Assembly: GCA_032249235.1 (NCBI GenBank)
Contig: JAVVGF010000004.1
Location: 43,525-107,524, forward strand
Source of the DNA: Thermoproteota archaeon
GTDB lineage: Archaea; Thermoproteota; Thermoprotei; Gearchaeales; Gearchaeaceae
Length of the DNA: 64,000 nucleotides
Direction: 5' to 3'
In this document: positions 1 to 64,000 of the stretch, piece after piece
Layout: every line of letters begins with the position of its first letter
How positions within the stretch are numbered: the stretch's first letter is position 1
Position numbers and translations under genes: made by a program
The notes under the pieces: generated by a model
Databases searched by the model: none
Told to the model about the DNA's origin: nothing
The model's input: only the letters and a program-made list of their open reading frames with translations

Positions 1-2010
1 GAAGCAAGAGATTTGCATCCAACTCAATGGGGAAGGATTTGTCCTGTAGAGACTCCTGAAGGTCCTAACTGTGGTTTAGTTAAAAATCTAGCACTAATGG
101 CTACAATATCTGTTGGGGGTTATAGAGAAGAGGTCAAAAACTATCTCTTAACGAGCTTAAAGGTATCTACGAAGCCTACAAAAGAAAAATTCTCTGTAGT
201 TTACTTAGATGGAGAGTTGATTGGTTATCATGAAGATCCTGATAAGTTAGTAGAGACGATTAGGAAGCTTAGAAGGAAAAAAGTTTTACCTTATGAGTTA
301 AGCGTTGCTTTGTATGATAAACCGACTGGAAAAGAAGTCAGAATAAACACCGATGCTGGTCGTGTATTAAGACCTTTATTACTTGTTGAAAAAGGTAAGC
401 TTAAAATAACGAAAGAAATCATCAACAAGGTAAAAGAAGGAACTTTAACATGGAGTGATCTAGTAGGAGAATATATTGAATATCTCGATGCTGAAGAAGA
501 AGAAAATGCATATATTTGTGTAAACATCAAGGATCTAACACCAGAGCATACCCATTTAGAATTCCCGCCTGCTACAATGTTTGGAATTGTTGCATCAGTA
601 ATTCCTTATGCTGAACATAACCATTCACCTAGAAATACGTTTGAAGCTGCTATGGGAAAACAAGCTTTAGGCTTACCTTTCTTGAATTTCTTCAATAGAG
701 CTGATTCGCGTGCACACCTACTACATTATCCTCAAGTCCCGTTGGTCTTGACAAAGACGATGAAAATAAGCGGTGTCCTTAATAGACCATTTGGTCAGAA
801 CATGGTCGTAGCAGTTTTAGCTTATACAGGTTATAACATACAAGATGCAGTAATAATAAATAAAGGCTCTGTAGATAGAGGTCTTGCAAGATCCACGTTC
901 ATTAGATTGTATGAAACTGAAGAAAGGAGATATCCTGGAGGAGCTCAAGATAGAATAGAGATACCTCAGCAAGGTATTAAAGGTTATTATGCACCAGAAT
1001 TTTATGCTAAGCTTGAAGAAGATGGCGTTATAATACCTGAAGTAGAAGTAAAGGGCGGAGAAATTCTAATAGGGAAAACAAGTCCTCCTAGATTTGCTGA
1101 AGAATTTAAAGCAGTAGAAGCTTCTTTGAATAGAAGAGATACGTCTGTAATGTTGAGGCATGAAGAAAAAGGGATTGTGGATAGAGTTTTCTTAACAAAT
1201 ACTATTGATGATAATGTTTTAGCAAGAGTTAAAGTAAGGGATTATAGAATTGCTGAAATAGGTGATAAGTTTGCTTCGAGACATGGTCAAAAAGGTGTTA
1301 TAGGAATTTTATTACCTCACGAAGACATGCCTTTCACAGAAGATGGCATTGTTCCTGATTTGATCATAAATCCGCATGCAATACCTTCAAGAATGACTGT
1401 AGGTCAACTTTTGGAATCTATAGCTGGAAAATATGCAGCTCTTAAAGGTAAGTTTGTTGACGCAACACCTTTTGAAGGAGATGATGTTGAAGCAATAAAG
1501 AGAGAATTAGAAAAGTATGGCTTCAAATCAACAGGTAAAGAAGTGCTCTACAATGGTATAACAGGAGAAAAAATGGTAGCTGAAGTTTTCATAGGTATTA
1601 CATATTATCAAAAGTTGCATCATATGGTAAGCGATAAAATCCATGTAAGAGCAAGAGGACCTGTTCAAATTTTGACTAGACAACCTACAGAAGGAAGAGC
1701 AAGAGAAGGAGGACTTAGATTTGGAGAAATGGAGAGAGATTGCTTAATCGGTTATGGTTCCGCATTTGTATTACAGGATATATTGCTTGATATGTCAGAT
1801 CCAACATACATATACGTATGCAAGAAATGCAATGCGATGGCCTACTATGATGCAAAGAAAAATACCACGGTTTGCTACTTCTGCGGTCCTCATAGAGATA
1901 TTGTAAAGGTTAAAACAACTTATGCTTTCACAGTATTATTGAAGGAGCTCATGAGTATGTGCATTCATCCTAGAATATTATTAGAAGAGAAGATTGAGAG
2001 ATGGTCTTAA
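1..2010 (+). CDS. rpoB: DNA-directed RNA polymerase subunit B (5'-truncated by window; unsplit B)
   Basis: HPTQWGRICPVETPEG, GDKFASRHGQKG and GGLRFGEMERD motifs plus C-terminal Zn ribbon, all in one frame. Confidence 0.98.
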   Translation, partial: EARDLHPTQWGRICPVETPEGPNCGLVKNLALMATISVGGYREEVKNYLLTSLKVSTKPTKEKFSVVYLDGELIGYHEDPDKLVETIRKLRRKKVLPYELSVALYDKPTGKEVRINTDAGRVLRPLLLVEKGKLKITKEIINKVKEGTLTWSDLVGEYIEYLDAEEEENAYICVNIKDLTPEHTHLEFPPATMFGIVASVIPYAEHNHSPRNTFEAAMGKQALGLPFLNFFNRADSRAHLLHYPQVPLVLTKTMKISGVLNRPFGQNMVVAVLAYTGYNIQDAVIINKGSVDRGLARSTFIRLYETEERRYPGGAQDRIEIPQQGIKGYYAPEFYAKLEEDGVIIPEVEVKGGEILIGKTSPPRFAEEFKAVEASLNRRDTSVMLRHEEKGIVDRVFLTNTIDDNVLARVKVRDYRIAEIGDKFASRHGQKGVIGILLPHEDMPFTEDGIVPDLIINPHAIPSRMTVGQLLESIAGKYAALKGKFVDATPFEGDDVEAIKRELEKYGFKSTGKEVLYNGITGEKMVAEVFIGITYYQKLHHMVSDKIHVRARGPVQILTRQPTEGRAREGGLRFGEMERDCLIGYGSAFVLQDILLDMSDPTYIYVCKKCNAMAYYDAKKNTTVCYFCGPHRDIVKVKTTYAFTVLLKELMSMCIHPRILLEEKIERWS

Positions 2011-4592
2011 GAGAAGAATCTGAATACGTAATAAAAGGCATAAAATTCAGCATATTATCTCCAGATGAAATAAGAAAACTTTCTGTTGTAGGAATAACTG
2101 TTCCTGATACTTATGATGAAGAATGGACACCTATACCTTTCGGCTTAATGGATAGCAGATTGGGAACAATTGAACCATTACAAAGTTGTGCTACTTGCGG
2201 TGAAAGAATGGAATCATGTCCAGGTCATTTTGGAAGAATTGAGCTTGTTAGACCTGTAATACATGTAGGTTTCATTAAAAACATATATCAAGCTTTGCAA
2301 GCAACTTGCGTTGAATGTAAAAGAATTCTATTAAAGAAGGAAACAATCGAAAAAGTGAACAAAATGATAAATAAGTATGCTGAAAGAAATCAATACTTCT
2401 TCGTAAATCTTTTAATTAATCTCTCTTTAAAGAAAGCATCAAAAACAGAAGTATGTCCTCACTGTAAGACTCCTCAGCCCAAGATTAAGTTTGAAAGACC
2501 TTTCAACTTTTATGAAGAAAGTGAAAAAGGTACAAGGATCTTAACGCCTTATGATATTTATGAGAGATTCAAGCAAATACCTGATAGCGATGCTACTTTA
2601 TTAGGTTTTGTTCCTCCAAGTAGACCTGAATATACGATATTATTTGTATTGCCTGTTCCTCCAATAAGCATTCGTCCTTCAATTACTTTAGAAACGGGAG
2701 AAAGATCAGAAGATGATTTAACTCATAAATTAGGCGATATAGTAAGGACGAACGAAAAGCTGAAGCAAAGCATTGATTCAGGTTCACCGCAATTAATAAT
2801 TGATGAGCATTGGAATTTATTACAATTCCACGTCGCAACTTATATCGATAACGAAATCGCAGGTTTAGCTCAATCTGTTCACAGATCAGGTAGACCTTTA
2901 AAGACTTTAGCTCAAAGACTTAAAGGGAAGGAAGGAAGATTCAGAAACAATCTTTCAGGAAAAAGAGTTAATTTCTCTACTAGAACTGTAATTTCTCCTG
3001 ATCCTTTCATAAGTATAAATGAAGTAGGAATACCATATGAAGCTGCATTAAAATTAACTATTCCTGAAGCCGTTACAAGCTGGAATATAGAAAGATTGAG
3101 GAAAGCAGTAATGAATGGTACAGAAGTTCATCCTGGAGCAAATTATGTAATAAGACCTGATGGGAGGCAAATTGATTTGAGATTCGTAAAAGATAGAACT
3201 CAATTGGCTCAGCAATTAGGTCCTGGCTGGATTGTAGAAAGGCATTTGCTAGATGGCGAGCTTGTAGTTTTTAATAGACAACCTTCTTTACACAGAATTT
3301 CAGTTATGGCTCATAGAATTAAAGTCCTTCCTGGAAAGACTTTAAGAATAAATCCAATGGTATGCCCACCATATAATGCAGATTTCGATGGAGATGAAAT
3401 GAATTTATTCGTTCCTCAATCTCCTGAAGCGAGAGCTGAACTTGAAGAAATTATGGTTGTAGAAAAGCAAATACAAACTCCAAGATATGGTGGCTCAATT
3501 ATAGGAGCTTTGCATGATTATATAACTTCAGCTTATCTTTTGACTAGGAAAGGTACGAGATTAAACAAGTTCGTTGCTGCCTTCGTGATGGGAATGGGAG
3601 AATATAAAGGAGAGGTTAAGACAAATGGAAGAGAAATATTCGAATCTTTCTTACCTGAAATAGATTATGAGAATAAACCTCTAGCGGCTTTCGAGGAAGA
3701 AGATAAACAACTAATTATAAAGAAAGGAAAAATAATAAGAGGGGTTATCGATCATAATGCAATAGGAGATCAAAAAACTAAAACGTTAATTTCTAAGATA
3801 TTCTTTAAATATGGACCAAAAGCAACTGCTGATTTCTTAGATAAAGCCGGAAAAATGCTTCTCGGTTTCTTAGATCATTATGGTTTCAGCATAGGTTTGG
3901 ATGATTTACATCTAGATGAAGATGTTTATAGAAAAATCGATGAACTCATAGCTAAGCATTTTGAAAAGGTAAACGAATATATCGAGAAATATTTCAAAGG
4001 CGAATTAGAAAGAGAACCAGGTGCTACATTAGAGGAAACTCTTGAACAAAAAATAATGGATGAATTAAATCTTGCGAGAGATGAAGCTGGAAAATTTGTA
4101 GAAGGCTTCTTTTCAAGAGACAATTCTATATTGATAACTGCAAAGACTGGTGCAAGAGGTAAAATGCTTAATCTTTTCCACATGACTGCATGCATTGGTC
4201 AGCAAGCATTGAGAGGAAAAAGAATTAATAGAGGTTATGAAAACAGAACATTGCCCCACTTCAAAAAAGGCGATATATCACCTGCAGCAAGAGGTTTCAT
4301 CAAAAGCAACTATGTAAAAGGCTTATCTCCAATAGAATTCTTCTTCCATGCTGTTTCTGGAAGAGAAGGATTAGTAGATACTGCTGTTAGGACTTCACAA
4401 AGCGGATACATGCAAAGAAGGCTCATAAATGCACTATTAGATTTGCATGTTGAATATGATGGCACAGTAAGAGATAGTGAAGGTAACATTGTTCAATTCA
4501 AATACGGTGAAGATGGAATTGATCCTAGCAAGAGTTATGGTCATGATCCGATTGATTTAGATGGTATTATTAGAGAGGTGTTAGAAGAATGA
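2001..4592 (+). CDS. rpoA1: RNA polymerase subunit A'
   Basis: Catalytic NADFDGD; CxxC..CPGHFG; follows rpoB. Confidence 0.98.
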
Positions 4593-5806
4593 ATTTACCA
4601 AGCTATTTAGTTGAGAAGCTTAATAAAAGTGGTGTTTCAAAAAGCGTAATACTTGCTCTTGAAGAAAAATTAAGCAAATATGGTAAGATAAGTGAAAAGA
4701 AGCTTGAAGAAATAGTAGATAAAGTAGTTGAAAATTACAGAAGAGCTTTAGTAGAACCAGGTGAAAACGTTGGGGTTGTTGCAGCTCAATCAGTAGGAGA
4801 ACCAGGCACACAAATGACTTTAAGAACTTTTCACTTCGTTGGAGTCAAAGAGTTAAATGTAACTCTAGGTCTTCCAAGATTAATAGAGATATTTGATGCA
4901 CGTAGTAAACCTACAACACCGACGATGATAATACCTTTAGAGAAGAAATATGCTAAAGATAGAGAAAAAGCCTATGAAATTGCAATAAAATTAGAAGAAT
5001 TATTAGTCGAGGATATTGTTGAAGTTTCAAGCATTGATTTAGTTAACAATGAAATAATATTTGAATTAAATGCGAATCTGTTAAAGAGTAGGAATATAAA
5101 TACAGACGAATTGAAGGAAATAATATCTTCGAAGGTAAAATCTATCGAAGTAAAAATTTCTGGCGGTAAAAAAGGAGCTCCTTTGATTATGCAAATAAAA
5201 TCTAAGAGAGAGCTAACAATACAACAATTGAATAAGCTGAAAGATAGAATACTTAAAGTTAGAATAAAAGGTGTTCCTAAAATTAGGAGAACAGTTATAA
5301 GAAAAGTCGATTTAGGGAATGGAGATTATGAATACGTAATTGCAACTGAAGGTTCAAACTTAAAGGACATCTTAAGTATTGAAGGTATAGATAAAAGAAG
5401 AGTTTATACTAATGATATTTTCGAAGTATATAGTATATTAGGAATAGAAGCTGCAAGGGAAGTCATAATAAGAGAAGCAATGCGAGTACTTGAAGATCAA
5501 GGTTTGGATGTGAATATAAGGCATGTCATGTTAATAGCAGATGCGATGACAAGAACTGGTAGAATAAAGCAAATAGGCAGGCATGGCATTGTAGGAGACA
5601 AAGCGAGTGTTTTGGCAAAGGCTGCTTTTGAACTTACAACGAAGCACTTGTATGATGCTTCAGCTAGAGCAGCGGTGGATCATATATTGGGAAATGCAGA
5701 AAGCATAATTACTGGACAGCCAATAAGAAGCGGTACAGGTCATATAAAAGTTTATTTAGACCTTTGGAAACTACTTGGTAAGTCGGAGAATGGTGGATCT
5801 AGCTAA
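4589..5806 (+). CDS. rpoA2: RNA polymerase subunit A''
   Basis: [18 protein letters not shown] and [10 protein letters not shown] motifs. Confidence 0.98.
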
Positions 5807-6095
5807 GGAATTACCTTTACTTTTTAAGACGGGTAAAGTAGTTTATGGTTACAAAGAAGTGATTAATGTATTGTATCATGGCAAAGTGAATGGTGTAATC
5901 ATAGCCTCGAAAATACCGAAAGAAATTTTCGATAAATTAACTTATTATTGCAAACTCGCTAATGTTCCATACTATATTTTTGAAGGAAGCAGTGCTGAAT
6001 TGGGAAAGCTATGCGGGAAAAATTTCGTAATAAGTTCAATAGCTATTTTAAATGCCGGCGAATCGAGCATTCTAGATTTATTTAAGAATGAATGA
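5790..6095 (+). CDS. rpl30e: 50S ribosomal protein L30e
   Basis: [19 protein letters not shown]; ATG at 5790; synteny. Confidence 0.95.
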
Positions 6096-6525
6096 AGGAA
6101 TAAAATTAAGTAATAGAGAACTAGAGTTCATAAATCTATTTGAATTAATATCTTCTGTCAAAGTGAAAGACTGCATTATAGATGAAAAATTTAATAGAGC
6201 AATATTCTTAGTAGAACCAACACAGGTAGGAATCGCAATAGGTAAAGGAGGAGAAAAAATAAACGCTTTCAAAAAGCTTTCTTCAATAGATGCCGAAATT
6301 GTTCCTTATTATGAAGATTTAGAAAAGATGGCTAGAGGATGCTTTATGCCTTTCGAAATTAAAGATGTAAAAATTACCCAGAATAGCAAAGGTGAAAAAA
6401 TTTTACTTGTCTACGTAGATCCTGCAACTAAAGCAAAGGTAATAGGTGCTTCAGGTAGGAATGTTGTAAGAGCAAGGCTTATCCTTCAAAGATATTTTGG
6501 AATAAAAAATGTCATTGTTGTTTAA
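6088..6525 (+). CDS. nusA: Archaeal NusA (two KH domains)
   Basis: AIGKGG and VIGASG KH motifs; synteny. Confidence 0.95.
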   Translation: MNEGIKLSNRELEFINLFELISSVKVKDCIIDEKFNRAIFLVEPTQVGIAIGKGGEKINAFKKLSSIDAEIVPYYEDLEKMARGCFMPFEIKDVKITQNSKGEKILLVYVDPATKAKVIGASGRNVVRARLILQRYFGIKNVIVV

Positions 6526-6560
6526 AAAAATTAATAAGTCGATATATAGAGAGTTGAAAT

Positions 6561-6998
6561 ATGGGTAAATCACCTGCAGGCTTATATGCGGCTCGTAAGC
6601 TAGTTAAGAAAAGACAAAAATTTAGATGGAGTAAGATAACTTACAAAAGAAGAGTTCTAAGATTAAAAGAAAAATTCGATCCTCTTGAAGGAGCTCCACA
6701 AGCAAGGGGTATAGTTATAGAAAAAGTAGGTGTTGAATCAAGACAACCTAACTCTGCTGTTAGAAAATGCGTAAGAGTTCAGCTAGTTAAGAATGGTAAG
6801 CAAATAACAGCTTTCGTTCCTAAAGATGGCGCTCTCAATATAATTAGTGAGCATGATGAAGTTATTGTTGAAGGAATAGGAGGTCCTCAAGGAAGAGCAT
6901 ATGGAGACTTACCGGGAGTGAGATGGAAGGTTGTAAAAGTAAACGGTGTCGCATTAAGTGAAATATTAAAAGGTAAAAAACAAAAACCACAGAGATGA
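6561..6998 (+). CDS. rps12: 30S ribosomal protein S12
   Basis: [24 protein letters not shown]. Confidence 0.98.
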
Positions 6999-7579
6999 GC
7001 CAAATAGTAAACCAGCCTAAAATTCTAGTATTTGGTAAATGGAGTACAGATAATATTGTTATTAACGATCCTGCACTTAGAAGATACATTTGTCTTAAAC
7101 CGATGCATGCCCCACATTTAGCTGGCAGATATGCAAATAAGCGCTTTGGAAAAAGTGAAGTACCAATATATGAAAGACTTGCAAATCATTTAATGAAAAA
7201 AGGAAGAAATCAAGGTAAAAAACTGAAAGCATTGAACATCGTAAGAAAAGCTTTTACAATAATTGAAAGTAGAACTAAAGAAAATCCTATACAAATTTTA
7301 GTTAGAGCTATTGAAAATGCTTCACCTAGAGAAGAGACAACAAGAATATTGCTAGGAGGTATAGTTTACCATGTTGCAGTCGATAGTGCACCTCAAAGAA
7401 GAGTTGATTTAGCATTGAGATGGATTTGTGAAGGAGCAAGATTATCTTCCTTTAATAATCCTAAGCCTATTGAAGAATCTTTAGCAGATGAATTAATTTT
7501 AGCGGCAAATAACGATAGTAGATCTTATGCGATTAGGAAAAAAGAAGAAGTTGAAAGAATTGCCCTTGCATCACGTTAA
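6995..7579 (+). CDS. rps7: 30S ribosomal protein S7
   Basis: [19 protein letters not shown]. Confidence 0.97.
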
Positions 7580-7622
7580 AAATTTATAAATAGATAAAAA
7601 CAAATAATCAATACGTTCGCTC

Positions 7623-8918
7623 ATGGCGGAGAAAAAACCACATTTGAATTTGATAGTGGCAGGACATGTAGATCATGGAAAATCAACTACTACAGGCCAC
7701 ATACTAACTCTTTTAGGTGTAGTGGATAAAAAGAGACTTGCAGAATTAGAAGAAGAAGCGAAGAAAAGAGGAAAAGAATTCGCGAAATATGCTTGGATCT
7801 TAGATACATATAAAGAAGAAAGGGAAAGAGATATGACGATAGATCTTACTTTCTTGAAATTCGAAACCAAAAAATATTTCTTCACAATAATCGATGCTCC
7901 AGGTCATAGAGATTTCGTTAAAAACATGGTAACAGGTGCTTCGCAAGCTGATGCTGCATTATTAGTCGTTTCAGCAAAGAAGGGAGAATTTGAAGCTGGA
8001 ATAGGAGCAACAGGACAAACAAGGGAACACGCTTTCTTATTGAGGACAATGGGAGTAAATCAAATAATCGTAGCTATTAATAAAATGGACGATCCTTCAG
8101 TGAATTGGAGCAAAGAAAGATTTGAAGAAGTAAGGAAAGGCATTCTTGATCTTTTAAGACAAGTAGGTTATCCAGTTGAAAAAATTAGAGTAATTCCAAT
8201 TTCAGCATGGTATGGTGATAATTTAGTAGAAAGAAGTAGCAATACTCCATGGTATAATGGACCTACTTTGGCTGAAGCATTCGATGAATTAGTTGTTCCT
8301 CCTAGACCTGTAGATAAACCTTTAAGGATACCTGTTGAAGCTGTATATTCAATAACTGGAGTAGGAACTGTTCCTGTCGGAAAAGTAGAAACAGGCAGAC
8401 TAAGAGTAGGAGATGTTGTTGTAGTCATGCCCAGTGGTAAGAAAGGCGAAGTTAGATCTATAGAGACCCATCATACACCAATACAAGAAGCCATTCCTGG
8501 AGATAATATAGGTTTCAACGTTAAAGGTCTAGAAAAAACAGATGTAAAAAGAGGAGATGTTTTCGGCCCTGTCGATAATCCTCCTACAGTTGCTAGTGCA
8601 GTTATCGCTAGAATATTCGTAATCTATCATCCTACATCAATAGCAGTAGGCTATACTCCTGTTATGCATATTCACACAGCTACAGGGCCTGTTAAATTTG
8701 AAGAAATTCAAAAGAAATTAGATCCAAGAACAGGCTCAACTATAGAGGAGAATCCTAAGTTCATTAAACAAGGAGATGCTGCAATAGTTAAATTAAGACC
8801 AATAAAGCCTATGATAATCGAAAAATATTCAGATTTTCCAGGTCTTGGTAGATTTGCTATTAGAGATATGGGTAGGACTATTGCTGCAGGAGTTGTTCTA
8901 GACGTAATTAAAGCATAA
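7623..8918 (+). CDS. tuf: Elongation factor 1-alpha
   Basis: GHVDHGKST, DAPGHRDF, NKMD, GRFAIRDMG. Confidence 0.99.
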   Translation: MAEKKPHLNLIVAGHVDHGKSTTTGHILTLLGVVDKKRLAELEEEAKKRGKEFAKYAWILDTYKEERERDMTIDLTFLKFETKKYFFTIIDAPGHRDFVKNMVTGASQADAALLVVSAKKGEFEAGIGATGQTREHAFLLRTMGVNQIIVAINKMDDPSVNWSKERFEEVRKGILDLLRQVGYPVEKIRVIPISAWYGDNLVERSSNTPWYNGPTLAEAFDELVVPPRPVDKPLRIPVEAVYSITGVGTVPVGKVETGRLRVGDVVVVMPSGKKGEVRSIETHHTPIQEAIPGDNIGFNVKGLEKTDVKRGDVFGPVDNPPTVASAVIARIFVIYHPTSIAVGYTPVMHIHTATGPVKFEEIQKKLDPRTGSTIEENPKFIKQGDAAIVKLRPIKPMIIEKYSDFPGLGRFAIRDMGRTIAAGVVLDVIKA

Positions 8919-9226
8919 TGCCAAGAGTAGCGCGGATATATCTCTCTGCAACAAACATTAGCGATCTAGAAAGTGTCGTCAATGAAATAAAAACAATTGC
9001 TGATTCACAAAATGCAAGATTAGCAGGTCCTGTTCCATTGCCTACAAAAAGATTAAGAGTTGTAACCAGGAAAACTCCTTGCGGCGATGGAACGCATACT
9101 TTTGATAGATGGGAACTAAGAATACATAAAAGAATAATAGATGTCATTGCTTCAGAAAACGTGATGAGACAGTTAGCAAGAATAAAAGTACCACCATCCG
9201 TTAGGATTTCTATCAACATTAGATAA
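8918..9226 (+). CDS. rps10: 30S ribosomal protein S10
   Basis: GPVPLPTK, RKTPCGDG, WELRIHKR. Confidence 0.97.
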   Translation: MPRVARIYLSATNISDLESVVNEIKTIADSQNARLAGPVPLPTKRLRVVTRKTPCGDGTHTFDRWELRIHKRIIDVIASENVMRQLARIKVPPSVRISINIR

Positions 9227-9270
9227 AACTTAATTATACCTTCTTTTCTTATAGTAATTAGCCGGGAAAA

Positions 9271-9366
9271 GCCGGGATACGAAAGCCCGAAAGCCTAGCG
9301 GACAAGGCGCAGGCCTTGAGAGCCTGTGGGCGTAAGCCCGCGTGGGTTCGAATCCCACTCCCGGCG
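9271..9366 (+). tRNA. tRNA-Ser(UGA) with a 13-nt non-canonical intron (9279-9291, position 8/9)
   Basis: GCCGGGA/TCCCGGC acceptor stem; CAGGC-CTTGAGA-GCCTG anticodon arm; long variable arm; TTCGAAT T-loop. Removing 9279-9291 gives GCCGGGATAGCCTAGC, identical to the 5' ends of the two other Ser tRNAs in the window. Confidence 0.9.
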
Positions 9367-9460
9367 TTTTTAAATCTGTTTATTTTCTTTGTTTTATGAT
9401 AAAAGAATTTTTACATATGTTTTTAAACCTTGAATGAATTTTTTTATTTTTCTTTGAATT
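9367..9460 (+). terminator. Oligo-T rich tract after tRNA-Ser(UGA), probable terminator
   Basis: Several T5-T8 runs directly downstream of the tRNA. Confidence 0.45.
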
Positions 9461-9509
9461 TTATTACAAAAATTTTTTAAGTAAGTGTTTAAATCATAAA
9501 CATAAGTAA

Positions 9510-9893
9510 ATGGGGGCTAGGGAACGATTAGAACAGATTTACTCTTTGGAACTTGGAAGACATATAATTGCAGATGTAATAGTAAGCAATAGTAGCAAAC
9601 TTAAGGATGTTGAATACTTGAGGAAAATTTTATATGAAGCAGCAGAAAAGGCTAATTTAAAAGTCATAAGCGATAATTTTACAACCTTTGAGAATACTGG
9701 AGGTATCTCACTTCTCTTATTCATAGCTGAATCACATTTATCAATACATACATGGCCTGAATATTCTTTCGCGGCTATAGACATATTTACATGCGGAAAA
9801 GATGCCAATCCTATAGCAGCTTATGAACATATTATAAAGGAACTAGGCGTTGTAAAAGCTTCAAAGAAGGAAATAAAGAGAAAATTACCCTAA
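9510..9893 (+). CDS. speH: Pyruvoyl-dependent S-adenosylmethionine decarboxylase family proenzyme (AdoMetDC or crenarchaeal ArgDC paralog)
   Basis: AESHLSIHTWPE self-cleavage motif; DIFTCG. Confidence 0.88.
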   Translation: MGARERLEQIYSLELGRHIIADVIVSNSSKLKDVEYLRKILYEAAEKANLKVISDNFTTFENTGGISLLLFIAESHLSIHTWPEYSFAAIDIFTCGKDANPIAAYEHIIKELGVVKASKKEIKRKLP

Positions 9894-9928
9894 AAATAAT
9901 AAGAGAATTTTTTGAAAATTATTATAGT

Positions 9929-10036
9929 ATGGGAGGAAGACAAAGGACTTCTTTATTTTTAGAGAAAGGTAAGCAAGAACAAAAACCTCAAGAAACAAAG
10001 CAAGAAAAGAAGCAAGAAGCTAAGAAATCTAAATGA
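9929..10036 (+). CDS. 35-aa Lys/Gln/Glu-rich small protein (MGGRQRTSLFLEKGKQEQKPQETKQEKKQEAKKSK)
   Basis: Translated by hand; fills the intergenic gap; ATGA overlap with the next gene. Confidence 0.6.
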   Translation: MGGRQRTSLFLEKGKQEQKPQETKQEKKQEAKKSK

Positions 10037-10830
10037 ATTTTTTTATAATTGCTCCAACAAACATTTTTTCTGATATCCCAAGCTTAAGAGAAAAAACTGT
10101 TAGAGTAGCAAATTTAGTTAGAACATTATTGATCTTTAGAGCAAGAGGTTTAATCCTTTTTAAATATGGAAAAGATGATGAAGAACTATATAGGTTAATC
10201 GAATTCTTCAAAGTCCCATCTTATTTAAGGAAATTCGTTTTCAAAAAAGAAAAAGCCTTAAAATATGTCGGTGTTGCTCCGCCAATTAGAGCATTTTATG
10301 AAGATAGCGATTTCGCTAGATATGGTTTTGTAGTTAAGAGCGAAAATGGAGTAAGTTATGTAAACATTGGTCTAAAAGATCTTGTAAAGATAAACTCAAT
10401 CGAATTGAAAGAAAAATCTCTAGTAAAAGTGGTTCGCGAAAAAGAAAAATGGAGGATTGCAAAAAAAGAAGAAGACTCCCTGTTTGGATTTGAACTCATT
10501 TTCATCGAGGATCTAATTAATTATTTAAATAAAATTAAAAACAAAGAAAATATAATTTTTGCAACATCAAGATATGGAAAAGAATTCTCTTTAGAAGATC
10601 TAAAAAGTTTAAATAATTTAGTAAGGACTAAGAAGAATATTTATTTATTATTTGGTTCTCCGAAGGAAGGATTATATGAGATTTTTAAGAAATTAAATAA
10701 AAATTTAGAAGAATATGCTGATTTTGTTTATAACATGTTTCCTAATCAAGGAGTTAAAACTATAAGAACTGATGAAGCCATATTTGGTTCTCTAGCTATA
10801 TTAAATCTACTCATTCCTAAAAGTATTTAA
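10033..10830 (+). CDS. SPOUT RNA methyltransferase (MTH1/C9orf114-like)
   Basis: PSYLRK, ATSRYG, LFGSPKEGL, PNQGVKTIRTDEAI; conserved position before rpl3. Confidence 0.88.
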   Translation: MNFFIIAPTNIFSDIPSLREKTVRVANLVRTLLIFRARGLILFKYGKDDEELYRLIEFFKVPSYLRKFVFKKEKALKYVGVAPPIRAFYEDSDFARYGFVVKSENGVSYVNIGLKDLVKINSIELKEKSLVKVVREKEKWRIAKKEEDSLFGFELIFIEDLINYLNKIKNKENIIFATSRYGKEFSLEDLKSLNNLVRTKKNIYLLFGSPKEGLYEIFKKLNKNLEEYADFVYNMFPNQGVKTIRTDEAIFGSLAILNLLIPKSI

Positions 10831-10863
10831 GCGATTTCTTCAATAATATTTCTAATCAATCTC

Positions 10864-11826
10864 ATGAGCTCACCTAGAAGAGGTTCGATGGGATTTTATC
10901 CTAGAGTAAGAGCAAGGAGCATTAGGATTAGAGTTAAATCTTGGCCTTCAGCAAAAGAAGCTGTATTATTAGGCTTTCCTGCATATAAAGTAGGAATGGT
11001 AAGTTCAATACTTTTGGATGCTTATGAAAAATCCCATTTATTTGGTAAAGAAGTAGTTAAAGCTTGCACTGTTCTCGAAGCTCCTCCTGTATATGTTTTA
11101 GGTCTTAAGCTTTATAAAAAAGAAATGGGAGCATTAAAATCACTAGCTACGATTTTCTCCAAAGAAATACCTAAAAAAATATCAGAACGTATAGATGGTC
11201 CTGTAAAAAGTAATTATGATTTAAGTCTTATTGATGAAGTTAAAGATCAGATTGCTGAAATAAGAGCTATAGTTGCAACACAGCCTTTTCTTACAGGTAT
11301 TGGCAAAAAAAAGCCTGATGTTTTTGAGATAAAAATAGGCGGAGAGTTGAATTCTGCAATAGAATATGCCAAGAAGATATTTGGGAAAGAAGTCAGCGTA
11401 AAAGAAGTATTCAAAGAATTGAGTCTAGTTGATGTTATAGGAGTTACTAAAGGAAAAGGCTTCCAAGGTGTAGTTAAAAGATTCGGTGTTAAAGTTTTAC
11501 CAAGATGGCATAAACATAGGAAAGGTAGCAGAAAGGTCGGTTCAATTGGTCCAATAGATCCTTCTCTAATGCGATTTGTTCCAAGACCTGGACAAATGGG
11601 CTTTCATCGTAGAACAGAATATAATAAATTAATCTTGCACATTGGCGAAGATCCGAATAGCATAAATCCCAAAGGAGGCTTTAAACATTATGGTTTGATT
11701 AAAAATAACTATATTCTTCTTTTAGGTAGCGTAATGGGTCCTCCAAAGCGAATTATTTTCTTAAGATATCCAATACGTCCTCAAAAAAGAATTTGGAAAT
11801 ATCAATTGCTTAAGGTTGTTGCATGA
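10864..11826 (+). CDS. rpl3: 50S ribosomal protein L3
   Basis: PRRGSMGFYPR, TKGKGFQGVVKR, GQMGFHRRTE. Confidence 0.97.
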   Translation: MSSPRRGSMGFYPRVRARSIRIRVKSWPSAKEAVLLGFPAYKVGMVSSILLDAYEKSHLFGKEVVKACTVLEAPPVYVLGLKLYKKEMGALKSLATIFSKEIPKKISERIDGPVKSNYDLSLIDEVKDQIAEIRAIVATQPFLTGIGKKKPDVFEIKIGGELNSAIEYAKKIFGKEVSVKEVFKELSLVDVIGVTKGKGFQGVVKRFGVKVLPRWHKHRKGSRKVGSIGPIDPSLMRFVPRPGQMGFHRRTEYNKLILHIGEDPNSINPKGGFKHYGLIKNNYILLLGSVMGPPKRIIFLRYPIRPQKRIWKYQLLKVVA

Positions 11827-12641
11827 TGCTAGAAAAGATTTCATTGGTAGTAATAGATAAAGATGGTAAGTTAGAAAAAACTCTAACATTTTTACCATTA
11901 CCTTTCCTTGCTCCATATCGCTATGATCTAATAAAAAGAGCTGTTTTGACAGAATTGCAAAATCAAAAACAGTCTAAAGGCGTTGATCCCTTAGCAGGTA
12001 AAAGGACTAGTGCAGAAAGCTGGGGCGTTGGTTATGGAATTGCACGTATACCTAGAGTTAAGGGTGCTGGAACTCCTAGAGCTAATCAAGGCGCATTCGC
12101 TCCAAGCACAAGAGGAGGCTATCATCCTACAGCACCTAAATCAAATAAAATAATCAAGGTCAAAATGAACAAAAAAGAGAAGAAATTGGCTTTATTTAGT
12201 GCAATAGCTTCAACTGCTAATTTAGATTTGGTATTGAAAAGAGGACATGTGATAACGAATCCTGATCTCAAATTACCTATAATATTAAGCGAAGAAGTTG
12301 CGAAAATAGAAAAAACAAAAGAGCTTGTAGATTTCTTGAAGAAAATAGGTATCTATGCAGATATTGAAAGAGTAAAAAATAGCATTAAAATAAGAGCAGG
12401 AAAAGGTAAAAGAAGAGGTAGAAGATATAAAGAAAGAAAGGGTCCATTATTAGTCAAATTAGGGAATGAACCAATAGCTAAAGCTTTTAAAAATTTACCT
12501 GGTGCAGACGTTGCTGATGTGAGAAATTTACCTGTATATATGTTAGCTCCTGGCTGTTTACCAGGAAGACTTACACTTTGGACAATAAATTCATTCAATT
12601 ATCTTGCTGAAAGATTCGGTTTTGTAGGTGAAAAGAAATGA
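11823..12641 (+). CDS. rpl4: 50S ribosomal protein L4
   Basis: SAESWGVGYGIARIPR, LAPGCLPGRLT. Confidence 0.97.
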   Translation: MMLEKISLVVIDKDGKLEKTLTFLPLPFLAPYRYDLIKRAVLTELQNQKQSKGVDPLAGKRTSAESWGVGYGIARIPRVKGAGTPRANQGAFAPSTRGGYHPTAPKSNKIIKVKMNKKEKKLALFSAIASTANLDLVLKRGHVITNPDLKLPIILSEEVAKIEKTKELVDFLKKIGIYADIERVKNSIKIRAGKGKRRGRRYKERKGPLLVKLGNEPIAKAFKNLPGADVADVRNLPVYMLAPGCLPGRLTLWTINSFNYLAERFGFVGEKK

Positions 12642-12886
12642 GTATAATAAGATTTGTGATGAATGAAAAAGCCCTAAGGATGGCTGAAAAAGAAAACAAA
12701 ATAGTAGCTATCGTAGATATGAAGCTGAATAAAAATGAAATCAAAAGATTGATTGAAAAAACATATGGTTTAAAGATTGAAAAAATAAATACTCTGATAA
12801 CTAGCAAAGGTGAAAAGAAAGCAATGATAAAGTTAACAAAAGAGTTTTCTGCAATAGATTTCTATGCTAAAATAGGATTGATATGA
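12638..12886 (+). CDS. rpl23: 50S ribosomal protein L23
   Basis: KINTLITSKGEKKAMIKL; synteny. Confidence 0.95.
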   Translation: MSIIRFVMNEKALRMAEKENKIVAIVDMKLNKNEIKRLIEKTYGLKIEKINTLITSKGEKKAMIKLTKEFSAIDFYAKIGLI

Positions 12887-12887
12887 A

Positions 12888-13613
12888 ATGGGCAAGAGAT
12901 TAAGGCAACAAAGAGCTGGAAGAGCTACACCCACTTTCATTTCTCCATCTTGGAGGAAGATAGCTCCAGCGAAATATCCTGCTTGGTTGCATGAAATGAT
13001 AAAAACAAACAAGGTCGTAGGTAAAGTAGTTGATATAATTCCTGAAAGCGGTAGAGATGCTCCTTTATGCTTAATAGAAGTTTCTCAAGGGAAGCAATTT
13101 TATTCGGTCGCTCCTGAAGGAATAGCTATAGGTGATATAATTGAAATTGGGGATGCAGTTCCTATAAAAGTAGGCAATATTTGTAAAGTAGGTAATTTAC
13201 CTGAAGGAACGATTGTATGCAACGTTGAAAGAAGGCCGGGTGATGGAGGGAAATTCGTTAGAGCAGCAGGTTCATATTCAACTGTTTCTTCCCAAACTCA
13301 AAATGGAACAGTAATAATGTTACCTTCAGGAAAGTTTATAGAAATAAATAAAGAATGTCTTGCTACGATTGGTGTTGTTGCAGGAGGCGGTAAAACTGAA
13401 AAACCACTCTTAAAGGCAGGTAAGAGTTATCATAAATATAAAGCTAAGGCGAGAAAATGGCCAACAGTTCGAGGTAAAGCTATGTATGCAGCAGCTCATC
13501 CACACGGAGGAGGTGCTCATCCAAAAGGAGGTAGGGTTGTCAAAAAGACTTCTCCTCCTGGTAAGAAAGTCGGATTATATGGTTCGAAGAGAACAGGTAG
13601 AAGAAAAGGTTAA
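12888..13613 (+). CDS. rpl2: 50S ribosomal protein L2
   Basis: MGKRLRQQRAG, HPHGGG. Confidence 0.97.
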   Translation: MGKRLRQQRAGRATPTFISPSWRKIAPAKYPAWLHEMIKTNKVVGKVVDIIPESGRDAPLCLIEVSQGKQFYSVAPEGIAIGDIIEIGDAVPIKVGNICKVGNLPEGTIVCNVERRPGDGGKFVRAAGSYSTVSSQTQNGTVIMLPSGKFIEINKECLATIGVVAGGGKTEKPLLKAGKSYHKYKAKARKWPTVRGKAMYAAAHPHGGGAHPKGGRVVKKTSPPGKKVGLYGSKRTGRRKG

Positions 13614-13640
13614 AATACTAAATCTAAGTAAGTAAGAATT

Positions 13641-14036
13641 ATGCCTAGAGAATTTACATTTCGCGGTTATACTATTGATCAATTAAGAAAATTACCTATG
13701 GATGAATTCATAAATCTACTCAACTCAAGGGAGAGAAGATCTTTGAAGAGAGGATTATTGAAAAAATATAAGCGATTATTAGAGAAAATCAGAGCTGCTA
13801 AGGCAGGAATATATACAAAGCCCATTAGGACCCATGCTAGAGACATGATAATATTGCCTGAAATGGTAGGCCTAACAATTCATGTTTATAATGGTAAGGA
13901 ATTTGTTCCAGTAGAAATAAAGCCTGAAATGATAGGCTTTAGATTGGGAGATTTCTCTATAACTACGAAGAAAGTAATACATGGAGAGCCAGGTTTGAGA
14001 GCGACAAGAGGATCGATGTATGTTCCTTTGAAGTGA
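13641..14036 (+). CDS. rps19: 30S ribosomal protein S19
   Basis: [20 protein letters not shown]. Confidence 0.97.
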
Positions 14037-14037
14037 A

Positions 14038-14499
14038 ATGCCAGAATTTGGTTATTCTTATAAAGTAGTAGAGCCTGAAAGGACAGTAATAGCAAGTGGT
14101 AGAGATCTGAATATTTCTTTCAAAGAAGCTGTTGAACTTTGTAGATACTTGAAAGGAAGAAAGCTCGATGAAGCAAAGAAGATACTTGAAGAAGTAATTG
14201 AATTGAAAAGAGCTATACCCTTTAGAACTTTCAAGAAAAAAGTCCCTCATCATAGGTATGATAATACAAGCGGGCCTTCTAGATATCCTAAAAAAGTAGC
14301 AAAGGCGTTGCTAAAGATTTTAGAAAGCTTAGAAGCCAATGCTGAGTTTAAAGGTTTGGATCTTAGCAAGATAAAATTAGTTCATTTAGCAGCTCAAAAA
14401 GGATATAAAATAAAAAAATACATTCCAAGAGCTTTCGGCAGATCAAGCCCTTACTTTAGAGAGTTAGTTCATATTGAAGTGGTTGGTGTTGAGAGTTAA
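14038..14499 (+). CDS. rpl22: 50S ribosomal protein L22
   Basis: RYPKKVA, PRAFGRSSP. Confidence 0.96.
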   Translation: MPEFGYSYKVVEPERTVIASGRDLNISFKEAVELCRYLKGRKLDEAKKILEEVIELKRAIPFRTFKKKVPHHRYDNTSGPSRYPKKVAKALLKILESLEANAEFKGLDLSKIKLVHLAAQKGYKIKKYIPRAFGRSSPYFRELVHIEVVGVES

Positions 14500-15134
14500 T
14501 GCCGACAACAGCTAAACAATTTATTAAATTTGCAACGCTTCAAGCTGATATTAAAGAATTTATAGAGAATAAACTAAAGGATGCAGGAATAGCGAATATA
14601 GATGTTCAACAAATAGCTACAGGCTTGAGAATAATAATAGATGTCGAAAAGCCTAAAATAGCCTTAGGTCCGCATGGTATAAAAATAAAAGAAGTTGAAG
14701 AAGGTATAAAGGCATTATTCAACGTAAAAAACGTAGAAATATTTGTAAACGAAGTAACAAATCCTTCTTTATATCCTAGCATTATAGCTAACAGAATTGC
14801 TTCTGCAATGGAAAGAGGAATACATTTCCGTAGAGCCGCTAATTTAGCGTTGAAACAAATAATGGAAGCTGGGGCATTAGGAGCTGAAATAACTATTAGT
14901 GGTAAGTTAGTAAGTGAAAGAGCGAGATTTGAAAAATTCAGATTTGGCATAATTCCTAAATCAGGACAACCTGCACATGAATATGTAAGGAAAGCTACTA
15001 CGCACGTCTTACTTAAACCTGGTATATTTGGAATAAAAGTAAAAATATTGCCGCCTGTTCAATTGCCAGATGATAAACTGAGAAAGGTAATGGAATTGAG
15101 TAAAGAGAAAATCAAGCAACAGGTTGAAACATGA
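14499..15134 (+). CDS. rps3: 30S ribosomal protein S3
   Basis: GAEITISGKL, KPGIFGIKVKI. Confidence 0.96.
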   Translation: MPTTAKQFIKFATLQADIKEFIENKLKDAGIANIDVQQIATGLRIIIDVEKPKIALGPHGIKIKEVEEGIKALFNVKNVEIFVNEVTNPSLYPSIIANRIASAMERGIHFRRAANLALKQIMEAGALGAEITISGKLVSERARFEKFRFGIIPKSGQPAHEYVRKATTHVLLKPGIFGIKVKILPPVQLPDDKLRKVMELSKEKIKQQVET

Positions 15135-15343
15135 AGTTAAAAGAGTTGAGGAAATTATCTAGAGAAGAAAGAGAAAAAAGATTGAAGGAGCTACAACTAG
15201 AATTGATAAAAGTCAGATCCCAATTTGTTGCAGGAAAACCTCCTAAGAATGTAAAGCTTTTAAGAAACTTAAGAAAGGAAATTGCAAGAATATTGACTAT
15301 AAATAGAGAAGAGGATTTGAAGAATGAAGCTAAGAAAAGATAA
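15131..15343 (+). CDS. rpl29: 50S ribosomal protein L29
   Basis: LRKEIARILT; synteny. Confidence 0.95.
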   Translation: MKLKELRKLSREEREKRLKELQLELIKVRSQFVAGKPPKNVKLLRNLRKEIARILTINREEDLKNEAKKR

Positions 15344-15584
15344 TCTGCATGCTCATGAATTGTTAGGAATGGAAGTTATAGTATTGGATAATAAAGGAGA
15401 GGAAATCATGAAAGGAATTATTTTCGATGAAAGTAAGGAAACGATAAAAATAAAAAATGTTTCAAAAAAGAGAATTTTTCTCAAAAGATCTCACGATTTC
15501 GTTTTCGAAATAAATAATGAGAGGATAAAAATTAAAGGAATTAATTTAATTGGAAGACCTGAAGAGAGGATAAGGAAAATATGA
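15324..15584 (+). CDS. rnp1: RNase P protein component 1 (Rpp29)
   Basis: HELLG..GIIFDESK..GRPEERI; synteny. Confidence 0.9.
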   Translation: MKLRKDNLHAHELLGMEVIVLDNKGEEIMKGIIFDESKETIKIKNVSKKRIFLKRSHDFVFEINNERIKIKGINLIGRPEERIRKI

Positions 15585-15901
15585 AGAAAAGAGTCATCTT
15601 CGGAATAGAACCTCCTCAAGAAGTTTGTGATGATAAGCTATGTCCATTCCATGGAGAGCTTTCAGTAAGAGGTAGGATTGATACTGGAACTGTTATAAAG
15701 CTTAAAGCAATGAAGACTGCCGTCGTTGAAAAAGAATATTTAGTTTTCATAAAGAAATATCAACGCTATGAGAGAAGAAGAAGTAAATATCATGTACATG
15801 TTCCAGCATGTATAAAAGTAAAAGAGGGAGATAAAGTCATCTTTGGAGAATGTAGGCCTTTAGCTAAAACAGTCTCTTCAGTTATACTAAAGGTTATATG
15901 A
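15581..15901 (+). CDS. rps17: 30S ribosomal protein S17
   Basis: CDDKLCPFHG, ECRPLAKT. Confidence 0.96.
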   Translation: MKKRVIFGIEPPQEVCDDKLCPFHGELSVRGRIDTGTVIKLKAMKTAVVEKEYLVFIKKYQRYERRRSKYHVHVPACIKVKEGDKVIFGECRPLAKTVSSVILKVI

Positions 15902-15940
15902 AAAGCTTATATCTAGCCAGCTTTTATAGAGAGATGTATC

Positions 15941-16366
15941 ATGGCTAAAAGAGGAGGAAAAGTTGCAGTTGCAACATTTAGGGCTCGTATATCAAGAGCT
16001 ATTCCTGTTAATGCTATTGTTAATTGTGCAGATAACTCTGGAGTATTGCAGGCAAAAGTTATTGGTGTCTTTGCATTAAACACAAGAAAAAGAAGAATAC
16101 CTACAGCTGCTGTAGGAGATATGGTTAAAGTATCTGTATATAAAGGTAAAACTGAACTTAAAGATCAGCTTCTAAATGCTGTAGTTATAAGGCAGAGGAA
16201 GCCTTATAGAAGACCAGACGGTTCTTGGATTGCTTTTGAAGACAATGCAGTTGTAATACTAACTCCTGAAGGAGATGTAAAAGGTACTGAAATTTATGGT
16301 CCTGTAGCAAAGGAAGCAGCAGAAAGATGGCCTAAAATAGCTGCTATTGCATCATTAGTGGTATAA
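15941..16366 (+). CDS. rpl14: 50S ribosomal protein L14
   Basis: CADNSG, FEDNAVV. Confidence 0.97.
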   Translation: MAKRGGKVAVATFRARISRAIPVNAIVNCADNSGVLQAKVIGVFALNTRKRRIPTAAVGDMVKVSVYKGKTELKDQLLNAVVIRQRKPYRRPDGSWIAFEDNAVVILTPEGDVKGTEIYGPVAKEAAERWPKIAAIASLVV

Positions 16367-16731
16367 TGGCTTCAAAAAAACCTTCTACACAAAGGAGACA
16401 AATATATAAACTCTTCACTAATAAAGATTACTCCAAGCTTTTACATGTTCATTTGAGTAAAGAATTAAGAGAAAAATATAAGAGAAGAGCTATAAGAGTG
16501 AGGAAAGGAGATATAGTTCGCGTAATGCGAGGTTCTTATAGGGGTTATGAAGGAAAAGTAGCTAAAGTTGAGCCAAAAAGGGGCTTCGTATATATTGAAG
16601 GATTGACGAGAAAGACGATGCGAGGAAAACCTGTAATGATACCTATTCATGCTTCAAAATTAATGATCGTAAAACTCGATTTAAGTGATAAACTTAGAGT
16701 AGAAAAACTAGAAGAGAAGATTAAAGCATGA
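16366..16731 (+). CDS. rpl24: 50S ribosomal protein L24
   Basis: KOW motif VRKGDIVRVMRG; IHASKL. Confidence 0.96.
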   Translation: MASKKPSTQRRQIYKLFTNKDYSKLLHVHLSKELREKYKRRAIRVRKGDIVRVMRGSYRGYEGKVAKVEPKRGFVYIEGLTRKTMRGKPVMIPIHASKLMIVKLDLSDKLRVEKLEEKIKA

Positions 16732-17513
16732 GCCCCCATATTAAGCGCTTAGCAGCACCAGATTTTTGGCCAATATTGAAAAAAACTACAAAATGGACAA
16801 TACATCCATCGCCAGGTCCTCATCCTCTGGAATATTGCATTCCTTTAGCTATAGTTTTAAGAGAAATTCTAGGATATGCATCGAATATGAAAGAAGTAAA
16901 ATACATATTAGCCAAAGGTTTTGTTAAAAGAGATGGTAAAATAATAAGGGATCATAAATTTCCTTTAGGTTTCATGGATGTTTTAGAGTTAGCTAAGGAT
17001 CCTCAACCTTATAGATTTCTTCCATATAAAGGAATACCTCTAGTGTGTGCGAAGATACCTAAAGAAGAGGCTTCGATGAAAATATGTAAAGTTGTAGGTA
17101 AAAGAACTGTTAGAAAAGGAAAGCTACAATTAAATCTTCATGATGGAAGGAATGTCTTAATAGATGCTCAAGATAAAGACAAAATTAAGATAAATGATTC
17201 ATTATTAATAGAAATTCCTTCGCAAAACGTTAAAGAAATCATAAAATTTGAAGAAGGAAATGTTTGTTTGATATATCGTGGCATCAATGCTGGTTCTTAT
17301 GGTATTTTGAAGAAAATTAATACTGTAATACCTAAGAGAAATAGTATAGTGGAAATTGAAGATATGAATGGAAATATTATAAGGACAAATATAAATTATG
17401 CGATCCCAGTAGGTTACGAAAAGCCTTTACTGAAAATGATTGAAAGTGATGTAGACTATGTTACGCCCATGATTTATAGAAAAATATCTTTGAAAGGGTA
17501 CCATGTCGATTGA
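16728..17513 (+). CDS. rps4e: 30S ribosomal protein S4e
   Basis: HIKRLAAP, PSPGPH, LHDGRN. Confidence 0.96.
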   Translation: MSPHIKRLAAPDFWPILKKTTKWTIHPSPGPHPLEYCIPLAIVLREILGYASNMKEVKYILAKGFVKRDGKIIRDHKFPLGFMDVLELAKDPQPYRFLPYKGIPLVCAKIPKEEASMKICKVVGKRTVRKGKLQLNLHDGRNVLIDAQDKDKIKINDSLLIEIPSQNVKEIIKFEEGNVCLIYRGINAGSYGILKKINTVIPKRNSIVEIEDMNGNIIRTNINYAIPVGYEKPLLKMIESDVDYVTPMIYRKISLKGYHVD

Positions 17514-18030
17514 AAATCAGCTCACTAATCCGATGAGAACTATAAAAGTTCATTCAGTAGTTCTGAATATTTCAGTAGGTTCTTCTGAAGAAAAATTGGA
17601 AGGTGCTGCAAAGATTTTAGAGAAATTAACGGGTCAGAAGCCTAGCTACAGGAGAGCTAAAAAAACTATTAAAGAATTCAAAATAAAGAAGGGTGAGCCT
17701 ATAGCATGTATAGTAACCTTAAGAGGAAAAAAGGCTGAAGAAATTCTAGATAAAGCTTTAGAAGCTGTGAATAGAAGAATAAAGGCAGAATCCTTTACTG
17801 ATCGCGGAAACTTTAGCTTTGGAATTAAAGAATACATTGATATACCTGGAATGATCTATGATCCTTCAATAGGAATATTAGGTATGGATGTATGTGTCAA
17901 CCTTGCAAGAGCTGGATGGAGAGTTAAACAAAGAAGAGTAAAGGCTTCTAAGATAGGTAAAAATCATTTAGTAACTAAGGAAGAAGCTATAGAATTCATG
18001 AAAGAAAAATTTAAGGTTGAAATAATATGA
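17503..18030 (+). CDS. rpl5: 50S ribosomal protein L5
   Basis: [19 protein letters not shown]. Confidence 0.96.
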
Positions 18031-18188
18031 AGCAACCAAAGCCTAAAGAAAGAAAGTTTGGAAAGACAACTCATAGATGTAAAAGATGTGGAACTACAGA
18101 TGGGGTTATTCGTAAGTATGGCTTATTATATTGTAGAAGATGCTTCAGAGAAATAGCTCCACTTATGGGCTTCAAGAAATATGAATAA
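18027..18188 (+). CDS. rps14: 30S ribosomal protein S14 (Zn-binding), 53 aa, below the ORF track cutoff
   Basis: Translated by hand: [22 protein letters not shown]...YCRRCFRE...GFKKYE. Confidence 0.96.
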
Positions 18189-18232
18189 AAGCTTATATTT
18201 GATTTGAAGCATTAAATACATTCAGACTTATC

Positions 18233-18616
18233 ATGAACTTGCTCGCAAATACTTTAAGTGCGATAAAAAATGCTGAGATGAGGAATAAAAAGGAGTGTAT
18301 AGTATATCCTGCATCAAAATTTGTTGGCTCAGTTCTTAAGGTAATACAAAAGCATGCCTATATTGGAGAATTCGAGCTCATCGATGATGGTAGAGGAGGG
18401 AAGTTTAGAATTCAGTTATTAGGTAGGATAAATGATTGTGGAATTATAAAACCAAGACTTGGTGTTAGTTACCGTGAACTTGTAAAATATGAAAGTAAAT
18501 ATTTACCTAGCAGGGATATAGGATTGCTAATCCTTTCAACTTCTAAAGGTATAATGACAAGTAGAGAGTGCATGGAAAATAGAATAGGAGGCGTCTTGCT
18601 TTGTTATGTCTATTAG
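18233..18616 (+). CDS. rps8: 30S ribosomal protein S8
   Basis: YIGEFELIDDGRGG, STSKGIM. Confidence 0.97.
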   Translation: MNLLANTLSAIKNAEMRNKKECIVYPASKFVGSVLKVIQKHAYIGEFELIDDGRGGKFRIQLLGRINDCGIIKPRLGVSYRELVKYESKYLPSRDIGLLILSTSKGIMTSRECMENRIGGVLLCYVY

Positions 18617-19181
18617 CAAAGCTTTAGTTATAAATAGGGAAGAAATTGAAATCCCCAATGATGTAGATGTTAAAGTTAGTGAGAATTATGTCCTAGAAAT
18701 TAGTGGAAAACTTGGGAAAATAATAAGAGATCTTAGCCCATATAAATTAAAAATATCAAAAAATAAATATAGAATATATAAAGAAAATAATAAGATAATT
18801 ATTGAAACTATGATAAAAGGAAAAAGAGGTGTATCTCTTTTATATACTCTTGTTTCAAAAATAAAATCTGCAATTAAAGGAGTAAGAGAAGGATATACCT
18901 ATAAATTAAAAATTGTCTATTCACACTTTCCTATTTCTATTAAAGTTAAAGGGAAAGAGGTATATATAGAAAATTTCATAGGTGAAAGAGCTCCTAGAAT
19001 AGCTAAAATAATAGGAGATGCAACGAAGGTTGTAGTTAAAGGAGATGATATTGAAGTTACTGGTATAGATAAAGATGAAGTGAGCCAAACTGCAGCAAAC
19101 ATTCAACAAGCTACGAAAATAAAAAAGAGGGATCCTAGAAAATTCCTTGACGGAATATACATATATTACAGAGGTAAGTGA
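18606..19181 (+). CDS. rpl6: 50S ribosomal protein L6
   Basis: YSHFP, NFIGE, DPRKFLDGIY. Confidence 0.96.
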   Translation: MSISKALVINREEIEIPNDVDVKVSENYVLEISGKLGKIIRDLSPYKLKISKNKYRIYKENNKIIIETMIKGKRGVSLLYTLVSKIKSAIKGVREGYTYKLKIVYSHFPISIKVKGKEVYIENFIGERAPRIAKIIGDATKVVVKGDDIEVTGIDKDEVSQTAANIQQATKIKKRDPRKFLDGIYIYYRGK

Positions 19182-19182
19182 A

Positions 19183-19572
19183 ATGAGCGAAAAAGAACTT
19201 AAGAAAGCATTGGAAATAAGAGAAATTCAAAAAAAGAAAATGCCAGATTTCGTGAGATCAGATTCATGGAAGGTTAAAAGATTAGAAGATTCAGGCTGGA
19301 GGAAACCAAAAGGCTTGGATAATAAAATGAGGATACAAAGGAAAGGATGGCCTCCTATAGTTAAGATCGGTTATAGAAAGATTAAACTTGCAAGATATTT
19401 GCATCCGTCAGGGCTTAAGGAAGTACTAGTGCATAATAAAAATGAACTGGAAGGTTTAGATCCTGAAAAGCATATTATAAGAATAGCTTCAAGTGTAGGT
19501 AGAAAGAAAAGAATCGAAATAATAGAAGAAGCACAAAAATTAGGATTAAAAATAGCGAATCCTAGGATATGA
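19183..19572 (+). CDS. rpl32e: 50S ribosomal protein L32e
   Basis: WRKPKGLDNKMR, LHPSG; ATG at 19183. Confidence 0.96.
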   Translation: MSEKELKKALEIREIQKKKMPDFVRSDSWKVKRLEDSGWRKPKGLDNKMRIQRKGWPPIVKIGYRKIKLARYLHPSGLKEVLVHNKNELEGLDPEKHIIRIASSVGRKKRIEIIEEAQKLGLKIANPRI

Positions 19573-20000
19573 GCTTAGAATACGTAAAGGAGCTTGCTTC
19601 TAAAGTAGCAGGCGTAGGTAAATCTAGAATATACATCGACCCCCAATACTATGATAGGGTTTCTACTGTAATATCTAGAGAAGAAGTTAGAAAGTTAATA
19701 GAAGACGGTATAATAAAAATAAAACAAAAGAAAGGTCAAGTTTGGAGGAAAGAGAAAATAAAGAAGAGAAGGAAAAGAAGAGGTGCCGGTAGCAAGAAGG
19801 GAAAAAGAGTCAAGGTTAAAAAGAAAGAGTATGTTTTGCGTGTAAGAGGGTTAAGGAGATTTTTAAGAGAGTTATATGATAAAGGTGCAATGGATTCAGA
19901 AACATATAGAAAACTTAGATTGATGATCAAAGCTGGCGTAATAAGAAGTAAGAGCAGGATAAAAAGCTACTTAGAACAATTAAAAGGCAAGGTATCTTGA
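19569..20000 (+). CDS. rpl19e: 50S ribosomal protein L19e
   Basis: GVGKSRI, RRGAGSKKG; synteny. Confidence 0.95.
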   Translation: MSLEYVKELASKVAGVGKSRIYIDPQYYDRVSTVISREEVRKLIEDGIIKIKQKKGQVWRKEKIKKRRKRRGAGSKKGKRVKVKKKEYVLRVRGLRRFLRELYDKGAMDSETYRKLRLMIKAGVIRSKSRIKSYLEQLKGKVS

Positions 20001-20001
20001 G

Positions 20002-20592
20002 ATGCCATATAGGATAAAATTTAGAAGGAGGAGAGAAAATAAAACTAATTATTCAAAGAGGAAAATCTTCGTAATATCTGGGAAGATACGTTTTTGTGTC
20101 AGGAGATCTAACAAGTATATTCTAGTTCAATTCATAAAGCCTGCAATACAAGGAGACATAACTCTTTTAGCAGTCAATTCGATAAAACTGAAAAAATACG
20201 GCTGGCCTTTCTCATGCAAAAACTTGCCTGCAGCATACTTAACGGGATATTTGGCTGGTTTGAAAGCTCTTAAGCAAGGAATAAAAGAAGCTGTGCTCGA
20301 TATAGGTCTTAGGACTCCTACTAAAGGCAATAGAATCTTTGCTGTAGTTAAAGGTGCAATAGATGCAGGCCTTAAAATACCTGTTGGAGAAGAAGTTTTA
20401 CCTAGCGAAGAAAGAATTAGAGGTTCGCATATAGTCGAGTATTTCAAAATTTTAAAAGAGAAAGGAGAACATGAGAAAAGATTTAGTGCGTATATTAAAA
20501 ACAATTTAAGCGTTGAAGAAATTCAAAATTATTTCGAAAAGGTTAAATCTGAGATATTTGAAAAGATAGGTGCTAAAAATGTCTCTAGTTGA
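20002..20592 (+). CDS. rpl18: 50S ribosomal protein L18
   Basis: RRRRENKTNY, NLPAAYLTG. Confidence 0.96.
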   Translation: MPYRIKFRRRRENKTNYSKRKIFVISGKIRFCVRRSNKYILVQFIKPAIQGDITLLAVNSIKLKKYGWPFSCKNLPAAYLTGYLAGLKALKQGIKEAVLDIGLRTPTKGNRIFAVVKGAIDAGLKIPVGEEVLPSEERIRGSHIVEYFKILKEKGEHEKRFSAYIKNNLSVEEIQNYFEKVKSEIFEKIGAKNVSS

Positions 20593-21184
20593 AAGCTGGC
20601 AACCAAAGACAAAACTAGGAAGACTTGTAAGGGAAGGTAAAATAACTAGCATAGATGAGATATTTCAAAACAATTACAAAATACAAGAACCTGAAATTGT
20701 AGATATTTTATTGCCAAATCTAAAGGTTCAAGTATTATATTCAACAATTGTTCAAAAACAAACAGCTGCTGGCGAAATTACTAGATTTAGAAGTTTAGTT
20801 GTAGTAGGCGATGGAAACGGCCATATTGGCTTAGGATTAGGAAAAGCGAAACAAACAAGGATCGCTATAGAGAAAGCTACTGCTCAAGCAAAACTCAATT
20901 TAATACCTGTTTTGAGAGGATGCGGTAGTTGGGAATGTTCATGCGGAAGACCTCATAGCGTTCCTTTTAGAGCTTTTGGAAAATGTGGTTCAGTAAGGAT
21001 TGAACTTAAGCCAGGTCCATATGGTCTAGGCTTAGTAGTAGGCGAGTTCGTCAAACCAATTTTTATGCTAGCTGGTATATCTGATGTCTGGTCATTTACA
21101 AAGGGTAATACAAGTAATAGGATAAACTTTGCTTTCGCTGTTTATGATGCTTTAAAGAATCTCTATAAGTTAAACGTTTTCTGA
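20579..21184 (+). CDS. rps5: 30S ribosomal protein S5
   Basis: WQPKTKLGRLV, RGCGSWEC. Confidence 0.96.
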   Translation: MSLVESWQPKTKLGRLVREGKITSIDEIFQNNYKIQEPEIVDILLPNLKVQVLYSTIVQKQTAAGEITRFRSLVVVGDGNGHIGLGLGKAKQTRIAIEKATAQAKLNLIPVLRGCGSWECSCGRPHSVPFRAFGKCGSVRIELKPGPYGLGLVVGEFVKPIFMLAGISDVWSFTKGNTSNRINFAFAVYDALKNLYKLNVF

Positions 21185-21185
21185 A

Positions 21186-21647
21186 ATGCCTGATTTGATA
21201 GCGATTGTTAGAATAAGAAGCCTCATAGATAGACATCCAGATGTAAGGAAGACTGTAGATTTGTTGAAATTAAGAAGGATTAACACATGCGTTATTTATC
21301 CTGATTCTGAATCTTTAAGGGGAATGCTAAAATTGGCTTCACAAGTCGTGACTTATGGAGAAATAGATAAAGCCACACTTGTTGAACTTCTAAAGAAAAG
21401 AGGTAGAACAATAGGAGATAAACCTTTAAATGAAGAATTGTTGAAGAAAAATGGCTATAATAGTTTTGAAGAATTAGCTGATGAGATATTTAAAACAGGT
21501 AAAATTCCGAGCTTCATTAAACCCTTCTTTAGACTTAATCCTCCTAAAGGAGGCTTCAAAAGATCTACAAAGAAAATGATTGTAGATAAAGGAGAACTTG
21601 GATATAGAGGAAAAGATATCAATAATTTAATTCAGCGAATGTTATAG
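21186..21647 (+). CDS. rpl30: 50S ribosomal protein L30
   Basis: FRLNPPKGG, GELGYRG. Confidence 0.95.
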   Translation: MPDLIAIVRIRSLIDRHPDVRKTVDLLKLRRINTCVIYPDSESLRGMLKLASQVVTYGEIDKATLVELLKKRGRTIGDKPLNEELLKKNGYNSFEELADEIFKTGKIPSFIKPFFRLNPPKGGFKRSTKKMIVDKGELGYRGKDINNLIQRML

Positions 21648-21691
21648 CGATAAGATTTTATTTGAAAAGAAACATAAAGGATATAGCTTCA

Positions 21692-22144
21692 ATGGTTGTA
21701 AGAAGAGAAAAAGCTTCAAGAAAAAGAAGAGGCTATCGAGTTCATGGTTATGGTAGAACAGGTCAGCATAGAGGTAGTGGACAGAAAGGAGGTTTTGGAA
21801 AAGCAGGTAGGAAACCTGGAAAGCATGAGTATTCATGGATTTTGAGATATGATCCTGATTATTTCGGTAAACATGGATTCAGGAGACCTAATAAAAAAGA
21901 ATTCAATGAAATAAGCTTACTTGAAATTTCTCAATATGCAGATAAATGGTTAAAAGAAGGTTTTGCTAATCTAAAATATGGTTATCTTGAAGTAGATTTA
22001 TCAAAGCTTGGTTATAACAAAGTAGTTGCAGGTGGTGAATTAAAAGGCAAGTTCATTATAAAGGCATTAGCCTTTAGCGATGCTGCATTGAAGAAAATAA
22101 AGGAATCAGGTAGCATTGCGATAGTTGAAAATGTCAGCTCTTAA
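21692..22144 (+). CDS. rpl15: 50S ribosomal protein L15
   Basis: HGYGRTGQHRGSG, FGKHGF; ATG at 21692. Confidence 0.95.
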   Translation: MVVRREKASRKRRGYRVHGYGRTGQHRGSGQKGGFGKAGRKPGKHEYSWILRYDPDYFGKHGFRRPNKKEFNEISLLEISQYADKWLKEGFANLKYGYLEVDLSKLGYNKVVAGGELKGKFIIKALAFSDAALKKIKESGSIAIVENVSS

Positions 22145-23555
22145 TTCTTTAAGGCCTATCTTAAGATATCTTCCTGAAATACCAAAAGCTAGAAGACCAG
22201 TAAGCTTTAGAGAAAAAGCTGCATGGACTTTAATGGTGCTTACAATTTATATTATTTTCACTCAAATACCTCTATATCCTTTATCTTCTTCACAACAAGC
22301 AATTCCAGTACCTGCATTGTTTTCTATAATATTTGCTACAAGGATGGGGACGCTTGCACAACTTGGAGTTGGACCTATAGTTACTGCAGGTTTAATTATG
22401 CAATTGCTCGTAGGTTCAAAAATAATAAATCTAGATCTTACTGATCGTTCGCAAAGAGCACTATTTACAGGCGTTCAGAAATTCTTAGCAATCATCTTCA
22501 CCGCTTTAGAAGCTTCAGTATTCGTTTCAAGCGGTATTTTGCCAGCTGGAAGTTTAAGCAATGCAGTCCTAATAATTTTGCAATTATTAGGAGTTGGTAT
22601 ATTGATAATTTTATTTGATGAGATATTGCAAAAAGGATATGGATTTGGAAGCGCTGTAAGTCTTTTCATATTAGCAGGTGTCGCATTACAAATTTCTGTA
22701 GAACTATTTAGCCCTGCTTTTGCTAATGGTAGCTATGCTGGTCTTTTACCTGAGGCTATATACGTATTGAATGGAGGTGGTAGCTTAAGCGATTTCTTAT
22801 TCGGAAATCCAAATCTTGCCCGTTCATCTAGTCTAATTGGATTGATCGCAATGATTTTTACTTTAATCATAATCGTTTATTTACAGCAAGTAAAAATAGA
22901 AATACCTGTAGCATATCCTAAATATGGTGGAATTAAAGCAAAAATACCACTTCAGTTGATCTATGTATCAAACGTTCCAGTAATACTTGCAGGAGCATTG
23001 ACGGCAAATCTATTATTTTTTGGACAAATAGCTTGGAATAATTACAATAGAGCTAATAATGATCCTGTTTGGAATGCAATCGCTCAATTTAATATCATTA
23101 ATAATCAGGCAGTGCCTAGTGGAGGCATATTGTATTATTTATCCCCTCCAAGAGGTCTAAATGCTGCCTTTAGGGATCCTTTGCATGCTTTGATTTATGT
23201 TCTTTTATTCTCGCTATTATGTGTTTTATTCGCTTTGGCATGGGTAGAAACCTCTGGTATGAGTGCAGAGGAACAAGCTAGAAGATTAGTTAAATCTGGT
23301 ATTCAAGTACCTGGCTTTAGACATAGCGAATTAGTATTGGGTAATTTGTTAAAAAGATATACTAGAACATTGACATGGTTTAGCGGTTTAATAATAGGGC
23401 TCATTGCTTCGATTTCAGATGTTGTAGGTATCATAGGTACAGGAATAGGCATTCTTTTAGCAGTAGGTATAGTTTATCAATATTATATGATATTGGCAAG
23501 AGAGAGAATAGAAGAAGAATTCCCATCTATAGCAAGATTGCTTGAGGTGACATAA
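22131..23555 (+). CDS. secY: Protein translocase subunit SecY
   Basis: LGVGPIVTAGLIMQLL, YVSNVPVIL, QVPGFR; multi-TM. Confidence 0.97.
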   Translation: MSALNSLRPILRYLPEIPKARRPVSFREKAAWTLMVLTIYIIFTQIPLYPLSSSQQAIPVPALFSIIFATRMGTLAQLGVGPIVTAGLIMQLLVGSKIINLDLTDRSQRALFTGVQKFLAIIFTALEASVFVSSGILPAGSLSNAVLIILQLLGVGILIILFDEILQKGYGFGSAVSLFILAGVALQISVELFSPAFANGSYAGLLPEAIYVLNGGGSLSDFLFGNPNLARSSSLIGLIAMIFTLIIIVYLQQVKIEIPVAYPKYGGIKAKIPLQLIYVSNVPVILAGALTANLLFFGQIAWNNYNRANNDPVWNAIAQFNIINNQAVPSGGILYYLSPPRGLNAAFRDPLHALIYVLLFSLLCVLFALAWVETSGMSAEEQARRLVKSGIQVPGFRHSELVLGNLLKRYTRTLTWFSGLIIGLIASISDVVGIIGTGIGILLAVGIVYQYYMILARERIEEEFPSIARLLEVT

Positions 23556-24019
23556 TGGGCGATATATATTTTATACTTCATGAATTTTCTCTGATAATAT
23601 TATTTGCATTAATTCCAGCTTTACTTTCAGCTTTCTTAAACAGACTTCTCATCTCTAGGTCTTTCGGTATCGAAAGATATAGAAGAATAATGAGGGAAAT
23701 TAGGGATTTTGATAAGCAATTACTTCAGGCTGCAAGAAGCAAAGACAATTCAAAGTTAGAAAAATTGCAAGCAAAAAAACCTTATATCGATAAAATGCGT
23801 TCTCAAACATTCAAGATTACTATGATATCTACGATGGTCATGTTATTATTTTACTATGTATTTTTTGTTTACCTATTTGTCATGATATTTAAAGAACCAT
23901 TCGATGTATTGTTCCCTATCATTTCTTCTAATTTCTCTATACCACTTTATTATTGGTATATCATTTGTCTTATGCTATTAAGTTTATTAATAAATAGGAA
24001 GATAGGAATCTATTATTGA
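23555..24019 (+). CDS. EMC3/TMCO1 (DUF106, Oxa1 superfamily) membrane protein
   Basis: TM, coiled coil, then TMs; WYII motif; conserved position after secY. Confidence 0.8.
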   Translation: MGDIYFILHEFSLIILFALIPALLSAFLNRLLISRSFGIERYRRIMREIRDFDKQLLQAARSKDNSKLEKLQAKKPYIDKMRSQTFKITMISTMVMLLFYYVFFVYLFVMIFKEPFDVLFPIISSNFSIPLYYWYIICLMLLSLLINRKIGIYY

Positions 24020-24020
24020 A

Positions 24021-24281
24021 ATGCCTAGGCCTGCACATAGAAATGATAAGATACATTTGGTTAGGACGCCAGGAGGAATTGTTAAAATACATTATGAAAA
24101 ACCTAAAAGAAATAAGGATAAGTGTGCAATATGCAAATCTGAGCTCCATGGGACTTATCATGGAAGGGGAGGCTTATCTAAATCTTCAAGAAGAGTTAAA
24201 AGACCATACGGCGGGCATTTATGTCCCAATTGTCTTAAGAATCTAATAGAAAGTAAAGTAATAGCTCAAATTAAGATTTGA
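24021..24281 (+). CDS. rpl34e: 50S ribosomal protein L34e
   Basis: RTPGG, RPYGGHLC. Confidence 0.96.
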   Translation: MPRPAHRNDKIHLVRTPGGIVKIHYEKPKRNKDKCAICKSELHGTYHGRGGLSKSSRRVKRPYGGHLCPNCLKNLIESKVIAQIKI

Positions 24282-24838
24282 TAGTTATAGCATTAAGCGG
24301 TTTAGCAGGTTCTGGTAAAACGACCGTTGGTAAAAGAGTTTCTCAGCATTTCAAGCTTAGATTTATATCCATAGGAAGTCTGTTCAGAGAAATGGCACAA
24401 GAGTTGAATGTAAGCTTAGAAGAATTCCATCGTATGGCTGAAAAAGATCCAAAATACGATTTGCTGGTCGATAATAAAGCAATAGAGGAAGCTAAAAAGG
24501 GTAATGTTTTAATTGAAGGTCATCTTGCATGCTGGATATTAAAGGATATTGCTGATATCAAAATTTATCTAATTGCTCCTTTGGAAGAAAGAGCGAAAAG
24601 GATTGCAGAAAGAGACAATTTGAGCTTTGAAAAAGCTATCGAAGAAATTAAAAAAAGAGAAGAGAGCAATAGAAAAAGATACAAAGAAATATATGGCATA
24701 GATATAAATGACCTTTCTATCATGGATTTCATAATAAATACTTCAAAATTTTCTCCTGAAGGTATTGAGAAAATACTTATATCTATAATTGAAGCATATC
24801 TCTCTAATAAGAATGCCTCCATTAGTTACGATAGGTAG
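24278..24838 (+). CDS. cmk: Cytidylate kinase
   Basis: GLAGSGKTT P-loop, FREMA, RYKEIYGID. Confidence 0.93.
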   Translation: MIVIALSGLAGSGKTTVGKRVSQHFKLRFISIGSLFREMAQELNVSLEEFHRMAEKDPKYDLLVDNKAIEEAKKGNVLIEGHLACWILKDIADIKIYLIAPLEERAKRIAERDNLSFEKAIEEIKKREESNRKRYKEIYGIDINDLSIMDFIINTSKFSPEGIEKILISIIEAYLSNKNASISYDR

Positions 24839-25088
24839 ATTAGCAGTAAAGTTAAGAGGTAGAGATGCAGGTCGTAAATGCGTATTAGTTAATATAATCG
24901 ACAAAAATTTCGTAACAGTAACGGGTCCTAAGCAATTAACAGGTGTTAGAAGAAGGAAGGTGAATATAGATCATTTATTGCTATTACCTCAGCAGATTAA
25001 AATATCCAAGAATGCATCTGATGAAGAAGTGTTGAAAGCTTTGCAAGAAGCAAATTTAATAGATTTCATGAAAGAAGGAGTGATATGA
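24813..25088 (+). CDS. rpl14e: 50S ribosomal protein L14e
   Basis: GRDAGRKCV, TGVRRRKVN. Confidence 0.95.
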   Translation: MPPLVTIGRLAVKLRGRDAGRKCVLVNIIDKNFVTVTGPKQLTGVRRRKVNIDHLLLLPQQIKISKNASDEEVLKALQEANLIDFMKEGVI

Positions 25089-26064
25089 ATCAAAGACAAA
25101 TTTTATACAAAAAGGATAGTAAAGTTAGGATAAAGCTTAGCCCAATCCCTTTTGTTAAAAGGACCATTGAAGAGCATTTGAATTATTCTTTTTGTCTTCT
25201 AGATAAGCCTAGAGGACCAACAAGTCATGAAATTGCTGCTTGGATTAAAAAAGAATTCGGAATACCTGTTACTCACAGCGGGACCCTAGAAGATTTTGGG
25301 GAAATCCCGCTGTATCAGGTTTATTATTAATATTATTTGGAAAAGCTAGGAAGCTGAGCAATTTGCTGGCTAGATTTGATAAGACTTATATCTGCGAAAT
25401 GCAATTGCATGAAGAAGTAGAGGAAGAAAAATTAAGAAATGTCATTAATCTTTTTGTAGGAAAAATATACCAAAAGCCTCCTTTGAGATCCGCTGTTAAA
25501 AAAGTTCCAAGAATTAGAAAAATTTATTCAATCGATATTTTAGACATTGTTGGAAGGAATGTCTTGATGCAAGTTAGATGTGAAGCAGGCACTTATGTTA
25601 GGAAACTTTGTTTCGATATAGGAGAAGTCCTAGGTTCTGGTGCACATATGACTGAGCTTAGGAGAATTGCAATTGGTTTTTTAGACGAAAATTATGAATA
25701 CATTGCTACAATGCACGAATTATTCGGAGCTTATAGATTGTGGAAGAATAAAAACGAAGATTTCTATTTGAGATATTATTTAAGACCTATTGAAGAATTG
25801 CTTTTCTTTTTACCTAAGGTATTTGTTAAAGATACTGCTCTTTTCTCAATAACTCATGGTTCTTTTATTGCAGCACCTGCTATTGTAGCTGTTACATCAG
25901 ATTTGAAAAAGAATCAAAATGTTGGCATATATAATTTAAACAATGAGCTGATTGCAATAGGTAAATCTGAAATGGATGCTAAAGAAGCAATAGAAAAAGA
26001 AAAAGGAGTGGTTGTAAAAATAGATAAGGTTTTGAAAGTATATGAGAAGAAAGAAGTCGAATGA
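25085..26064 (+). CDS. cbf5: H/ACA pseudouridine synthase Cbf5, spliced: exon 1 25085-25289, intron 25290-25303, exon 2 25304-26064
   Basis: DKPRGPTSHE..HSGTL in ORF1; YQKPP, GTYVRKLC, LRR and PUA domain in ORF2. Removing 14 nt restores HSGTLDPAVSG in frame; BHB motif at the junctions. Confidence 0.93.
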
Positions 26065-26148
26065 CGCCGGGAGTGGGATTTGAACCCACGAGGGCAAACG
26101 CCCACAGGCTCTCCAGGCCTGCGCCTTACCTGGCTAGGCTATCCCGGC
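26065..26148 (-). tRNA. tRNA-Ser(GGA)
   Basis: Cloverleaf; CAGGC-CTGGAGA-GCCTG; long variable arm. Confidence 0.97.
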
Positions 26149-26194
26149 TATAGCTAAAAGATTTTAAAGGTGTCTAACTAATAAATTTACTATA

Positions 26195-26641
26195 ATGTCT
26201 CAAAATTTCAAATATGTAGTAAGGATATCGAATACTGATTTGAATGGTAAGGATCAGCTATTTTATGCATTACAAAAAATAAAGGGAATTGGTATTAATA
26301 CTGCCATCGCTATTTGTAGGCTTGCTGGTTTTCATCCCTATACAAAATTAGGCTCTTTGAATGATGAAGACATTAAAAAGATTGAATATCTAGTCAAGAA
26401 CTTACATGAAAAAGTTCCATGGTGGTTCAATAATTATAAAAAGGAACGCTTTACTGGGCAAAATATTCATTTGATAGAGTCTGATTTGATATTAAAAGCA
26501 AGGGAAGATATAGAATTCCAGAAAGCTTTGAAGAGCTGGAAAGGAATGAGGCATGCTGCAGGTTTAAAGGTTAGAGGGCAATCTACGAGAACAACAGGTA
26601 GAACTGGTTTAACAGTGGGAGTTACAAAGAAAGCTCAATGA
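26195..26641 (+). CDS. rps13: 30S ribosomal protein S13
   Basis: IKGIG, GLKVRGQST. Confidence 0.96.
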   Translation: MSQNFKYVVRISNTDLNGKDQLFYALQKIKGIGINTAIAICRLAGFHPYTKLGSLNDEDIKKIEYLVKNLHEKVPWWFNNYKKERFTGQNIHLIESDLILKAREDIEFQKALKSWKGMRHAAGLKVRGQSTRTTGRTGLTVGVTKKAQ

Positions 26642-26642
26642 A

Positions 26643-27101
26643 ATGAGGAGATTTAAGAAGACTTGGGAAGGGCCAAGGCATCCATGGAGAAAGGATGTTT
26701 TACTTGCAGAAATCGATCTTCTTGGCCGTTATGGATTAAAAAACAAGAGAGAGCTTTGGAAGATGAAAACAATATTGAGAAAGATAAGGAAAAGAGCAAG
26801 AGCACTTTTAGCTTTGTCTCCTACAGAAAGAGCTATAGAAGAAGAAAAGCTGAAGAACCTTTTAATAAAGTATGGCTTGATCGATGAAAATGCCGATATC
26901 AGTGCTATCTTATCTCTAACCATAGAAGACATATTGAAAAGAAGACTTCAAACAGTTGTTTATAATTTAAAGCTTGCTAATAGCATTTATCATGCAAGGC
27001 AATTAATAGTTCATAAAAAGGTAATGGTTGGAGATAGAATTATATCAAGTCCTTCTTATTTGGTAAAGAAAGACGAGGAAGATAAAATAAAGATAATATG
27101 A
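26643..27101 (+). CDS. rps4: 30S ribosomal protein S4
   Basis: [22 protein letters not shown]. Confidence 0.96.
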
Positions 27102-27493
27102 GCGAAAAGAATAAGCTTTGGGGTATAGCTCATATTTATTCGTCAAGAAATAATACTTTAATCTACATTACTGATCTTTCTGGGGCTCATCTAATAACTT
27201 GGAAATCTTGTGGAACAGTTGTTAAGGCAGATAGAGAAAAGAAAACGCCATATGCTGCGATGATGGCAGCATTCAAAGCAGCTGAAGAAGCGATAAGTAA
27301 AGGTATCGCAGGTGTGCACATAAAAGTTAGAGCTCCTGGAGGACATGGGCAAAAAACACCAGGGCCTGGAGCAAATGCTGCTATTAGAGCGCTTGCAAGA
27401 GCAGGATTGATGATAGGCAGAATCGAAGACGTTACACCTCTTCCGCATGACACAACAAGGAAACCAGGAGGTAGGAGAGGTAGGAGAGTCTAG
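27098..27493 (+). CDS. rps11: 30S ribosomal protein S11
   Basis: [23 protein letters not shown]. Confidence 0.97.
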
Positions 27494-27971
27494 AATTGTT
27501 GTTTTAGGAGGTTCTTTTAGCCAAATTCATAAAGGTCATATTGAATTGTTAAAGAGTGCCTTAAAAATATCTAAGAGATTAAAAATTGGTTTAGTTTTCG
27601 ATCCTGGAAATAAACCTTTTAAGGAATTAATTGAAGATTATCAAACAAGATACAATAAATTGAAAAAAGCTATATTAGAATTAGATAAAGAAGCGGATTT
27701 CGAAATTGTTCCGATTTATGATCCTTATGGTCCTTCCATTAGCGAACCCAATTTGACTGATATTGTTTGCACCGAAGAAACTTTACCTAGAGCAATAGAA
27801 ATAAATGAGATAAGGAAGAAAAAAGGTTTAAAGCCCTTGAATGTTCATTACATAATTCTAGCATTAGCAGAAGATCTCTTACCGATAAGAAGCTCAAGGA
27901 TTAGAGCTGGGCAAATTGATGAAAATGGAAAATTATTAGTAAAAGAAGTTAAGATAATTTATGATGAATGA
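27447..27971 (+). CDS. coaD: Phosphopantetheine adenylyltransferase, archaeal type (start uncertain)
   Basis: [11 protein letters not shown] (HxGH), [25 protein letters not shown]. Confidence 0.85.
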
Positions 27972-29430
27972 AATTAAATTTTACGAAAGAGAATATCAAA
28001 TTCTTAATAAAATTCTTAATGATTTCAAAAGCCTTCAAGAATTATCCAGCGAGTTGAACATCCCTTTCGCTACTCTTTATAGCTGGGTAGAAGATCTGAA
28101 GATTAAAGGATATGTTGATGCAAGAGATGAAATTCTTAAAAAGATATCTTTGACAGAAGAAGGAAAAAGATACGCTGAACAAGGTCTACCTGAGAAGAGA
28201 TTGGCTTTAATTCTAAAAGAAAAAGAAGCAATGAGTTTAGAAGAATTGAAATCATTCTTCACAAAAAATGAGTTGGATATTGCAATAATGCATGCTTTAA
28301 AAAAAGGCTTTATAAAATATTTTGAAGGAAAAATAAAATTTGTAAGTTTGTATGAGACAAATGATGAAAAGTTATTAAATGAGATAAAAAATAAAGGTGA
28401 AATAATCGTAAATGAATTAAATGAAGAATTAAAAATTTTAAAAAGGAGAGGATTAATTGAAGTAAATGAATTTAAAAAGACTTATATAAAAGCAAGCAAA
28501 TTTGTAAGAGATTCAATAATATCTAAAAATTATGTAATAATACCTGAAATTTCTAAAATAACAAGCGATGATATTATCTCAGGCAAATGGAAACAATATC
28601 CTTTGAAGGCTTATAACTTAGAAGCTTTACCACCAATCGTTTATTTTGGTAGATCGCAAGTATACATGAGATTTCTTGAAGAAGTTAAAAAAGTCCTATT
28701 AGAAATGGGTTTTGAAGAATATGATTGGGATTATATCCTTCCAGAATTATGGAATTTCGATGTGTTATTTGTTCCGCAAGATCATCCAGCAAGAGATGTT
28801 CAAGACACTTTCAGAGTAAATCTTCCTCCAGCTATTTTGGATGAAATTTTTGCTGAAAAAGTTAAAGATATGCATGAAAAGGTATTCAATGAAGCTTTAG
28901 GATGGAACTATAAATGGGATGCAGAAATTGCTCGAAGGCTTGTTTTAAGAACACATACAACACCCGTTTCTATAAGATACATATACGAGAATAAAGATAA
29001 AGAAGCAAAAGTTTTTTGTATTTCTAGAAACTTTAGAAGAGATTTGCCTGATAGAACACATTTCATAGAATTTTATCAATGTGAAGGAATAATGGTAGGA
29101 AATAAGCTAAATTTCTCTAATTTATTATATTTCCTTAAAGAATTTGCCTCAAGATTGGGCCTAGAGAAAATTAGATTCAAGCCTAGCTACTTTCCTTTCA
29201 CTGAACCAAGTGTAGAAGGTTCTGTCTATCATGATAAATTAGGTTGGATCGAAGCCTTACCTGGAGGAATGTTCAGACCTGAAATGTTAAATATGCTCGG
29301 AGTTAAATCTCGAGTTCTAGCATGGGGAATAGGTATTGATAGACTTGCAATGGCTTATTTAGGAATAGATGATATAAGAGAATTGTTCTCAAAGGATTTG
29401 AATTTCCTAAGAAGTGCAAGAATGTTGTAA
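27961..29430 (+). CDS. pheS: Phenylalanyl-tRNA synthetase alpha subunit
   Basis: PQDHPARDVQDTF, LRTHTT, YFPFTEPS, WGIGIDR. Confidence 0.97.
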   Translation: MMNEIKFYEREYQILNKILNDFKSLQELSSELNIPFATLYSWVEDLKIKGYVDARDEILKKISLTEEGKRYAEQGLPEKRLALILKEKEAMSLEELKSFFTKNELDIAIMHALKKGFIKYFEGKIKFVSLYETNDEKLLNEIKNKGEIIVNELNEELKILKRRGLIEVNEFKKTYIKASKFVRDSIISKNYVIIPEISKITSDDIISGKWKQYPLKAYNLEALPPIVYFGRSQVYMRFLEEVKKVLLEMGFEEYDWDYILPELWNFDVLFVPQDHPARDVQDTFRVNLPPAILDEIFAEKVKDMHEKVFNEALGWNYKWDAEIARRLVLRTHTTPVSIRYIYENKDKEAKVFCISRNFRRDLPDRTHFIEFYQCEGIMVGNKLNFSNLLYFLKEFASRLGLEKIRFKPSYFPFTEPSVEGSVYHDKLGWIEALPGGMFRPEMLNMLGVKSRVLAWGIGIDRLAMAYLGIDDIRELFSKDLNFLRSARML

Positions 29431-31088
29431 TGCCAACGATAATCCTAGATAAGAAAAGGATTTTCAGAAGCTTAAATAAGGAATTATCTTTAGAAGAATT
29501 AGAAAGGTTACTAGAATATCTTAAATGTGAAATTAAAGAAGAAAAAGAAGACGAGCTAATATGTGAAATAACAACAGACAGAGCAGATTGTTTCACTACT
29601 GAAGGAATTATAAGAGCATTAAAAGGTATTCTTGGAATGGAAAAAGGATTAATAAAATTCGATTTCTTCGATGATGAATTCGAGGTCTATATAGATGAAA
29701 ATGTTTCAAATGTAAGGCCTTATGTAGTTATGGCAACTGTGAGAGGAGTAAAACTCGATGTTAGAGCATTAGAAAGCATAATAAGATTTCAAGAAGTACT
29801 ACATGAAACTTTAGGTAGAAATAGAAGAAAGGCTTCGATTGGAATTTATGACATTTCAAAGCTCGATAAAAAAATATATTACAAATGCCTCCCTTTGGAT
29901 GAGATAAAATTCAGACCCCTTGATAAAGATGAGTTGATGAATGGATATAGAATATTGAATGAAACAGAAAAAGGAATACAATATAAACATTTAATACCTG
30001 AAAAAAAGGCACCCGTATTGATTGATTCAAAAGGGACTTTTTTGAGCCTAGCGCCGATAATAAATTCCCAAGATGCTAAAGTAACAGTAAGAACAACTGA
30101 TATATTAATAGATTCTACAGGCTTTGATATCAATTTCATAACTTCAATAGTATCTTTAATGGCTTATGCAATTAGCTTTTATGGAGGAAAGATAGGTTTA
30201 CTTAATCATCATTATCCTAACAAGTCTTTCAAAATAAGCTTCAAAAATAGAAATTTGGTTTTGGAGAAAAATTATGTAGAAGATATATTAGGTTTTTCAA
30301 TAAACGATTATGAGCTTGAAGATATTTTGTTAAGAGCAAGATATGGAATTGAAAAGAAGGATAATAAATATAATGTCGAAGTACCTTTTTACAGATTAGA
30401 TGTTCTAAATAGCATAGATATAATAGAAGATATAGCAATAATAAAAGGATATAGCAACATAGAATTGAAAAGTCCTATCCTTGAAACTAGAAGTAAAATA
30501 AGCAATAAAAGTATAATAGCTAGAACTTTCAGAGAAATATTCAATGGTTTCGGTTTCCAAGAAGTTACCAATTATATGATTTGTAATAGTGAAACTCAAA
30601 CAGAAAAAGTAATGTTGAATAAAGAAGAAATTGGTCTCATTCTTCTTGTAAATCCAATTAGTAAAGAATATGATTGCATTAGAGCAAATATATTCCCTTG
30701 TCTTTTAGATTTCTTATATTATAACAGGAGTTATTCTTATCCTCAGAAAATATATGAAATAGGAGATGTAATCTATTATAAAAGTAATTCAATTCATACA
30801 GATTTCAGATTTTCTTCTTTAATAATACATAATGATGCAAGCTTTGAAGAAATGCATAGTTTCTTATATAGTTCATTTAAAGTCTTGAATTTAGATTTCA
30901 GATTAAGAGGAAATGATTTACCTTTCTTACTAAATGGAAGGAGGGCAGACATAATAGTTGGTGATGAAAATATAGGATGGATTGGAGAAATTAATCCAGA
31001 AATTTCTATAGGTTTTTCTTTATACCAACCAATTGTAGCTTGTGAATTAAGCTTAAGTAAAATCTTAAAATTTATTTTTAATAAATAA
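29430..31088 (+). CDS. pheT: Phenylalanyl-tRNA synthetase beta subunit
   Basis: MPTI start, RNRRKASIGIYD, PIINS, DIIEDIAI, GEINP. Confidence 0.95.
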   Translation: MPTIILDKKRIFRSLNKELSLEELERLLEYLKCEIKEEKEDELICEITTDRADCFTTEGIIRALKGILGMEKGLIKFDFFDDEFEVYIDENVSNVRPYVVMATVRGVKLDVRALESIIRFQEVLHETLGRNRRKASIGIYDISKLDKKIYYKCLPLDEIKFRPLDKDELMNGYRILNETEKGIQYKHLIPEKKAPVLIDSKGTFLSLAPIINSQDAKVTVRTTDILIDSTGFDINFITSIVSLMAYAISFYGGKIGLLNHHYPNKSFKISFKNRNLVLEKNYVEDILGFSINDYELEDILLRARYGIEKKDNKYNVEVPFYRLDVLNSIDIIEDIAIIKGYSNIELKSPILETRSKISNKSIIARTFREIFNGFGFQEVTNYMICNSETQTEKVMLNKEEIGLILLVNPISKEYDCIRANIFPCLLDFLYYNRSYSYPQKIYEIGDVIYYKSNSIHTDFRFSSLIIHNDASFEEMHSFLYSSFKVLNLDFRLRGNDLPFLLNGRRADIIVGDENIGWIGEINPEISIGFSLYQPIVACELSLSKILKFIFNK

Positions 31089-31091
31089 TCT

Positions 31092-31190
31092 TGGGGGTGC
31101 ATCCTTATTGAGAGAGCTATAACGAATGGGTGAATACCCTTGATGAGTTATAGTGTTGTTAATAAGGATCAGGGTGCACCCCCACCACAG
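31092..31190 (+). ncRNA. Putative structured ncRNA: long hairpin with K-turn-like motif (H/ACA-guide-like)
   Basis: GC-rich island in AT-rich DNA; nested stems TGGGGGTGCATCCT/AGGGTGCACCCCCA and GCTATAAC/GTTATAGT; GA...TGATGA; ACA at 31187-31189. Confidence 0.6.
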
Positions 31191-31236
31191 GATAATTTAA
31201 TATTCTTCTTAGAAGATTTTAACAAGGTGAATTTAA

Positions 31237-32400
31237 ATGGGTGGTCCTCCTGTTAATGCTAAATATATATTAATAGCTAGATTTGAAGTTGATGGCGTAG
31301 TAGAAAAATCAGACATTATAGGTGCTCTATTCGGACAAACTGAAGGATTGCTAGGAGATGAGCTAGAACTTAGAGAGTTGCAGAAAATAGGAAAAGTTGG
31401 AAGAATTGATGTAGAATACGAAATAAAAGGAGGAAGAACAGTAGGAACAATAATAGTACCAACGAACTTGGATAAGCCAGAAGTAGCTTTGATTGCAGCT
31501 GCTATAGAAACGGTGGATAAAGTAGGTCCTAATTCAGCAAAAATTGAATTGAAAGAAATAAAGGATGCTAGAGAAGAAAAAAGGAGCAGAATTTTAGAAA
31601 GAGCAAAAGAAATATTGTTGAAATGGAAAGAAAGCAAAAGTGTTGAATCTTCTGATTTGATAAAAGCTCTTACAGAGGCAATTAAAGTATCGCAGATAAT
31701 AAGCTACGGTCCTGAAAAACTTCCTGCAGGTCCTGATATAGACAACTCTCAGGAAATTATAATTGTTGAAGGAAGAGCAGATGTGGTAAATTTACTAAAA
31801 CATGGATATAGGAATGTTATAGCATTGGATGGTTCTAAAATACCTCAGACTATAATAAATCTTTCGAAGAATAAAAGGACAATAGCTTTCTTAGACGGTG
31901 ATAGAGCTGGAGATTTAATATTGAAGGAATTGCTGAGTGTAGCAAAAATAGATTATGTAGCAAGGGCTCCATTTGGTAAGGAAGTAGAAGAATTGAGCGG
32001 TAAAGAGATAGCTGCTGCATTAAATGATAAAAGACCTGCTTCAGATTATATTACTAGTTTAAAACAAGAACAGAAAATTCCTAAGCTTCAGCAAGTAAGC
32101 GAGCTTATTAAATCAGTTATAGGGACGATGGAGGCCTTAATTCTTGATAACGATTATAAAATTATAGAGCGCATACCGCTTAAGGACGTAATAGATAAAA
32201 TATCCCAAATGGAATCTTTTGGGGCATTAATATTAGATGGCATAATAACGCAAAGATTGATAGATTTGTGCAAGGAGAGAAAAGTCAGCGCTATATACGG
32301 TTATAAAATAGGAAACATTACTAATATACCTCAAGATCTATCAATATTCTTATTTGATGATCAAGGGAATATAAAGAGATATGAAATTCGAACTCAATGA
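31237..32400 (+). CDS. dnaG: Archaeal DnaG (exosome-associated, TOPRIM)
   Basis: GALFGQTEGLLG, VEGRADV, DGDRAG. Confidence 0.96.
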   Translation: MGGPPVNAKYILIARFEVDGVVEKSDIIGALFGQTEGLLGDELELRELQKIGKVGRIDVEYEIKGGRTVGTIIVPTNLDKPEVALIAAAIETVDKVGPNSAKIELKEIKDAREEKRSRILERAKEILLKWKESKSVESSDLIKALTEAIKVSQIISYGPEKLPAGPDIDNSQEIIIVEGRADVVNLLKHGYRNVIALDGSKIPQTIINLSKNKRTIAFLDGDRAGDLILKELLSVAKIDYVARAPFGKEVEELSGKEIAAALNDKRPASDYITSLKQEQKIPKLQQVSELIKSVIGTMEALILDNDYKIIERIPLKDVIDKISQMESFGALILDGIITQRLIDLCKERKVSAIYGYKIGNITNIPQDLSIFLFDDQGNIKRYEIRTQ

Positions 32401-33430
32401 AAAAGAAAAAGAAGCTAAAATCACTATTCAAAGCTATGATGATTTGTTTTATTTGTATTTATTAATAGAGGAAGGTGACGAGTTATATGGTTGGAGCTAT
32501 AGGAATAAAAAGATATATTCAAAGGAAGGAAAAGCTGAGAGAGCAGAAAAAGAACGCGTTTATCTAGGAATAAGCGTTGAAAAAGCATATTTCCATCCAA
32601 GTTTGACAGGATTAAAAGTAATAGGTAGCATAATATATAGACCTGAAAATTTTGAAGCGAGTGGTCATCATTCATTTTTGATTAATATAGGAGATACGAT
32701 AAAACTGAAAAAAGAAGACTGGTCTTCAGCACTGATACAATCTATAATAAAAGAAATTAGAGAAACGTATCCTAAATCAATCATAATATCTGTTGATTAT
32801 GGAAACATTGCTATTGCTTTGTTGCACAATCAGCGCTTTCAAATAATTTATTCTGAAGAAAAAAGTCTAGGAGGAAAAAGAGAAATTTCTAAAAGAGATG
32901 AACAACTAGAAACTTTTTTAAAAGTTTGCATTGATAATGCTTTAGAAATAATATCGAAGACAAATCCTGAGCTAATAATATTATATGGTCCTTCAAATCT
33001 CAAAGATATCATTTATGAAAGGATTAAAAAGATTGAAAGAAATATTTTCAGAGTTAGTGGTTCGATTGGAGGAATTGAAGGGATATATGAAGCATTGAGA
33101 AATGAAGAAGTATTGAAGATTTTAACTGTTTTCGGTCATGAAGAAAGCATGCTAACTTTAGAACCATTGCTTAGCAAGGCAGAAAAAATAGCGATGGGAA
33201 TCAAAGAAGTTAAAGAAGCTGCTTCATTAAAAGCTATAGATAAACTTTTCATATCTACAAAATTATTGAAAAATGTTAGCAAAGAAGAATTGAATGAAAT
33301 AAAGAAAATTTCTGAGCAAGTCAAAATATATGGAGGTTCAATAAGCATAGTAGATGAAGAAAGCGAGGCTGGTAAAACTTTAGAAAAACTTGGAAACATT
33401 ATAGCTTTATTAAGATTTAACTTATATTAG
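32381..33430 (+). CDS. pelA: Pelota/Dom34 ribosome rescue factor
   Basis: DDLFYLYLLIEEGD, GHHSF, LGNIIALLRF. Confidence 0.9.
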   Translation: MKFELNEKEKEAKITIQSYDDLFYLYLLIEEGDELYGWSYRNKKIYSKEGKAERAEKERVYLGISVEKAYFHPSLTGLKVIGSIIYRPENFEASGHHSFLINIGDTIKLKKEDWSSALIQSIIKEIRETYPKSIIISVDYGNIAIALLHNQRFQIIYSEEKSLGGKREISKRDEQLETFLKVCIDNALEIISKTNPELIILYGPSNLKDIIYERIKKIERNIFRVSGSIGGIEGIYEALRNEEVLKILTVFGHEESMLTLEPLLSKAEKIAMGIKEVKEAASLKAIDKLFISTKLLKNVSKEELNEIKKISEQVKIYGGSISIVDEESEAGKTLEKLGNIIALLRFNLY

Positions 33431-33432
33431 TT

Positions 33433-34635
33433 ATGTCTCTAATTGATATTTTACTTCTTTTATTTTTAGCTTGGATTTTTTTATTTTTAATTTTTTCATT
33501 AATAAAAAATACAAATTTTGGAAAGAAAATTTCAGAAAATATAGAAATACAACCTTTAGTTTTTCTTTTAAAGACTGCTAGATTTAATAAATTTATTCTG
33601 AATTCAGGAAAGAAGAGATCAAAATTTTATCGAATAGTCGGAGAGTTATCGATAATTTATGGTATTGCTTTGATGATTTATGCTTTATTTTTCTTAATGA
33701 AGAATTTGATCAATCTTTTATTTCCTTCCCAAAGCATTGCATTAGGAGAAGCTTCACCAATAATTCCAATAATATTTGGAATCACTTTTACTCCTCCTTT
33801 AGATCAACTCATAATAATTTTAATCGTCATCGCAATAGCTGCAGTTTTCCATGAACTTTTCCATGGTTTCTTAGCTTCTAGCCATGAAATGAAAATAAAA
33901 TCAACAGGTGCAGGATTGTTTTTCATGATTCCTATAGCGTTTGTAGAATTAGATGATGAGTCTTTGAAAAACACTGCTCCAAGAAAGAAGCTTAGAATGT
34001 TAGGTGCAGGTTCGTTCATCAATTTAATACAGGCTATGATCTTTTTAGTTCTCTTTCTATCTTATCCTTTAGCTATTTCTTGGGGTTACAATTATGAGTC
34101 AAGTGGTGTTTTGATTTATTCAATAACTCCTAATTCTCCAGCATCTATAGCTGGTCTTGCTATAGGAGATGCAATAATAGCTTTAAATCATACACAAATA
34201 AAGAATTATCAAGATTTCTCATCATATCTCGAGAAGACCAAACCTAACCAAACGTTGATTATAACTGTCGAAAGGAATTTGAAATCATTCAATATAACAA
34301 TAAAGCTTGCACAGCATCCTTATTATAAAGATAGAGGTTTCATAGGAGTTTCTACATTAGATTATCATAGACCTTATTTTGCTCTATTTCCTCAAATTTT
34401 GCAATATTGGGCTTATTTGTTTTTTGCATGGGGATTTGTAATATGTTTTAGCTTAGCAGTCTTCAACATGTTACCCATTCCTCTTTTCGACGGTGATAAA
34501 TTCCTTGCTGAGATTTTAAGCATCATTAAGAATAAAGATGTTCGAATCATAACTCATAATACTTTAAGAGCTTTATCTATAATGCTTCTTCTTTTAAATA
34601 TATATTTTAGTTTGATCAGATTTGGTTTTGTCTAA
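33433..34635 (+). CDS. Site-2 protease (M50) with PDZ domain
   Basis: HELFH, NMLPIPLFDG, PDZ motif SPASIAGL. Confidence 0.93.
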   Translation: MSLIDILLLLFLAWIFLFLIFSLIKNTNFGKKISENIEIQPLVFLLKTARFNKFILNSGKKRSKFYRIVGELSIIYGIALMIYALFFLMKNLINLLFPSQSIALGEASPIIPIIFGITFTPPLDQLIIILIVIAIAAVFHELFHGFLASSHEMKIKSTGAGLFFMIPIAFVELDDESLKNTAPRKKLRMLGAGSFINLIQAMIFLVLFLSYPLAISWGYNYESSGVLIYSITPNSPASIAGLAIGDAIIALNHTQIKNYQDFSSYLEKTKPNQTLIITVERNLKSFNITIKLAQHPYYKDRGFIGVSTLDYHRPYFALFPQILQYWAYLFFAWGFVICFSLAVFNMLPIPLFDGDKFLAEILSIIKNKDVRIITHNTLRALSIMLLLLNIYFSLIRFGFV

Positions 34636-35567
34636 TGAAGTGCAATTATTGCGATAACGAGGTATTTTATGTTAGAAGGTATTCAGGAGAGAAGCTATGC
34701 CAGAAGCATTTCATAGAAACTTTCATCGATAAAGTAGCTAAAACAATATCTGAAAATAGATTACTTACTTGGAATGATTCTATAATGGTTGCAGTTTCAG
34801 GAGGTAAAGATAGCTTGACAGCTCTTCATGTTTTAAGTATAATTGAAAAAGATTTTCCTTCAACGAAGCTTTTCGCTGTAACAATAGATGAAGGAATTAG
34901 CGGTTATACAGAATTTAGGGTAAAGCATACAAGAGAATTATGCGAAAAGCTTGGAATTCCTTATTATGTTTTCAGATATGAAGATTTCTATGGCTATAGG
35001 CTTGAAGAAATCGTGAAAATAGCTAAAGAAAAAGGAAGTAAGCTTGAACCTTGTTCTTATTGTGGTGTTCTTAGAAGGAAATTATTAAACATTGCAGCAA
35101 AGAAATTAAATGCTACAAAAGTTGTGACTGGGCATAATTTAGATGATGAAGTTCAAACATTCATGATTAACATGCTAAGAGGAGATCTGGATAGAATAAT
35201 AAGAGGGTTTGCTCCAGTAATTCCAAAGGAAGGCTTTGTTCCTCGAATTAAGCCATTGAAATATATTTATGAAGAAGAAATCATGATTTATGCTACTTTG
35301 CATGATTTTCCTTTATTCGAAACAGAATGTAGATTTGTAAAATTATCCATGAGGGATTCAATTAGGAAAATATTGAATGAGTTGGAAGCTGAAAATCCAG
35401 GCGCTAAATATATGATGTTGATCACTGCAGAAAAGATTGCCAAGAGTTTCATCGAAACGAAAAAAGATTTCAAGTTGAACTATTGTAAAAGTTGCGGCGA
35501 ACCTACTTCGCAAGAATTATGCAGAGCTTGTTCACTTTTAGAAGAAATAGGAATAGTTATGCAATAA
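34635..35567 (+). CDS. tRNA 2-thiolation protein (NcsA/Ctu1/TtuA family)
   Basis: PP-loop SGGKDS, CSYCG, GHNLDDE; N- and C-terminal Zn fingers. Confidence 0.9.
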   Translation: MKCNYCDNEVFYVRRYSGEKLCQKHFIETFIDKVAKTISENRLLTWNDSIMVAVSGGKDSLTALHVLSIIEKDFPSTKLFAVTIDEGISGYTEFRVKHTRELCEKLGIPYYVFRYEDFYGYRLEEIVKIAKEKGSKLEPCSYCGVLRRKLLNIAAKKLNATKVVTGHNLDDEVQTFMINMLRGDLDRIIRGFAPVIPKEGFVPRIKPLKYIYEEEIMIYATLHDFPLFETECRFVKLSMRDSIRKILNELEAENPGAKYMMLITAEKIAKSFIETKKDFKLNYCKSCGEPTSQELCRACSLLEEIGIVMQ

Positions 35568-35884
35568 GCGGCGGTGCCCGCATGTAAACCCATACTAGGA
35601 ATATAGAGCTATATGCACTTCCATTCAAGCCTGTTACCTACGAACGTCGCCACTCTTTATTAGAGCCGCTCCCTTCCGGGCCTAACTCGGTTCTAAAGAT
35701 TAGCCTCTTAACCCTTCCCTCCGGAAGGGCTACGAGGCTATGGCGACCCCGTAGGGCAGGCTTTCATTACTTCCGTGCATATAGCTCTATATTCCTAGTA
35801 TGAGCTTACATGCGTTACTGGCCGTGCCATATCGACCGTTTGCATTTGAGGGAGGCCGAGCCCCTCCGGCCCTACCACCGCCGC
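35568..35884 (-). ncRNA. ffs: Signal recognition particle (7S) RNA
   Basis: Minus strand reads AGGCCCGGAAGGGAGCGGC (helix 8); complementary termini GCGGCGGT/ACCGCCGC; 317 nt, GC-rich. Confidence 0.93.
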
Positions 35885-36162
35885 AAATATATTATTGTTA
35901 ATTGTGAGATTTATTTTTTGTGCTATGGATTCAAAATCTTCTATTGTTGCCAAATAAAAATTCAAAATACTACAAAGATCTTAAACAAATCATCTCTTCT
36001 TCATCTTATATGTAATAAATTAATAGTGGAATCATGAATAAGACTTTTGTCGCTTTTGTTTTATATTAGAGTGAAAATTCTTTCCTATATGCTATTTTAT
36101 ATCGAATAGAAGCGCAATGTTTATATAGAATTAAATTTAAATAATAGAACTTTGTTTTTTCT

Positions 36163-36300
36163 GTGAAACGTGAAATTTCGCTAATGATCGTTACTTCATT
36201 AATATTAATTGCATATAGCAGCATTGTTACCTTAAGAACGCTTAGCATATGGCCTGACGTATCATTACCTACTTGCGATTCTGGCTCAAGGTGTTATTAA
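36163..36300 (+). CDS. Putative 45-aa peptide with signal-peptide-like N-terminus
   Basis: GTG start about 20 nt after TTTAAATA; MKREISLMIVTSLILIAYSSIV...CDSGSRCY; stop 1 nt before the next ATG. Confidence 0.4.
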   Translation: MKREISLMIVTSLILIAYSSIVTLRTLSIWPDVSLPTCDSGSRCY

Positions 36301-36301
36301 G

Positions 36302-37459
36302 ATGAGAACATTAATAGTTTTGTTCTTGTTTTTTATAATTTTTACATCTTCGATAGTTCCAATTAGTGTTAAGGCTTCTAATAATATAACCGTTGAAATA
36401 AAAGTCGATATCATAAAAAGACATCCAGATCTAATAATTACAGGTTGCAATGAGACGTATGTTTACTGGGAATACAATTTTAGAAAACTTGATCCCCCAG
36501 TGCCTGTTAGAGGACCTGCAAATGAGACGAGATATCAAAGCGAATTACGAGGTGATTATCTTTCAGAAACGTTTTTTATAATTAACGCATTGGAAGCAAA
36601 ATATGACGTAAAAGATGTTCGTTGGTTTACTATTTCAGAGTTTCTTGATGGCGCCGCAGTGGAAATAGAGAAATATGAAAAGAGATTAATCGAGGAAAAG
36701 GGAAATTTAGGGATATTTAGATTTTCTGTGCTGGGCGATTTTGAGAAAATGATCATAATGATTTTTATGTATAAAATAACACCTGAAAAAGTGAATATTG
36801 TAGCAAATTACCTTAGACCGTTTACTAACTTTTTAAAATCTTATATCGAAGATTTCAAATATTATATAAAAGAATTAAATAATGATCTTGAAAAACATAA
36901 TATAAATTTTAGATATAATGTAGAATTCAAAGATAAATATGATGTGATAGTTGCATTTGTTGAGGATTATGCATCTCAATATACCGAAGACTATACTCAT
37001 TTTCCTTTATTCCTTAAGCAATCTAAAGCTGTAGAGCGCTTCTATTTGAAACAATTGCCGAATGGATCTTTTATTGATGGAGATGGATATAAGAAATATT
37101 TGGAATTACTTAAAGAATATTACGGTCTTGAGTTATCAACTTATATTAATCGGTTCGGTTATGGCGAAGTTATTTTACCAATTCCTACTAATGCCACCTA
37201 TAATGAAGAGTTCGTAAGGAAAGCAGTTTCTATAATAAGAGAATATGCAGGATGTGAAGTTCCTTTAGTAGCGAATTTTGTAGATTACCGTGACGTAACA
37301 AGTCTTATCACTCTAGCGCCTGCACCTAATCCTAGAGGAGATTCTCAACGTTTTCTATCCTTATCTATTAACGAGCTAATACTGTTATTTGCAATAATAC
37401 CAACTGCAATTTTATTGCCTTTGATTTTAATTGCAAGAAAAGGTAAGAGTAATAAATAA
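36302..37459 (+). CDS. Hypothetical secreted protein with C-terminal membrane anchor
   Basis: Signal peptide ending VKA; C-terminal TM followed by RKGK; several N-x-S/T sequons. Confidence 0.75.
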   Translation: MRTLIVLFLFFIIFTSSIVPISVKASNNITVEIKVDIIKRHPDLIITGCNETYVYWEYNFRKLDPPVPVRGPANETRYQSELRGDYLSETFFIINALEAKYDVKDVRWFTISEFLDGAAVEIEKYEKRLIEEKGNLGIFRFSVLGDFEKMIIMIFMYKITPEKVNIVANYLRPFTNFLKSYIEDFKYYIKELNNDLEKHNINFRYNVEFKDKYDVIVAFVEDYASQYTEDYTHFPLFLKQSKAVERFYLKQLPNGSFIDGDGYKKYLELLKEYYGLELSTYINRFGYGEVILPIPTNATYNEEFVRKAVSIIREYAGCEVPLVANFVDYRDVTSLITLAPAPNPRGDSQRFLSLSINELILLFAIIPTAILLPLILIARKGKSNK

Positions 37460-37660
37460 AACGATAAATTCTTTTGTATTGATGGTCTGAAAACAAGTAA
37501 TTTTCATAGATAGATTAAGAAGTATTATCAAAACAAATTAAGAAAGCTTTAATAAATTTGCCAAAAAATGATGATTCTTTTTCTTGCACATTGATCAAGC
37601 TCGATCAAATAATAGAAGTTTTTAAATTCATTTGAAGCGAGTATTCAATTTATCAAATTA

Positions 37661-37744
37661 CGCCGGGAGTGGGATTTGAACCCACGAGGGCAAACGCCCA
37701 CAGGCTTAGCAAGCCTGCGCCTTACCTGGCTAGGCTATCCCGGC
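37661..37744 (-). tRNA. tRNA-Ser(GCU)
   Basis: Cloverleaf; CAGGC-TTGCTAA-GCCTG; long variable arm. Confidence 0.97.
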
Positions 37745-37772
37745 TTTTATTTAATCAATAAAATTATAGGAT

Positions 37773-38759
37773 ATGGTGATATATAATTACGTTAGTGCAG
37801 GGTTAATTTCTTATGATGAGATCATTTTGAATTCTCAGAATTACAAAATTTTTGGAGGTTCTGTAATTTATTCTTCAATTCAAGCATCTTTACTAGGATG
37901 CCGAGTTGGTTTGATATCTGCAATAGGAGAAAAAGATGAGGATGAATTATTGAGGTTGCTTAAGAATTACAATGTAGAAATAATTAAGCTAGGTGTATAT
38001 CAAGGAGAAACACTATCTTTTGTTAATGAATACATAGGTAACGATAGAATGCAAAAAGTCAAGAATCATCCAAAATTGACTATAAAATTCAACATTGGAG
38101 ACTTTGAAGCAGAATGTTTCCATCTCGGTCCTATAATAAATGAATTCAGCTTTGAAGAAATAGAAAAAGCCAGGAAAATATCTAAGTATCTTGCATTAGA
38201 TATTCAAGGATTTTGCAGAACTATTGAATCTTCACTAATAAAGAAGAGGAAAATTGAAGATATTTCTTTTTTGAAATTCATCGATATTTTAAAATGCGAT
38301 TTAGATGAGCTTTATTGTTTATCTAATAATAACGATCCGAAACAAATAATAGAGGAAATTCTCGATGAAGACTGTAAAATTTTACTGCTAACACTTGGAG
38401 ATAAAGGTAGCGTTATCATATCTAAACATAAAACTTATTATATTCCTGCTCATATACCAGAGAAACAAGTTGATCCTACAGGTGCAGGAGATGTTTATTT
38501 AACTTCATTTTTAATAAGTTATTCGAGAAGCCACGATCTTGAATATGCAGGATTGTTCGCTTCAAGCGCTTCTTCTTTTGTTTTGGAAGATATTGGCTAT
38601 AAAGGTATTTCGAATAAACAAAAAATAGAAGAAAGAATGAGAAAGCAGAAACTAAAAGCAAGAGAAATAGAATTCGATGAAATTCCCTTTTATAAATGGG
38701 CCGGCCCGGATTTGAACCGGGGACCTTCGCCTCGTAAGGGCGACATCCTACCAGGCTAG
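37773..38759 (+). CDS. PfkB family carbohydrate/nucleoside kinase
   Basis: FGGS, TLGDKGS, DPTGAGD. Confidence 0.92.
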   Translation: MVIYNYVSAGLISYDEIILNSQNYKIFGGSVIYSSIQASLLGCRVGLISAIGEKDEDELLRLLKNYNVEIIKLGVYQGETLSFVNEYIGNDRMQKVKNHPKLTIKFNIGDFEAECFHLGPIINEFSFEEIEKARKISKYLALDIQGFCRTIESSLIKKRKIEDISFLKFIDILKCDLDELYCLSNNNDPKQIIEEILDEDCKILLLTLGDKGSVIISKHKTYYIPAHIPEKQVDPTGAGDVYLTSFLISYSRSHDLEYAGLFASSASSFVLEDIGYKGISNKQKIEERMRKQKLKAREIEFDEIPFYKWAGPDLNRGPSPRKGDILPG

Positions 38760-38770
38760 ACTACCGGCCC
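38697..38770 (-). tRNA. tRNA-Val(UAC)
   Basis: GGGCCGG/CCGGCCC acceptor; TCGCC-CTTACGA-GGCGA. Confidence 0.96.
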
Positions 38771-38771
38771 A

Positions 38772-39302
38772 TTATTTTTTAGCCTCTGCTTCTTTAATTA
38801 TCTTTTCTAATTCTTCTATTTTCTTTTGTAATTTTTCAATTCTTTTAGTTTTATCCTTAATTACCAAAATGCTACCACATCCTTCAACATCACAAACATA
38901 ATTGTTCATTAATGCTTCGCTTTCTATGAAAGTTTTCTTATGAACAGGACATTCGTAAAAAGTATTCTCTTCTTCATATTTTAATCTCAGCTTTAATTTT
39001 TCCAGAATAGTCTTTAACTTATCTAAAATCACTTTATCGAATTGTTCCGTCCTGAAAACTGCATTATAAATGAACCATCCTGATTTTTCATCTCTTTCTT
39101 TTTTGAAATCAACCAATCCCATGTTGAATAAATCATATAGAATCTTTCTTACAACAGTAATTTTCAAATTGCTTTGTTTTGCCAACCATTCTTCATTAAC
39201 TTCTCCTTTATCTAACATTAATGAAACAACATGTGCAGCTTCAGGTCTTAGCAATAATGAAATTGTCTTTGCGATATATTCTTTTTCTTCTTTGGTTACC
39301 AT
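38772..39302 (-). CDS. tfe: Transcription factor E (TFE alpha)
   Basis: Winged helix VRKILYDL..GWFIY; Zn ribbon YECPVH..CDVEGCG. Confidence 0.9.
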   Translation of the reverse strand: MVTKEEKEYIAKTISLLLRPEAAHVVSLMLDKGEVNEEWLAKQSNLKITVVRKILYDLFNMGLVDFKKERDEKSGWFIYNAVFRTEQFDKVILDKLKTILEKLKLRLKYEEENTFYECPVHKKTFIESEALMNNYVCDVEGCGSILVIKDKTKRIEKLQKKIEELEKIIKEAEAKK

Positions 39303-39328
39303 GATCTATTTCTCTTTAAACAATCTAA

Positions 39329-39811
39329 TCAATCTTCTTTCATCTCTACAATATCTCCTAACGTTATATCTTGTTCGCTTTTTTTACTAACTGTTTTTTC
39401 TTCAAAGCTTTCCATTTCTAAGAGAGTTATTTTCAAAACTTTCTCAAGCTTTTTTGCCAATTCTATAGTAGGCTTTAATTTTCCTGCTTCTATCTTTTTC
39501 AAAGTAGAAAGCTTTTCTCCAACTAATGAAGCAAGCATATCTTGAGTCATGCCCATTTTTTCTCTAGCTTTTCTTATTTCTGTTGCAAAATCTTCTCTTA
39601 TGGAAACTTCAACTTGAGGTATTTTAAGTGTTTTATATTGGGGCGTAGGCATTTTCTTAATAACTTTTCTCATTTCAATAGGCTTGTTTTCAACTACTTC
39701 TCCAATTATTTTGCAAGAATCACAGACTTTCAAATAAGTTTTGTTAACTCTAATAGTTATTGGTTTTTGTATTTCCTTACCGCATATTTCGCAATACACA
39801 GCTAAAATCAT
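39329..39811 (-). CDS. Multiprotein bridging factor aMBF1
   Basis: CEICG..CDSC, Cro-type HTH, C-terminal TLGD. Confidence 0.92.
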   Translation of the reverse strand: MILAVYCEICGKEIQKPITIRVNKTYLKVCDSCKIIGEVVENKPIEMRKVIKKMPTPQYKTLKIPQVEVSIREDFATEIRKAREKMGMTQDMLASLVGEKLSTLKKIEAGKLKPTIELAKKLEKVLKITLLEMESFEEKTVSKKSEQDITLGDIVEMKED

Positions 39812-39826
39812 TAAAATATGCTATAA

Positions 39827-40321
39827 ATGTTTATTATTGTGAGCTTCAATCCAATTCTAGCTTTGAAGACTTTAGCATGTTATCAATTCGGTAAGGAAGT
39901 TGGTGACGTATTGTTTAAAGAAGAATTGATTAAAGAAATGAAGGTTAAATTCTCAGGTAGAACTAAAAGAATAAGATATGTGCTCTTAGGAAATTCTCCA
40001 TATTTATCTGTTCGAACTTCTGATGGTTTCTTAACACTTTCTTTGAGAGCAGCTAGAGAATTGCTAAAATCTTTGGAAAACTTCGAGAACTTAGTAATCG
40101 TTAATAGAGAAGCGGTAAAAACTATGATTGAAAGAAAAGAAATTTTGGCTAAGCAAATAAAAAGCGTAAGTCCAAACTTAAAGGCGAATTCAGAAGTAGT
40201 TGTTGTAGACGAAGATAAAAAATTCATCGCAGTAGGAAGGGCAATTCTAAACGGTAAGGAAATGCTAGAAATTAAAAGAGGTGTGGTTATTAAATTACGT
40301 AAGGTGGGAAAATATGTTTAG
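39827..40321 (+). CDS. PUA-domain RNA-binding protein (ArcTGT C-terminal-like)
   Basis: YQFG, RTSDGFLTL, EVVVV..IAVGRA. Confidence 0.82.
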   Translation: MFIIVSFNPILALKTLACYQFGKEVGDVLFKEELIKEMKVKFSGRTKRIRYVLLGNSPYLSVRTSDGFLTLSLRAARELLKSLENFENLVIVNREAVKTMIERKEILAKQIKSVSPNLKANSEVVVVDEDKKFIAVGRAILNGKEMLEIKRGVVIKLRKVGKYV

Positions 40322-40670
40322 AAGAGGAATAAATAGAGAGACTTTGCGAATGCTGCAAAGAATGGGTGTTAGCTTTGAAAATTTAGAAGGCATAGAAGAA
40401 GTTGTTTTAAAATTTAAAGACAAAATAATCATATTGAAAAATCCTGAAGTTATGGTCACTAAAATAAGCGGACAGAAGCTATATCAAATAGCTGCATCAG
40501 AAGAAATAGAAGAAAAGAAAGAAGTATCTGAATACATTCCTAATGAAGAAGATATTCAACTTGTAATGCAACAAGCTAATGCATCAAGAGAAGAAGCAAT
40601 AAGTGCTCTCAAAGAAACTGAAGGAGATATTGCATCGGCAATAATTTTGATAAAAGCTAGGAAACAGTGA
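40314..40670 (+). CDS. nac: Nascent polypeptide-associated complex protein
   Basis: MLQRMGV; UBA-like EEDIQLVMQQA..GDIASAI. Confidence 0.93.
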   Translation: MFRRGINRETLRMLQRMGVSFENLEGIEEVVLKFKDKIIILKNPEVMVTKISGQKLYQIAASEEIEEKKEVSEYIPNEEDIQLVMQQANASREEAISALKETEGDIASAIILIKARKQ

Positions 40671-41197
40671 AAACCTTTTATTTTGAAGATTTCAATATTT
40701 GGGCTTGCTATGCTTCTTTTAAATTGAAAAATAGAAATCTTAATGAAATTTTCGAATATATTTCTAGAATTAAGTCAAAAGTTGATATTTTGCAATTGGT
40801 AGATGCTGACAAGATTTGTGGTGAGCTACACTTACTCAGCGGTATATATAGAACCTATAGAGCTAAAAAAGAATCAAAAAATATAGCTAAGGAGAATTCT
40901 GTTGAATTGTTGCTCCGTCTTAGCGGTAAAAGACAAATAAATGAAGCAATAAGCATATTAGGATTAAATGAAAAGACAAGGAATGTATTGGTTTGTTGTT
41001 GTGATCAAGATTTGGATAAAGCAAAATTAGTTACTGAAGAATTAGTTAGTCATCTTTCAGAATTTGAGAACGATGATTTCATAAACGTATATGATAAAGT
41101 GAAGGAAGAAGAAATTAAGAAAACATTCAATATAAGGACGAACAATATAGAGAAAGAAGTTTTAATGAAAATTTCTTACATTGAACTATTATCATAA
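40667..41197 (+). CDS. cgi121: KEOPS complex subunit Cgi121
   Basis: QLVDA, ELLLRLSGKRQINEAI. Confidence 0.9.
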   Translation: MKTFYFEDFNIWACYASFKLKNRNLNEIFEYISRIKSKVDILQLVDADKICGELHLLSGIYRTYRAKKESKNIAKENSVELLLRLSGKRQINEAISILGLNEKTRNVLVCCCDQDLDKAKLVTEELVSHLSEFENDDFINVYDKVKEEEIKKTFNIRTNNIEKEVLMKISYIELLS

Positions 41198-41736
41198 TCA
41201 CCTAGCAATTCTTCTATTGCTTTCTTTTTCATTTTATTAAGCACAAATATTTGATCTCTTTTAAGTACAGAAATTCCTGCAATATCCCTAATTATTTCTA
41301 TCAAGATCACGTAATCGTAATTAACTAAATCTACTTTTCTTTTAACTTTTGGAGCTATTTGTTCAATTAAAAAGTCGCTTTTTATGTTTGATTCTCTCTT
41401 ATCAATGCTTATTCTAAAGCTTTTATTTTCTTCGATCTTATTCAACAAGAGCTCAGCCGATTTAACAATTGTTTCTTCTTTAGCTTCAGTTATGATTTCA
41501 ATGGGTATTGCTCTAAGTATGTATTTTATGCTCCATACATTTTCTTTTGAATAATTTATAATTGTTTCAACAGCTTTGATAGGATCGAAATTAACTTTCA
41601 ATAATATCAAACCAGGCATTTTAACATCTAAAGGTTCAAAATCTTTAAATCCAAATTTCGATAGCAAAAGCCATGCTTCATGAACACAGTCATCTTCCCT
41701 AAATCTGTAAGTAGTTAATATTATTCCTTTATTCAT
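41176..41736 (-). CDS. THUMP-domain RNA-binding protein
   Basis: ILRAIPIE, SFRISIDKR, KVDLVNYDYVILIEI. Confidence 0.85.
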   Translation of the reverse strand: MNKGIILTTYRFREDDCVHEAWLLLSKFGFKDFEPLDVKMPGLILLKVNFDPIKAVETIINYSKENVWSIKYILRAIPIEIITEAKEETIVKSAELLLNKIEENKSFRISIDKRESNIKSDFLIEQIAPKVKRKVDLVNYDYVILIEIIRDIAGISVLKRDQIFVLNKMKKKAIEELLGDYDNSSM

Positions 41737-42061
41737 GATATAAGAAGAGGATTGTGTGCGTATCCTTAAATCTTTTTATTAAATTCTCCTTTTTCTTCAT
41801 TCTTAATTTGGTATAAACAAGTCCTCCTTTAACTCTTTTAGATATGAGTTTTATAACCAAATTATCCTTAAGCTTCTTATTTTTATGAATTTTCTTGAAA
41901 TTTCTTTCTTCTCCATCCTTTTCCTTAGTCTTGAATAAATAAAATTCTTTTTCATGCTCTAATACAAAAATTAATTCATCCCATCTTCTTATTAGCGAAA
42001 AGAATTCATCCAAAGATTTTTCATCTATCTCATTTAGCCAAATTATTATCATTGCTTGCAC
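41729..42061 (-). CDS. Hypothetical protein
   Basis: 110-aa ORF filling the gap; overlaps the THUMP gene start. Confidence 0.6.
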   Translation of the reverse strand: MQAMIIIWLNEIDEKSLDEFFSLIRRWDELIFVLEHEKEFYLFKTKEKDGEERNFKKIHKNKKLKDNLVIKLISKRVKGGLVYTKLRMKKKENLIKRFKDTHTILFLYHE

Positions 42062-42088
42062 CTTTCATGGGCTATAAAACAGCTATCT

Positions 42089-42097
42089 TTTTAAATA
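42089..42097 (+). promoter_or_regulatory. TATA box upstream of the acidic micropeptide ORF
   Basis: TTTTAAATA ending about 20 nt before ATG 42118, the spacing expected for a leaderless transcript. Confidence 0.55.
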
Positions 42098-42117
42098 AGT
42101 AAGTAGTTATCTCATTC

Positions 42118-42195
42118 ATGGCTGAGGAAGAAGAACTTGAGGAATTTGAGGAGTTCGAAGAATTTGAAGAATTAGAAGAATTTGAGGAATTTTAA
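42118..42195 (+). CDS. 25-aa acidic repeat micropeptide MAEEEELEEFEEFEEFEELEEFEEF
   Basis: Own TATA box and T-run terminator; 9-nt repeats vary at synonymous positions or by F/L exchange. Confidence 0.7.
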   Translation: MAEEEELEEFEEFEEFEELEEFEEF

Positions 42196-42240
42196 TTTTT
42201 TCGTTGAATTTTTAAGTAAGTTCCTATATTAAATCTTTAC

Positions 42241-42495
42241 ATGCAATTTTGCCCTAAATGCAATAATTTGATGGTTCCAAAGAGAGTGAAGAATGGATTT
42301 AAACTTGTATGTACTAACTGTGGTTACTCAAAAAGAGTTAAAAAAATTGATATCAAGCTCGTTTCAAAGTCAGCTGATAAAAAGAGTAAAGAAATAGCTC
42401 TAACTACTCCTGATGAAGTAAAGGCTAGAGAAGAAGAAAAAATGTTGCTTGAAGAATTGTATAAAGATTCGTTAGAATACTTTGAAACTGATTAG
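42241..42495 (+). CDS. TFS/RpoM-like protein with only the N-terminal Zn ribbon
   Basis: MQFCPKCNNLM..CTNCGY; no C-terminal ribbon or ADE motif. Confidence 0.8.
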   Translation: MQFCPKCNNLMVPKRVKNGFKLVCTNCGYSKRVKKIDIKLVSKSADKKSKEIALTTPDEVKAREEEKMLLEELYKDSLEYFETD

Positions 42496-44288
42496 TGACA
42501 GTAAGAATAGCAATAGTAAATCGCGACTATTGCAAATCTGACAAGTGTAATTTCGAGTGCAATAGATTTTGTCCTATAGTAAGAGCTGGAAATGAAATAG
42601 TTTGGCTTGATGAATCAGGTAAAGCTGTAATAGATGAAGAAGGATGTATAGGTTGTGGTATTTGTGTAGAAAAATGTCCATTTCATGCAATAGAAATCGT
42701 TAATCTTGCAAGTGAGCCAAAAGTTCCTTGTATTCATCAATATGGAGTAAATAGTTTCAGACTTTATGGCTTACCTTTCATCAGATATGGAAAAGCTTCA
42801 GGCGTTATAGGCATGAATGGTGCGGGCAAATCTACAGCTATAAACATACTTGCAGGTAAATTATATCCAAATTTAGGAAATTTTGATAAAAAGCCTGAAC
42901 CAGAGGATATAATAAGCAATTTCAGAGGTAGCGAATTGCAACGTTACTTGAAAGACCTTTATGATAAGAAAATAAGGGTTGCAATTAAGCCACAAGATAT
43001 ACATGAAATACCTCTGGTGCTTAAAGGAAGCGTTAGAGATGTATTGAAATTCATTGAAAATAAAGATATATTTGAGCATGTAAGCGAGGTTTTTAAATTG
43101 AACGAATTTGTCGATAAGAAAATTTCTAATCTAAGTGGGGGAGAACTTCAAAGATTCGCTATTACACTAGCTATTTCGAGAGATGCTGACGTTTATTTCT
43201 TGGACGAGCCTTGCAGCTATTTAGATGTACAGCAAAGACTCAGACTAGCTCGCATATTGGATTTCTTGTTAGAAAGAAACAAAACTTTGCTTATTGTGGA
43301 GCATGATCTATCCCTAATTGATTATTTATGCGATACAATAACCATAATCTACGGTAAACCTAAGGTATATGGTATAGCTTCTTTGCCTTATTCTACAAAT
43401 GCAGGAATAAATGCTTATTTTGAAGGATTTTTACCTCATGAAAATGTTAGAATAAGGAAAAATCCCATCAAGTTTTATCTAAAAAGTTTAGAAAGGGTTG
43501 AATTTTCTCCTTATAAATTCTTGTTCTGGACTAATTTGAAAGTAAATTTATATGATTTTTATCTCGAAGTAGAAGAAGGCTTTGCAAATAAAGGAGAAGT
43601 TTTAGGAATTGTTGGACCTAACGGTATTGGTAAAACTACCTTCGTTAAGACAATTGTGGGAGAGATAAAGGAATATGAAGGAAGTGTTTATTCTATAGAA
43701 GAAAATCCTAAAATGAGCTATAAGCCCCAAGTTTTCAAGTTCGAAAACGAAGATCTTTTGGTTAAGGATTATTTGTATGATATAAACAAGGAATTCTATA
43801 AGAATGAATGGATAACCGATGAAATAATTCAACCTTTAAGGATCGATCAAATTTTAGAAAGGAAGATTTCTGAACTTAGCGGAGGTGAGAGACAAGCTTT
43901 AATGATAGCGGCAACACTTTTGAGAGATGCAGATATATACGTTTTTGATGAACCTAGCGCATTTTTAGATGTTGAACAAAGATTATCTTTAGCTAAACTT
44001 TTGAAAAAATATGCTCAAACATTTAAAAAACTCGTGATCGTCGTAGAGCATGATTTATTAATTCATGATTTCACAGCAGATTCATTAATAATCTTTAAAG
44101 GTGAACCTGCGAAGAAAGGTTATGCACTTAAGCCTATGTCTTTAAAAGAAGGTTTCAATAACTTTTTGAAAGATTTAGGAATTACCTTTAGAAGAGATAA
44201 AAGGACTAATAGACCTAGGATAAATAAGCCTGGCTCTAGTTTAGATAGATATCAAAAAGAAATTGGTGAATATTACTATTTAGAATAA
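42495..44288 (+). CDS. ABCE1/Rli1 ribosome recycling ATPase
   Basis: FeS domain CIGCGICVEKCP; two ABC cassettes (LSGGELQR, LSGGERQ). Confidence 0.97.
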   Translation: MTVRIAIVNRDYCKSDKCNFECNRFCPIVRAGNEIVWLDESGKAVIDEEGCIGCGICVEKCPFHAIEIVNLASEPKVPCIHQYGVNSFRLYGLPFIRYGKASGVIGMNGAGKSTAINILAGKLYPNLGNFDKKPEPEDIISNFRGSELQRYLKDLYDKKIRVAIKPQDIHEIPLVLKGSVRDVLKFIENKDIFEHVSEVFKLNEFVDKKISNLSGGELQRFAITLAISRDADVYFLDEPCSYLDVQQRLRLARILDFLLERNKTLLIVEHDLSLIDYLCDTITIIYGKPKVYGIASLPYSTNAGINAYFEGFLPHENVRIRKNPIKFYLKSLERVEFSPYKFLFWTNLKVNLYDFYLEVEEGFANKGEVLGIVGPNGIGKTTFVKTIVGEIKEYEGSVYSIEENPKMSYKPQVFKFENEDLLVKDYLYDINKEFYKNEWITDEIIQPLRIDQILERKISELSGGERQALMIAATLLRDADIYVFDEPSAFLDVEQRLSLAKLLKKYAQTFKKLVIVVEHDLLIHDFTADSLIIFKGEPAKKGYALKPMSLKEGFNNFLKDLGITFRRDKRTNRPRINKPGSSLDRYQKEIGEYYYLE

Positions 44289-44317
44289 ACTTAAATCTGT
44301 TCAATGATTTAATCATT

Positions 44318-45421
44318 ATGGCTGAAGTAACGATTTCTATAATAAAGGCAGATGTCGGCTCAATAGCTGGACATCATAAGGTAATACCTGAACAAATTGA
44401 TTTAGCAAAGCAAATGTTAGCCAATGCAAAAGAGAAAGGATTGATCATTGATTATTTTGTTTTCAATGCAGGAGATGATCTAGAGCTTTTAATGACGCAT
44501 AATAAAGGCGTAGACAATCCTGAAATCCATGAATTAGCTTGGAATACATTCAAAGAAGTTACAGAAAAAGTTTCGAAAAAATATAAGCTTTATGCAGCTG
44601 GTCAAGATTTGCTATCAGAAGCTTTCTCTGGAAATGTAAAGGGTCTTGGTCCTATGGCTGCCGAAATGGAAATCGAAGAAAGACCTAGTGAACCGATAAT
44701 CGTTTTTGCTGCAGACAAAACAGAACCAGGCGCTTGGAATTTACCGCTTTACCGTGTATTCGCAGATCCATTCTGTACTCCAGGCTTGGTGATCGATCCT
44801 TTAATGCATGAAGGATTTATCTTCGAAGTAATGGATTTAATGCAAAACAAAATAATAAGACTTAATACTCCAGAAGAATCCTATGACTTACTAGCTTTAA
44901 TAGGTACTCCTGGAAGATTTGTCATATCAAAGGTTATAAGAAAAGATGGACTTTTGGCTGCTGTAGCAAGTACAAGTAGATTATCTTTAATTGCAGGAAG
45001 ATATGTTGGAAAAGATGATCCTGTATGCATTGTAAGAGCTCAAAGAGGATTGCCTGCAGTAGGAGAATATCTCGAAGCTTTTTCATATCCATATTTAGTA
45101 GCTGGATGGATGAGAGGTAGTCATGTAGGACCTTTGATGCCTGTTTCGCTTAAGGATTCAAGAGTTAGTAGATTTGATGGTCCTCCTAGAGTTGTGGCTT
45201 TAGGTTTCCAAGTATACAATGGAAGGTTGCTAGGGCCTGCTGATCTATTTGAAGATGTTGCATTTGATGCTGTAAGAGCAAAAGCTTCTGAAATAGCAGA
45301 ATATATTAGAAGACATGGTCCTTTCATGCCTCATAGATTAGGTCCTGAAGAAATGGAATACACAACTTTACCTCAAGTATTGAAGAAGCTGGAGAAACGC
45401 TTCATAGAAGTAAAGGCTTAA
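44318..45421 (+). CDS. fbp: Bifunctional fructose-1,6-bisphosphate aldolase/phosphatase
   Basis: IKADVGS, GQDLL, DKTEPGA, YVGKDDP, GWMRGSH. Confidence 0.97.
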   Translation: MAEVTISIIKADVGSIAGHHKVIPEQIDLAKQMLANAKEKGLIIDYFVFNAGDDLELLMTHNKGVDNPEIHELAWNTFKEVTEKVSKKYKLYAAGQDLLSEAFSGNVKGLGPMAAEMEIEERPSEPIIVFAADKTEPGAWNLPLYRVFADPFCTPGLVIDPLMHEGFIFEVMDLMQNKIIRLNTPEESYDLLALIGTPGRFVISKVIRKDGLLAAVASTSRLSLIAGRYVGKDDPVCIVRAQRGLPAVGEYLEAFSYPYLVAGWMRGSHVGPLMPVSLKDSRVSRFDGPPRVVALGFQVYNGRLLGPADLFEDVAFDAVRAKASEIAEYIRRHGPFMPHRLGPEEMEYTTLPQVLKKLEKRFIEVKA

Positions 45422-46107
45422 TGTTTTTTTTGAATTTTCCACTTTTTCTAATAAATTTCAAATGTTATGAAGAAGCAATAGGAGATAATGCAAAAAGATT
45501 GGCTCTTGCTTCCAAGAAAATTTCAGAAGAATTGAATATTGATATTTTTCTTGCACCTATTTATACTGATATTAGGGAAATTTCTAAGTTAAACGTAAAA
45601 GTATTTGCTCAAGGAGCCGATCCTGTAGAACCTGGAAGTTATACAGCGCATGTACCTCTTGAAGCAATAAAAGCTGCAGGAGCAATAGGTGTTATAATAA
45701 ATCATTCTGAGAAGAGATTAAATTATGAAGCGATTGAATTTTTGGTTAAAAAATGCAAAAAGCTTTCCTTAATCTCGCTTGTTTGTGGAGCAAGCGTAGA
45801 GGAATGCTTGAATTTAGCGAAGATCAAGCCTGATATAATCGCAATAGAACCTCCTGAATTAATAGGAACTGGCAAATCTGTATCTAAATACAAGCCTGAA
45901 AGCATTTTAATGACTGTAAAGCTTGTAAAGGAATTCGATAAAAACATTCATGTTATTTGTGGTGCTGGAATATCTAATGCTGAAGATGTTTCAGAAGCTT
46001 TAAAATTAGGTGCTGAAGGAATTTTGGTTTCTTCAAGCATAGTAAAAGCTGAGAATCAAGAAGAAAAAATTCGAGAATTAGCCCTTGTTTTCAAATCTCA
46101 TAAATGA
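45421..46107 (+). CDS. tpiA: Triosephosphate isomerase, archaeal type
   Basis: INFK, NHSE, EPPELIGTG, GAGI. Confidence 0.96.
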   Translation: MFFLNFPLFLINFKCYEEAIGDNAKRLALASKKISEELNIDIFLAPIYTDIREISKLNVKVFAQGADPVEPGSYTAHVPLEAIKAAGAIGVIINHSEKRLNYEAIEFLVKKCKKLSLISLVCGASVEECLNLAKIKPDIIAIEPPELIGTGKSVSKYKPESILMTVKLVKEFDKNIHVICGAGISNAEDVSEALKLGAEGILVSSSIVKAENQEEKIRELALVFKSHK

Positions 46108-46808
46108 CTGAATTCAGAGTTGGAACAAGCGGTTATAATTATTTTTGGAATGAAGGGAAACCTTCACAATTTAAATGGTATTTAAGTCAGAAATTCAATT
46201 CAGTAGAAATAAATGCTACGTTCTATTCTTTCCCTTATAAAAGTTGGATAAAAAGCTGGTCTTCTGCACCGGATAATTTTGATTTCTCAATAAAAGTTAA
46301 TAGAATAATAACTCACTATTCAAAGTTAAGTGAAAAAGCTATTGCGATTTTTGAAAAATTCAAGAATTCTTTCAAGGAGATTGAAGAGAAAATAGCTTTT
46401 TGGCTTTTCCAAATGCCTCCATCTTTTGAATTCAACGAAACTAATCTTAAAAGAATAAGGCAATTTTTTTCAGCAGTAAATATTCCAGCAGTAATCGAAT
46501 TTAGAGATCCTTCTTGGTGGAATGAAACAACTCTAAAAATTCTTAAGGAATTAAACGTTGTATTTTGTTCTGTCGATGCTCCTGAATTACCTAATGATAT
46601 AGTTGAAACGAATGGAATAATATATCTAAGATTGCATGGAAGAGAAGAGTGGTATAGTTATGAATACAAAAGAGAAGAGCTTGATGAAATCATAGAGAAA
46701 ATAAACCAAATATCTCCTTTAAAATGCTACATATATCTAAACAACGATCACGGAATGCTTCCAAATGGATTATATCTTTTAAAAAAATTGGATTTAATTA
46801 AAACTTAA
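46104..46808 (+). CDS. DUF72 family protein
   Basis: GTSG, VEINATFY, FQMPPSF, YLRLHGR, NND. Confidence 0.92.
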   Translation: MTEFRVGTSGYNYFWNEGKPSQFKWYLSQKFNSVEINATFYSFPYKSWIKSWSSAPDNFDFSIKVNRIITHYSKLSEKAIAIFEKFKNSFKEIEEKIAFWLFQMPPSFEFNETNLKRIRQFFSAVNIPAVIEFRDPSWWNETTLKILKELNVVFCSVDAPELPNDIVETNGIIYLRLHGREEWYSYEYKREELDEIIEKINQISPLKCYIYLNNDHGMLPNGLYLLKKLDLIKT

Positions 46809-47536
46809 CCGTAAAACAGCATGCTAGGTTGTGTCTCTATTGGCTTTATTCTTTCTTTCAATTCTTTTATTTGATTTTCTAGCATTTCTGCTTCCTTTAA
46901 TAAAGGTTGAGGATCCAATGCTATATTAGGAAATAGCTTGTTGATTGCTTCAAGAACTTTTGTAACGATCTTAAAGCTAGGTTCTCTTTGACTAATTTCA
47001 GCAACCAAACAATAAGCATCTATATTTGCCCATCTACATTCATCTAAGATTACAGCTGATAATCCTACTAACATTCCGTATTCAAAATAGTTTATACCTT
47101 TTTCTTTTAGTGCATTTCTTGCTTCATCAGTACTACCTATTCCATAAACTCCTAACTCGCTTGAGGTATCGCTTACTAATAATTCTTCAACGCTTACAAC
47201 GTTATGTATATCATTCTTCTCAGCCCATTCACAAATAGTCTTACCTATCATTCTTGTAAGTCTAGGATTTGGAGTGAATTCTGCAGTTATCACTGCAAAT
47301 TTTAACTTTTCATCTGCATGTATCCTTGCAGGAAACTTAGGCTTACCTTTAAATATAAACGTTACAGGCGGAAAGTAATCTGAATTTATTGAAGCAATAG
47401 AATCTAAGTTAAAAGAACGAATGTAATAGTTTGCGAGCATCAAATTCAAAATTCCACTTACTGGTATTCCTATGAATAAAGTTCCTTCCCGTAAATTTAC
47501 TTTTTTGTATTCTCTTATTTCCACTTCTCTAACCAT
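46805..47536 (-). CDS. Proteasome assembly chaperone (PAC2 family)
   Basis: SDYFPP..PARI, LLKEAE; C-terminal FYG (HbYX-like). Confidence 0.85.
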   Translation of the reverse strand: MVREVEIREYKKVNLREGTLFIGIPVSGILNLMLANYYIRSFNLDSIASINSDYFPPVTFIFKGKPKFPARIHADEKLKFAVITAEFTPNPRLTRMIGKTICEWAEKNDIHNVVSVEELLVSDTSSELGVYGIGSTDEARNALKEKGINYFEYGMLVGLSAVILDECRWANIDAYCLVAEISQREPSFKIVTKVLEAINKLFPNIALDPQPLLKEAEMLENQIKELKERIKPIETQPSMLFYG

Positions 47537-47617
47537 AATTACGATATAATTTAAATTCTTAACTAATTATTCTTAATCAAATTTTTATTATCGTTATATC
47601 CAAAAAACATGGATATT

Positions 47618-47691
47618 GGGCCAGTGGTCTAGCGGACTATGACGTAGGCCTGCGGAGCCTAAGTTCGTGGGTTCGAATCCCACCTGGCCCG
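47618..47691 (+). tRNA. tRNA-Arg(GCG)
   Basis: GGGCCAG/CTGGCCC acceptor; TAGGC-CTGCGGA-GCCTA. Confidence 0.96.
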
Positions 47692-47730
47692 TAGCTAAAG
47701 ATTTAAGTTAGAATTTTCGTATTTTAACAA

Positions 47731-48186
47731 ATGAAAGCAATAAAAGTTGAAAAAGAAGCATGGGATTTGTTTTTCGAGCTTCTTGATGATTTAGCAAACA
47801 ATAACTTATCATACATGAACAGGTATCCTGAACCTGTAGGCGAAATGAGATATCGAGACGTATTGAAGAAAGCATTCCTTGATACAGGTAAATGTCTTGC
47901 TATAATATGGCTCATCTTCGAGAACGGTCTAAAAAAGACTTATTCTTTTTTGATTGAAGCAGACATAGAGGAAGGAGAATTCAGCAATATTGCTGCTCTA
48001 CCTGGTAAAGTTAGAGCAAATGTAATTGAAGAATTAGGCGATGAGAAAACGATAAAAATATATCGCGAGTCAAAATTTTCGAACGGTAATGAAATCGTAA
48101 GATATCTAGAACTTGTAGGTAACAAATACAGAGAAAGAGAATTATATATTACGATGAAGAATGCTTTAAAAGAAGAGTTATTTTAA
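47731..48186 (+). CDS. Hypothetical protein
   Basis: 151-aa ORF with upstream TATA-like element; coupled to the next gene. Confidence 0.7.
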   Translation: MKAIKVEKEAWDLFFELLDDLANNNLSYMNRYPEPVGEMRYRDVLKKAFLDTGKCLAIIWLIFENGLKKTYSFLIEADIEEGEFSNIAALPGKVRANVIEELGDEKTIKIYRESKFSNGNEIVRYLELVGNKYRERELYITMKNALKEELF

Positions 48187-48836
48187 TGGATGTCAAGGCT
48201 ATAGCTATCGATGTTGATGGTGTAATAACAAAGTTAGAAAGTGCTTGGAAGTACATTCATGAAAGATTAAATCTTTTAGACAAGGCTAAAATCAATGCAG
48301 AGCTCTTCCATAAAAAGAAAATTTCCTATAAAAAATGGGCTGAATTAGATGTTGCATTATGGAAAGGGATCAGCAAAGAAGAATTCTACAATCTTTTGAA
48401 AGAAGTGGAAATAAGAAAAGGATGCGTTGAATTCTTTTCATTCCTAAAAGAGAATAATATAAAAATATTCGCAATAAGTGGAGGCTTAACTCCTTTATTG
48501 GAGATCTTATCTGAGAAATTGCATTTTGACCGGTATATCGCTAATGATATAATTTTTGAAAATGGCATAATAAATGGAAAGTTTAGAATTAACGTTTCCC
48601 CTAAAAATAAAGGTTTGATACTCTCTCGTTTTTTAAAAGAATTCAACATAAAATCTTCTCAATGCATAGGAATAGGAGATAGCGAGTTCGATATACCTAT
48701 GTTAAAATATTGCGGGTATAAAATAGCCTTTAATCCTAAGAAGATTGAATTGATAAGAATTTCAGACGAAGTAATATTTTCAGATACCTTCTATGACTTA
48801 TTTGAAAGATTTAAGAAGTTGCTTGGGTTTTCTTAA
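48186..48836 (+). CDS. HAD-IB family phosphatase (phosphoserine phosphatase-like)
   Basis: DVDGV, ISGG, K, GDSEFD motifs. Confidence 0.88.
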   Translation: MDVKAIAIDVDGVITKLESAWKYIHERLNLLDKAKINAELFHKKKISYKKWAELDVALWKGISKEEFYNLLKEVEIRKGCVEFFSFLKENNIKIFAISGGLTPLLEILSEKLHFDRYIANDIIFENGIINGKFRINVSPKNKGLILSRFLKEFNIKSSQCIGIGDSEFDIPMLKYCGYKIAFNPKKIELIRISDEVIFSDTFYDLFERFKKLLGFS

Positions 48837-49329
48837 TTATCCTTATTCTTGTTTTAACAGATAATTTAGATGCAGCTCTTTTAAGTGCAAGCTTAGCTAT
48901 ATCTATTGATTCCTCTCCACATTCAAGAAACATTATTCTATCGCCTTTTTTAACTATAGCAGCTGTACCTATTGGTTTTCCAAATGCAAGTCTCATCCCT
49001 TCTTGTAATCTATCAGCGCCTGCCATTGCAAGCATTTTATTTTCCCTTAATACATGGAAAGGATATTTTACTACTTTGAGATGGTAATTGTCAATACCTA
49101 CTTTTTCTTCAATCGTCTTTGTAGCTATAATACGTGAGGCATCTAAAGCATTATGCCTTATCAATCCATCCTCTAATGCATATAACTCTAGCCTAACTGG
49201 AAATTCTTTCTTCAAATTACCATAATCAAATTTCGTTATCTTAGGTGGAGGGAAACCTGCAATATACTCTTTTCTAGTATAAGGCATTGTATCTAATTTA
49301 CTGTAACATCTACCAGGTCTTAGAGGCAT
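48811..49329 (-). CDS. rpl10e: 50S ribosomal protein L10e (uL16)
   Basis: RPGRCY, GADRLQEGMRLAFGKP. Confidence 0.97.
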   Translation of the reverse strand: MPLRPGRCYSKLDTMPYTRKEYIAGFPPPKITKFDYGNLKKEFPVRLELYALEDGLIRHNALDASRIIATKTIEEKVGIDNYHLKVVKYPFHVLRENKMLAMAGADRLQEGMRLAFGKPIGTAAIVKKGDRIMFLECGEESIDIAKLALKRAASKLSVKTRIRIIKKTQATS

Positions 49330-49374
49330 ACTTCTTTTATATACAACTTCTAATATAAATTCATTGATCGTCTT

Positions 49375-50067
49375 GTGAGGATAGTTTTAGTTGAACCATC
49401 ATATGAGATAAATATTGGTTTCGTTGCTAGGTGTATGAAGAATTTTGGCTTCAAAGAACTTTATATCGTGAATCCTGAAAGCTTCGGTGACTTGGCTATT
49501 AAGTTTTCAGCTCATGCTTCAGATATATTAAAAAATGCTGTCATATGTAAAGACTTGAAAGAAGCAATAAAAGATGTGGATCTCGTAATAGGTACTACAT
49601 CAAATATAGGTAATGATAGAAATCTTCGCAGGATTGCAATACCTATAACTGAAATAAGACCAGTTGCAGAAAAAAATAAGGTAGCTGTTCTTTTCGGAAA
49701 TGAGAGAACAGGATTAAAGAATGAGCAAATCGACTTATGTGATATCTTAGTTTACATACCTACTTCTGATGAATATCCTTCATTAAATCTCTCGCATGCT
49801 GTAGCTATTTTCTTGTATGAAATGAGGAGGGATGAGAAAATAAGAACAATTAAATATGAGATTGCTAGCAAGGAAGATAAAGAATTCATAATGAAGTTCG
49901 TTGAAGAATTACTAATTAAAAGTGGTTTGAGAGGAATAAAATTACAACATAGTCTTCTTATATTCAAAAGACTTTTAGATCGAGCATATCTTTCTAAAAG
50001 AGAAGCTAAAGCTTTATTAGGTACTTTTTCACGAATGAAGAAGCTAGCTGAAACATGGTCAACATAA
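49375..50067 (+). CDS. trmJ: TrmJ-family SPOUT tRNA methyltransferase
   Basis: NIGFVARCMKNFG, FGNERTGL, YPSLNLSHAV. Confidence 0.88.
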   Translation: MRIVLVEPSYEINIGFVARCMKNFGFKELYIVNPESFGDLAIKFSAHASDILKNAVICKDLKEAIKDVDLVIGTTSNIGNDRNLRRIAIPITEIRPVAEKNKVAVLFGNERTGLKNEQIDLCDILVYIPTSDEYPSLNLSHAVAIFLYEMRRDEKIRTIKYEIASKEDKEFIMKFVEELLIKSGLRGIKLQHSLLIFKRLLDRAYLSKREAKALLGTFSRMKKLAETWST

Positions 50068-50669
50068 AAAAACAGATTGCAATATCTTTGAAGGATATAG
50101 AAAACAAGGAAAGACCTAATGCGTATCTCGAACAATATGAGTTGGATTCAGAGACCGCTTCAAGATTTTTGCACAATGTTTTGATGCATTCTAATTATAA
50201 AGAGCTTTTGGATGCAGGTTGCGGCTCAGGTTCTTTGACCTTTGCTTCTTTGCTTGCAGGCTTTGAAAGAATATTAGCTATAGATATAGATTTTGAAGCT
50301 ATTAAAAAATTGAAGAAAAATTCAGAAAAATTGGGATTAAAATGGGGGGTTGATATGTTAGTAGCTGATTTCTTAAGGTTATCGTTAAGTAGAAAAGTTG
50401 ATGCGATAATTATGAATCCTCCATTCGGTACAAAAAGAAGGCATTATGATAGAGATTTTTTGATCAAAGCTTTTATGCTAAGTGATAACGTGTTTTCTCT
50501 TCATAAGAAAGGTAATGAAAAATTTTTTGAAAGATTAGCTAAAAAATATAACTTCGAAATGAAGATATTAGAAAGCTATAGAATAGCTATAAAACATATA
50601 ATGCCTTTTCATAAAAAATTGAAATATTATGTAGATGTAATACAGCTTTATTTTAAGAAAAATGGATAA
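50055..50669 (+). CDS. METTL5-like N6-adenine methyltransferase
   Basis: LEQY, DAGCGSG, MNPPFG. Confidence 0.88.
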   Translation: MVNIKKQIAISLKDIENKERPNAYLEQYELDSETASRFLHNVLMHSNYKELLDAGCGSGSLTFASLLAGFERILAIDIDFEAIKKLKKNSEKLGLKWGVDMLVADFLRLSLSRKVDAIIMNPPFGTKRRHYDRDFLIKAFMLSDNVFSLHKKGNEKFFERLAKKYNFEMKILESYRIAIKHIMPFHKKLKYYVDVIQLYFKKNG

Positions 50670-51210
50670 GAAAATATTCCTTCCAGGGGAATATATCACC
50701 ACAATAGAAGAATTCTTTGCAGGCTTAGGAGTATTTGAAGAAAAAGGGAAGATTTATGCATGTGCCCCAGGATTGCTAAAAACAGATTTGAAAGAAAGAA
50801 AAGTAGACTTAGAATTAATAAAAAAACCAAAATCTTTTGTTAAGAAAGGAGATGTTGTTATTGCACAAGTTAAAGATGTAGGCAGGAATGTTGTTGAATT
50901 AACTCTGCTTTATAATGAGACTGAAAAAATTGAAGCAAATATAGAAGCATTCATGCTCATTAAACGTTCAAAAGAAGCAGCGATGCGTTCAATAAAACCA
51001 ACAGATATAATAAGAGCTCACGTGCTTGAAGCTGAAGGTAAAATAATCCTTAGCATTAGAGGTAAAGATTTCGGAATATTATATGCAGAGTGTCCTTTTT
51101 GTTTAAAGCCTCTTTATTATAATGAAAAAGAATACAGTATTTTAAAATGCCTAAATTGCGGGTTTAAAGTTAAAACAAAAGTCAGTTCGCTTTATTTAAA
51201 TAAATATTAG
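50662..51210 (+). CDS. csl4: Exosome complex RNA-binding protein Csl4
   Basis: LPGE..EEF, S1 domain DIIRA, C-terminal Zn ribbon; precedes rpoL. Confidence 0.9.
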   Translation: MDKKIFLPGEYITTIEEFFAGLGVFEEKGKIYACAPGLLKTDLKERKVDLELIKKPKSFVKKGDVVIAQVKDVGRNVVELTLLYNETEKIEANIEAFMLIKRSKEAAMRSIKPTDIIRAHVLEAEGKIILSIRGKDFGILYAECPFCLKPLYYNEKEYSILKCLNCGFKVKTKVSSLYLNKY

Positions 51211-51228
51211 AGCTGAGAATTCTAAGAT

Positions 51229-51522
51229 ATGGAATTCAATGTGAAAGAAAAAACGAATAATTCAATATTGCTTTCTTTTAAAGACCTAGATATTGGCTTT
51301 TTGAATCTTCTAGCATATGAACTTTTGAAAGATAAACGTGTTTTAAACGCTTATGCTAGGAAGCCACATCCTTTGCTTGAAGAAGTCGAATTCTATATAT
51401 TAGTTTCAGAAGGAACAGATATAGTTTCTTTACTTGAAGAGAAAATTAACATCATAAAAAATGAGTTTTCTGAATTTAAACAAAAATTTTTAGAAAATCT
51501 TGAAAAGATTCATAAAGCTTGA
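51229..51522 (+). CDS. rpoL: RNA polymerase subunit L (Rpo11)
   Basis: FLNLL..AYARKPHPL; synteny. Confidence 0.88.
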   Translation: MEFNVKEKTNNSILLSFKDLDIGFLNLLAYELLKDKRVLNAYARKPHPLLEEVEFYILVSEGTDIVSLLEEKINIIKNEFSEFKQKFLENLEKIHKA

Positions 51523-51904
51523 AGCAAGAATTGCTTTCATCAATTTAGTTCGCGTAGATAAAAAAAGAATTATGAGCATGGTAATATACAGAGCAGGCTA
51601 TATTGAGGATGTTGAGTTTCATGAAATAAAGAACGCTCAAGAGCTTCTCCAGAAAATCGTAAATTCAAGGCATTTCAAACAAATTAGATACGTAGTAATT
51701 AAAGGTAATATTAGCGAAATGTCTGATTCTCTTTTCAACAATTTCCCTTTACCTATTATATACATGAATAAAAAAATAAGATTGTACAATTTAACAGAAG
51801 AAGAATTCAAAATCATCAATTCAAGGAATTTCTTGAGAGATGGTTTAAATATAAGCAAGATTATCTCTAATCTAATTAAGCATTATGATAAGATTTTGCC
51901 CTAA
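51500..51904 (+). CDS. Hypothetical protein, possibly a degenerate DUF99/endonuclease V-like protein
   Basis: Position between rpoL and tfs; SRHFKQIRYVVI and LPIIY resemble DUF99. Confidence 0.5.
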   Translation: MKRFIKLEARIAFINLVRVDKKRIMSMVIYRAGYIEDVEFHEIKNAQELLQKIVNSRHFKQIRYVVIKGNISEMSDSLFNNFPLPIIYMNKKIRLYNLTEEEFKIINSRNFLRDGLNISKIISNLIKHYDKILP

Positions 51905-52211
51905 ATGCGGCAATTTATTAAAGCCTCAGAAAGATAGCAATAAGTTGGTTTGTTTATCATGTGGGTATTATGAATTAATTCAAAATAAGCTTAGCTTAGC
52001 TATAACTACTTCTGTTCAGAAAAAGAAAAAAGAAATCATTATTGATGAAGGTGATAGAGGACATCAAATGCCTACTGCAGAAGTTACATGCCCTAAATGC
52101 GGAAATGAAAAAGCATATTGGTGGTTAGTCCAAACTAGAAGGGCAGATGAGCCTCCTACTACTTTTTATCGTTGCACTAAGTGCAATCATACTTGGAGAG
52201 ATTACAGGTAA
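51885..52211 (+). CDS. tfs: Transcript cleavage factor TFS
   Basis: Two Zn ribbons; QTRRADEPPTTFYRC. Confidence 0.95.
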   Translation: MIRFCPKCGNLLKPQKDSNKLVCLSCGYYELIQNKLSLAITTSVQKKKKEIIIDEGDRGHQMPTAEVTCPKCGNEKAYWWLVQTRRADEPPTTFYRCTKCNHTWRDYR

Positions 52212-52248
52212 ATATTTATGATTTTTTTAATTTAATTATTTGAAGCTT

Positions 52249-53001
52249 ATGTTGAGAATAGAATTTGAAGATGCGAAGAATTGGCTTGACCTATTAGATG
52301 CTATCAGAGATATTGTTGAAGAAGCAGTATTCACAGCTAGCCAAGAAGGTCTCTCTTTGAGAGCTATGGATAGTGCAAGAGTTGCGATGATAGATCTAAA
52401 GCTACCTGTAGTTTATTTTCCAGATTTTAAAATTGAGGAAGAAAAAGTTTCCTTTGCGATCTCAGTCGCTGATATGGTCAAATCACTTAAAGGAATAAAG
52501 AAAGGCTATAGGCTAATTTTAGAGCTTACTCAAGAAAATCTTTTGAGACTTGAATTCATAGGAAAAGGAAGGCATGCTTTCGAATTTCCTTTGCTTGATA
52601 TTTCTCCTGAATCAATTCCTTCGCTGAAATTGAATTTTGAAGCACATGTTAAAATAGAGACAGATATAATAGGGAATGCCATAAAAAATCTAGAGAAATT
52701 CAGTGATTATATTAGATTCAAGGCTACCAGCGATAAGCTAATTTTACATGGGAGAAGTGAAAAAGGAAGGGCGAGCTCAGAATTTCTTAGAGATGAATTG
52801 ATAAGCTTAGATGTAGTTAAAGACTGTGAAGCTTCTTATTCTACTGAATATCTACTCAATATACTGGGAAGGAGCGAATTATCTGAAGTAACTAGCATAG
52901 AATTCGGAAACAGAATGCCTCTAAAGGCTACCTATATGCTTGCAGGTGAAGGAGAGGTATCTTATTACTTAGCACCTAGAACAGAAACTGAAATTGAATG
53001 A
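52249..53001 (+). CDS. pcn: DNA polymerase sliding clamp PCNA
   Basis: LRAMDSARVAMI, YYLAPR. Confidence 0.95.
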   Translation: MLRIEFEDAKNWLDLLDAIRDIVEEAVFTASQEGLSLRAMDSARVAMIDLKLPVVYFPDFKIEEEKVSFAISVADMVKSLKGIKKGYRLILELTQENLLRLEFIGKGRHAFEFPLLDISPESIPSLKLNFEAHVKIETDIIGNAIKNLEKFSDYIRFKATSDKLILHGRSEKGRASSEFLRDELISLDVVKDCEASYSTEYLLNILGRSELSEVTSIEFGNRMPLKATYMLAGEGEVSYYLAPRTETEIE

Positions 53002-54032
53002 GTATAGATGTCAAAGAATTATCAAAATATCCTTTTCTTGATTCCCTTAAGGAATATTTAGAAATTTCTGATTTTAACCTTGAGGAGATATTAAATAAGG
53101 AAAATAAAATACTTAATGCTTCTATAGCTAGAATAAAATCATTGAATGAAAAGGACTATTCATTCGATTTTGATCCCGATACCAATATAAAAAGCTTTGT
53201 TGTTAGCCTTTTCATTGTTGCTCATTTAGGGACAGCTTTTATAGAGAAATTTGCAGAAAGAGAATCTAAAAGGTTATCTAGAATAATAAAAAGTGAGATA
53301 GAAAATAAAAATTTTAGTGAAATAATAAAGATTTCAAGAGTTTTAGTATCTAAGGATATTAATTTAAAACAAATTAAAACTAAAAATTCTACAATTGATT
53401 CTTTTTATTTAAAAATAAAAGATTATTTAAAATATGCAGCTTATTTAGGAGATTACAATTGGGCTCTTGCTTTTCATGAAATAAAAGAAGGATATATTTA
53501 TCTAACTTCTAAAGAATTATCAAGAATTTTAGAAGAAGCTTATAGGCAATGGATAATAATTAAATGCAATGAATTAAGAGACATATATCTGCCTATGATT
53601 GAGCCTTTGATAGAGAAAATAAGCAAGGAATTGCCTCCTATTAAAAGAGTTTCTCATTACGAAGAAAAAATTGAATATAAAGGAGTAGATCCTCCATGTA
53701 TGAGAATTCTCTTGAATGATCTAAAGAGCGGTAAAAAGCTTTCGCATATGGGAAACTTTGCTCTAGCTACTTATTTAAGAGTAATAGGTTATTCCGTTGA
53801 AGAGGCATTAGAATTATTCAAAAATCTTCCAGATTTTAAGGAGAATATAGCAAGATATCAAATAGAGCATATATATGGCTTAAGAGGTGGAAGAAAAGTA
53901 TATTCTGTTCCTAGCTGTATAACATTAAGAGCTGCAAATCTTTGCTTTCCAGAATCTCCTGGATGCGATAATATCAAGCATCCTTTACAATATATTAAAA
54001 AAATTAAAAATGTCAGAAAGCAAAATAATTAA
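52998..54032 (+). CDS. priL: DNA primase large subunit
   Basis: KYPFL, PPCM, YQIEHIYG, PSC..C..C FeS ligands. Confidence 0.93.
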   Translation: MSIDVKELSKYPFLDSLKEYLEISDFNLEEILNKENKILNASIARIKSLNEKDYSFDFDPDTNIKSFVVSLFIVAHLGTAFIEKFAERESKRLSRIIKSEIENKNFSEIIKISRVLVSKDINLKQIKTKNSTIDSFYLKIKDYLKYAAYLGDYNWALAFHEIKEGYIYLTSKELSRILEEAYRQWIIIKCNELRDIYLPMIEPLIEKISKELPPIKRVSHYEEKIEYKGVDPPCMRILLNDLKSGKKLSHMGNFALATYLRVIGYSVEEALELFKNLPDFKENIARYQIEHIYGLRGGRKVYSVPSCITLRAANLCFPESPGCDNIKHPLQYIKKIKNVRKQNN

Positions 54033-55242
54033 TCTATTCAGAAGTTATTATGCAAATTTAAAAGAAGAAGATTTGAATGTTAGGAATCTAGAAAATAGAG
54101 AATTTGCTATATGGAATTTCAATTCGAATACAATGAAAAGACACTTGGCATTTAAGGATTCTAAAGAATTGAAAAAATTTTTAATTTCTCAATCTCCTAG
54201 GCATGTATATTATTCAGCGAGCATTTATGAATATCCCTCGATACCAGATATGGAAATGAAGAGGATAGTTAAAACAGATCTCATATTCGATATCGACATA
54301 GATCATGTTCCTACAGAATGCAAAAAAATCCATGATTCCTGGACTTGTAAGAACTGCAATAATTCTGGAAAAGGTTATGTCGAAGTATGTCCTGTTTGCA
54401 ACAGTTATTCTTTAGAAAAATTCAGTTTTGTTTGCAATGAATGTCTTAATGTAGCAAAAGAAAAAGCTCTAATCCTCATTGAAGACTTTTTATTCGCAGA
54501 TTTAGGCGTTTCAAAAGATGAAGTAAAAATAGTTTTTTCGGGAAATAGAGGTTACCACATACACGTTTTTAATGAGGAATGGTCTAGTTTAGATTCTAAA
54601 GCTAGAAGTATGCTTATAGATTACATAAAAGGCATTAGCGCTAAGTTATATCTACATGAATATTTAAAAAAGAATAAGTATAAATTCAAAGGAATTTTGG
54701 CTTCTGGTTTTCCTTCAAGATTTGCTGAGAAATTACTTGAAACGATGCTTACTATAGATAATATGATCAACAAGCTAGATTTGAAAAAAGAAATCATTGA
54801 AGGAATAATGTCTAATAAAGAAAGAATAATATTGGCTATGCAAGGTTATGTCTGCGACTACAGCTTCATTAAAGAATTTGGAAAAAAAGCGAAAGATATT
54901 CTAAATAAAGTGATTGAAGAAATAAGTGTTGAAATCGATGAAAGAGTAACTGTAGATTTGCACAGATTGATCCGCATGCCAAATACTATTCATGGTAAAA
55001 CGGGTTTGAAAGTTACTTCAATGAATTATGAAGATCTTGAAAATTTCGAGCCATATAGAGATAGCATAGTATTTAAGAAGGGTTATGCTAAGATTAAATA
55101 TAAAGTGAAAGCTGATTTTCCTAAAATAATAATGGACGAAACTGAATATGATCTTCAAAACATCGAAAATAAACCGATTCCTTTATTTCTAGCTTTATAT
55201 TTAGCTTTAAACGAATATGCTACGATAAATGAGTTCATTTAA
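54010..55242 (+). CDS. priS: DNA primase small (catalytic) subunit
   Basis: REFA, FDIDID, FSGNRGYH, IDERVT..RLIRMP..HGKTG. Confidence 0.95.
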   Translation: MSESKIINLFRSYYANLKEEDLNVRNLENREFAIWNFNSNTMKRHLAFKDSKELKKFLISQSPRHVYYSASIYEYPSIPDMEMKRIVKTDLIFDIDIDHVPTECKKIHDSWTCKNCNNSGKGYVEVCPVCNSYSLEKFSFVCNECLNVAKEKALILIEDFLFADLGVSKDEVKIVFSGNRGYHIHVFNEEWSSLDSKARSMLIDYIKGISAKLYLHEYLKKNKYKFKGILASGFPSRFAEKLLETMLTIDNMINKLDLKKEIIEGIMSNKERIILAMQGYVCDYSFIKEFGKKAKDILNKVIEEISVEIDERVTVDLHRLIRMPNTIHGKTGLKVTSMNYEDLENFEPYRDSIVFKKGYAKIKYKVKADFPKIIMDETEYDLQNIENKPIPLFLALYLALNEYATINEFI

Positions 55243-55723
55243 AGATCCTTTTATAAAAAAACTTTATGAAAAACTAAATGAAGAAAGAGCTAATTCTCTT
55301 GCTTTAAATCCTAATAAGAGCTTGTATGAGCTTCTTTATGAACTTGCTAAAAGAGAATCTCCAAAAAATGAAAATCTTAATGGTAAAATCAAGCAACTAG
55401 AATTGAAGCTTGCTAAATTATTGGCTTACTCTATAATAAGGCATAAATCGAAGAAAATATCGAAGTATTTCAATATGGGATTATCTAATCCTTCTTTTTT
55501 GGAAATATTGTTCAGTGCAGAAAGTAAATTCTTCAAAAAGATCTCAGAAAAATTATCTTTAATAATCATAACTGGAGAAGAAGGGATACCAATTGTTACA
55601 GGAGAAGAAGGTATCAAATATGGCCCTTTCAAAAAGGGAGATATAGTTTTTATATCAGAAAGTTTTTCTTCTTTATTAATAAAAAAGAAATTAGCGAGGT
55701 TGATGAAAAGTGAAAGTACCTGA
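55229..55723 (+). CDS. GINS51 (Gins15)-like protein
   Basis: C-terminal B-domain-like YGPFKKGDIVFI; canonical position between priS and rpl44e. Confidence 0.7.
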   Translation: MSSFKDPFIKKLYEKLNEERANSLALNPNKSLYELLYELAKRESPKNENLNGKIKQLELKLAKLLAYSIIRHKSKKISKYFNMGLSNPSFLEILFSAESKFFKKISEKLSLIIITGEEGIPIVTGEEGIKYGPFKKGDIVFISESFSSLLIKKKLARLMKSEST

Positions 55724-55991
55724 TACAATAAGGACATATTGTCCTAGATGTAATGCTCATACAGAGCATAAAGTAGAGCTATATAAAACAGGAAAGAGAA
55801 GAAACCTAGCACAAGGTCAAAGAAGATATTTGAGGAAAAATTTAGGATATGGAAGCAAAAGAACTGCGGAACAAAAGCGCTTCGCAAAGACCACAAAAAA
55901 ACAAGTCCTTAAATTGATTTGCGTAAAATGCAAGTATGTCTTGCATAGGAAAGGTATTAGGCTTAAGAAAATAGAAATAGTTAAGAAGTGA
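55710..55991 (+). CDS. rpl44e: 50S ribosomal protein L44e
   Basis: RTYCPRCNAHTEH, AKTTKK. Confidence 0.96.
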   Translation: MKVPDTIRTYCPRCNAHTEHKVELYKTGKRRNLAQGQRRYLRKNLGYGSKRTAEQKRFAKTTKKQVLKLICVKCKYVLHRKGIRLKKIEIVKK

Positions 55992-55992
55992 A

Positions 55993-56193
55993 ATGGTGAA
56001 GAAAAGAAAGGAAATAATACCAAGACCTAAAAGCTGTTTCATAAAAGTTAAGTGCAATAACTGCGGAGCTGAAAGGATAATATTCGATCATACAACAACT
56101 TTGATAACATGTAGAATATGTAAAGAAATCCTAGCAGAACCCACTGGAGGGAAAGCAATAATAAAAGCAAAGGTAGTAGCGAAGTATGGTTGA
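55993..56193 (+). CDS. rps27e: 30S ribosomal protein S27e
   Basis: VKCNNC..CRIC..PTGGKA. Confidence 0.96.
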   Translation: MVKKRKEIIPRPKSCFIKVKCNNCGAERIIFDHTTTLITCRICKEILAEPTGGKAIIKAKVVAKYG

Positions 56194-56971
56194 GCTGCCT
56201 AAGGTGAATTCTATTGTCATTGCTACTGCAAAGAAAGTCTTAGAGCATGGAGCATATTTCACGCTAGATGAATATGGATCTTTAGAAGCTTATATGCCAA
56301 TAGGAGAAGTTTCCAGTAGTAGAATTGTAGATATCGAAGACGCAATAAAAGTAGGTAAGAAATACGTATGTAAAGTTATAAGAGTCGATCCTTCAAGGGC
56401 TTATGTTGATATCTCTTTAAAAAGAGTAACTGAACAAGAAAGGAGAAAAAAACTTATTGAATGGAAGAGAAATCAAAGAGCTGAAAAACTAATAGAAATG
56501 CTTGCTAACAAGGTTAAAATGGATAAGCAGTCTCTTATGAATAAGCTTTCACATTATATCGGTACTTATTTTGAAGATTATCTTGCTTTCTTTGAAAAAC
56601 CAATAAAAGAAGGAAGCGAAGTGCTAGATAATTTAGATATCGATACTAACATAAAAAATTCGATAATCGAAATAGCAAAAGAATATATAAGAATACCTAT
56701 TCCAGAGCTTAAAGAAGAGATATCATTTTTTAGCCTAGCTAAAAATGGAGTAATTCAAATAAAAGAAATATTGAATCATGCATACAATGAAACTTCATCT
56801 ATCAAAGGAATTAAAGGGATTGAAATTAGCTATCTAGGAGCTACGCGCTTTCTTGTTAGGATTCAAGCAAGTAACTATAAAATAGGCGAGCTTGCAAAAG
56901 AGAGATTCAACACGATTTTAAATGAAAAATCCAAAGCATTAGGTGTTAGCTTTTCTTTCAAGGAGCTTTAA
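56186..56971 (+). CDS. eif2a: Translation initiation factor 2 alpha subunit
   Basis: S1 domain LDEYG, KVIRVD..DISLKRV. Confidence 0.94.
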   Translation: MVELPKVNSIVIATAKKVLEHGAYFTLDEYGSLEAYMPIGEVSSSRIVDIEDAIKVGKKYVCKVIRVDPSRAYVDISLKRVTEQERRKKLIEWKRNQRAEKLIEMLANKVKMDKQSLMNKLSHYIGTYFEDYLAFFEKPIKEGSEVLDNLDIDTNIKNSIIEIAKEYIRIPIPELKEEISFFSLAKNGVIQIKEILNHAYNETSSIKGIKGIEISYLGATRFLVRIQASNYKIGELAKERFNTILNEKSKALGVSFSFKEL

Positions 56972-57134
56972 TCTTTCCTTTCCTAGCTATTATAGCCTGG
57001 AATTTTATTTCTAAATATTTGTCAAGCGGTGAGAATTTAGGAGGATGAACATTCATTAATTCTTTAGATTTACAAACAGGGCATTCGTTTTTTATGGTAT
57101 ATCTCTTACAGTTGCTGCACTTAAGTATTGCCAA
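56958..57134 (-). CDS. nop10: H/ACA RNP protein Nop10, 58 aa, TTG start, absent from the ORF track
   Basis: Translated by hand: KCSNCKRYTIKNECPVCK...HPPKFSPLDKY. Confidence 0.93.
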   Translation of the reverse strand: MAILKCSNCKRYTIKNECPVCKSKELMNVHPPKFSPLDKYLEIKFQAIIARKGKIKAP

Positions 57135-59244
57135 TTTTTTCTGGATATAATATTTTGAAAATTAAAACTGAACCATGAGGAGATTGATATACAAGTGTGA
57201 AATATGTAGGAGCAGGTATGTTGATTTGATTTAAAATTGAGGGGTATATTTGTCTTTTGTTGGGTATGTTAAGGAAAAGCATTTTATAAAGAACTACATC
57301 TTTTGCTTTTGGCCCTATTGGCAAAGTTAAGGCTACTTGCTGATTACCTATTGTAATAGTAGTTGTATTTAAATACCATTGTCTGACTTGTTGATCTGTA
57401 TAGTTATATCCAATCCTTAGCATCCAATAACTTTTTTCAAGATCGCCTCCAATAGGTATTAAATAACCGCTAGCATTGTACATGTCTTCATAAACTAGCA
57501 CGTATGAAGCACCGAATTTCTTCAAAATATTTAGTGAAGTATTTTCATCGCTTATCAATGCTCTTGCTAACAAGTATATTTGAGTATAGTTGAAGTTAGC
57601 GTTATCAGCTAAAGTTATTCTTCCAGTATTCACAGTTATCCAATAACCATAATCCCACCATGAAGCGATCACAGCATTTTGCGGTAAGCTATTTTTAATC
57701 CATTCAAAAGTAGCTATCCAGTCATATGTAACACTTCCTGTTTCTGTAGAAATTATGCTTTGAGGTATACTTGCTGCTCTTAATGGATTGGTTTGCGTTG
57801 CTGTACTTGTAAATATCGTGATAAGAATTAAGACTATTAATAATACAGCTCCATAGTTAGTAGGTATTCCTTTAAATAAGCGTGCTCTCCTTCTTTCCAA
57901 ATATTCTTTAGGAGGTCTGAATATTGCGGCATATGATCCTATTATCGAAGCAAGGGCGATTGCTCCAACAATCATTGTAGGCTGAACTGATAGCATAAAT
58001 AATCTATTCGTTGCTGCAGTTGCGTGTAATGAAGTTAGCGTAGTAATAATCATGAATATATCCATGTTAGAAGCTCTTTTTGTTATCAAATAGATTCCAA
58101 AAGGAAGCATTATGAACATTAAATTGAAATTCAAAAAGAATTGGGCCCAACTTGTTGCATAATGTTCAGCTACCGATTCTAACCATGGATTTTGTGATTT
58201 ATAAAATGGATTTATTACAATTAAGAATTTCCCAACTATACCTTGAAAATATCCAAGTCTTTCTAATAAATAAGCAATTCCTATTGTACCGCCTATTACT
58301 GAAGCTAAATAAACTGTAAGCCTTAAAGGTGTGATCCTTTTCAAAATCTTAAATAGATAAAGTTCAGCAAAAATTGCAACGTAAGCAAGATAAACTAAAA
58401 GCATTTGTGCTGAAGGAAGATATCCTCTAGCTCTTGGTACGATCAAAGCAAAAATCAAAGCTATCGTCATTGAAATCAAATAGCTCTTTATTATATCGTT
58501 GTTGATCCTTCTAAACACGACAAGCACTATGATCGTTAATGCAAAGAGATTGAGAACGTAAATGAAAGCTCCCCATGTCATGACTATCAATCCAAGAGCT
58601 ATGCCTCCTACGAATGGCCAAATTCTTGTGTTGCCTTTCATCGCTTTAAGGAATGATAAAATAAAAAGTGCAATGTATATTTGAGAAATACTATCATCAT
58701 CGAAGAAACCATAACTTGTTCTAGGTAAAGTCGCAGCAGAAATTGCGAAGAAAAATGAAGCTATCAATCCGGCTGTTTTGCTATGCAGTTCTTTACCTAT
58801 GAAATATAACAAAACAGTTGTTATCGCAGCAGAAAAAGCAGGAATGAAGCCTACTACATACATCATAGGTAAATTGATACCCAAACCTTTCAAAATCAAG
58901 TAAATAAAAGCGCCGACAAAAGGAACACCTGGGTAAGCATTAGAAGGTATATCTCGACCGGTAGGATACCAGAATAGTTTATTAACTGGTTGAGTAAACC
59001 ATGCAATGAATCCACCCCAACCTTTATCTACTATCCATTGTGCTTGATAATATTGAAAATAAGGATCGAACTCATTCAAATAAGGTCCATATTTTAATGG
59101 TATCAACCTTATTGATAACGTAACTATGAAATTGAATGTTAATACAGCTGCAATTAATAACGTTTCTGCTGAAGGTTTTGGTAAGCCTTTAAATGGCTTG
59201 GCTAGCCAAGAAAATGCATTTTTAATTTTTCTCTTGAAACTCAT
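57121..59244 (-). CDS. aglB: Oligosaccharyltransferase AglB (STT3)
   Basis: EFDPY, SVAEH, WWDYG, DLEK; multi-TM. Confidence 0.96.
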   Translation of the reverse strand: MSFKRKIKNAFSWLAKPFKGLPKPSAETLLIAAVLTFNFIVTLSIRLIPLKYGPYLNEFDPYFQYYQAQWIVDKGWGGFIAWFTQPVNKLFWYPTGRDIPSNAYPGVPFVGAFIYLILKGLGINLPMMYVVGFIPAFSAAITTVLLYFIGKELHSKTAGLIASFFFAISAATLPRTSYGFFDDDSISQIYIALFILSFLKAMKGNTRIWPFVGGIALGLIVMTWGAFIYVLNLFALTIIVLVVFRRINNDIIKSYLISMTIALIFALIVPRARGYLPSAQMLLVYLAYVAIFAELYLFKILKRITPLRLTVYLASVIGGTIGIAYLLERLGYFQGIVGKFLIVINPFYKSQNPWLESVAEHYATSWAQFFLNFNLMFIMLPFGIYLITKRASNMDIFMIITTLTSLHATAATNRLFMLSVQPTMIVGAIALASIIGSYAAIFRPPKEYLERRRARLFKGIPTNYGAVLLIVLILITIFTSTATQTNPLRAASIPQSIISTETGSVTYDWIATFEWIKNSLPQNAVIASWWDYGYWITVNTGRITLADNANFNYTQIYLLARALISDENTSLNILKKFGASYVLVYEDMYNASGYLIPIGGDLEKSYWMLRIGYNYTDQQVRQWYLNTTTITIGNQQVALTLPIGPKAKDVVLYKMLFLNIPNKRQIYPSILNQINIPAPTYFTLVYQSPHGSVLIFKILYPEKIGNT

Positions 59245-59279
59245 TGAATTTTTAAATATCAAAATATTATTTAACCTTT

Positions 59280-59663
59280 ATGAGTTCGCCATATCCTAAG
59301 GATAGAAAATATACTAAAGAGCATGAATGGGCTTTATTAGAAAAGAACATTGCAGTTGTCGGTATAACATGGTATGCACAATCGAAATTGAAGGATATAG
59401 TATATATCGAGCTACCAAAAGTAGGAAAGAAAGTTAAGAAGGGAGATGTATTAGCTGTGGTAGAATCTGTGAAGACTGCTTCAGATGTTTATTCTCCTCT
59501 TAGCGGTGAAGTAATAGAGGTGAATGTAAAGTTGGAAAGAAATCCTGAGCTCATAAATAAAGATCCTTACGGAGAAGGGTGGATAGCCAAAATAAAGATA
59601 GAGAATGTAGATGAAATTAAAGAATTATTATCAGCTGAGGAGTATGAGAAGTTAGTTTCGTGA
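59280..59663 (+). CDS. gcvH: Glycine cleavage H (lipoyl carrier) protein
   Basis: [23 protein letters not shown]. Confidence 0.95.
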
Positions 59664-60158
59664 TTTAATCTTAGATAAAACATAAGGAAAGGAAATACCT
59701 TTATTTTTCAATACTTTTAACCATGTTTCATATGCAATGTCTAAATATTTTTTCATTTCTTCAGGAGTTTCAGCCTTTTGACTTTCGTAAAGAGTATATT
59801 CTACAATTGCTTTAGCATGTTCTATATCGAGAGGGTCTTTTAGTTCGAGCCCTTTCTCTTCAATTATCCTTCGTGAATTTTCTATATCAAAAACATAAAT
59901 TGGTCTTCTTCTATAGCCAGATATAAATATCCAAATCATGCTTCCGATTATGATAGAATATGAAATCATAAGTAAGCCATTGCTATTAACATAACGTGCT
60001 ATTAAATAGGCTATGCTTCCTATAAGCAATCCAAACATCCCAGTTATTGGATTAGGTTTCTTTATCATAGTGAACGGGTCTATGAATGCGATATCATAAA
60101 TTAAAGATAACAAAAACAATCTCCTTAGTTGAGATAACCACTTTAATTGTTCTTCCAT
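59652..60158 (-). CDS. Hypothetical membrane protein
   Basis: About three hydrophobic segments; ATG at 60158 avoids overlap with the divergent gene. Confidence 0.65.
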
Positions 60159-60195
60159 CAAAAATAAATTTATATGAACTGAAATATATCGTAAC

Positions 60196-60600
60196 ATGGC
60201 TAGAAAAGAAAGAATAAGCAATTTGACCATTAAAATAAAAGAAGGATTGAGATATTTCTTTAATAATTTGTCTCCTTATGTTTTAGCTTTGATAACGATC
60301 GCTTATTTGTCTGGTTTCATATTTATAGCTACTCAAAATGCATTGCCATATATTCAAACCTCTCCCAATTCGCCACCTATTATAATTTATCCAAATTCCT
60401 CTACACAACAAACTATTCTTGAAACAGTTTTGGTTTATATTGTATTGCTTCTCATATATGTTAGTCTTTTGGCTTTATACATAATAGGTACAAGAAGATA
60501 TCATGCAAAGCCGCCTACAACTCTTTTATCTCTATCGATTTTCATGCTATTTGTTTTATTCTTCATTCTCTGGGTAATTTTATTGCAAAAGGTTCCTTAA
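60196..60600 (+). CDS. Three-TM membrane protein, OST3/OST6/DC2-like candidate
   Basis: TM1, loop ending QTILE, TM2, TM3; about 1 kb from aglB. Confidence 0.5.
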   Translation: MARKERISNLTIKIKEGLRYFFNNLSPYVLALITIAYLSGFIFIATQNALPYIQTSPNSPPIIIYPNSSTQQTILETVLVYIVLLLIYVSLLALYIIGTRRYHAKPPTTLLSLSIFMLFVLFFILWVILLQKVP

Positions 60601-61140
60601 TCAATACGGTTTCTTCTTCAAACCCATTTTGAAAGCGCTAACGTTTGTGAATATATGAACGATAAAGGTGATCATGAAAACATATATTACGAAATCATAA
60701 GGTAAAGGACCTAAAACAAGAGATCTAAAAAATATTGCAAAGATTAAAAATCCTGTCTGATCGAATATAGGTAACATTTCACCTCTTTCTATTCCAATTC
60801 TTCTTTTTATAAATGAGCCAAGTAAATCTCCAAACATTGTACCTGTTACCAAAAGAATTCCTTCAATCCAATTTAAGTACAATTCTATTCTTAAAAAATT
60901 GCTTAAGTTATAAAGAACCATGAAATAAACAAAACCTATTAATAAACCAAAGAGCGTTCCTTCCAATGTTTTACCGTCTCCAAATATTCTTCTTCCATCG
61001 CTGAGTTTTTTCCCCATATCCAAAGGTCTTTTTTCATCGAATAAGCTATCTAAAAAAAGCGGAGCTGCATTCGCTGCATAACAAGGCGATACATAAAGCA
61101 ACGGGTATATGTAGAGAATGAAATTATCCATGTTATTCAA
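60601..61140 (-). CDS. carS: CDP-archaeol synthase
   Basis: ANAAP, DGRRIFGDGKTLEG, GDLLGSFIKRR, PIFDQ. Confidence 0.94.
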   Translation of the reverse strand: MNNMDNFILYIYPLLYVSPCYAANAAPLFLDSLFDEKRPLDMGKKLSDGRRIFGDGKTLEGTLFGLLIGFVYFMVLYNLSNFLRIELYLNWIEGILLVTGTMFGDLLGSFIKRRIGIERGEMLPIFDQTGFLIFAIFFRSLVLGPLPYDFVIYVFMITFIVHIFTNVSAFKMGLKKKPY

Positions 61141-61670
61141 GAATATTTAAATTCAGTCATTATTGAGCCGTTTCTTTTAATTTGGACTTTAAAATATTCA
61201 TCCTCTTCGAATACTCTTATCTCATAGTCGCACCAATAATTAATTAAATTGAGCAAAGGTTCCTTTTCATATTCAGTAATAAATATATTTATTAAATTTT
61301 TATCTATACTCATAAAATATAAATAACATAATATCATATTAAATCTTGAATAGTATAAAATTTTATTTTTTATTTCTAAATTTAAAAAAGAAATTTTATC
61401 AAAGAAAATTACAGATTCATTTTCAATATTATTATTAAAAAGAAATTCTATAATATCATCAAGTCTTTCATATATAAGAAATTCTATTCCGTTATTTTTT
61501 GATTGTTTAAAATTTTTCAAGATATCAAATAAGTTTGATGATAGATAAATTATTTTTTTATTTGATAAAATTTGATTCAATAAAATATTTATGAAGAAGT
61601 TTTTAGTCTTTTCATTTTTTGCAATTAATCTAATATTACAATGGCTTCTACTAAAAATATCTTTTAACAT
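61137..61670 (-). CDS. Hypothetical protein, possibly a degenerate RecA/RadB-like fold
   Basis: Very AT-rich ORF; KIIYLS, VIFFDKIS and YWCD segments. Confidence 0.5.
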   Translation of the reverse strand: MLKDIFSRSHCNIRLIAKNEKTKNFFINILLNQILSNKKIIYLSSNLFDILKNFKQSKNNGIEFLIYERLDDIIEFLFNNNIENESVIFFDKISFLNLEIKNKILYYSRFNMILCYLYFMSIDKNLINIFITEYEKEPLLNLINYWCDYEIRVFEEDEYFKVQIKRNGSIMTEFKYS

Positions 61671-61671
61671 A

Positions 61672-61746
61672 CGCCCCGGGTGGGATTCGAACCCACGACC
61701 TACGGCTTAGGAGGCCGCCGCTCTATCCTGGCTGAGCTACCAGGGC
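61672..61746 (-). tRNA. tRNA-Arg(CCU)
   Basis: GCCCTGG/CCGGGGC acceptor; GCGGC-CTCCTAA-GCCGT. Confidence 0.96.
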
Positions 61747-61819
61747 ATCTGTTGATTATTTTATCTATTGAAATACTTATTCTTTTTTGGGGTGATGTTA
61801 TATTTAGTTTATAATTAAG

Positions 61820-62650
61820 TTGATGAGGGCTGTTTCAGCTGCTGTAGGATCTTTGTTTTTAGCTTTTTTGATAATCTCATTTACTTTTCTATTCGTAAAT
61901 TTAACTGGAAGGACTTTTGATTCTCTTTCAAATTTCATCATGAATTTTCAAAAAGAGAAAGAAAAGAACGAAGAAAAACTCTTTGTGATACCATTAATTG
62001 ACAGATTCTTGCCAAGTAAGATTACATTACTTAATTATACTTCTTATTCAGGTAATCTAATTAACTTACTAAAGAATAAAGGCTTAATATTAAGTTCAAA
62101 CAGCGGCTCTATTGCTCTGAAGATCTACTTTGAAAATATTACTTCCTACTCCGATACATGGATATTTGAAATGAATTATTCAGTGTTAAGTTCAAACCAA
62201 ACAACTGTGACTTTAAGAATATCAACAAGCGAAGGATTTGTTTTTAAACAATTTAATTTAACAGTCTCAGATATATCTGGATTTTCATTTCTCGATATTA
62301 TTATACGCGATACAAAGCAGTTTTTCCAGAATAATTCACTTGAATTGATCATTAGCCTTAACTCAAGCGTGCATAATTTCTTATTACTTAATTTGAGAAG
62401 TTTGAGCTTTAAGGCTATAAGTAACGGAGATCACTATCTTAGCGTTTATGTTTTCAATGAAAGTGAGCAATACATTATGATCAAAGATTTGATAATTTTC
62501 AATTCTGAAAATTTTGAATATAGGAAAAGTTCTTATTATTTATCGCCTTTAGGATTTCAGCAAATCATAATCAAAACATCTATTACAGAAGGATATCTGA
62601 AGTTAATAACTCAAATAGGTAACGTGTATGTTTATCCGATAACTAATTAA
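61820..62650 (+). CDS. Hypothetical protein with class III (prepilin-like) signal peptide
   Basis: RA|VS then a hydrophobic helix; beta-rich body; C-terminal KLITQIGNVY. Confidence 0.6.
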   Translation: MMRAVSAAVGSLFLAFLIISFTFLFVNLTGRTFDSLSNFIMNFQKEKEKNEEKLFVIPLIDRFLPSKITLLNYTSYSGNLINLLKNKGLILSSNSGSIALKIYFENITSYSDTWIFEMNYSVLSSNQTTVTLRISTSEGFVFKQFNLTVSDISGFSFLDIIIRDTKQFFQNNSLELIISLNSSVHNFLLLNLRSLSFKAISNGDHYLSVYVFNESEQYIMIKDLIIFNSENFEYRKSSYYLSPLGFQQIIIKTSITEGYLKLITQIGNVYVYPITN

Positions 62651-62673
62651 TTTGTTATTATTCTTTATTTTCA

Positions 62674-63600
62674 ATGGAAGAAATTAAAGATGTTAAACTC
62701 AGAAATGGTATGAAAATTCCAGATTTGATAGAAGAATTAAAGCATTCTTCAGCATTCATGGCAAAGCATTTGGCCGATGCATGCAAGATATTCGAAGAAA
62801 TGATATTAAATGAAGATTGCTTTGTATTCCTTTCATTCACAGCTAACATTGTTGCAACTGGAATAAGAGGTGTAATCGTTGAGATGATAAAAAGAGGTTA
62901 TGTAGATGCTATCATAACTACAGGTGGAACTTTTGATCATGATATTGCTAGATCCTTAGGCGGTAAATACTATGCAGGAGATTTCGATATGAATGACGAG
63001 GAGCTTCATCATAAAGATATCCACAGATTGGGTAACGTCTTGATACCTCTTGAAAGTTATGGAATTTTAATAGAGAAATTTGTGCGCCAGAAGCTAAAAG
63101 TGTACTTAGAAAATAAAACCAAAGTTTCTCCTAGCGAACTTGCAAACGAATTAGGAAGAATTATAGATGATGAGAATTCAATTCTGAGACAAGCTTATCT
63201 TACCAATACACCAATATATTGCCCTGGAATCATTGATTCATCATTCGGTACTGCTTTGTTCTTTTTATCACAAACTATGAAATTCCAGCTCGATTTATTC
63301 AGCGATATGAAAGAATTGCTTGATATCGTATATTCGTATAAAAAAACTGGAGCCATGATAGTAGGAGGAGGAATAAGTAAACATCATTTATTATGGTGGA
63401 ATCAATTCAAGGAAGGTCTTGATTATTGCATTTATATAACTACCGCAACAGAATATGATGGTAGTCTTTCAGGTGCAAGACCGAAAGAAGCAATATCATG
63501 GAAAAAATTAAAGCCGCGCTCAAAGCAAACTTATTTATATTGTGATGCAACGATAGCTTTGCCAATTATTGTTCAATATTGTATAGAAAGAATTGGGTAA
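62674..63600 (+). CDS. dys: Deoxyhypusine synthase
   Basis: SFTAN, ITTGG, GGGISKH, YDGSLSGA..EAISWKK, DATIALP. Confidence 0.96.
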   Translation: MEEIKDVKLRNGMKIPDLIEELKHSSAFMAKHLADACKIFEEMILNEDCFVFLSFTANIVATGIRGVIVEMIKRGYVDAIITTGGTFDHDIARSLGGKYYAGDFDMNDEELHHKDIHRLGNVLIPLESYGILIEKFVRQKLKVYLENKTKVSPSELANELGRIIDDENSILRQAYLTNTPIYCPGIIDSSFGTALFFLSQTMKFQLDLFSDMKELLDIVYSYKKTGAMIVGGGISKHHLLWWNQFKEGLDYCIYITTATEYDGSLSGARPKEAISWKKLKPRSKQTYLYCDATIALPIIVQYCIERIG

Positions 63601-63627
63601 CTTTATATCACTATTGAAATAATTTAC

Positions 63628-64000
63628 GTGGAGAAAGCAATAAGCGAAATCTTCAGCTCAATAATAAACTTAACTCTTGTAATTTCTCTTTCGTTAGTTG
63701 TATATTTATTTGCTTATTCGCATTTCTCTGCTTATTATTCAAATTTTAATAAACTCTTAGATGATTTCAATAAGAAAAGCAATGGAAATCTTTTGATTGA
63801 ACATGCTCAATTGATCGAAGATAAATTATTCATCATCATCACCAACATTTCTTCTTCTAAATTTTATCTTCAAAGTATCAAAATTTTATCTAAAAGTATC
63901 GAAAAGGCTTTTGTTTTAAGAGAAGGATTAGAACCGAATGAGACAAAAGTTCTTTCTTTATCTATCAATGGAAGTCTAGAAAATCAAATTGAAGTTATCA
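63628..64000 (+). CDS. Archaeal type IV pilin-like protein (3'-truncated by window)
   Basis: GTG start; MEKA|ISEIFSSIITLTLVISLSLVVYLF, a class III signal peptide. Confidence 0.7.
   Translation, partial: MEKAISEIFSSIINLTLVISLSLVVYLFAYSHFSAYYSNFNKLLDDFNKKSNGNLLIEHAQLIEDKLFIIITNISSSKFYLQSIKILSKSIEKAFVLREGLEPNETKVLSLSINGSLENQIEVI

Follow-up and report, generated by a model that had tools for sequence, protein, structure and literature searches.

A leader copy of the acceptor 5' strand at an intron-containing archaeal tRNA-Ser(UGA) gene, a candidate placeholder for bulge-helix-bulge splicing

Why should a tRNA gene carry, a few bases upstream of its own first nucleotide, an exact second copy of the 5' strand of its acceptor stem? 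The question is raised by a serine tRNA gene in a 64,000-nt stretch of archaeal DNA, hereafter the window, whose first base is position 1 of all coordinates given here. The host belongs to a small order of AT-rich archaea from hot springs, whose members the public records name Geoarchaeota, Thermoprotei or Thermoproteota MAGs. A preliminary description of the window had pointed to the heptamer GCCGGGA at 9261-9267 and again at 9271-9277, with AAA between the two, and the sequence confirms this arrangement. We call the upstream heptamer copy 1, or the leader copy, and the one that belongs to the tRNA copy 2. Two readings had been offered. In the first, the 3' acceptor strand is paired with copy 1 as long as a bulge-helix-bulge (BHB) helix holds the real 5' strand, and after splicing the copy is displaced and removed by RNase P. 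In the second, bases 9268-9277 are an additional intron of 10 nt at position 7/8. The analysis described here favours the first on computational evidence, namely conservation among orthologues, covariation at position 7 and MFE folds.

The tRNA-Ser(UGA) gene and its leader copy

The gene and all its features lie on the plus strand, directly 3' of two genes that we take, from their translations, to be tuf (7623-8918) and rps10 (8918-9226, the ribosomal protein S10 gene in the open reading frame list). Of this pair rps10 is the last, and the tRNA may also be carried on read-through RNA from it. A TATA-like element had been seen next, and it is present as CTTAATTATA at 9229-9238, a BRE/TATA-like element with an A-rich stretch before it. 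Copy 1 follows at 9261-9267 and the spacer AAA at 9268-9270. The tRNA begins with a 5' exon (9271-9278) that consists of copy 2 plus U8 and thus covers G1 to U8. After 13 nt of intron (9279-9291) it continues with the 3' exon (9292-9366; Rfam tRNA, 41.7 bits), which extends from A9 to the discriminator G73. The sequence after the intron begins A-GCC-UAGCGG and contains the D arm, the anticodon UGA, a long variable arm, the T arm and the 3' acceptor strand TCCCGGC (9359-9365), the partner common to copy 1 and copy 2. CCA is not encoded. The oligo-T tract TTTTT at 9367-9371 is one that we take to be a likely archaeal terminator.

The gene is a tRNA-Ser(UGA) gene that is interrupted after position 8 by a short intron. 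Excision of 9279-9291 recreates the 5' sequence of the serine paralogues, the exon junction becoming GCCGGGATAGCC as in both intron-less Ser tRNAs of the window. These have the anticodons GGA and GCU, are encoded on the minus strand (26065-26148 and 37661-37744) and read GCCGGGATAGCCTAGCC. Because 9279 and 9292 are both A, an intron at 9280-9292, in position 9/10, yields an identical product. ARAGORN and Rfam both report a tRNA at 9285-9366 whose acceptor stem is poor; the 13-nt intron is the reason why both programs misplace the 5' end. That the tRNA contains an intron had been said in the preliminary description and stands, with the intron best placed at 8/9.

The repeat is actually 8 nt long, AGCCGGGA occurring at 9260-9267 and 9270-9277 with a period of 10, so that the window reads AGCCGGGA-AA-AGCCGGGA-TA from 9260 to 9279. 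On the two strands of the window GCCGGGA has seven matches, against 0.83 expected from dinucleotide shuffles, and none of 100 such shuffles reached seven. The three Ser tRNAs account for six of these through their 5' strands and the complements of their 3' strands; the one left over is the leader copy. Upstream of the intron-less genes at 26065-26148 and 37661-37744 the acceptor strand has no copy, in agreement with what had been reported for them. When all tRNAs of the genome (1.43 Mb) were checked for a repeat of their acceptor strand in the 70 nt before them, with up to one mismatch, one of the 45 located by ARAGORN had it; the Rfam tRNA model gives 43 matches, all of them among the 45. That single tRNA, the tRNA-Ser(UGA), is also the only one in the genome with a detected non-canonical intron.

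Contigs from two DNA runs span 9000-9329 with zero differences from the window, and the duplication recurs in independent MAGs, in a single-cell genome and in metagenome contigs. These observations indicate that the duplication is real DNA and rule out an assembly artefact.

A bulge-helix-bulge motif built from the acceptor strand

The intron and its flanks form a BHB motif in which the central helix, H, pairs tRNA bases C3-G6 (9273-9276) with the intronic CCCG at 9286-9289. The 5' bulge (9277-9279) consists of A7, U8 and the first intron base, and the 3' bulge (9290-9292) of A, A and A9. Inside the intron the inner helix h' is a single pair, C9280-G9285, closing a GAAA loop (9280-9285). Outside it, the outer helix h pairs G1C2 with G10C11. 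Among the 12 distinct orthologues that we collected (see below), H has four of four pairs in every case, the pairs being invariant and hence without covariation either way. Both bulges are exactly 3 nt in all 12, lie on opposite strands and are each 3' of their helix strand, with the composition N7, U8 and first intron base for the 5' bulge and R, R and N9 for the 3' bulge. The closing pair of h' is also present in all 12 and is varied (A-U in five, U-A in three, G-C in three and C-G in one), and in G011 this helix reaches 7 bp. The outer helix is only 2 bp and invariant, with a third pair in G011.

In PMC4090602 canonical introns are described with anticodon bases 34 and 35 within the 4-bp helix, and the BHB geometry found here agrees with that description. 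From the same geometry, as laid out there, we infer that the cut falls after the second base of each bulge; cuts made there on both strands produce the paralogue-like mature sequence. As an intron it is unexceptional, a new addition to the non-canonical archaeal introns known from Thermoproteales and other Crenarchaeota with alpha2-beta2 EndA. Like them it is short (12-24 nt among the orthologues) and lies outside position 37/38, and it shares the 3-4-3 BHB and apparently the short flanking helices (PMC4090602, PMC4033280 and PMC3218864). The host too resembles hosts of such introns in having two EndA paralogues, RtcB and RNase P.

The difference from these introns is that the BHB here takes the entire 5' strand of the acceptor stem, and that a conserved copy of this strand stands in the leader. 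Archaeal introns that use acceptor nucleotides do exist, for example introns at position 3/4 (PMC4090602). In tRNA-Ser(UGA) the whole strand is consumed: G1C2 by G10C11, C3-G6 by CCCG, and A7 with U8 in the bulge. The preliminary description had rightly put the real 5' strand in the BHB; its extent has to be corrected, as all of G1-U8 is taken up and not one helix strand. The BHB fold and the normal acceptor stem are mutually exclusive, and the 7-bp acceptor stem would normally be expected to win.

Conservation of the copy, predicted folds and the placeholder proposal

The double copy is found at this gene in 11 of the 12 genomes of the order that were analysed, the twelfth genome being 67% complete. 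These 11 genomes and one metagenome locus, L075, provide the 12 distinct orthologues, which come from two families and five genera. Intron and leader copy are both present in all 12, so that relatives with the intron and without the duplication, which the preliminary description had proposed to look for, number none in this set. Since the regular expression that defined the segments requires GCCGGG[AG] at each copy, it is the way in which the loci were retrieved that gives independent evidence for the copy. A copy-blind pattern, built from the end of the intron and the tRNA body, retrieved six loci in species genomes and six in metagenomes. All 12 of these carry the copy; most repeat loci already known, and L075 is new. 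Three loci of the second family were likewise retrieved without requiring the copy. Pairs were counted by script on the regex-defined segments, in place of RNAalifold or a covariance model, and MAFFT alignments were left unused because they misplace copy 1 where spacer lengths differ.

The surroundings of the copy vary widely. The spacer between the copies ranges from 3 to 8 nt and is variable in sequence, with A as its last base in 11 of 12 loci and G in G011. The intron ranges from 12 to 24 nt, and its loop has diverged. In the 22 nt 5' of copy 1 no column is invariant, and the mean pairwise identity is 0.41 among the 12 orthologues. Copy 1 itself is invariant at six of its seven positions. 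The seventh follows the acceptor stem, being A at the nine loci where pair 7:66 is A-U and G at the three where it is G-C. A T directly 3' of copy 2 is found in all 12. The acceptor stem is almost invariant, and evidence for pairing between copy 1 and the 3' strand therefore rests on this one covarying position, which is in line with the first of the two readings. The position-7 covariation amounts to one evolutionary event, and it is common to copy 2 as well.

Intron and copy are confined to one clade, which means one origin and not 12 independent cases. Seven Ser(UGA) genes that lack an intron, taken from other families of the class, show no copy by eye in their 86-91 upstream bases. Among 401 genomes sampled from the phylum, the full pattern occurs in five, and every one of these belongs to this order. 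A scan of the class for the bare double copy gave many matches in GC-rich genomes, where reversed-pattern controls also match. None of the 19 double-copy loci that were inspected had a T-loop match together with the expected 3' acceptor strand, so that none of them is at a tRNA built like this one; about 35 further matches lie outside the inspected set.

The TATA-like block is conserved, by eye, in genus-level orthologues. Its 3' end lies, by eye, 22-23 nt upstream of copy 1 in the eight orthologues with a clear block (22 nt in the window), whatever the length of the spacer, and its distance to copy 2 varies with that length; at the remaining four of the 12 loci, which are very AT-rich (G004, G007, G008 and G005), the distance is ambiguous. 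A word histogram of the upstream regions of 44 other tRNA genes shows YTTWAWWH words clustered at -38 to -29 from G1. The TATA word of the tRNA-Ser(UGA) gene starts at -32 when counted from copy 1, inside this cluster, and at -42 when counted from copy 2, outside it. (An expectation-maximisation motif over the same 44 regions returned an A-rich word at scattered positions and was discarded for the histogram.) With the usual archaeal spacing between TATA and start, transcription is predicted to begin at about 9259-9261. The primary transcript is thus predicted to open with copy 1.

These data bear on the possibility that the duplication is a neutral scar of intron insertion, left by target duplication or slippage, or else part of the sequence that is initially transcribed or promoter-proximal, and in either case does nothing for splicing. 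Tandem duplication could plausibly have produced it, the single origin of intron and copy in one clade suits a scar, and the copy is located at the predicted start site. However, its seven bases have been kept across two families while the flanking 22 nt retain no invariant column and the spacer changes, and a scar would not track the change of the acceptor from A7 to G7, as the copy does. A promoter element, for its part, has no need to be identical to the acceptor strand. We regard the scar or promoter reading as unlikely.

Precursors starting one base before copy 1 were folded with nearest-neighbour energies, which are computed without the tertiary contacts that favour the native cloverleaf. 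In unconstrained MFE folds at 37 C, copy 1 lies on the 3' acceptor strand with seven of seven pairs in ten orthologues and with five of seven in one, and helix H forms with four of four pairs in all 11. The precursor from the window, folded alone, gives the same fold (z = -3.37). Forcing copy 1 onto the 3' strand together with H is better than forcing copy 2 into the acceptor stem by -5.6 to -12.9 kcal/mol at 37 C and by -1.5 to -7.2 kcal/mol at 75 C; for the window's own sequence the advantage at 75 C is only -1.5 kcal/mol. When the copy is deleted in silico, copy 2 goes into the acceptor stem and H is lost in 10 of 11 orthologues at 75 C and in seven of 11 at 37 C, H being still present in the MFE of the other four at 37 C. 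With the cloverleaf arms fixed, in the window sequence, the cloverleaf beats a fold with the BHB only by 12.5 kcal/mol and loses to the copy-1 fold by 6.5 kcal/mol.

After in-silico splicing, the conformer with copy 1 on the 3' strand is equal to or slightly favoured over the one with the real strand, by 0.3-4.5 kcal/mol at 37 C and by -0.1 to 2.3 kcal/mol at 75 C. With energies so nearly equal, the final exchange of strands would need tertiary folding or kinetic trapping by RNase P. Strand exchange appears feasible in the model, which does not predict it to be spontaneous and complete.

The enzymes that such a pathway would use are encoded in the genome. Archaeal RNase P RNA is found with 135.7 bits against a gathering score of 84, which rules out that EndA removes the leader for want of RNase P. 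There are two EndA genes (PF01974) of 187 and 178 amino acids, and an RtcB gene. Alpha2-beta2 EndA cuts relaxed motifs, according to PMC4033280, and two EndA paralogues, as here, are the pattern of alpha2-beta2 enzymes. Cleavage of this intron by EndA and ligation by RtcB are putative and go by the presence of the genes. In the RNA data, one metatranscriptome contig that begins upstream of 9000 takes in rps10 and copy 1, and its last base, 9270, immediately precedes G1. The DNA contigs, unlike the RNA contig, run past 9270, to 9329. The end of the RNA contig fits an RNase P cut between 9270 and 9271 on read-through RNA; coming from one contig in one study, it is a weak hint at best. The RNA evidence consists of one run, kept as contigs, which leave 9273-9314 uncovered, contain no joint and are therefore silent on splicing and on the start site.

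The sequence anatomy, the conservation, the covariation, the predicted energies and the presence of the enzymes are best explained, in our view, if the leader copy is a placeholder and tether that enables BHB splicing, a proposal we hold with somewhat more confidence than doubt. The copy would lie at the 5' end of the transcript, the predicted pairings would form in vivo, and splicing would depend on the copy, in the following order of events. The acceptor stem and the BHB would compete for G1-A7. The leader copy would occupy the 3' acceptor strand (9359-9365) and so leave the real 5' strand free for the BHB, acting as a placeholder. The same 7-bp helix would keep the 8-nt 5' exon on the body of the tRNA during cutting by EndA and ligation by RtcB, acting as a tether. 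Once the intron is removed the CCCG partner would be lost, and the real strand could displace the copy with the aid of native tertiary folding. RNase P would then cut between 9270 and 9271, before G1, whereby the copy would be gone and the exchange irreversible. An alternative RNase P cut, 5' of copy 1, is conceivable, and would count against the placeholder model.

The stronger form of the proposal is that a cis-encoded decoy is a required part of the splicing substrate and that the precursor folds through three states: first the decoy occupies the 3' strand and the BHB contains the real strand, then the RNA is cut and ligated, and last the strands are exchanged and RNase P fixes the exchange. 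This would allow an intron at a place where its recognition motif has to be made from the acceptor stem, and would tether an 8-nt exon at high temperature. We consider the chances of this stronger form to be about even.

Competing splicing models and related systems

Two other models accept that the duplication takes part in splicing, and assign its copies differently. The better of them is the additional intron at 7/8, lying at 9268-9277 or in an equivalent frame, with copy 1 as the mature strand. The CCGG tetramers at 9262-9265 and 9272-9275 can form a 4-bp helix, each with a possible 3-nt bulge, and the promoter spacing suits copy 1 as the 5' end. The mature product is identical in the two cases, so that sequence alone does not discriminate between them. 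Such an intron would, however, be 10 nt long in six of the 12 loci, below the range of 11-129 nt given in PMC4090602. It has no outer helix, and its inner helix has nothing beyond a 3-nt remainder; the hairpin fold is about 14 kcal/mol worse at 37 C than the fold with copy 1 on the acceptor strand. It would also compete with the main BHB for copy 2. An additional intron leaves G1 and position 7 of copy 2 free to vary, yet no variation is seen at G1, and position 7 changes together with N66. The end of the RNA contig at 9270, and not at 9260, argues weakly in the same direction. The preliminary description had already thought this reading the weaker for its lack of a flanking helix, and with the length below the 11-nt minimum and the two unconstrained positions added, it is disfavoured here and seems to us highly improbable.

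In the other model copy 1 is an alternative 5' splice donor that pairs with the same CCCG. The intron would be longer, reaching from two bases after copy 1 to 9291, and position 8 of the tRNA would be filled by the second base behind copy 1. The CGGG of copy 2 is also contained in copy 1, which could form an identical 4-bp helix and keep the 3' bulge unchanged, and U8 would be kept at four of the 12 loci (L075, L006, L002 and L003, with spacers TAA and TTA). At the other eight, however, position 8 would be A or C, against U after copy 2 in all 12, and U8 is nearly universal in tRNAs, which speaks against the model. A pseudoknot would also arise if copy 2 held the acceptor stem. We give this model the least credence of those considered. 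A split or permuted tRNA gene, or the relic of one, is rejected, as all parts are contiguous and in order from 9261 to 9366.

In the current view a self-contained BHB is what identifies an archaeal tRNA intron, and leaders are not known to take part in cis-splicing. No leader copy is described in the full-text literature searched, which includes PMC4090602, PMC4033280 and PMC3218864 in their accessible portions; the primary surveys (Marck & Grosjean 2003; Sugahara 2007; Sugahara 2008; Fujishima 2010) are outside the scope of that search, and an earlier mention is possible. The closest parallel is with split tRNA genes, as in Nanoarchaeum equitans and Caldivirga, where complementarity between leader and trailer joins the halves for EndA (PMC4090602 and PMC4033280). 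As in the split genes, a transcribed sequence outside the mature tRNA would pair, hold the exons and let the BHB form. The differences are that the gene here is contiguous and the pairing would act in cis, a copy of one strand pairing with the tRNA's own 3' end. The extra sequence is moreover outside the BHB, and would be removed by RNase P and not by EndA.

Two further comparisons concern leader RNAs in general. Mutually exclusive helices in leader RNAs are familiar from attenuators and from the expression platforms of riboswitches. By analogy with these, the 3' acceptor strand could pair with either of two partners, and which of them it took would decide a downstream event. Unlike in those systems, there is no input from a ligand or a ribosome; the removal of the intron would drive the switch and RNase P would fix it. 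In bacterial and eukaryotic pre-tRNAs, pairing of the leader with the acceptor or the trailer modulates RNase P, and there too the 3' acceptor region is paired with bases of the leader. As a rule this pairing is partial, without an exact conserved 7-nt copy and without a link to an intron. In the tRNA-Ser(UGA) gene, by contrast, the copy is exact, 7 nt long and conserved, and is tied to the intron.

The gene thus presents a conflict between a BHB and the acceptor stem that competes with it, and a conserved spare strand in the leader seems to solve that conflict. If the placeholder proposal is true, it describes a simple and testable pathway of programmed RNA refolding that couples splicing to processing by RNase P, and it explains how an intron persists at position 8/9. 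It would also supply an annotation rule for such genes, whose 5' ends ARAGORN and Rfam misplace, and a conceptual link between contiguous intron-containing genes and split tRNAs, the additional pairing holding the exons in both. Should the principle be general, it would predict which sites in tRNA genes are open to invasion by archaeal introns and which are closed, and also that leaders can hold structural information for splicing.

Genomic setting of the tRNA-Ser(UGA) gene

Directly upstream of the tRNA-Ser(UGA) gene, and on the same strand, are two protein genes, 7623-8918 and 8918-9226, whose products we take from their translations to be elongation factor 1-alpha and ribosomal protein S10, respectively. 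The TATA-like block of the tRNA (9229-9238) begins 2 nt after the S10 stop codon. Downstream of the tRNA is a 127-aa ORF (9510-9893), the translation of which contains AESHLSIHTWPE, presumably the self-cleavage region of a pyruvoyl S-adenosylmethionine decarboxylase of the SpeH type.

Inner loop of the intron and the adjoining tandem repeat

The inner loop of the intron (9280-9285) is a GAAA tetraloop closed by a C-G pair, whereas in L075, the metagenome orthologue closest to the window locus, the GAAA tetraloop is closed by a U-A pair. This is a compensatory change between the two closest relatives. In the window CGAAAGCC is present in tandem (9280-9287 and 9288-9295), covering the 3' half of the intron and the beginning of the D stem. 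The repeat looks like a by-product of the GAAA loop and the CCCG-AAA-GCC junction rather than a separate feature, because it is confined to the window's lineage, L075 having TGAAAACCCGAAAGCC instead.

Other tRNA genes with introns or inserts

Two further intron-containing genes of the same genome, both outside the window, are labelled Ser by ARAGORN: C1:130874-130958, Ser(gga), and C5:9502-9602, Ser(tga). Their acceptor stems (GCTCCGG and GCAGGGG) are unlike those of the Ser family, and the ARAGORN list of the genome is without Phe-GAA, Leu-UAG, and Arg-CCG. The labels are probably mis-typings caused by the intron placement of ARAGORN.

In another family, locus L020 (genome G033) has a class II tRNA at about 1450-1540 with the acceptor strand GCGGGGG. 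It is probably a tRNA-Leu, since the anticodon loop, CTTAAGA, gives UAA. This tRNA has an insert within the D-arm or position-26 region, and a partial repeat, CGGGG, lies immediately 5' of its 5' end.

Annotation of the 5' end

ARAGORN and the Rfam tRNA model alike start tRNA-Ser(UGA) at 9285 (9285-9366), with a false acceptor strand made up of intron bases. Genes of this family, when annotated automatically, will have their 5' end misplaced and their intron overlooked.

Follow-up and report, generated by a model that had tools for sequence, protein, structure and literature searches.

A probable intron at position 8/9 of an archaeal tRNA-Ser(UGA) gene and a conserved leader copy of its acceptor strand

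The sole tRNA-Ser(UGA) gene of a Thermoproteota archaeon (assembly GCA_032249235.1) carries 13 surplus bases that are very probably removed as a bulge-helix-bulge (BHB) intron at position 8/9, and the 5′ strand of its acceptor stem is repeated exactly a few bases upstream of the gene. Judging from the sequences compared here, such a leader copy is a conserved companion of acceptor-proximal introns. Predicted folds make it rather probable, in our view, that the copy acts as a stand-in strand during maturation, and this would explain the presence of an intron whose splice motif draws on bases that the acceptor stem also requires. The window, that is the whole stretch of 64,000 nt that was analyzed, contains the following features of the gene and its surroundings.

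9223-9237, plus strand: predicted BRE/TATA-like promoter box ATAAAACTTAAT, then TTAATTAT; overlaps the S10 stop codon; motif obtained from sequences upstream of tRNA genes
9261-9267, plus strand: leader copy (a "decoy") of the acceptor 5′ strand, GCCGGGA; read from the sequence
9268-9270, plus strand: spacer AAA between leader copy and true 5′ end; putative RNase P site after 9270
9271-9278, plus strand: exon 1, tRNA positions 1-8, GCCGGGAT; nt 3-6 are the 5′ half of the central BHB helix
9279-9291, plus strand: putative 13-nt intron ACGAAAGCCCGAA, delimited by comparison with intron-less Ser genes, its removal restoring the cloverleaf; contains base 3 of the 5′ bulge, C(GAAA)G, CCCG (3′ half of the central helix) and bases 1-2 of the 3′ bulge
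9292-9366, plus strand: exon 2, tRNA positions 9-73, with D arm, long variable arm and T arm; anticodon UGA at 9317-9319, 3′ acceptor strand TCCCGGC at 9359-9365, discriminator G at 9366
9367-9371, plus strand: T-run, probably an archaeal transcription stop

The interrupted gene, its splice motif and its host

Read along the plus strand, the tRNA-Ser(UGA) gene (9271-9366) runs from GCCGGGAT through ACGAAAGCCCGAA into AGCCTAGC, with G73 as its last base; the sequence directly 3′ of the intron is AGCCTAGCGG, continuing to TCCCGGC, the discriminator and the T-run, and CCA is not encoded. The two intron-less Ser genes of the window (26065-26148 and 37661-37744, both on the minus strand) read GCCGGGATAGCCTAGC, and comparison with both confirmed the claim of the earlier note that 13 extra bases follow position 8, at 9279-9291. 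ARAGORN and Rfam placed the 5′ end of the unspliced gene at 9285, 14 bases too far downstream, and its Rfam score was 41.7 bits (threshold 29 bits) versus 62.2-67.9 bits for the window's five other tRNAs. The ARAGORN model starting at 9285 was rejected because its acceptor stem contains C-C and A-C mismatches, whereas 9271-9277 pairs at 7/7 positions. Upon in-silico removal of the 13 bases ARAGORN drew a perfect 7-bp acceptor stem and a Ser(UGA) cloverleaf, for this gene and for its orthologues throughout the order (11/11). Unspliced, the orthologues were miscalled as Ser with a shifted 5′ end (seven) or as His (three), and one was missed. In the ARAGORN drawing the spliced form has the UGA anticodon, the long variable arm, the G73 and the 7-bp acceptor stem of a class II tRNA-Ser, and its exons are colinear within 96 bases, unlike those of split or permuted tRNA genes.

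All the helices and bulges that had been described for the surrounding BHB fold are present in the sequence. G9271-C9272 pair with G9293-C9294 to form the outer helix h (2 bp; positions 1-2 with 10-11), CGGG at 9273-9276 pairs with CCCG at 9286-9289 in the central helix H, the 5′ and 3′ bulges are ATA (9277-9279) and AAA (9290-9292), and the inner pair C9280-G9285 closes GAAA, which gives an inner helix h′ of 1 bp in the window, compared with 7 bp in one sister-family genome. Of the two bulges, the 5′ one is inner and the 3′ one outer, the arrangement of the canonical 37/38 BHB motif. Two 3-nt bulges on opposite strands of a 4-bp helix make up a BHB core, with the same spacing in 11/11 genes of the order, and the short helices h and h′ agree with the relaxed motif better than with the strict one. 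In the window's gene an A flanks both sides of the junction, so that the sequence alone would allow 8/9 as well as 9/10. The sister-family genes, GT/A...AA/G and GT/T...AG/G (slashes marking the junctions), fit 8/9, with U8-G9 as in intron-less relatives, and the bulge rule likewise gives 8/9, for a predicted spliced junction GCCGGGAU/AGCC. A cut after the second base of each bulge would indeed remove exactly 9279-9291 and restore U8-A9 together with the perfect cloverleaf. The proposal of a BHB intron at 8/9 thus fits all of the comparative evidence, and we are highly confident that the 13 bases are spliced there. The accompanying remark that the central helix is built from acceptor nt 3-6, and hence competes with the acceptor stem, was right, and it was this competition that led us to notice the conserved copy of the strand upstream.

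The genome assembly (1.43 Mb in 18 contigs, 32% G+C, 91% complete) contains 45 tRNA genes according to ARAGORN, with Arg(CCG) the sole member of the usual archaeal set not found. The Ser set comprises one gene each for GGA, GCU, CGA and UGA; a search of the genome for another Ser(UGA) gene, which the earlier note had advised, found none, and the gene at 9271-9366 is the sole copy. Two further "Ser" calls, made by ARAGORN with the intron option, were read as Leu(UAG) and Phe(GAA), each with a canonical intron. In 578 long ORFs UCA has a frequency of 16.6 per 1000 codons and ties with UCU as the most used Ser codon. Being the only Ser(UGA) gene of its genome and having a body that is invariant across genera, the gene does not resemble a tRNA pseudogene.

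The processing enzymes expected for such a precursor were also searched for. RNase P RNA is present (135.7 bits), and two PF01974 (EndA) matches, of 102.9 and 61.8 bits, correspond to paralogues of 183 aa and 178 aa; the two genes lie on contigs C2 (around 141127) and C5 (around 39544). The closest PDB chains to the 183-aa protein are 3p1z_B, 2cv8_A, 3ajv_B and 2zyz_B, while the 178-aa protein matches the N-terminal half of fused enzymes and beta-subunit models. The splicing endonuclease is accordingly predicted from sequence to be of the two-subunit, (alpha-beta)2 type. In the abstract of PMC5829648, (alpha-beta)2-type and epsilon2 EndA are given as the only types that cleave non-canonical introns, and the host would then possess an enzyme able to cut such sites.

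A BRE/TATA-like motif was learned from the sequences upstream of 42 tRNA genes of the genome. It lies 20-32 nt before the mature 5′ end at 14 of 21 high-scoring tRNA sites; the remaining seven sites, 0-11 or 44 nt from the gene, are probably spurious, the motif being noisy in DNA of 32% G+C. The best box for Ser(UGA) scores 8.2, and from its end it is 26 nt to the leader copy and 36 nt to the true 5′ end. The box is kept in the orthologues of the genus, and by eye the sister family has another form of it, with the copy 20-24 nt downstream. Because of the position of the box, the copy sits where a mature 5′ end normally does. The copy would thus be part of the transcript, downstream of the predicted promoter, and a read-through transcript from S10 would include it too. 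A sigma-70/terminator scan of the region was disregarded as not relevant to archaea.

Conservation and predicted folding of the intron and the leader copy

The order is represented by 12 genomes in our collection. The interrupted gene was found in 11 of them, each with a single UGA anticodon arm that always belongs to the interrupted gene; the twelfth, in which it was not found, is 67% complete. Intron length ranges from 12 to 24 nt, and the loop varies in sequence and length while the geometry is constant. The closing pair beside the central helix covaries (C-G, T-A, A-T or G-C, 11/11). In the MAFFT alignment the tRNA body is almost invariant across genera while the intron loop drifts; pairs were counted on segments parsed by regular expressions and not on this alignment, which had split the leader copy with gaps. 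The sister family has G-C as its acceptor pair 7:66, with bulges GTA/AAG, GTT/AAG and GTT/AGG. From this comparison the insertion appears as something other than chance, a pseudogene or an assembly error. The gene lies behind those of EF-1alpha and ribosomal protein S10, an order kept in both families (5/5 loci tested). Three sister-family loci share the EF1A-S10 arrangement and have Ser(UGA) genes with neither intron nor copy, which indicates that the two were gained or lost jointly at one locus.

The leader copy (9261-9267) is an exact repeat of the acceptor 5′ strand, located 3 bases 5′ of the true strand. Exact 7-base copies lie 3-8 bases upstream of the true strand in all 11 genes of the order, with spacers AAA, TAA, TTA, CTA, AATTA, AAATA, CTCCTA and ACTCCCAG. 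With the genes described in the next section, the copy is present, and pairs 7/7 with the 3′ strand, in 30/30 distinct intron-bearing Ser(UGA) precursors, although in the scan-derived sets the patterns themselves demanded a copy, a central helix and an outer helix, and left free position 7 of copy and true strand, position 66 and the loop pairs. The patterns let A or G occur independently at position 7 of the copy and of the true strand. Copy and true strand are identical in 29/30 precursors, and in the exception (L160) the copy has G7 opposite U66, a G·U pair, while the true strand has A7. Position 7 tracks the family, A occurring with U66 and G with C66; this covariation is thin, being confined to a single position (7:66) that changed once, plus the one G·U variant. 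Among 15 intron-less Ser genes with the same acceptor strand, none had a copy when GCCGGG was sought in the 30 bases upstream. In the window's genome, 44 T-arm candidates have an exact acceptor strand upstream, and one true second copy was found, that of the present gene; the other doubled acceptor strand belongs to adjacent Ala and Val genes. Integration or target-site duplication was rejected as the origin of the repeat, the two copies flanking a 3-8 base spacer and not the intron.

Folding was predicted with ViennaRNA. In the minimum free energy (MFE) structure that includes the copy, 9261-9267 pairs with 9359-9365 and nt 3-6 of the true strand pair with CCCG. At 37 °C the copy was on the 3′ strand with a probability of 0.35-0.99 (order, 11 sequences), and the central helix reached at least 0.86 in 9/11, with 0.20 in the window and 0.35 in one other. 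When copy and spacer were left out, the probability of the central helix at this temperature was at most 0.008 in 6/11 and 0.15 in one, and 0.77-0.97 in the 4/11 whose hairpin can extend. At 75 °C it was at most 0.12 in 11/11 without copy and spacer and 0.05-0.89 with the copy. The window's own central helix is weak even with the copy (0.20 at 37 °C, 0.05 at 60-75 °C; RNAfold), and because it is weak at all temperatures the copy is, in these models, not sufficient: it would raise the odds of a fold that the enzyme would have to capture. Applied to the in-silico spliced form, the model continues to favor the copy on the 3′ strand (0.30-0.99, versus at most 0.05 for the true strand), so the RNase P step needs an assumed refolding, through tertiary contacts and irreversible cutting.

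Related genes beyond the order

A pattern scan of metagenome contigs returned at least 117 stretches; the 80 loci listed comprised 70 chance matches in G+C-rich DNA, one relative from the genus and nine genes of a second type. In a scan of one genome per species, 16 of 29 stretches were in tRNA context and 13 were chance; the 16 were divided equally between genomes titled Geoarchaeota, Thermoprotei, Crenarchaeota or Thermoproteota archaea (eight) and Bathyarchaeia or Bathyarchaeota (eight). Ser(UGA) genes of the second, Bathyarchaeia type contain introns at three places (8/9, D loop and 37/38) and encode CCA; they have the same leader copy with a 6-base spacer and an intron of 23-25 nt at 8/9, and they adjoin EF1A-S10 in 0/12 loci. 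This type accounts for 19 of the 30 distinct precursors. In all 19 the predicted central helix had a probability of at most 0.21 without the copy, compared with 0.80-0.99 with it. Pairing of the first base of the intron with the base that precedes CCCG is possible in 19/19, and the MFE structure closes the 5′ bulge; because extra pairs can close this bulge, the 5′ site of the Bathyarchaeia type is relaxed and not canonical. A pattern that omitted the copy was applied to 401 genomes of the phylum, and its tRNA matches were confined to the order, whose five sampled members all matched, each with the copy; its two other matches were chance, in coding sequence.

The Rfam tRNA model recovers only 18 and 23 genes from two Bathyarchaeia-labelled genomes. 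Several of these matches lack an acceptor stem, and eight matches were inspected. Two of them are tRNA-Cys(GCA), with acceptor strand GCCGGGG, an exact leader copy, a 5-base spacer, an intron after U8 and an 8-bp inner helix. Two others are tRNA-Arg(CCG), with acceptor strand GGGCGGG and an exact leader copy separated by a 3-base spacer; their motif was read as canonical at 9/10, the central helix pairing nt 4-7 with CCCG, with bulges TAT or TAC, and ATG, and an inner helix AGAAA/TTTCT or AGAG/CTCT depending on the genome. The Arg-type pattern occurred in 5/201 sampled genomes of the Bathyarchaeia-labelled class, at 6 loci. Three more of the eight, the Ser-GCU of each genome and one other, show no upstream copy; their introns lie in the D loop or D arm. 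No copy was seen with the D-loop or T-loop introns of L200, L204, L205 and L215. The last of the eight (L201) has a partial, abutting copy inside self-complementary sequence.

G013, a complete genome of the window's class, has 46 tRNA matches, three of which start at model position 4. These are Glu(CUC), Glu(UUC) and Asp(GUC), read as carrying 3/4 introns, with a central helix of GGAG or GGGG with CTCC and bulges CCG or CCA, and AAC. The acceptor strand of all three, GCCCCGG, is repeated exactly 10-11 bases ahead of G1. The repeat starts about 19 bases after a TATA-like box and is predicted to pair with the 3′ strand with a probability of 0.81-0.98; the three genes are paralogues and all the genomes are kin, so that few independent events are represented. 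Among the other 43 matches, of which four could not be scored by exact match owing to G·U pairs or mismatches, an additional exact copy occurs no more than 100 bases upstream in three. Two of these copies lie beyond a promoter-like box, and the third is in the leader of a tRNA-Tyr, together with its own complement and without an acceptor-proximal intron.

A stand-in strand, its rivals and its relation to known systems

As we picture it, the precursor would require two processing steps on its 5′ side. Transcription would start at or just before 9261, or arrive by read-through from S10, and the leader copy (9261-9267) would pair with 9359-9365, freeing the true strand (9271-9277). The freed nt 3-6 could then pair with the CCCG of the intron to give the BHB with its two 3-nt bulges, and the two-subunit EndA would cut after U8 (9278) and after 9291, ligase presumably joining U8 to A9. 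The true strand would thereafter take over the 3′ strand, and RNase P would remove the 10-nt leader of copy and spacer. As a stand-in strand the copy would make the intron tolerable where splice motif and acceptor stem compete for bases, and would force splicing to precede maturation of the 5′ end. We incline toward this role for the copy on the strength of the predicted folds.

The copy might instead have no role in RNA folding, the intron being spliced as above while the repeat is a leftover of tandem duplication maintained by gene conversion, or a DNA element near the transcription start. Gene conversion would also yield the identity of copy and true strand in 29/30 precursors, where one position varies; moreover, the central helix is predicted to form without the copy in 4/11 sequences at 37 °C, and the RNA contigs give the copy no support from transcription. 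Against this stands the fact that the spacers vary freely in sequence and length across two classes while the seven bases do not, and that the lone difference in a copy (L160) preserves the pairing as G·U. The copy was found only with the intron, being absent from the 15 intron-less genes and from the intron-less genes at the same locus, and the unrelated acceptors GGGCGGG and GCCCCGG carry copies of their own. We regard a copy without a folding role as unlikely.

In another reading, the upstream copy is itself the 5′ exon. Either its CGGG pairs with the CCCG of the intron, leading to removal of a larger intron made up of spacer, second copy and loop, or the upstream copy is the mature strand and the second copy is excised in a further step. 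The repeat permits this, since dropping copy plus spacer or spacer plus second copy leaves an identical mature sequence. The base after the upstream copy is T in 3/11 genes of the order, where a cut would also yield U8, and the model of the spliced form keeps the upstream copy on the 3′ strand. That base is nevertheless A or C in 8/11 and in all genes of the Bathyarchaeia type, which would leave position 8 without U, whereas the second copy always precedes T; no inner helix or second BHB is apparent by eye for a cut at the upstream copy. This reading strikes us as improbable.

Retention of the insertion, either in a decaying pseudogene or in a tRNA that works with an extra hairpin between acceptor and D stems, seems very improbable. 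A single metatranscriptome run (X9), whose contigs cover part of the region, contained no spliced joint and had a contig end at 9270, an observation that is uninformative either way, and an apparent RNA "skip" from 9192 to 9286 was false, coming from the contig of a related organism. In a genome that is 91% complete a second Ser(UGA) copy could also be unassembled. Set against these points are the one UGA arm per genome in 11/12 genomes, always in the interrupted gene, the heavy use of UCA, and a bulge spacing kept exactly in genes whose body is invariant while the intron loop drifts. U8 and A9 belong to the tRNA core, and a hairpin at 8/9 would displace them. An assembly artefact, a possibility raised earlier and suggested by the direct repeat of 7-8 bases and by the RNA-library contig that stops at 9270, can be set aside almost entirely because independent DNA contigs reproduce 9161-9329, with 0 differences in runs X6 and X8 and 1 in X10, and ten other genomes share the layout.

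Returning to the stand-in strand, competition of two partners for one strand that decides the next event is familiar from the terminator/antiterminator switches of bacterial leaders. Here, in contrast, the proposal implies neither a ligand nor regulation; splicing would drive the exchange and RNase P would make it irreversible. The non-canonical BHB introns of archaea (Crenarchaeota/Thermoproteales) are, as far as the excerpts consulted describe them, alike in being short, in lying off 37/38 and in their association with a two-subunit EndA. The positions named in the portions of PMC4090602 available to us are 20/21, 22/23, 25/26, 29/30, 30/31, 45/46, 53/54, 56/57, 59/60 and 3/4, the last singled out as an extreme case; the present site, 8/9 in the connector between acceptor and D arms, is absent from these, and the present gene differs from other non-canonical introns in building its central helix from acceptor nt 3-6. 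The same portions make no mention of a leader copy for 3/4 introns, yet one is seen in the three G013 genes with 3/4 introns. In split and permuted tRNA genes (Nanoarchaeum, Caldivirga, Thermofilum), according to the parts of PMC3218864 and PMC4090602 at hand, discarded non-tRNA sequence likewise builds the endonuclease substrate, with leader and trailer pairing to form the BHB itself, whereas here the leader is identical and not complementary to an exon strand and is proposed to occupy the partner of that strand. Nested tRNA introns, as outlined in the available part of PMC8450103, similarly have alternative precursor folds that set the order of processing. That order is between two introns, whereas here it would be between splicing and removal of the 5′ leader, by way of a duplicated strand. 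A literature search found neither an 8/9 intron nor a leader copy of an acceptor strand in the partial texts it reached, "8/9" being unsearchable as a term and the primary catalogues lying outside its coverage, and either feature may have been described in print before.

If the copy acts as proposed, it would represent a third kind of helper sequence in archaeal tRNA maturation, the other two being introns and the leaders that pair in split genes, and it predicts a fixed order in which splicing comes before cutting of the 5′ end. Whether stand-in acceptor strands are a general archaeal pre-tRNA device for BHB introns that borrow acceptor bases (3/4, 8/9 and 9/10) is a more tentative matter, to which we give slightly less than an even chance. 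Were it general, the rule would be common to the order, to Bathyarchaeia and to the Thermoproteales-type relative G013; splicing would have to precede RNase P cleavage, the copy holding the 3′ strand; and a small tandem duplication at the 5′ end might let introns settle at otherwise forbidden sites.

A repeated acceptor strand upstream of a weak tRNA match could serve to flag hidden introns near the 5′ end. For introns near the ends of genes, tRNAscan-SE 2.0 lengthens its candidates by 60 nt, according to the available part of PMC8450103. The misplacement of the 5′ end by ARAGORN and Rfam affects an essential gene, and heavily interrupted genomes yield 18-23 tRNA matches.

Locus and annotation of tRNA-Ser(UGA)

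The intron-bearing tRNA-Ser(UGA) gene lies between the ribosomal protein S10 and S-adenosylmethionine decarboxylase genes, and the EF1A-S10-tRNA-Ser arrangement is conserved throughout the order and also occurs in sister families.

Genes around tRNA-Ser(UGA), window coordinates
7623-8918, EF-1alpha
8918-9226, ribosomal protein S10
9271-9366, plus strand, tRNA-Ser(UGA)
9510-9893, S-adenosylmethionine decarboxylase
10033-10830, putative RNA methyltransferase

Both ARAGORN and the Rfam tRNA model set the 5' end of the gene 14 bases too far downstream (match at 9285-9366), with a mismatched acceptor stem; pipelines lacking a search for bulge-helix-bulge introns would mis-annotate it. A contig from a metatranscriptome run spans window positions 9161-9270; it takes in the last part of S10 and stops at 9270, within the repeat formed by the leader copy (a second copy of the acceptor 5' strand) and the true strand. 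Such an end is consistent with transcriptional read-through and also with an assembly graph broken at this repeat, and DNA carry-over may be the source of the contig.

Leader copies at other loci

Among the 30 distinct intron-bearing Ser(UGA) genes, only that of metagenome contig locus L160 has a leader copy unlike its true strand (G7 in the copy vs A7), and pairing with U66 is retained as G.U.

Loci compared
G013:C1:379152-379466, minus strand, tRNA-Tyr (C1-G72), L249, in a complete genome of the same class
G410:C3:155056-155431, minus strand, L201, in a Bathyarchaeia-labelled genome

The acceptor strand of the tRNA-Tyr, CGGCCCG, is repeated exactly 29 bases upstream, and the spacer 3' of this copy holds the complement CGGGCC, so that the leader could form an acceptor-like hairpin of its own; the gene has no acceptor-proximal intron. 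At L201, GCGGCC abuts the 5' side of the acceptor strand GCGGCCG with zero spacer; the sequence is self-complementary, so it may be a leader copy or chance.

Other RNA genes and tRNA complements

The window contains three Ser tRNA genes lying within 29 kb of one another, along with Val and two Arg tRNA genes and an archaeal SRP RNA.

35569-35883, minus strand, archaeal SRP RNA (166.5 bits)

tRNA-Arg(CCG), the sole absentee from the usual archaeal set, was matched by neither ARAGORN nor Rfam in the whole genome; the gene may belong to the 9% of the genome that is missing, or an unusual interruption may mask it. The tRNA-Arg(CCG) of Bathyarchaeia-labelled genomes carries an intron at position 9/10 together with a leader copy. 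Two such genomes of about 2.1-2.2 Mb, G410 and G411, gave 23 and 18 matches to the Rfam tRNA model, respectively, many of them long or partial, and most of their tRNA genes are therefore heavily interrupted; the Ser(UGA) gene of each has three introns.

Follow-up and report, generated by a model that had tools for sequence, protein, structure and literature searches.

A family of polyacidic-aromatic micro-ORFs adjoins the ribosome-recycling factor ABCE1 in archaea and may encode an overlooked microprotein

Within the 64,000-nt stretch of Thermoproteota DNA analyzed here (the window), a micro-ORF precedes the genes for a TFS paralogue and for ABCE1 (Table 1). It opens with an ATG at 42118-42120 and closes with a TAA at 42193-42195; its 25-aa product contains 16 glutamates, and Tandem Repeats Finder resolves positions 42130-42192 into 7.0 copies of a 9-nt unit, with 81% matches and no indels. 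Every element read here by the initial annotation, from the TATA box, start, stop and T6 run to the second TATA box and the 16 Glu among 25 residues, is indeed in place. The first TATA-like box, of which TTTTTAAA[T/G]AAG is kept in 3/3 aligned same-genus genomes, is a putative promoter, and given its distance of ~20 nt from the ATG the micro-ORF transcript would have no leader or almost none. The second box, TTTTTAAGTAAG, is kept in 3/3 aligned same-genus genomes as well. The T6 run is a possible weak archaeal oligo-T terminator, and T-rich tracts also follow the stop codon of the micro-ORFs in relatives; termination at this run, if any, would be leaky, since one RNA-library contig crosses it. 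Scans for sigma-70-type promoters and hairpin terminators, whose models do not apply to archaea, returned nothing at the micro-ORF. A six-frame search of the 1.43-Mb genome for 15-aa windows holding 9 or more D/E and 3 or more F/W/Y/L singled out two stop-to-stop segments and no others: the micro-ORF and one 868-aa ORF.

Table 1. Features at the micro-ORF locus, in window coordinates
Feature	Coordinates	Strand	Description
110-aa ORF	41729..42061	-	family not assigned; divergent from the micro-ORF; context only
TATA-like box TTTTTAAATAAG	42088..42099	+	~20 nt 5' of the micro-ORF ATG
Micro-ORF	42118..42195	+	25 codons plus TAA; encodes MAEEEELEEFEEFEEFEELEEFEEF
T6 run	42196..42201	+	immediately 3' of the micro-ORF stop codon
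Second TATA-like box TTTTTAAGTAAG	42209..42220	+	~21 nt 5' of the TFS2 ATG
TFS2, 84 aa	42241..42495	+	TFS paralogue: N-terminal Zn ribbon only, Lys-rich linker, Glu-rich C-terminal helix
ABCE1 (RLI)	42495..44288	+	ribosome-recycling twin ATPase with Fe-S domain; Pfam Fer4_RLI, Fer4, two ABC_tran

The product of the first downstream gene matches Pfam Zn_ribbon_RPB9 (PF02150) over residues 1-30 (E = 9.3e-10), contains just two CxxC pairs, and aligns with the archaeal TFS model TIGR01384 (TFS_arch) over profile positions 1-56 of 101 only. Its AF2 model (mean pLDDT 71) places strands at residues 10-32 and a helix at residues 57-83, and the protein is bipolar, with a basic N-terminal half and an acidic helix. 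It thus resembles TFS2 (sso0605) in joining an N-terminal Zn ribbon to a Glu-rich helical C terminus without the catalytic C-terminal ribbon. The description of TFS2 used for this identification comes from the available part of PMC5715097, which mentions neither an upstream micro-ORF nor a pairing of TFS2 with ABCE1 and gives no function for TFS2. The ABCE1 gene starts with GTG and overlaps the TFS2 stop codon by 1 nt. On the other side of the micro-ORF, the divergent 110-aa ORF has no Pfam or NCBIfam match, and the neighborhood also includes Cgi121/KEOPS, THUMP and Sua5 genes.

Compared with its counterpart in the same-genus genome G001, the micro-ORF carries 13 nucleotide differences that alter 12 codons and no amino acid, and among orthologues E exchanges with D and F, W and L with one another. 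That 12/12 changed codons are synonymous shows selection acting on the predicted protein, which supports the unrecognized acidic-aromatic microprotein gene, with its own promoter-like box and selected at the protein level, that the initial annotation had proposed. A Shine-Dalgarno-like motif lies at -20 to -4 of 107/159 starts, compared with 237/3180 random positions (7.5%) in the same loci, a ninefold enrichment, and the start codon is ATG in 116/159. We also looked among relatives for loci that keep the repeat and lose the frame, the ATG or the stop, and found the opposite: loci of different classes retain the frame, the start and the stop. Among same-order genomes in which the region is assembled, the micro-ORF occupies the same intergenic position in 9/10, and in the remaining one (G007) it is intact 4.4 kb away; all ten preserve its ATG, frame and stop. 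We consider it very likely that this is a real protein-coding gene under protein-level selection.

Regarding transcription, a 432-nt contig from a hot-spring metatranscriptome matches positions 42132-42541 with 1 mismatch and so spans the micro-ORF, TFS2 and the start of ABCE1. This single contig is strandless and DNA carry-over is possible, so it weakly suggests that the micro-ORF region is expressed; the one run concerned matched only part (share 0.10) of a 3.3-kb stretch, the uncovered parts of which are not evidence of silence.

Orthologous micro-ORFs occur in more than 140 distinct versions, of ~20-45 aa, in Thermoprotei (including Sulfolobales and Desulfurococcales), Methanomethylicia and Bathyarchaeia; cultured carriers include Metallosphaera (M. 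yellowstonensis, M. javensis), of the Sulfolobales, and Thermogladius. A pattern scan of the class found matches in 20/120 genomes, 17 of these 20 having stand-alone micro-ORFs, and its reversed control gave 6 single matches. An HMM search of the 120 class genomes with peptide alignment A2 had no match, even in the window's own genome, a null result that is uninformative because the profile method fails on such a low-complexity family. The exact sequences of 18/20 peptides are absent from a collection of 15 billion proteins, the sole name attached to exact peptide sequences by any source is "hypothetical protein," and a homology search with a 45-aa peptide recovered 1 protein, a 78-aa "hypothetical protein." Pfam and NCBIfam assign the peptides to no family, and the best ESM Atlas feature score for the peptide, 0.81, is under the level counted as a lead. 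Literature searches by peptide motif strings gave only unrelated word matches, and those for small acidic Sulfolobus proteins and ribosome profiling had nothing on the family among the papers listed; we do not claim its absence from print. Stand-alone polyacidic-aromatic peptides of this kind appear to make up a large family that annotation has all but missed.

The composition of 144 peptides is 69% E, 7% D, 16% W and 2% F, and basic residues number 7 in 3562 core positions. The N-terminal stub is short and hydrophobic and leads into a core of ~12-60 residues that is ~77% Glu+Asp, and in 133/159 cases the acidic run begins 1-4 residues past the initiator Met. Trp or Phe recurs every 3-8 residues, most often every 5, and since this spacing is irregular an amphipathic helix is not obvious. 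The C terminus is usually EE[W/F]-COOH: W, F or Y comes last in 43/51 peptides collected regardless of C terminus, and [DE][DE][WFY] ends 133/144 peptides of a set biased by the scan word described below. The Methanomethylicia forms repeat acidic E-[ED]-W-P motifs, and the (EE[F/L])7 arrangement seen in the window is only an AT-rich local form. As most relatives use Trp with irregular spacing, the Glu/Phe-sensing leader peptide that the initial annotation had offered as one possibility is unlikely.

We analyzed the genomic surroundings of the family in several ways. The order is peptide, TFS2, ABCE1 for 28/51 distinct peptides and peptide directly before ABCE1 for 12/51, and the micro-ORF is present in 20/57 TFS2-anchored named loci with a TFS2-like match, in 14/80 ABCE1-anchored loci (11 of the 14 labelled Bathyarchaeia and without TFS2) and in 24/80 such loci with a Sulfolobales query, including cultured Metallosphaera; all of these counts are inflated, because the loci were mostly located by way of TFS2 or ABCE1 anchors. 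When 185,579 species genomes were scanned for the DNA word W-E-E-E-E-W-stop, a search blind to neighbors that selects one C-terminal word, at least 120 loci were found. Among the 120 loci listed, 109 are acidic micro-ORFs, and in 83 of these 109 the N terminus of ABCE1 begins no more than 600 nt downstream, on the same strand; 22 of the 109 have no ABCE1 inside the 300-700 nt examined. No TFS2 intervenes in Bathyarchaeia and Sulfolobales, where the micro-ORF directly precedes ABCE1, and in G049 the peptide stop is 7 nt before the ABCE1 start, TFS2 being on another contig. The neighbor common to the micro-ORF across lineages is thus ABCE1, not TFS2; the "TFS-like gene" named in the initial annotation does adjoin the micro-ORF in the window, with the identity TFS2, but is not its constant companion. 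A functional link between the micro-ORF and ABCE1 is probable in our judgment, and its specificity may be overstated given the conserved synteny of information-processing genes such as Cgi121/KEOPS, THUMP and Sua5.

Intact copies also occur elsewhere. In a location-blind sample of the class, 7/17 micro-ORFs are away from both TFS2 and ABCE1. The relocated copy of G007 is on the opposite strand and still adjoined by the homologue of the 110-aa ORF, 4.4 kb from TFS2, and at Desulfurococcaceae-type loci the micro-ORF is in divergent orientation. Such relocated or divergent copies argue for a trans-acting product, which we regard as fairly likely, and they disfavor a purely cis-acting leader peptide. 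Together with the TATA-like box of its own, they show the predicted micro-ORF gene to be autonomous.

The reading that we favor, with a confidence somewhat short of even, is that the micro-ORF is translated into a microprotein tied to ABCE1, a disordered trans-acting ligand of the ABCE1 module, whatever its exact docking site. Intrinsically disordered and working in trans, the microprotein would dock on a hydrophobic/basic site of the ABCE1 module by means of its aromatics, the free carboxylate of its C-terminal aromatic residue and its polyanionic chain, with a docking grammar akin to that of the acidic C-terminal tail of the stalk protein aP1. By competing with the stalk tail or replacing it, the peptide could tune ABCE1 recruitment or ATPase activation. 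The available part of PMC6125642 describes the aP1 C-terminal peptide as a helix whose L103, L106 and F107 sit in a cavity on the NBD1 surface of archaeal ABCE1, and reports that this binding is required for the ribosome-dependent ATPase activation of ABCE1. From the gene linkage and this aP1-ABCE1 binding, we tentatively infer that the microprotein might bind ABCE1 directly; that it would do so at the stalk-tail site is a more doubtful extension by analogy.

The aP1 tail, a documented archaeal ABCE1 ligand, and the micro-ORF peptides are alike in being acidic, disordered stretches with hydrophobic or aromatic ends. They differ in that the microprotein has a gene to itself, is much richer in acidic residues and Trp, and lacks the L-x-x-L-F motif. 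The aP1 of the window genome ends ...KKEEVSEETISAGLSALFG, that is, in SAGLSALFG, whereas the microproteins end in EE[W/F]. Membership in the ribosomal P-stalk tail family (Ribosomal_60s, PF00428) was rejected, the peptides having no Pfam match to it and no L-x-x-L-F(-G) end. In its most extended and rather speculative form, which we think improbable as a whole, the proposal would make the microprotein a hitherto unseen ABCE1 cofactor, already present in the common ancestor of Thermoprotei, Methanomethylicia and Bathyarchaeia. As a free P-stalk tail mimic, it would control whether ABCE1 is recruited or its ATPase activated, and perhaps do likewise for the translational GTPases that share the tail, with TFS2 as a second component of the module. 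If true, a transcription-factor paralogue would be tied to translation.

ABCE1 is essential and universal in archaea and eukaryotes. Since many archaea keep the gene next to ABCE1, the microprotein may be an overlooked player in translation, and a conserved gene that is invisible to annotation provides a concrete new candidate for the recruitment or regulation of ABCE1. The arrangement of micro-ORF, TFS2 and ABCE1 also gives a genomic context to TFS2, an orphan factor, and suggests that its role may lie where transcription meets translation. Beyond this case, short low-complexity genes (20-45 codons) systematically escape gene callers even though purifying selection on them is strong. These hypotheses are directly testable, as the peptide is easily synthesized and has intrinsic Trp fluorescence, and carriers such as Metallosphaera and Thermogladius are in culture.

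The main rival, which we hold to be unlikely, is that the micro-ORF is a cis-acting translation sensor or leader, in which translating the acidic codons matters and the product does not. Translating the micro-ORF would govern read-through or re-initiation into TFS2-ABCE1, linking the supply of ABCE1 to the stability of ribosomes or the capacity to recycle them. The position of the micro-ORF 5' of (TFS2-)ABCE1 on the same strand, in 41/51 peptides and in 84 of the 109 micro-ORFs listed from the scan, is consistent with this idea, as are the T-run after the stop, the RNA-library contig joining the micro-ORF, TFS2 and the ABCE1 start, and some gaps of 0-30 nt that leave no space for a promoter. 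A precedent comes from the available parts of PMC9718836 and PMC12673854, in which consecutive acidic residues near the N terminus destabilize translating ribosomes, and of PMC11162784, in which ribosome-bound ABC-F ATPases cope with acidic ribosome-destabilizing sequences; the destabilization is reported there for bacteria and eukaryotes, not for archaea. Leaders acting by intrinsic ribosome destabilization resemble the micro-ORF in having an acidic run just past the Met and, usually, a translation-related gene 3' of the ORF; the micro-ORF differs in its promoter-like box, its conserved C terminus and its relocated and divergent copies. A leader or uORF always precedes its regulated gene and shares its strand and transcript, an arrangement that holds for most loci and fails in G007, in the 7/17 class genomes with copies far from ABCE1 and TFS2, and at the divergent Desulfurococcaceae-type loci. 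As to cotranscription, the bridging contig and the short gaps have to be set against separate TATA-like boxes 5' of the downstream gene, that is, TFS2 in the window and its order and ABCE1 in Bathyarchaeia. Moreover, the strongly kept EE[W/F] end and the hydrophobic N-terminal stub would be superfluous for a simple acidic-run sensor.

Less probable still, and quite unlikely in our estimate, is that the microprotein is a partner of TFS2 on RNA polymerase, its polyanionic chain binding the Lys/Arg-rich half of TFS2, made up of Zn ribbon and linker, or mimicking nucleic acid in the polymerase, with ABCE1 as a bystander. The micro-ORF is immediately 5' of TFS2 in the window and for 29/51 distinct peptides, and in G040, G041 and G050 the stop and start codons abut or are 3 nt apart, suggesting coupled translation. 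The bipolar charge of TFS2 would suit such a partner, and N-terminal ribbons of the TFS type are part of RNA polymerase-binding factors according to the available text of PMC5715097. Against this partnership stand the Bathyarchaeia and Sulfolobales micro-ORFs placed directly at ABCE1 and the G049 locus, where the peptide stayed by ABCE1 and TFS2 moved. An acidic N-terminal extension, as a fusion with the peptide would give, was also sought in TFS2 itself, and none was found in the 6 representatives, among the best 150, whose match starts at least 20 residues in. Cofolding of TFS2 with the peptide of a Methanomethylicia-type locus (L097; alignments A5 and A4), run without controls, scored 0.00 in both runs and gave low confidence to the fold of the peptide itself (pLDDT under 50), a result that speaks neither for nor against binding.

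Small acidic disordered proteins of the DSS1/Sem1 or prothymosin kind prompt another reading, to which we give little credence: a general polyanionic "glue," chaperone or nucleic-acid mimic with several basic targets (ribosomal, chromatin or OB-fold proteins) and no specific tie to ABCE1. DSS1/SEM1 is a subunit of PCI-domain complexes or of BRCA2, and its motifs presumably resemble the repeated E-[ED]-W-P of the Methanomethylicia micro-ORF forms. The amino acid composition given above agrees with this reading, and the relocated copies show the gene functioning at a distance from ABCE1. The available part of PMC8442969 presents DSS1 and CSNAP as disordered subunits of small size and high acidity within larger complexes. 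The micro-ORF peptides share with them the very small size, high acidity, disorder and aromatics embedded in acidic runs, but are shorter and have ABCE1/TFS2 rather than PCI proteins as genomic partners. None of 8 peptides (25-83 aa, several lineages) matches DSS1/SEM1 (PF05160) at E up to 10, the Pfam results for this set being two unrelated families with E of 2.3 and 7.1, both for one 83-aa form. Such a glue would also leave the strong neighbor-blind enrichment beside ABCE1 unexplained.

By analogy with eukaryotes, the peptide might instead be an Fe-S maturation adaptor for ABCE1, its acidic-Trp C terminus being seen by an Fe-S delivery factor in the manner of Lto1, a proposal that we find very unlikely. 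In eukaryotes, the C-terminal tryptophan of Lto1 brings the CIA targeting complex to Rli1/ABCE1. As far as the available texts go, the adaptors Yae1-Lto1 are specific to ABCE1 (PMC4523923), and recognition of CIA clients relies on a C-terminal [LIM]-[DES]-[WF]-COO- tripeptide (PMC10245660). The parallel lies in an acidic residue followed by a C-terminal Trp/Phe carboxylate, found in most of the peptides of the scan-biased set, and in a connection to ABCE1, which the micro-ORF adjoins; that system is eukaryotic, however, and the full tripeptide occurs in 0/144 peptides, because position -3 is never Leu, Ile or Met. The peptides also have no deca-GX3 or other domain able to hold ABCE1. Among other candidates, a RiPP or cofactor precursor peptide and a LysW-like amino-group carrier were dropped, as no biosynthetic genes are nearby in any lineage examined, and so was a proteasome HbYX-type tail, the aromatic residue being last rather than penultimate.

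Finally, a non-coding purine-rich tandem repeat that is open by chance, whether it arose by slippage or serves as an element in DNA or RNA, is scarcely credible: the seven-copy 9-nt repeat and the G001 differences, mostly GAA/GAG and TTT/TTC transitions that also keep the purine/pyrimidine pattern, would allow it, but no Rfam family is over threshold (the sole match, with E = 0.83, is elsewhere), Shine-Dalgarno-like motifs are enriched before the starts, and three classes retain the ATG, the frame and the stop as the DNA shifts from (GAR GAR TTY)n to irregular GAR/GAY/TGG strings. The kept frame, ATG and stop and the synonymous codon changes likewise differ from a microsatellite, whose copy number and frame would drift freely, and the E to D exchanges (GAR to GAY) interrupt the purine run and keep the charge.

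The 25-codon ORF proposed in the initial annotation is present in the window, where its peptide contains 16 Glu, and the two TATA-like boxes and the T6 run described with it were all found. Tandem Repeats Finder reports 7.0 copies of a 9-nt unit, free of indels, at 42130-42192. The two boxes have almost the same sequence and both are kept in three aligned genomes of the genus; with a TATA-like box about 20-25 nt 5′ of the ATG, the micro-ORF transcript looks leaderless in the window's order. Genome-wide (1.43 Mb), only two stop-to-stop segments, the micro-ORF and an 868-aa ORF, pass an acidic-aromatic filter (D/E ≥ 9 and F/W/Y/L ≥ 3 within 15 residues).

Features at the micro-ORF locus, in window coordinates
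Feature	Position	Strand	Description
Cgi121 gene	40667-41197		
110-aa ORF	41729-42061	-	Divergent from the micro-ORF; no Pfam or NCBIfam match
TATA-like box TTTTTAAATAAG	42088-42099	+	About 20 nt 5′ of the micro-ORF
Micro-ORF	42118-42195	+	25 codons, encodes MAEEEELEEFEEFEEFEELEEFEEF; TAA stop
T6 run	42196-42201	+	Directly 3′ of the micro-ORF TAA
TATA-like box TTTTTAAGTAAG	42209-42220	+	About 21 nt 5′ of the next gene (TFS2)
TFS2	42241-42495	+	Of TFS/RPB9, retains just the N-terminal Zn ribbon (PF02150 in Pfam, E = 9.3e-10)
ABCE1	42495-44288	+	GTG start; 1-nt overlap with the TFS2 stop

That selection acts on the protein, as had been proposed, is borne out by comparison with the micro-ORF of G001, a genome of the same genus: 12 codons and no amino acids are changed, through 13 differences in 78 nt, and the adjoining TFS2 is 81% identical. 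Further close pairs gave synonymous/non-synonymous codon counts of 7/2, 3/1, 5/0 and 11/5. From lineage to lineage, the (GAR GAR TTY)n repeat gives way to irregular strings of GAR/GAY/TGG that retain charge and aromaticity: E and D replace each other, and F alternates with W and L; Phe is the aromatic of the window's AT-rich order (~30% G+C) and Trp that found elsewhere. The acidic core of 144 distinct peptides, a set in which one C-terminal word is over-represented, has a median length of 22 residues; Glu makes up 69% of it, Trp 16% and Asp 7%, and 7 of 3562 residues are basic. Of 51 peptides found irrespective of their C-terminus, 43 end in W, F or Y. Of 159 cases, 133 have 1-4 mostly hydrophobic residues (MVF, MIF, MLF and similar) between start and core, and in 116 the start closest to the core is an ATG. 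A Shine-Dalgarno-like motif at −20 to −4 precedes 107 of the 159 starts; of 3180 positions drawn at random from these loci, 237 have one.

We looked at the same intergenic position in relatives, as had been suggested, and found an acidic micro-ORF in 9 of 10 same-order TFS2 loci. In the tenth genome, G007, it lies 4.4 kb away on the opposite strand, beside a homologue of the window's 110-aa ORF, and encodes a peptide identical to that of its sister genome. Among 80 named TFS2-anchored loci there are 57 TFS2-like matches, 20 of them with a micro-ORF (18 upstream on the same strand, 2 divergent), and the carriers include Desulfurococcales and Thermoproteales MAGs, Thermocladium and Methanomethylicus; divergent micro-ORFs occur at Desulfurococcaceae-type loci. 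ABCE1-anchored loci across Archaea have the micro-ORF in 14 of 80 cases, 11 of which bear a Bathyarchaeia label and lack an intervening TFS2 between micro-ORF and ABCE1 (L155, among these 11, is a doubtful case); it was found in 0 of 60 ABCE1 loci from Asgard (10), Nitrososphaerales/Thaumarchaeota (5), Calditenuaceae (1) and Euryarchaeota-type and unlabelled sources (44). When a Sulfolobales ABCE1 fragment was the query, 24 of 80 loci carried a micro-ORF, mostly 40-60 nt before ABCE1, including those of the cultured Metallosphaera yellowstonensis and M. javensis and of the complete genome of Sulfolobales archaeon HS-7, and 0 of 23 loci labelled Nitrososphaer* did so.

A Trp-type DNA pattern matches 20 of 120 genomes of the window's class, against 6 single matches for the reversed control. 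The matches comprise 17 stand-alone micro-ORFs, of which 9 precede TFS2, 1 immediately precedes ABCE1 and 7 lie elsewhere, together with 2 acidic-Trp tails of larger ORFs and 1 match at a contig end. Independently of neighbours, scanning 185,579 species genomes for a 21-nt word encoding W-E-E-E-E-W-stop gave at least 120 loci, 109 of them acidic micro-ORFs. For 83 of these micro-ORFs ABCE1 follows on the same strand, its N-terminus beginning at most 600 nt downstream; the others are 1 followed by TFS2 and then ABCE1, 3 divergent from TFS2/ABCE1, and 22 with neither inside the 300-700 nt examined. Among the matches listed, the 80 loci with titles include 55 Bathyarchae*, 15 Thermoprotei-type (among them the complete chromosome of Thermogladius sp. 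4427co) and 5 bacterial, four of these last not being micro-ORFs. Family-typical micro-ORFs occur on contigs labelled Krumholzibacteriaceae bacterium (L252), Nanoarchaeia (L280, before ABCE1) and Methanobacteriota (L360, where ABCE1 shares 69% identity with one from Sulfolobales); such cases suggest mis-binning or mislabelling more than a broader distribution.

These results show that the micro-ORF is conserved and autonomous as a gene, that it specifies a polyacidic-aromatic peptide, and that, over three classes, no neighbour is as common as ABCE1. The claim of a stand-alone gene agrees with the intact copies away from ABCE1/TFS2 in G007 and 7 genomes of the class. Its placement upstream of a TFS-like gene and ABCE1 holds for ABCE1 in most copies, and for TFS2 only in some lineages: TFS2 sits between the two in Thermoprotei-type and Methanomethylicia lineages, whereas in G049, Bathyarchaeia and Sulfolobales the micro-ORF remains with ABCE1 and TFS2 is elsewhere. 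Judged from gene order, the persistence of the micro-ORF without TFS2, alone or in divergent orientation argues for a product acting in trans.

One hot-spring metatranscriptome run covers part of the stretch with a 432-nt contig (1 mismatch), which begins at 42132 directly after adapter, continues through the remainder of the micro-ORF and TFS2, and reaches 47 nt into ABCE1. The contig would fit transcription, and reading through of the T6 run; it does not prove a single transcript, and DNA carry-over is possible. When 20 exact peptide sequences were compared with ~15 billion predicted proteins, 18 were absent, 1 was unnamed and 1 was a “hypothetical protein [Acidianus].” Homology search returned one match, a 78-aa “hypothetical protein,” no Pfam or NCBIfam family matches the peptides, and the peptide motif strings, used as literature queries, retrieved nothing relevant.

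The gene following the micro-ORF in the window encodes the paralogue called TFS2 (sso0605). Its match to TIGR01384 spans profile positions 1-56 of 101, its linker is rich in Lys, and an AF2 model (mean pLDDT 71) places a Glu-rich helix at residues 57-83. Excerpts of a published study place TFS2 in all Crenarchaeota, with a Glu-rich helical region replacing the C-terminal ribbon (PMC5715097). Where relatives of the locus are named, their labels are those of Crenarchaeota and Geoarchaeota MAGs. TFS2-ABCE1 is a conserved gene pair, with ABCE1 directly after TFS2 in 11 of 14 Pfam-annotated loci; it is seen in the window (42241-44288) and in L036, L038, L040, L041, L047, L055, L063, L097, L104, L070 and L080, and the three loci without this adjacency (L046, L078, L086) all lack the micro-ORF too. 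This conserved pairing hints at a possible role alongside the translation-recycling machinery for TFS2, a TFS paralogue still uncharacterised.

On the 5′ side of the micro-ORF lie the family-less 110-aa ORF and genes for a THUMP protein, Cgi121, NAC, a PUA protein, MBF1 and TFE-alpha. The homologue of the 110-aa ORF in G007 (L113, 1827-2153, + strand) still adjoins the micro-ORF, both being 4.4 kb from TFS2. Immediately 5′ of the micro-ORF, t6A tRNA-modification genes (KEOPS subunits, Sua5) are found repeatedly, with Cgi121 in the window and in L038, L040, L041, L055, L063, L097, L104 and L130, Sua5 in L046, L055 and L097, and Kae1 with a Bud32-like kinase in L124; they are also present in two loci whose micro-ORF does not adjoin TFS2-ABCE1. 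Either the neighbourhood is a conserved one of information-processing genes, or the micro-ORF has a second link in function.

By analogy, we favour a role at the ABCE1 module, for which the peptide would be a ligand or competitor resembling the stalk tail. The peptide would be disordered, and aromatic “stickers” together with a free C-terminal aromatic carboxylate, set in a polyanion, would dock on a hydrophobic and basic site, of which the NBD1 cavity of ABCE1 is the best documented in this context, hence our preference. According to excerpts of PMC6125642, residues L103, L106 and F107 of the acidic-hydrophobic C-terminal tail of the stalk protein aP1 bind the NBD1 cavity of archaeal ABCE1, and this binding is required for ATPase activation on the ribosome. 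The window genome's own aP1 ends in ...KKEEVSEETISAGLSALFG; the peptide and the aP1 tail are unlike in sequence.

Alternatively, an extremely acidic ORF before a ribosome-splitting ABC ATPase could be a cis-acting sensor in a feedback device. Excerpted literature describes acidic runs just past the start as destabilising translating ribosomes in bacteria and eukaryotes, an effect counteracted by ABC-F ATPases, and tight gene spacing in some lineages and the RNA contig bridging micro-ORF, TFS2 and ABCE1 start would suit such a device; relocated or divergent copies, promoter-like boxes proper to each gene and the conserved C-terminus of the peptide speak against it. A partner of TFS2 or RNA polymerase would find an obvious electrostatic match in the basic half of TFS2, but no TFS2 occurs in the micro-ORF neighbourhood in Bathyarchaeia and Sulfolobales. 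The peptide might also be a general DSS1-like polyanionic glue or mimic, or an Lto1-like Fe-S maturation tag, against which stands the full [LIM]-[DES]-[WF] motif in 0 of 144 peptides. A non-coding repeat is practically excluded.

Acidic disordered tails and microproteins docking on partners are a known kind, as in P-stalk tails and DSS1/Sem1. Within the searches made, a stand-alone Glu/Trp microprotein of 20-45 residues, conserved in Thermoprotei, Methanomethylicia and Bathyarchaeia and tied to ABCE1, appears to be new, as does the arrangement of micro-ORF, TFS2 and ABCE1. The family is real and broad, and directly testable in cultured Sulfolobales.

Two larger ORFs are, from their sequences, possible fused forms of the microprotein. 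One, in a complete genome of the class (G022; L138, 1501-1848, − strand), has 116 aa, with an N-terminal domain of ~75 aa lacking a Pfam family and an acidic-Trp C-terminal tail (...EEEWEQEDEWEEEWEEEEEW), and a second copy lies elsewhere in that chromosome, where the pattern matches two places; the other (G032; L135, 832-1566, + strand) has 245 aa with an acidic-Trp stretch. TFS2-like Zn-ribbon proteins of Hadarchaeota bear an acidic-aromatic C-terminal tail, e.g. ...EYEIEPPEYDEEMYE, with no separate micro-ORF nearby (loci so labelled: L042, L048, L052, L053, L062, L064, L069, L072, L081, L091, L103, L107), and this tail might serve as a cis-acting equivalent of the microprotein, which would act in trans. 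The relocated micro-ORF of G060 (L133, 486-626, − strand) lies beside a gene for F420-0:gamma-glutamyl ligase (805-1566, + strand), and this pairing of an enzyme that adds glutamate with a gene for a poly-Glu peptide is probably a coincidence. In G049 (L127, ~1590-1740, − strand), a sequence that is tRNA-like by eye lies directly 5′ of the micro-ORF abutting ABCE1.
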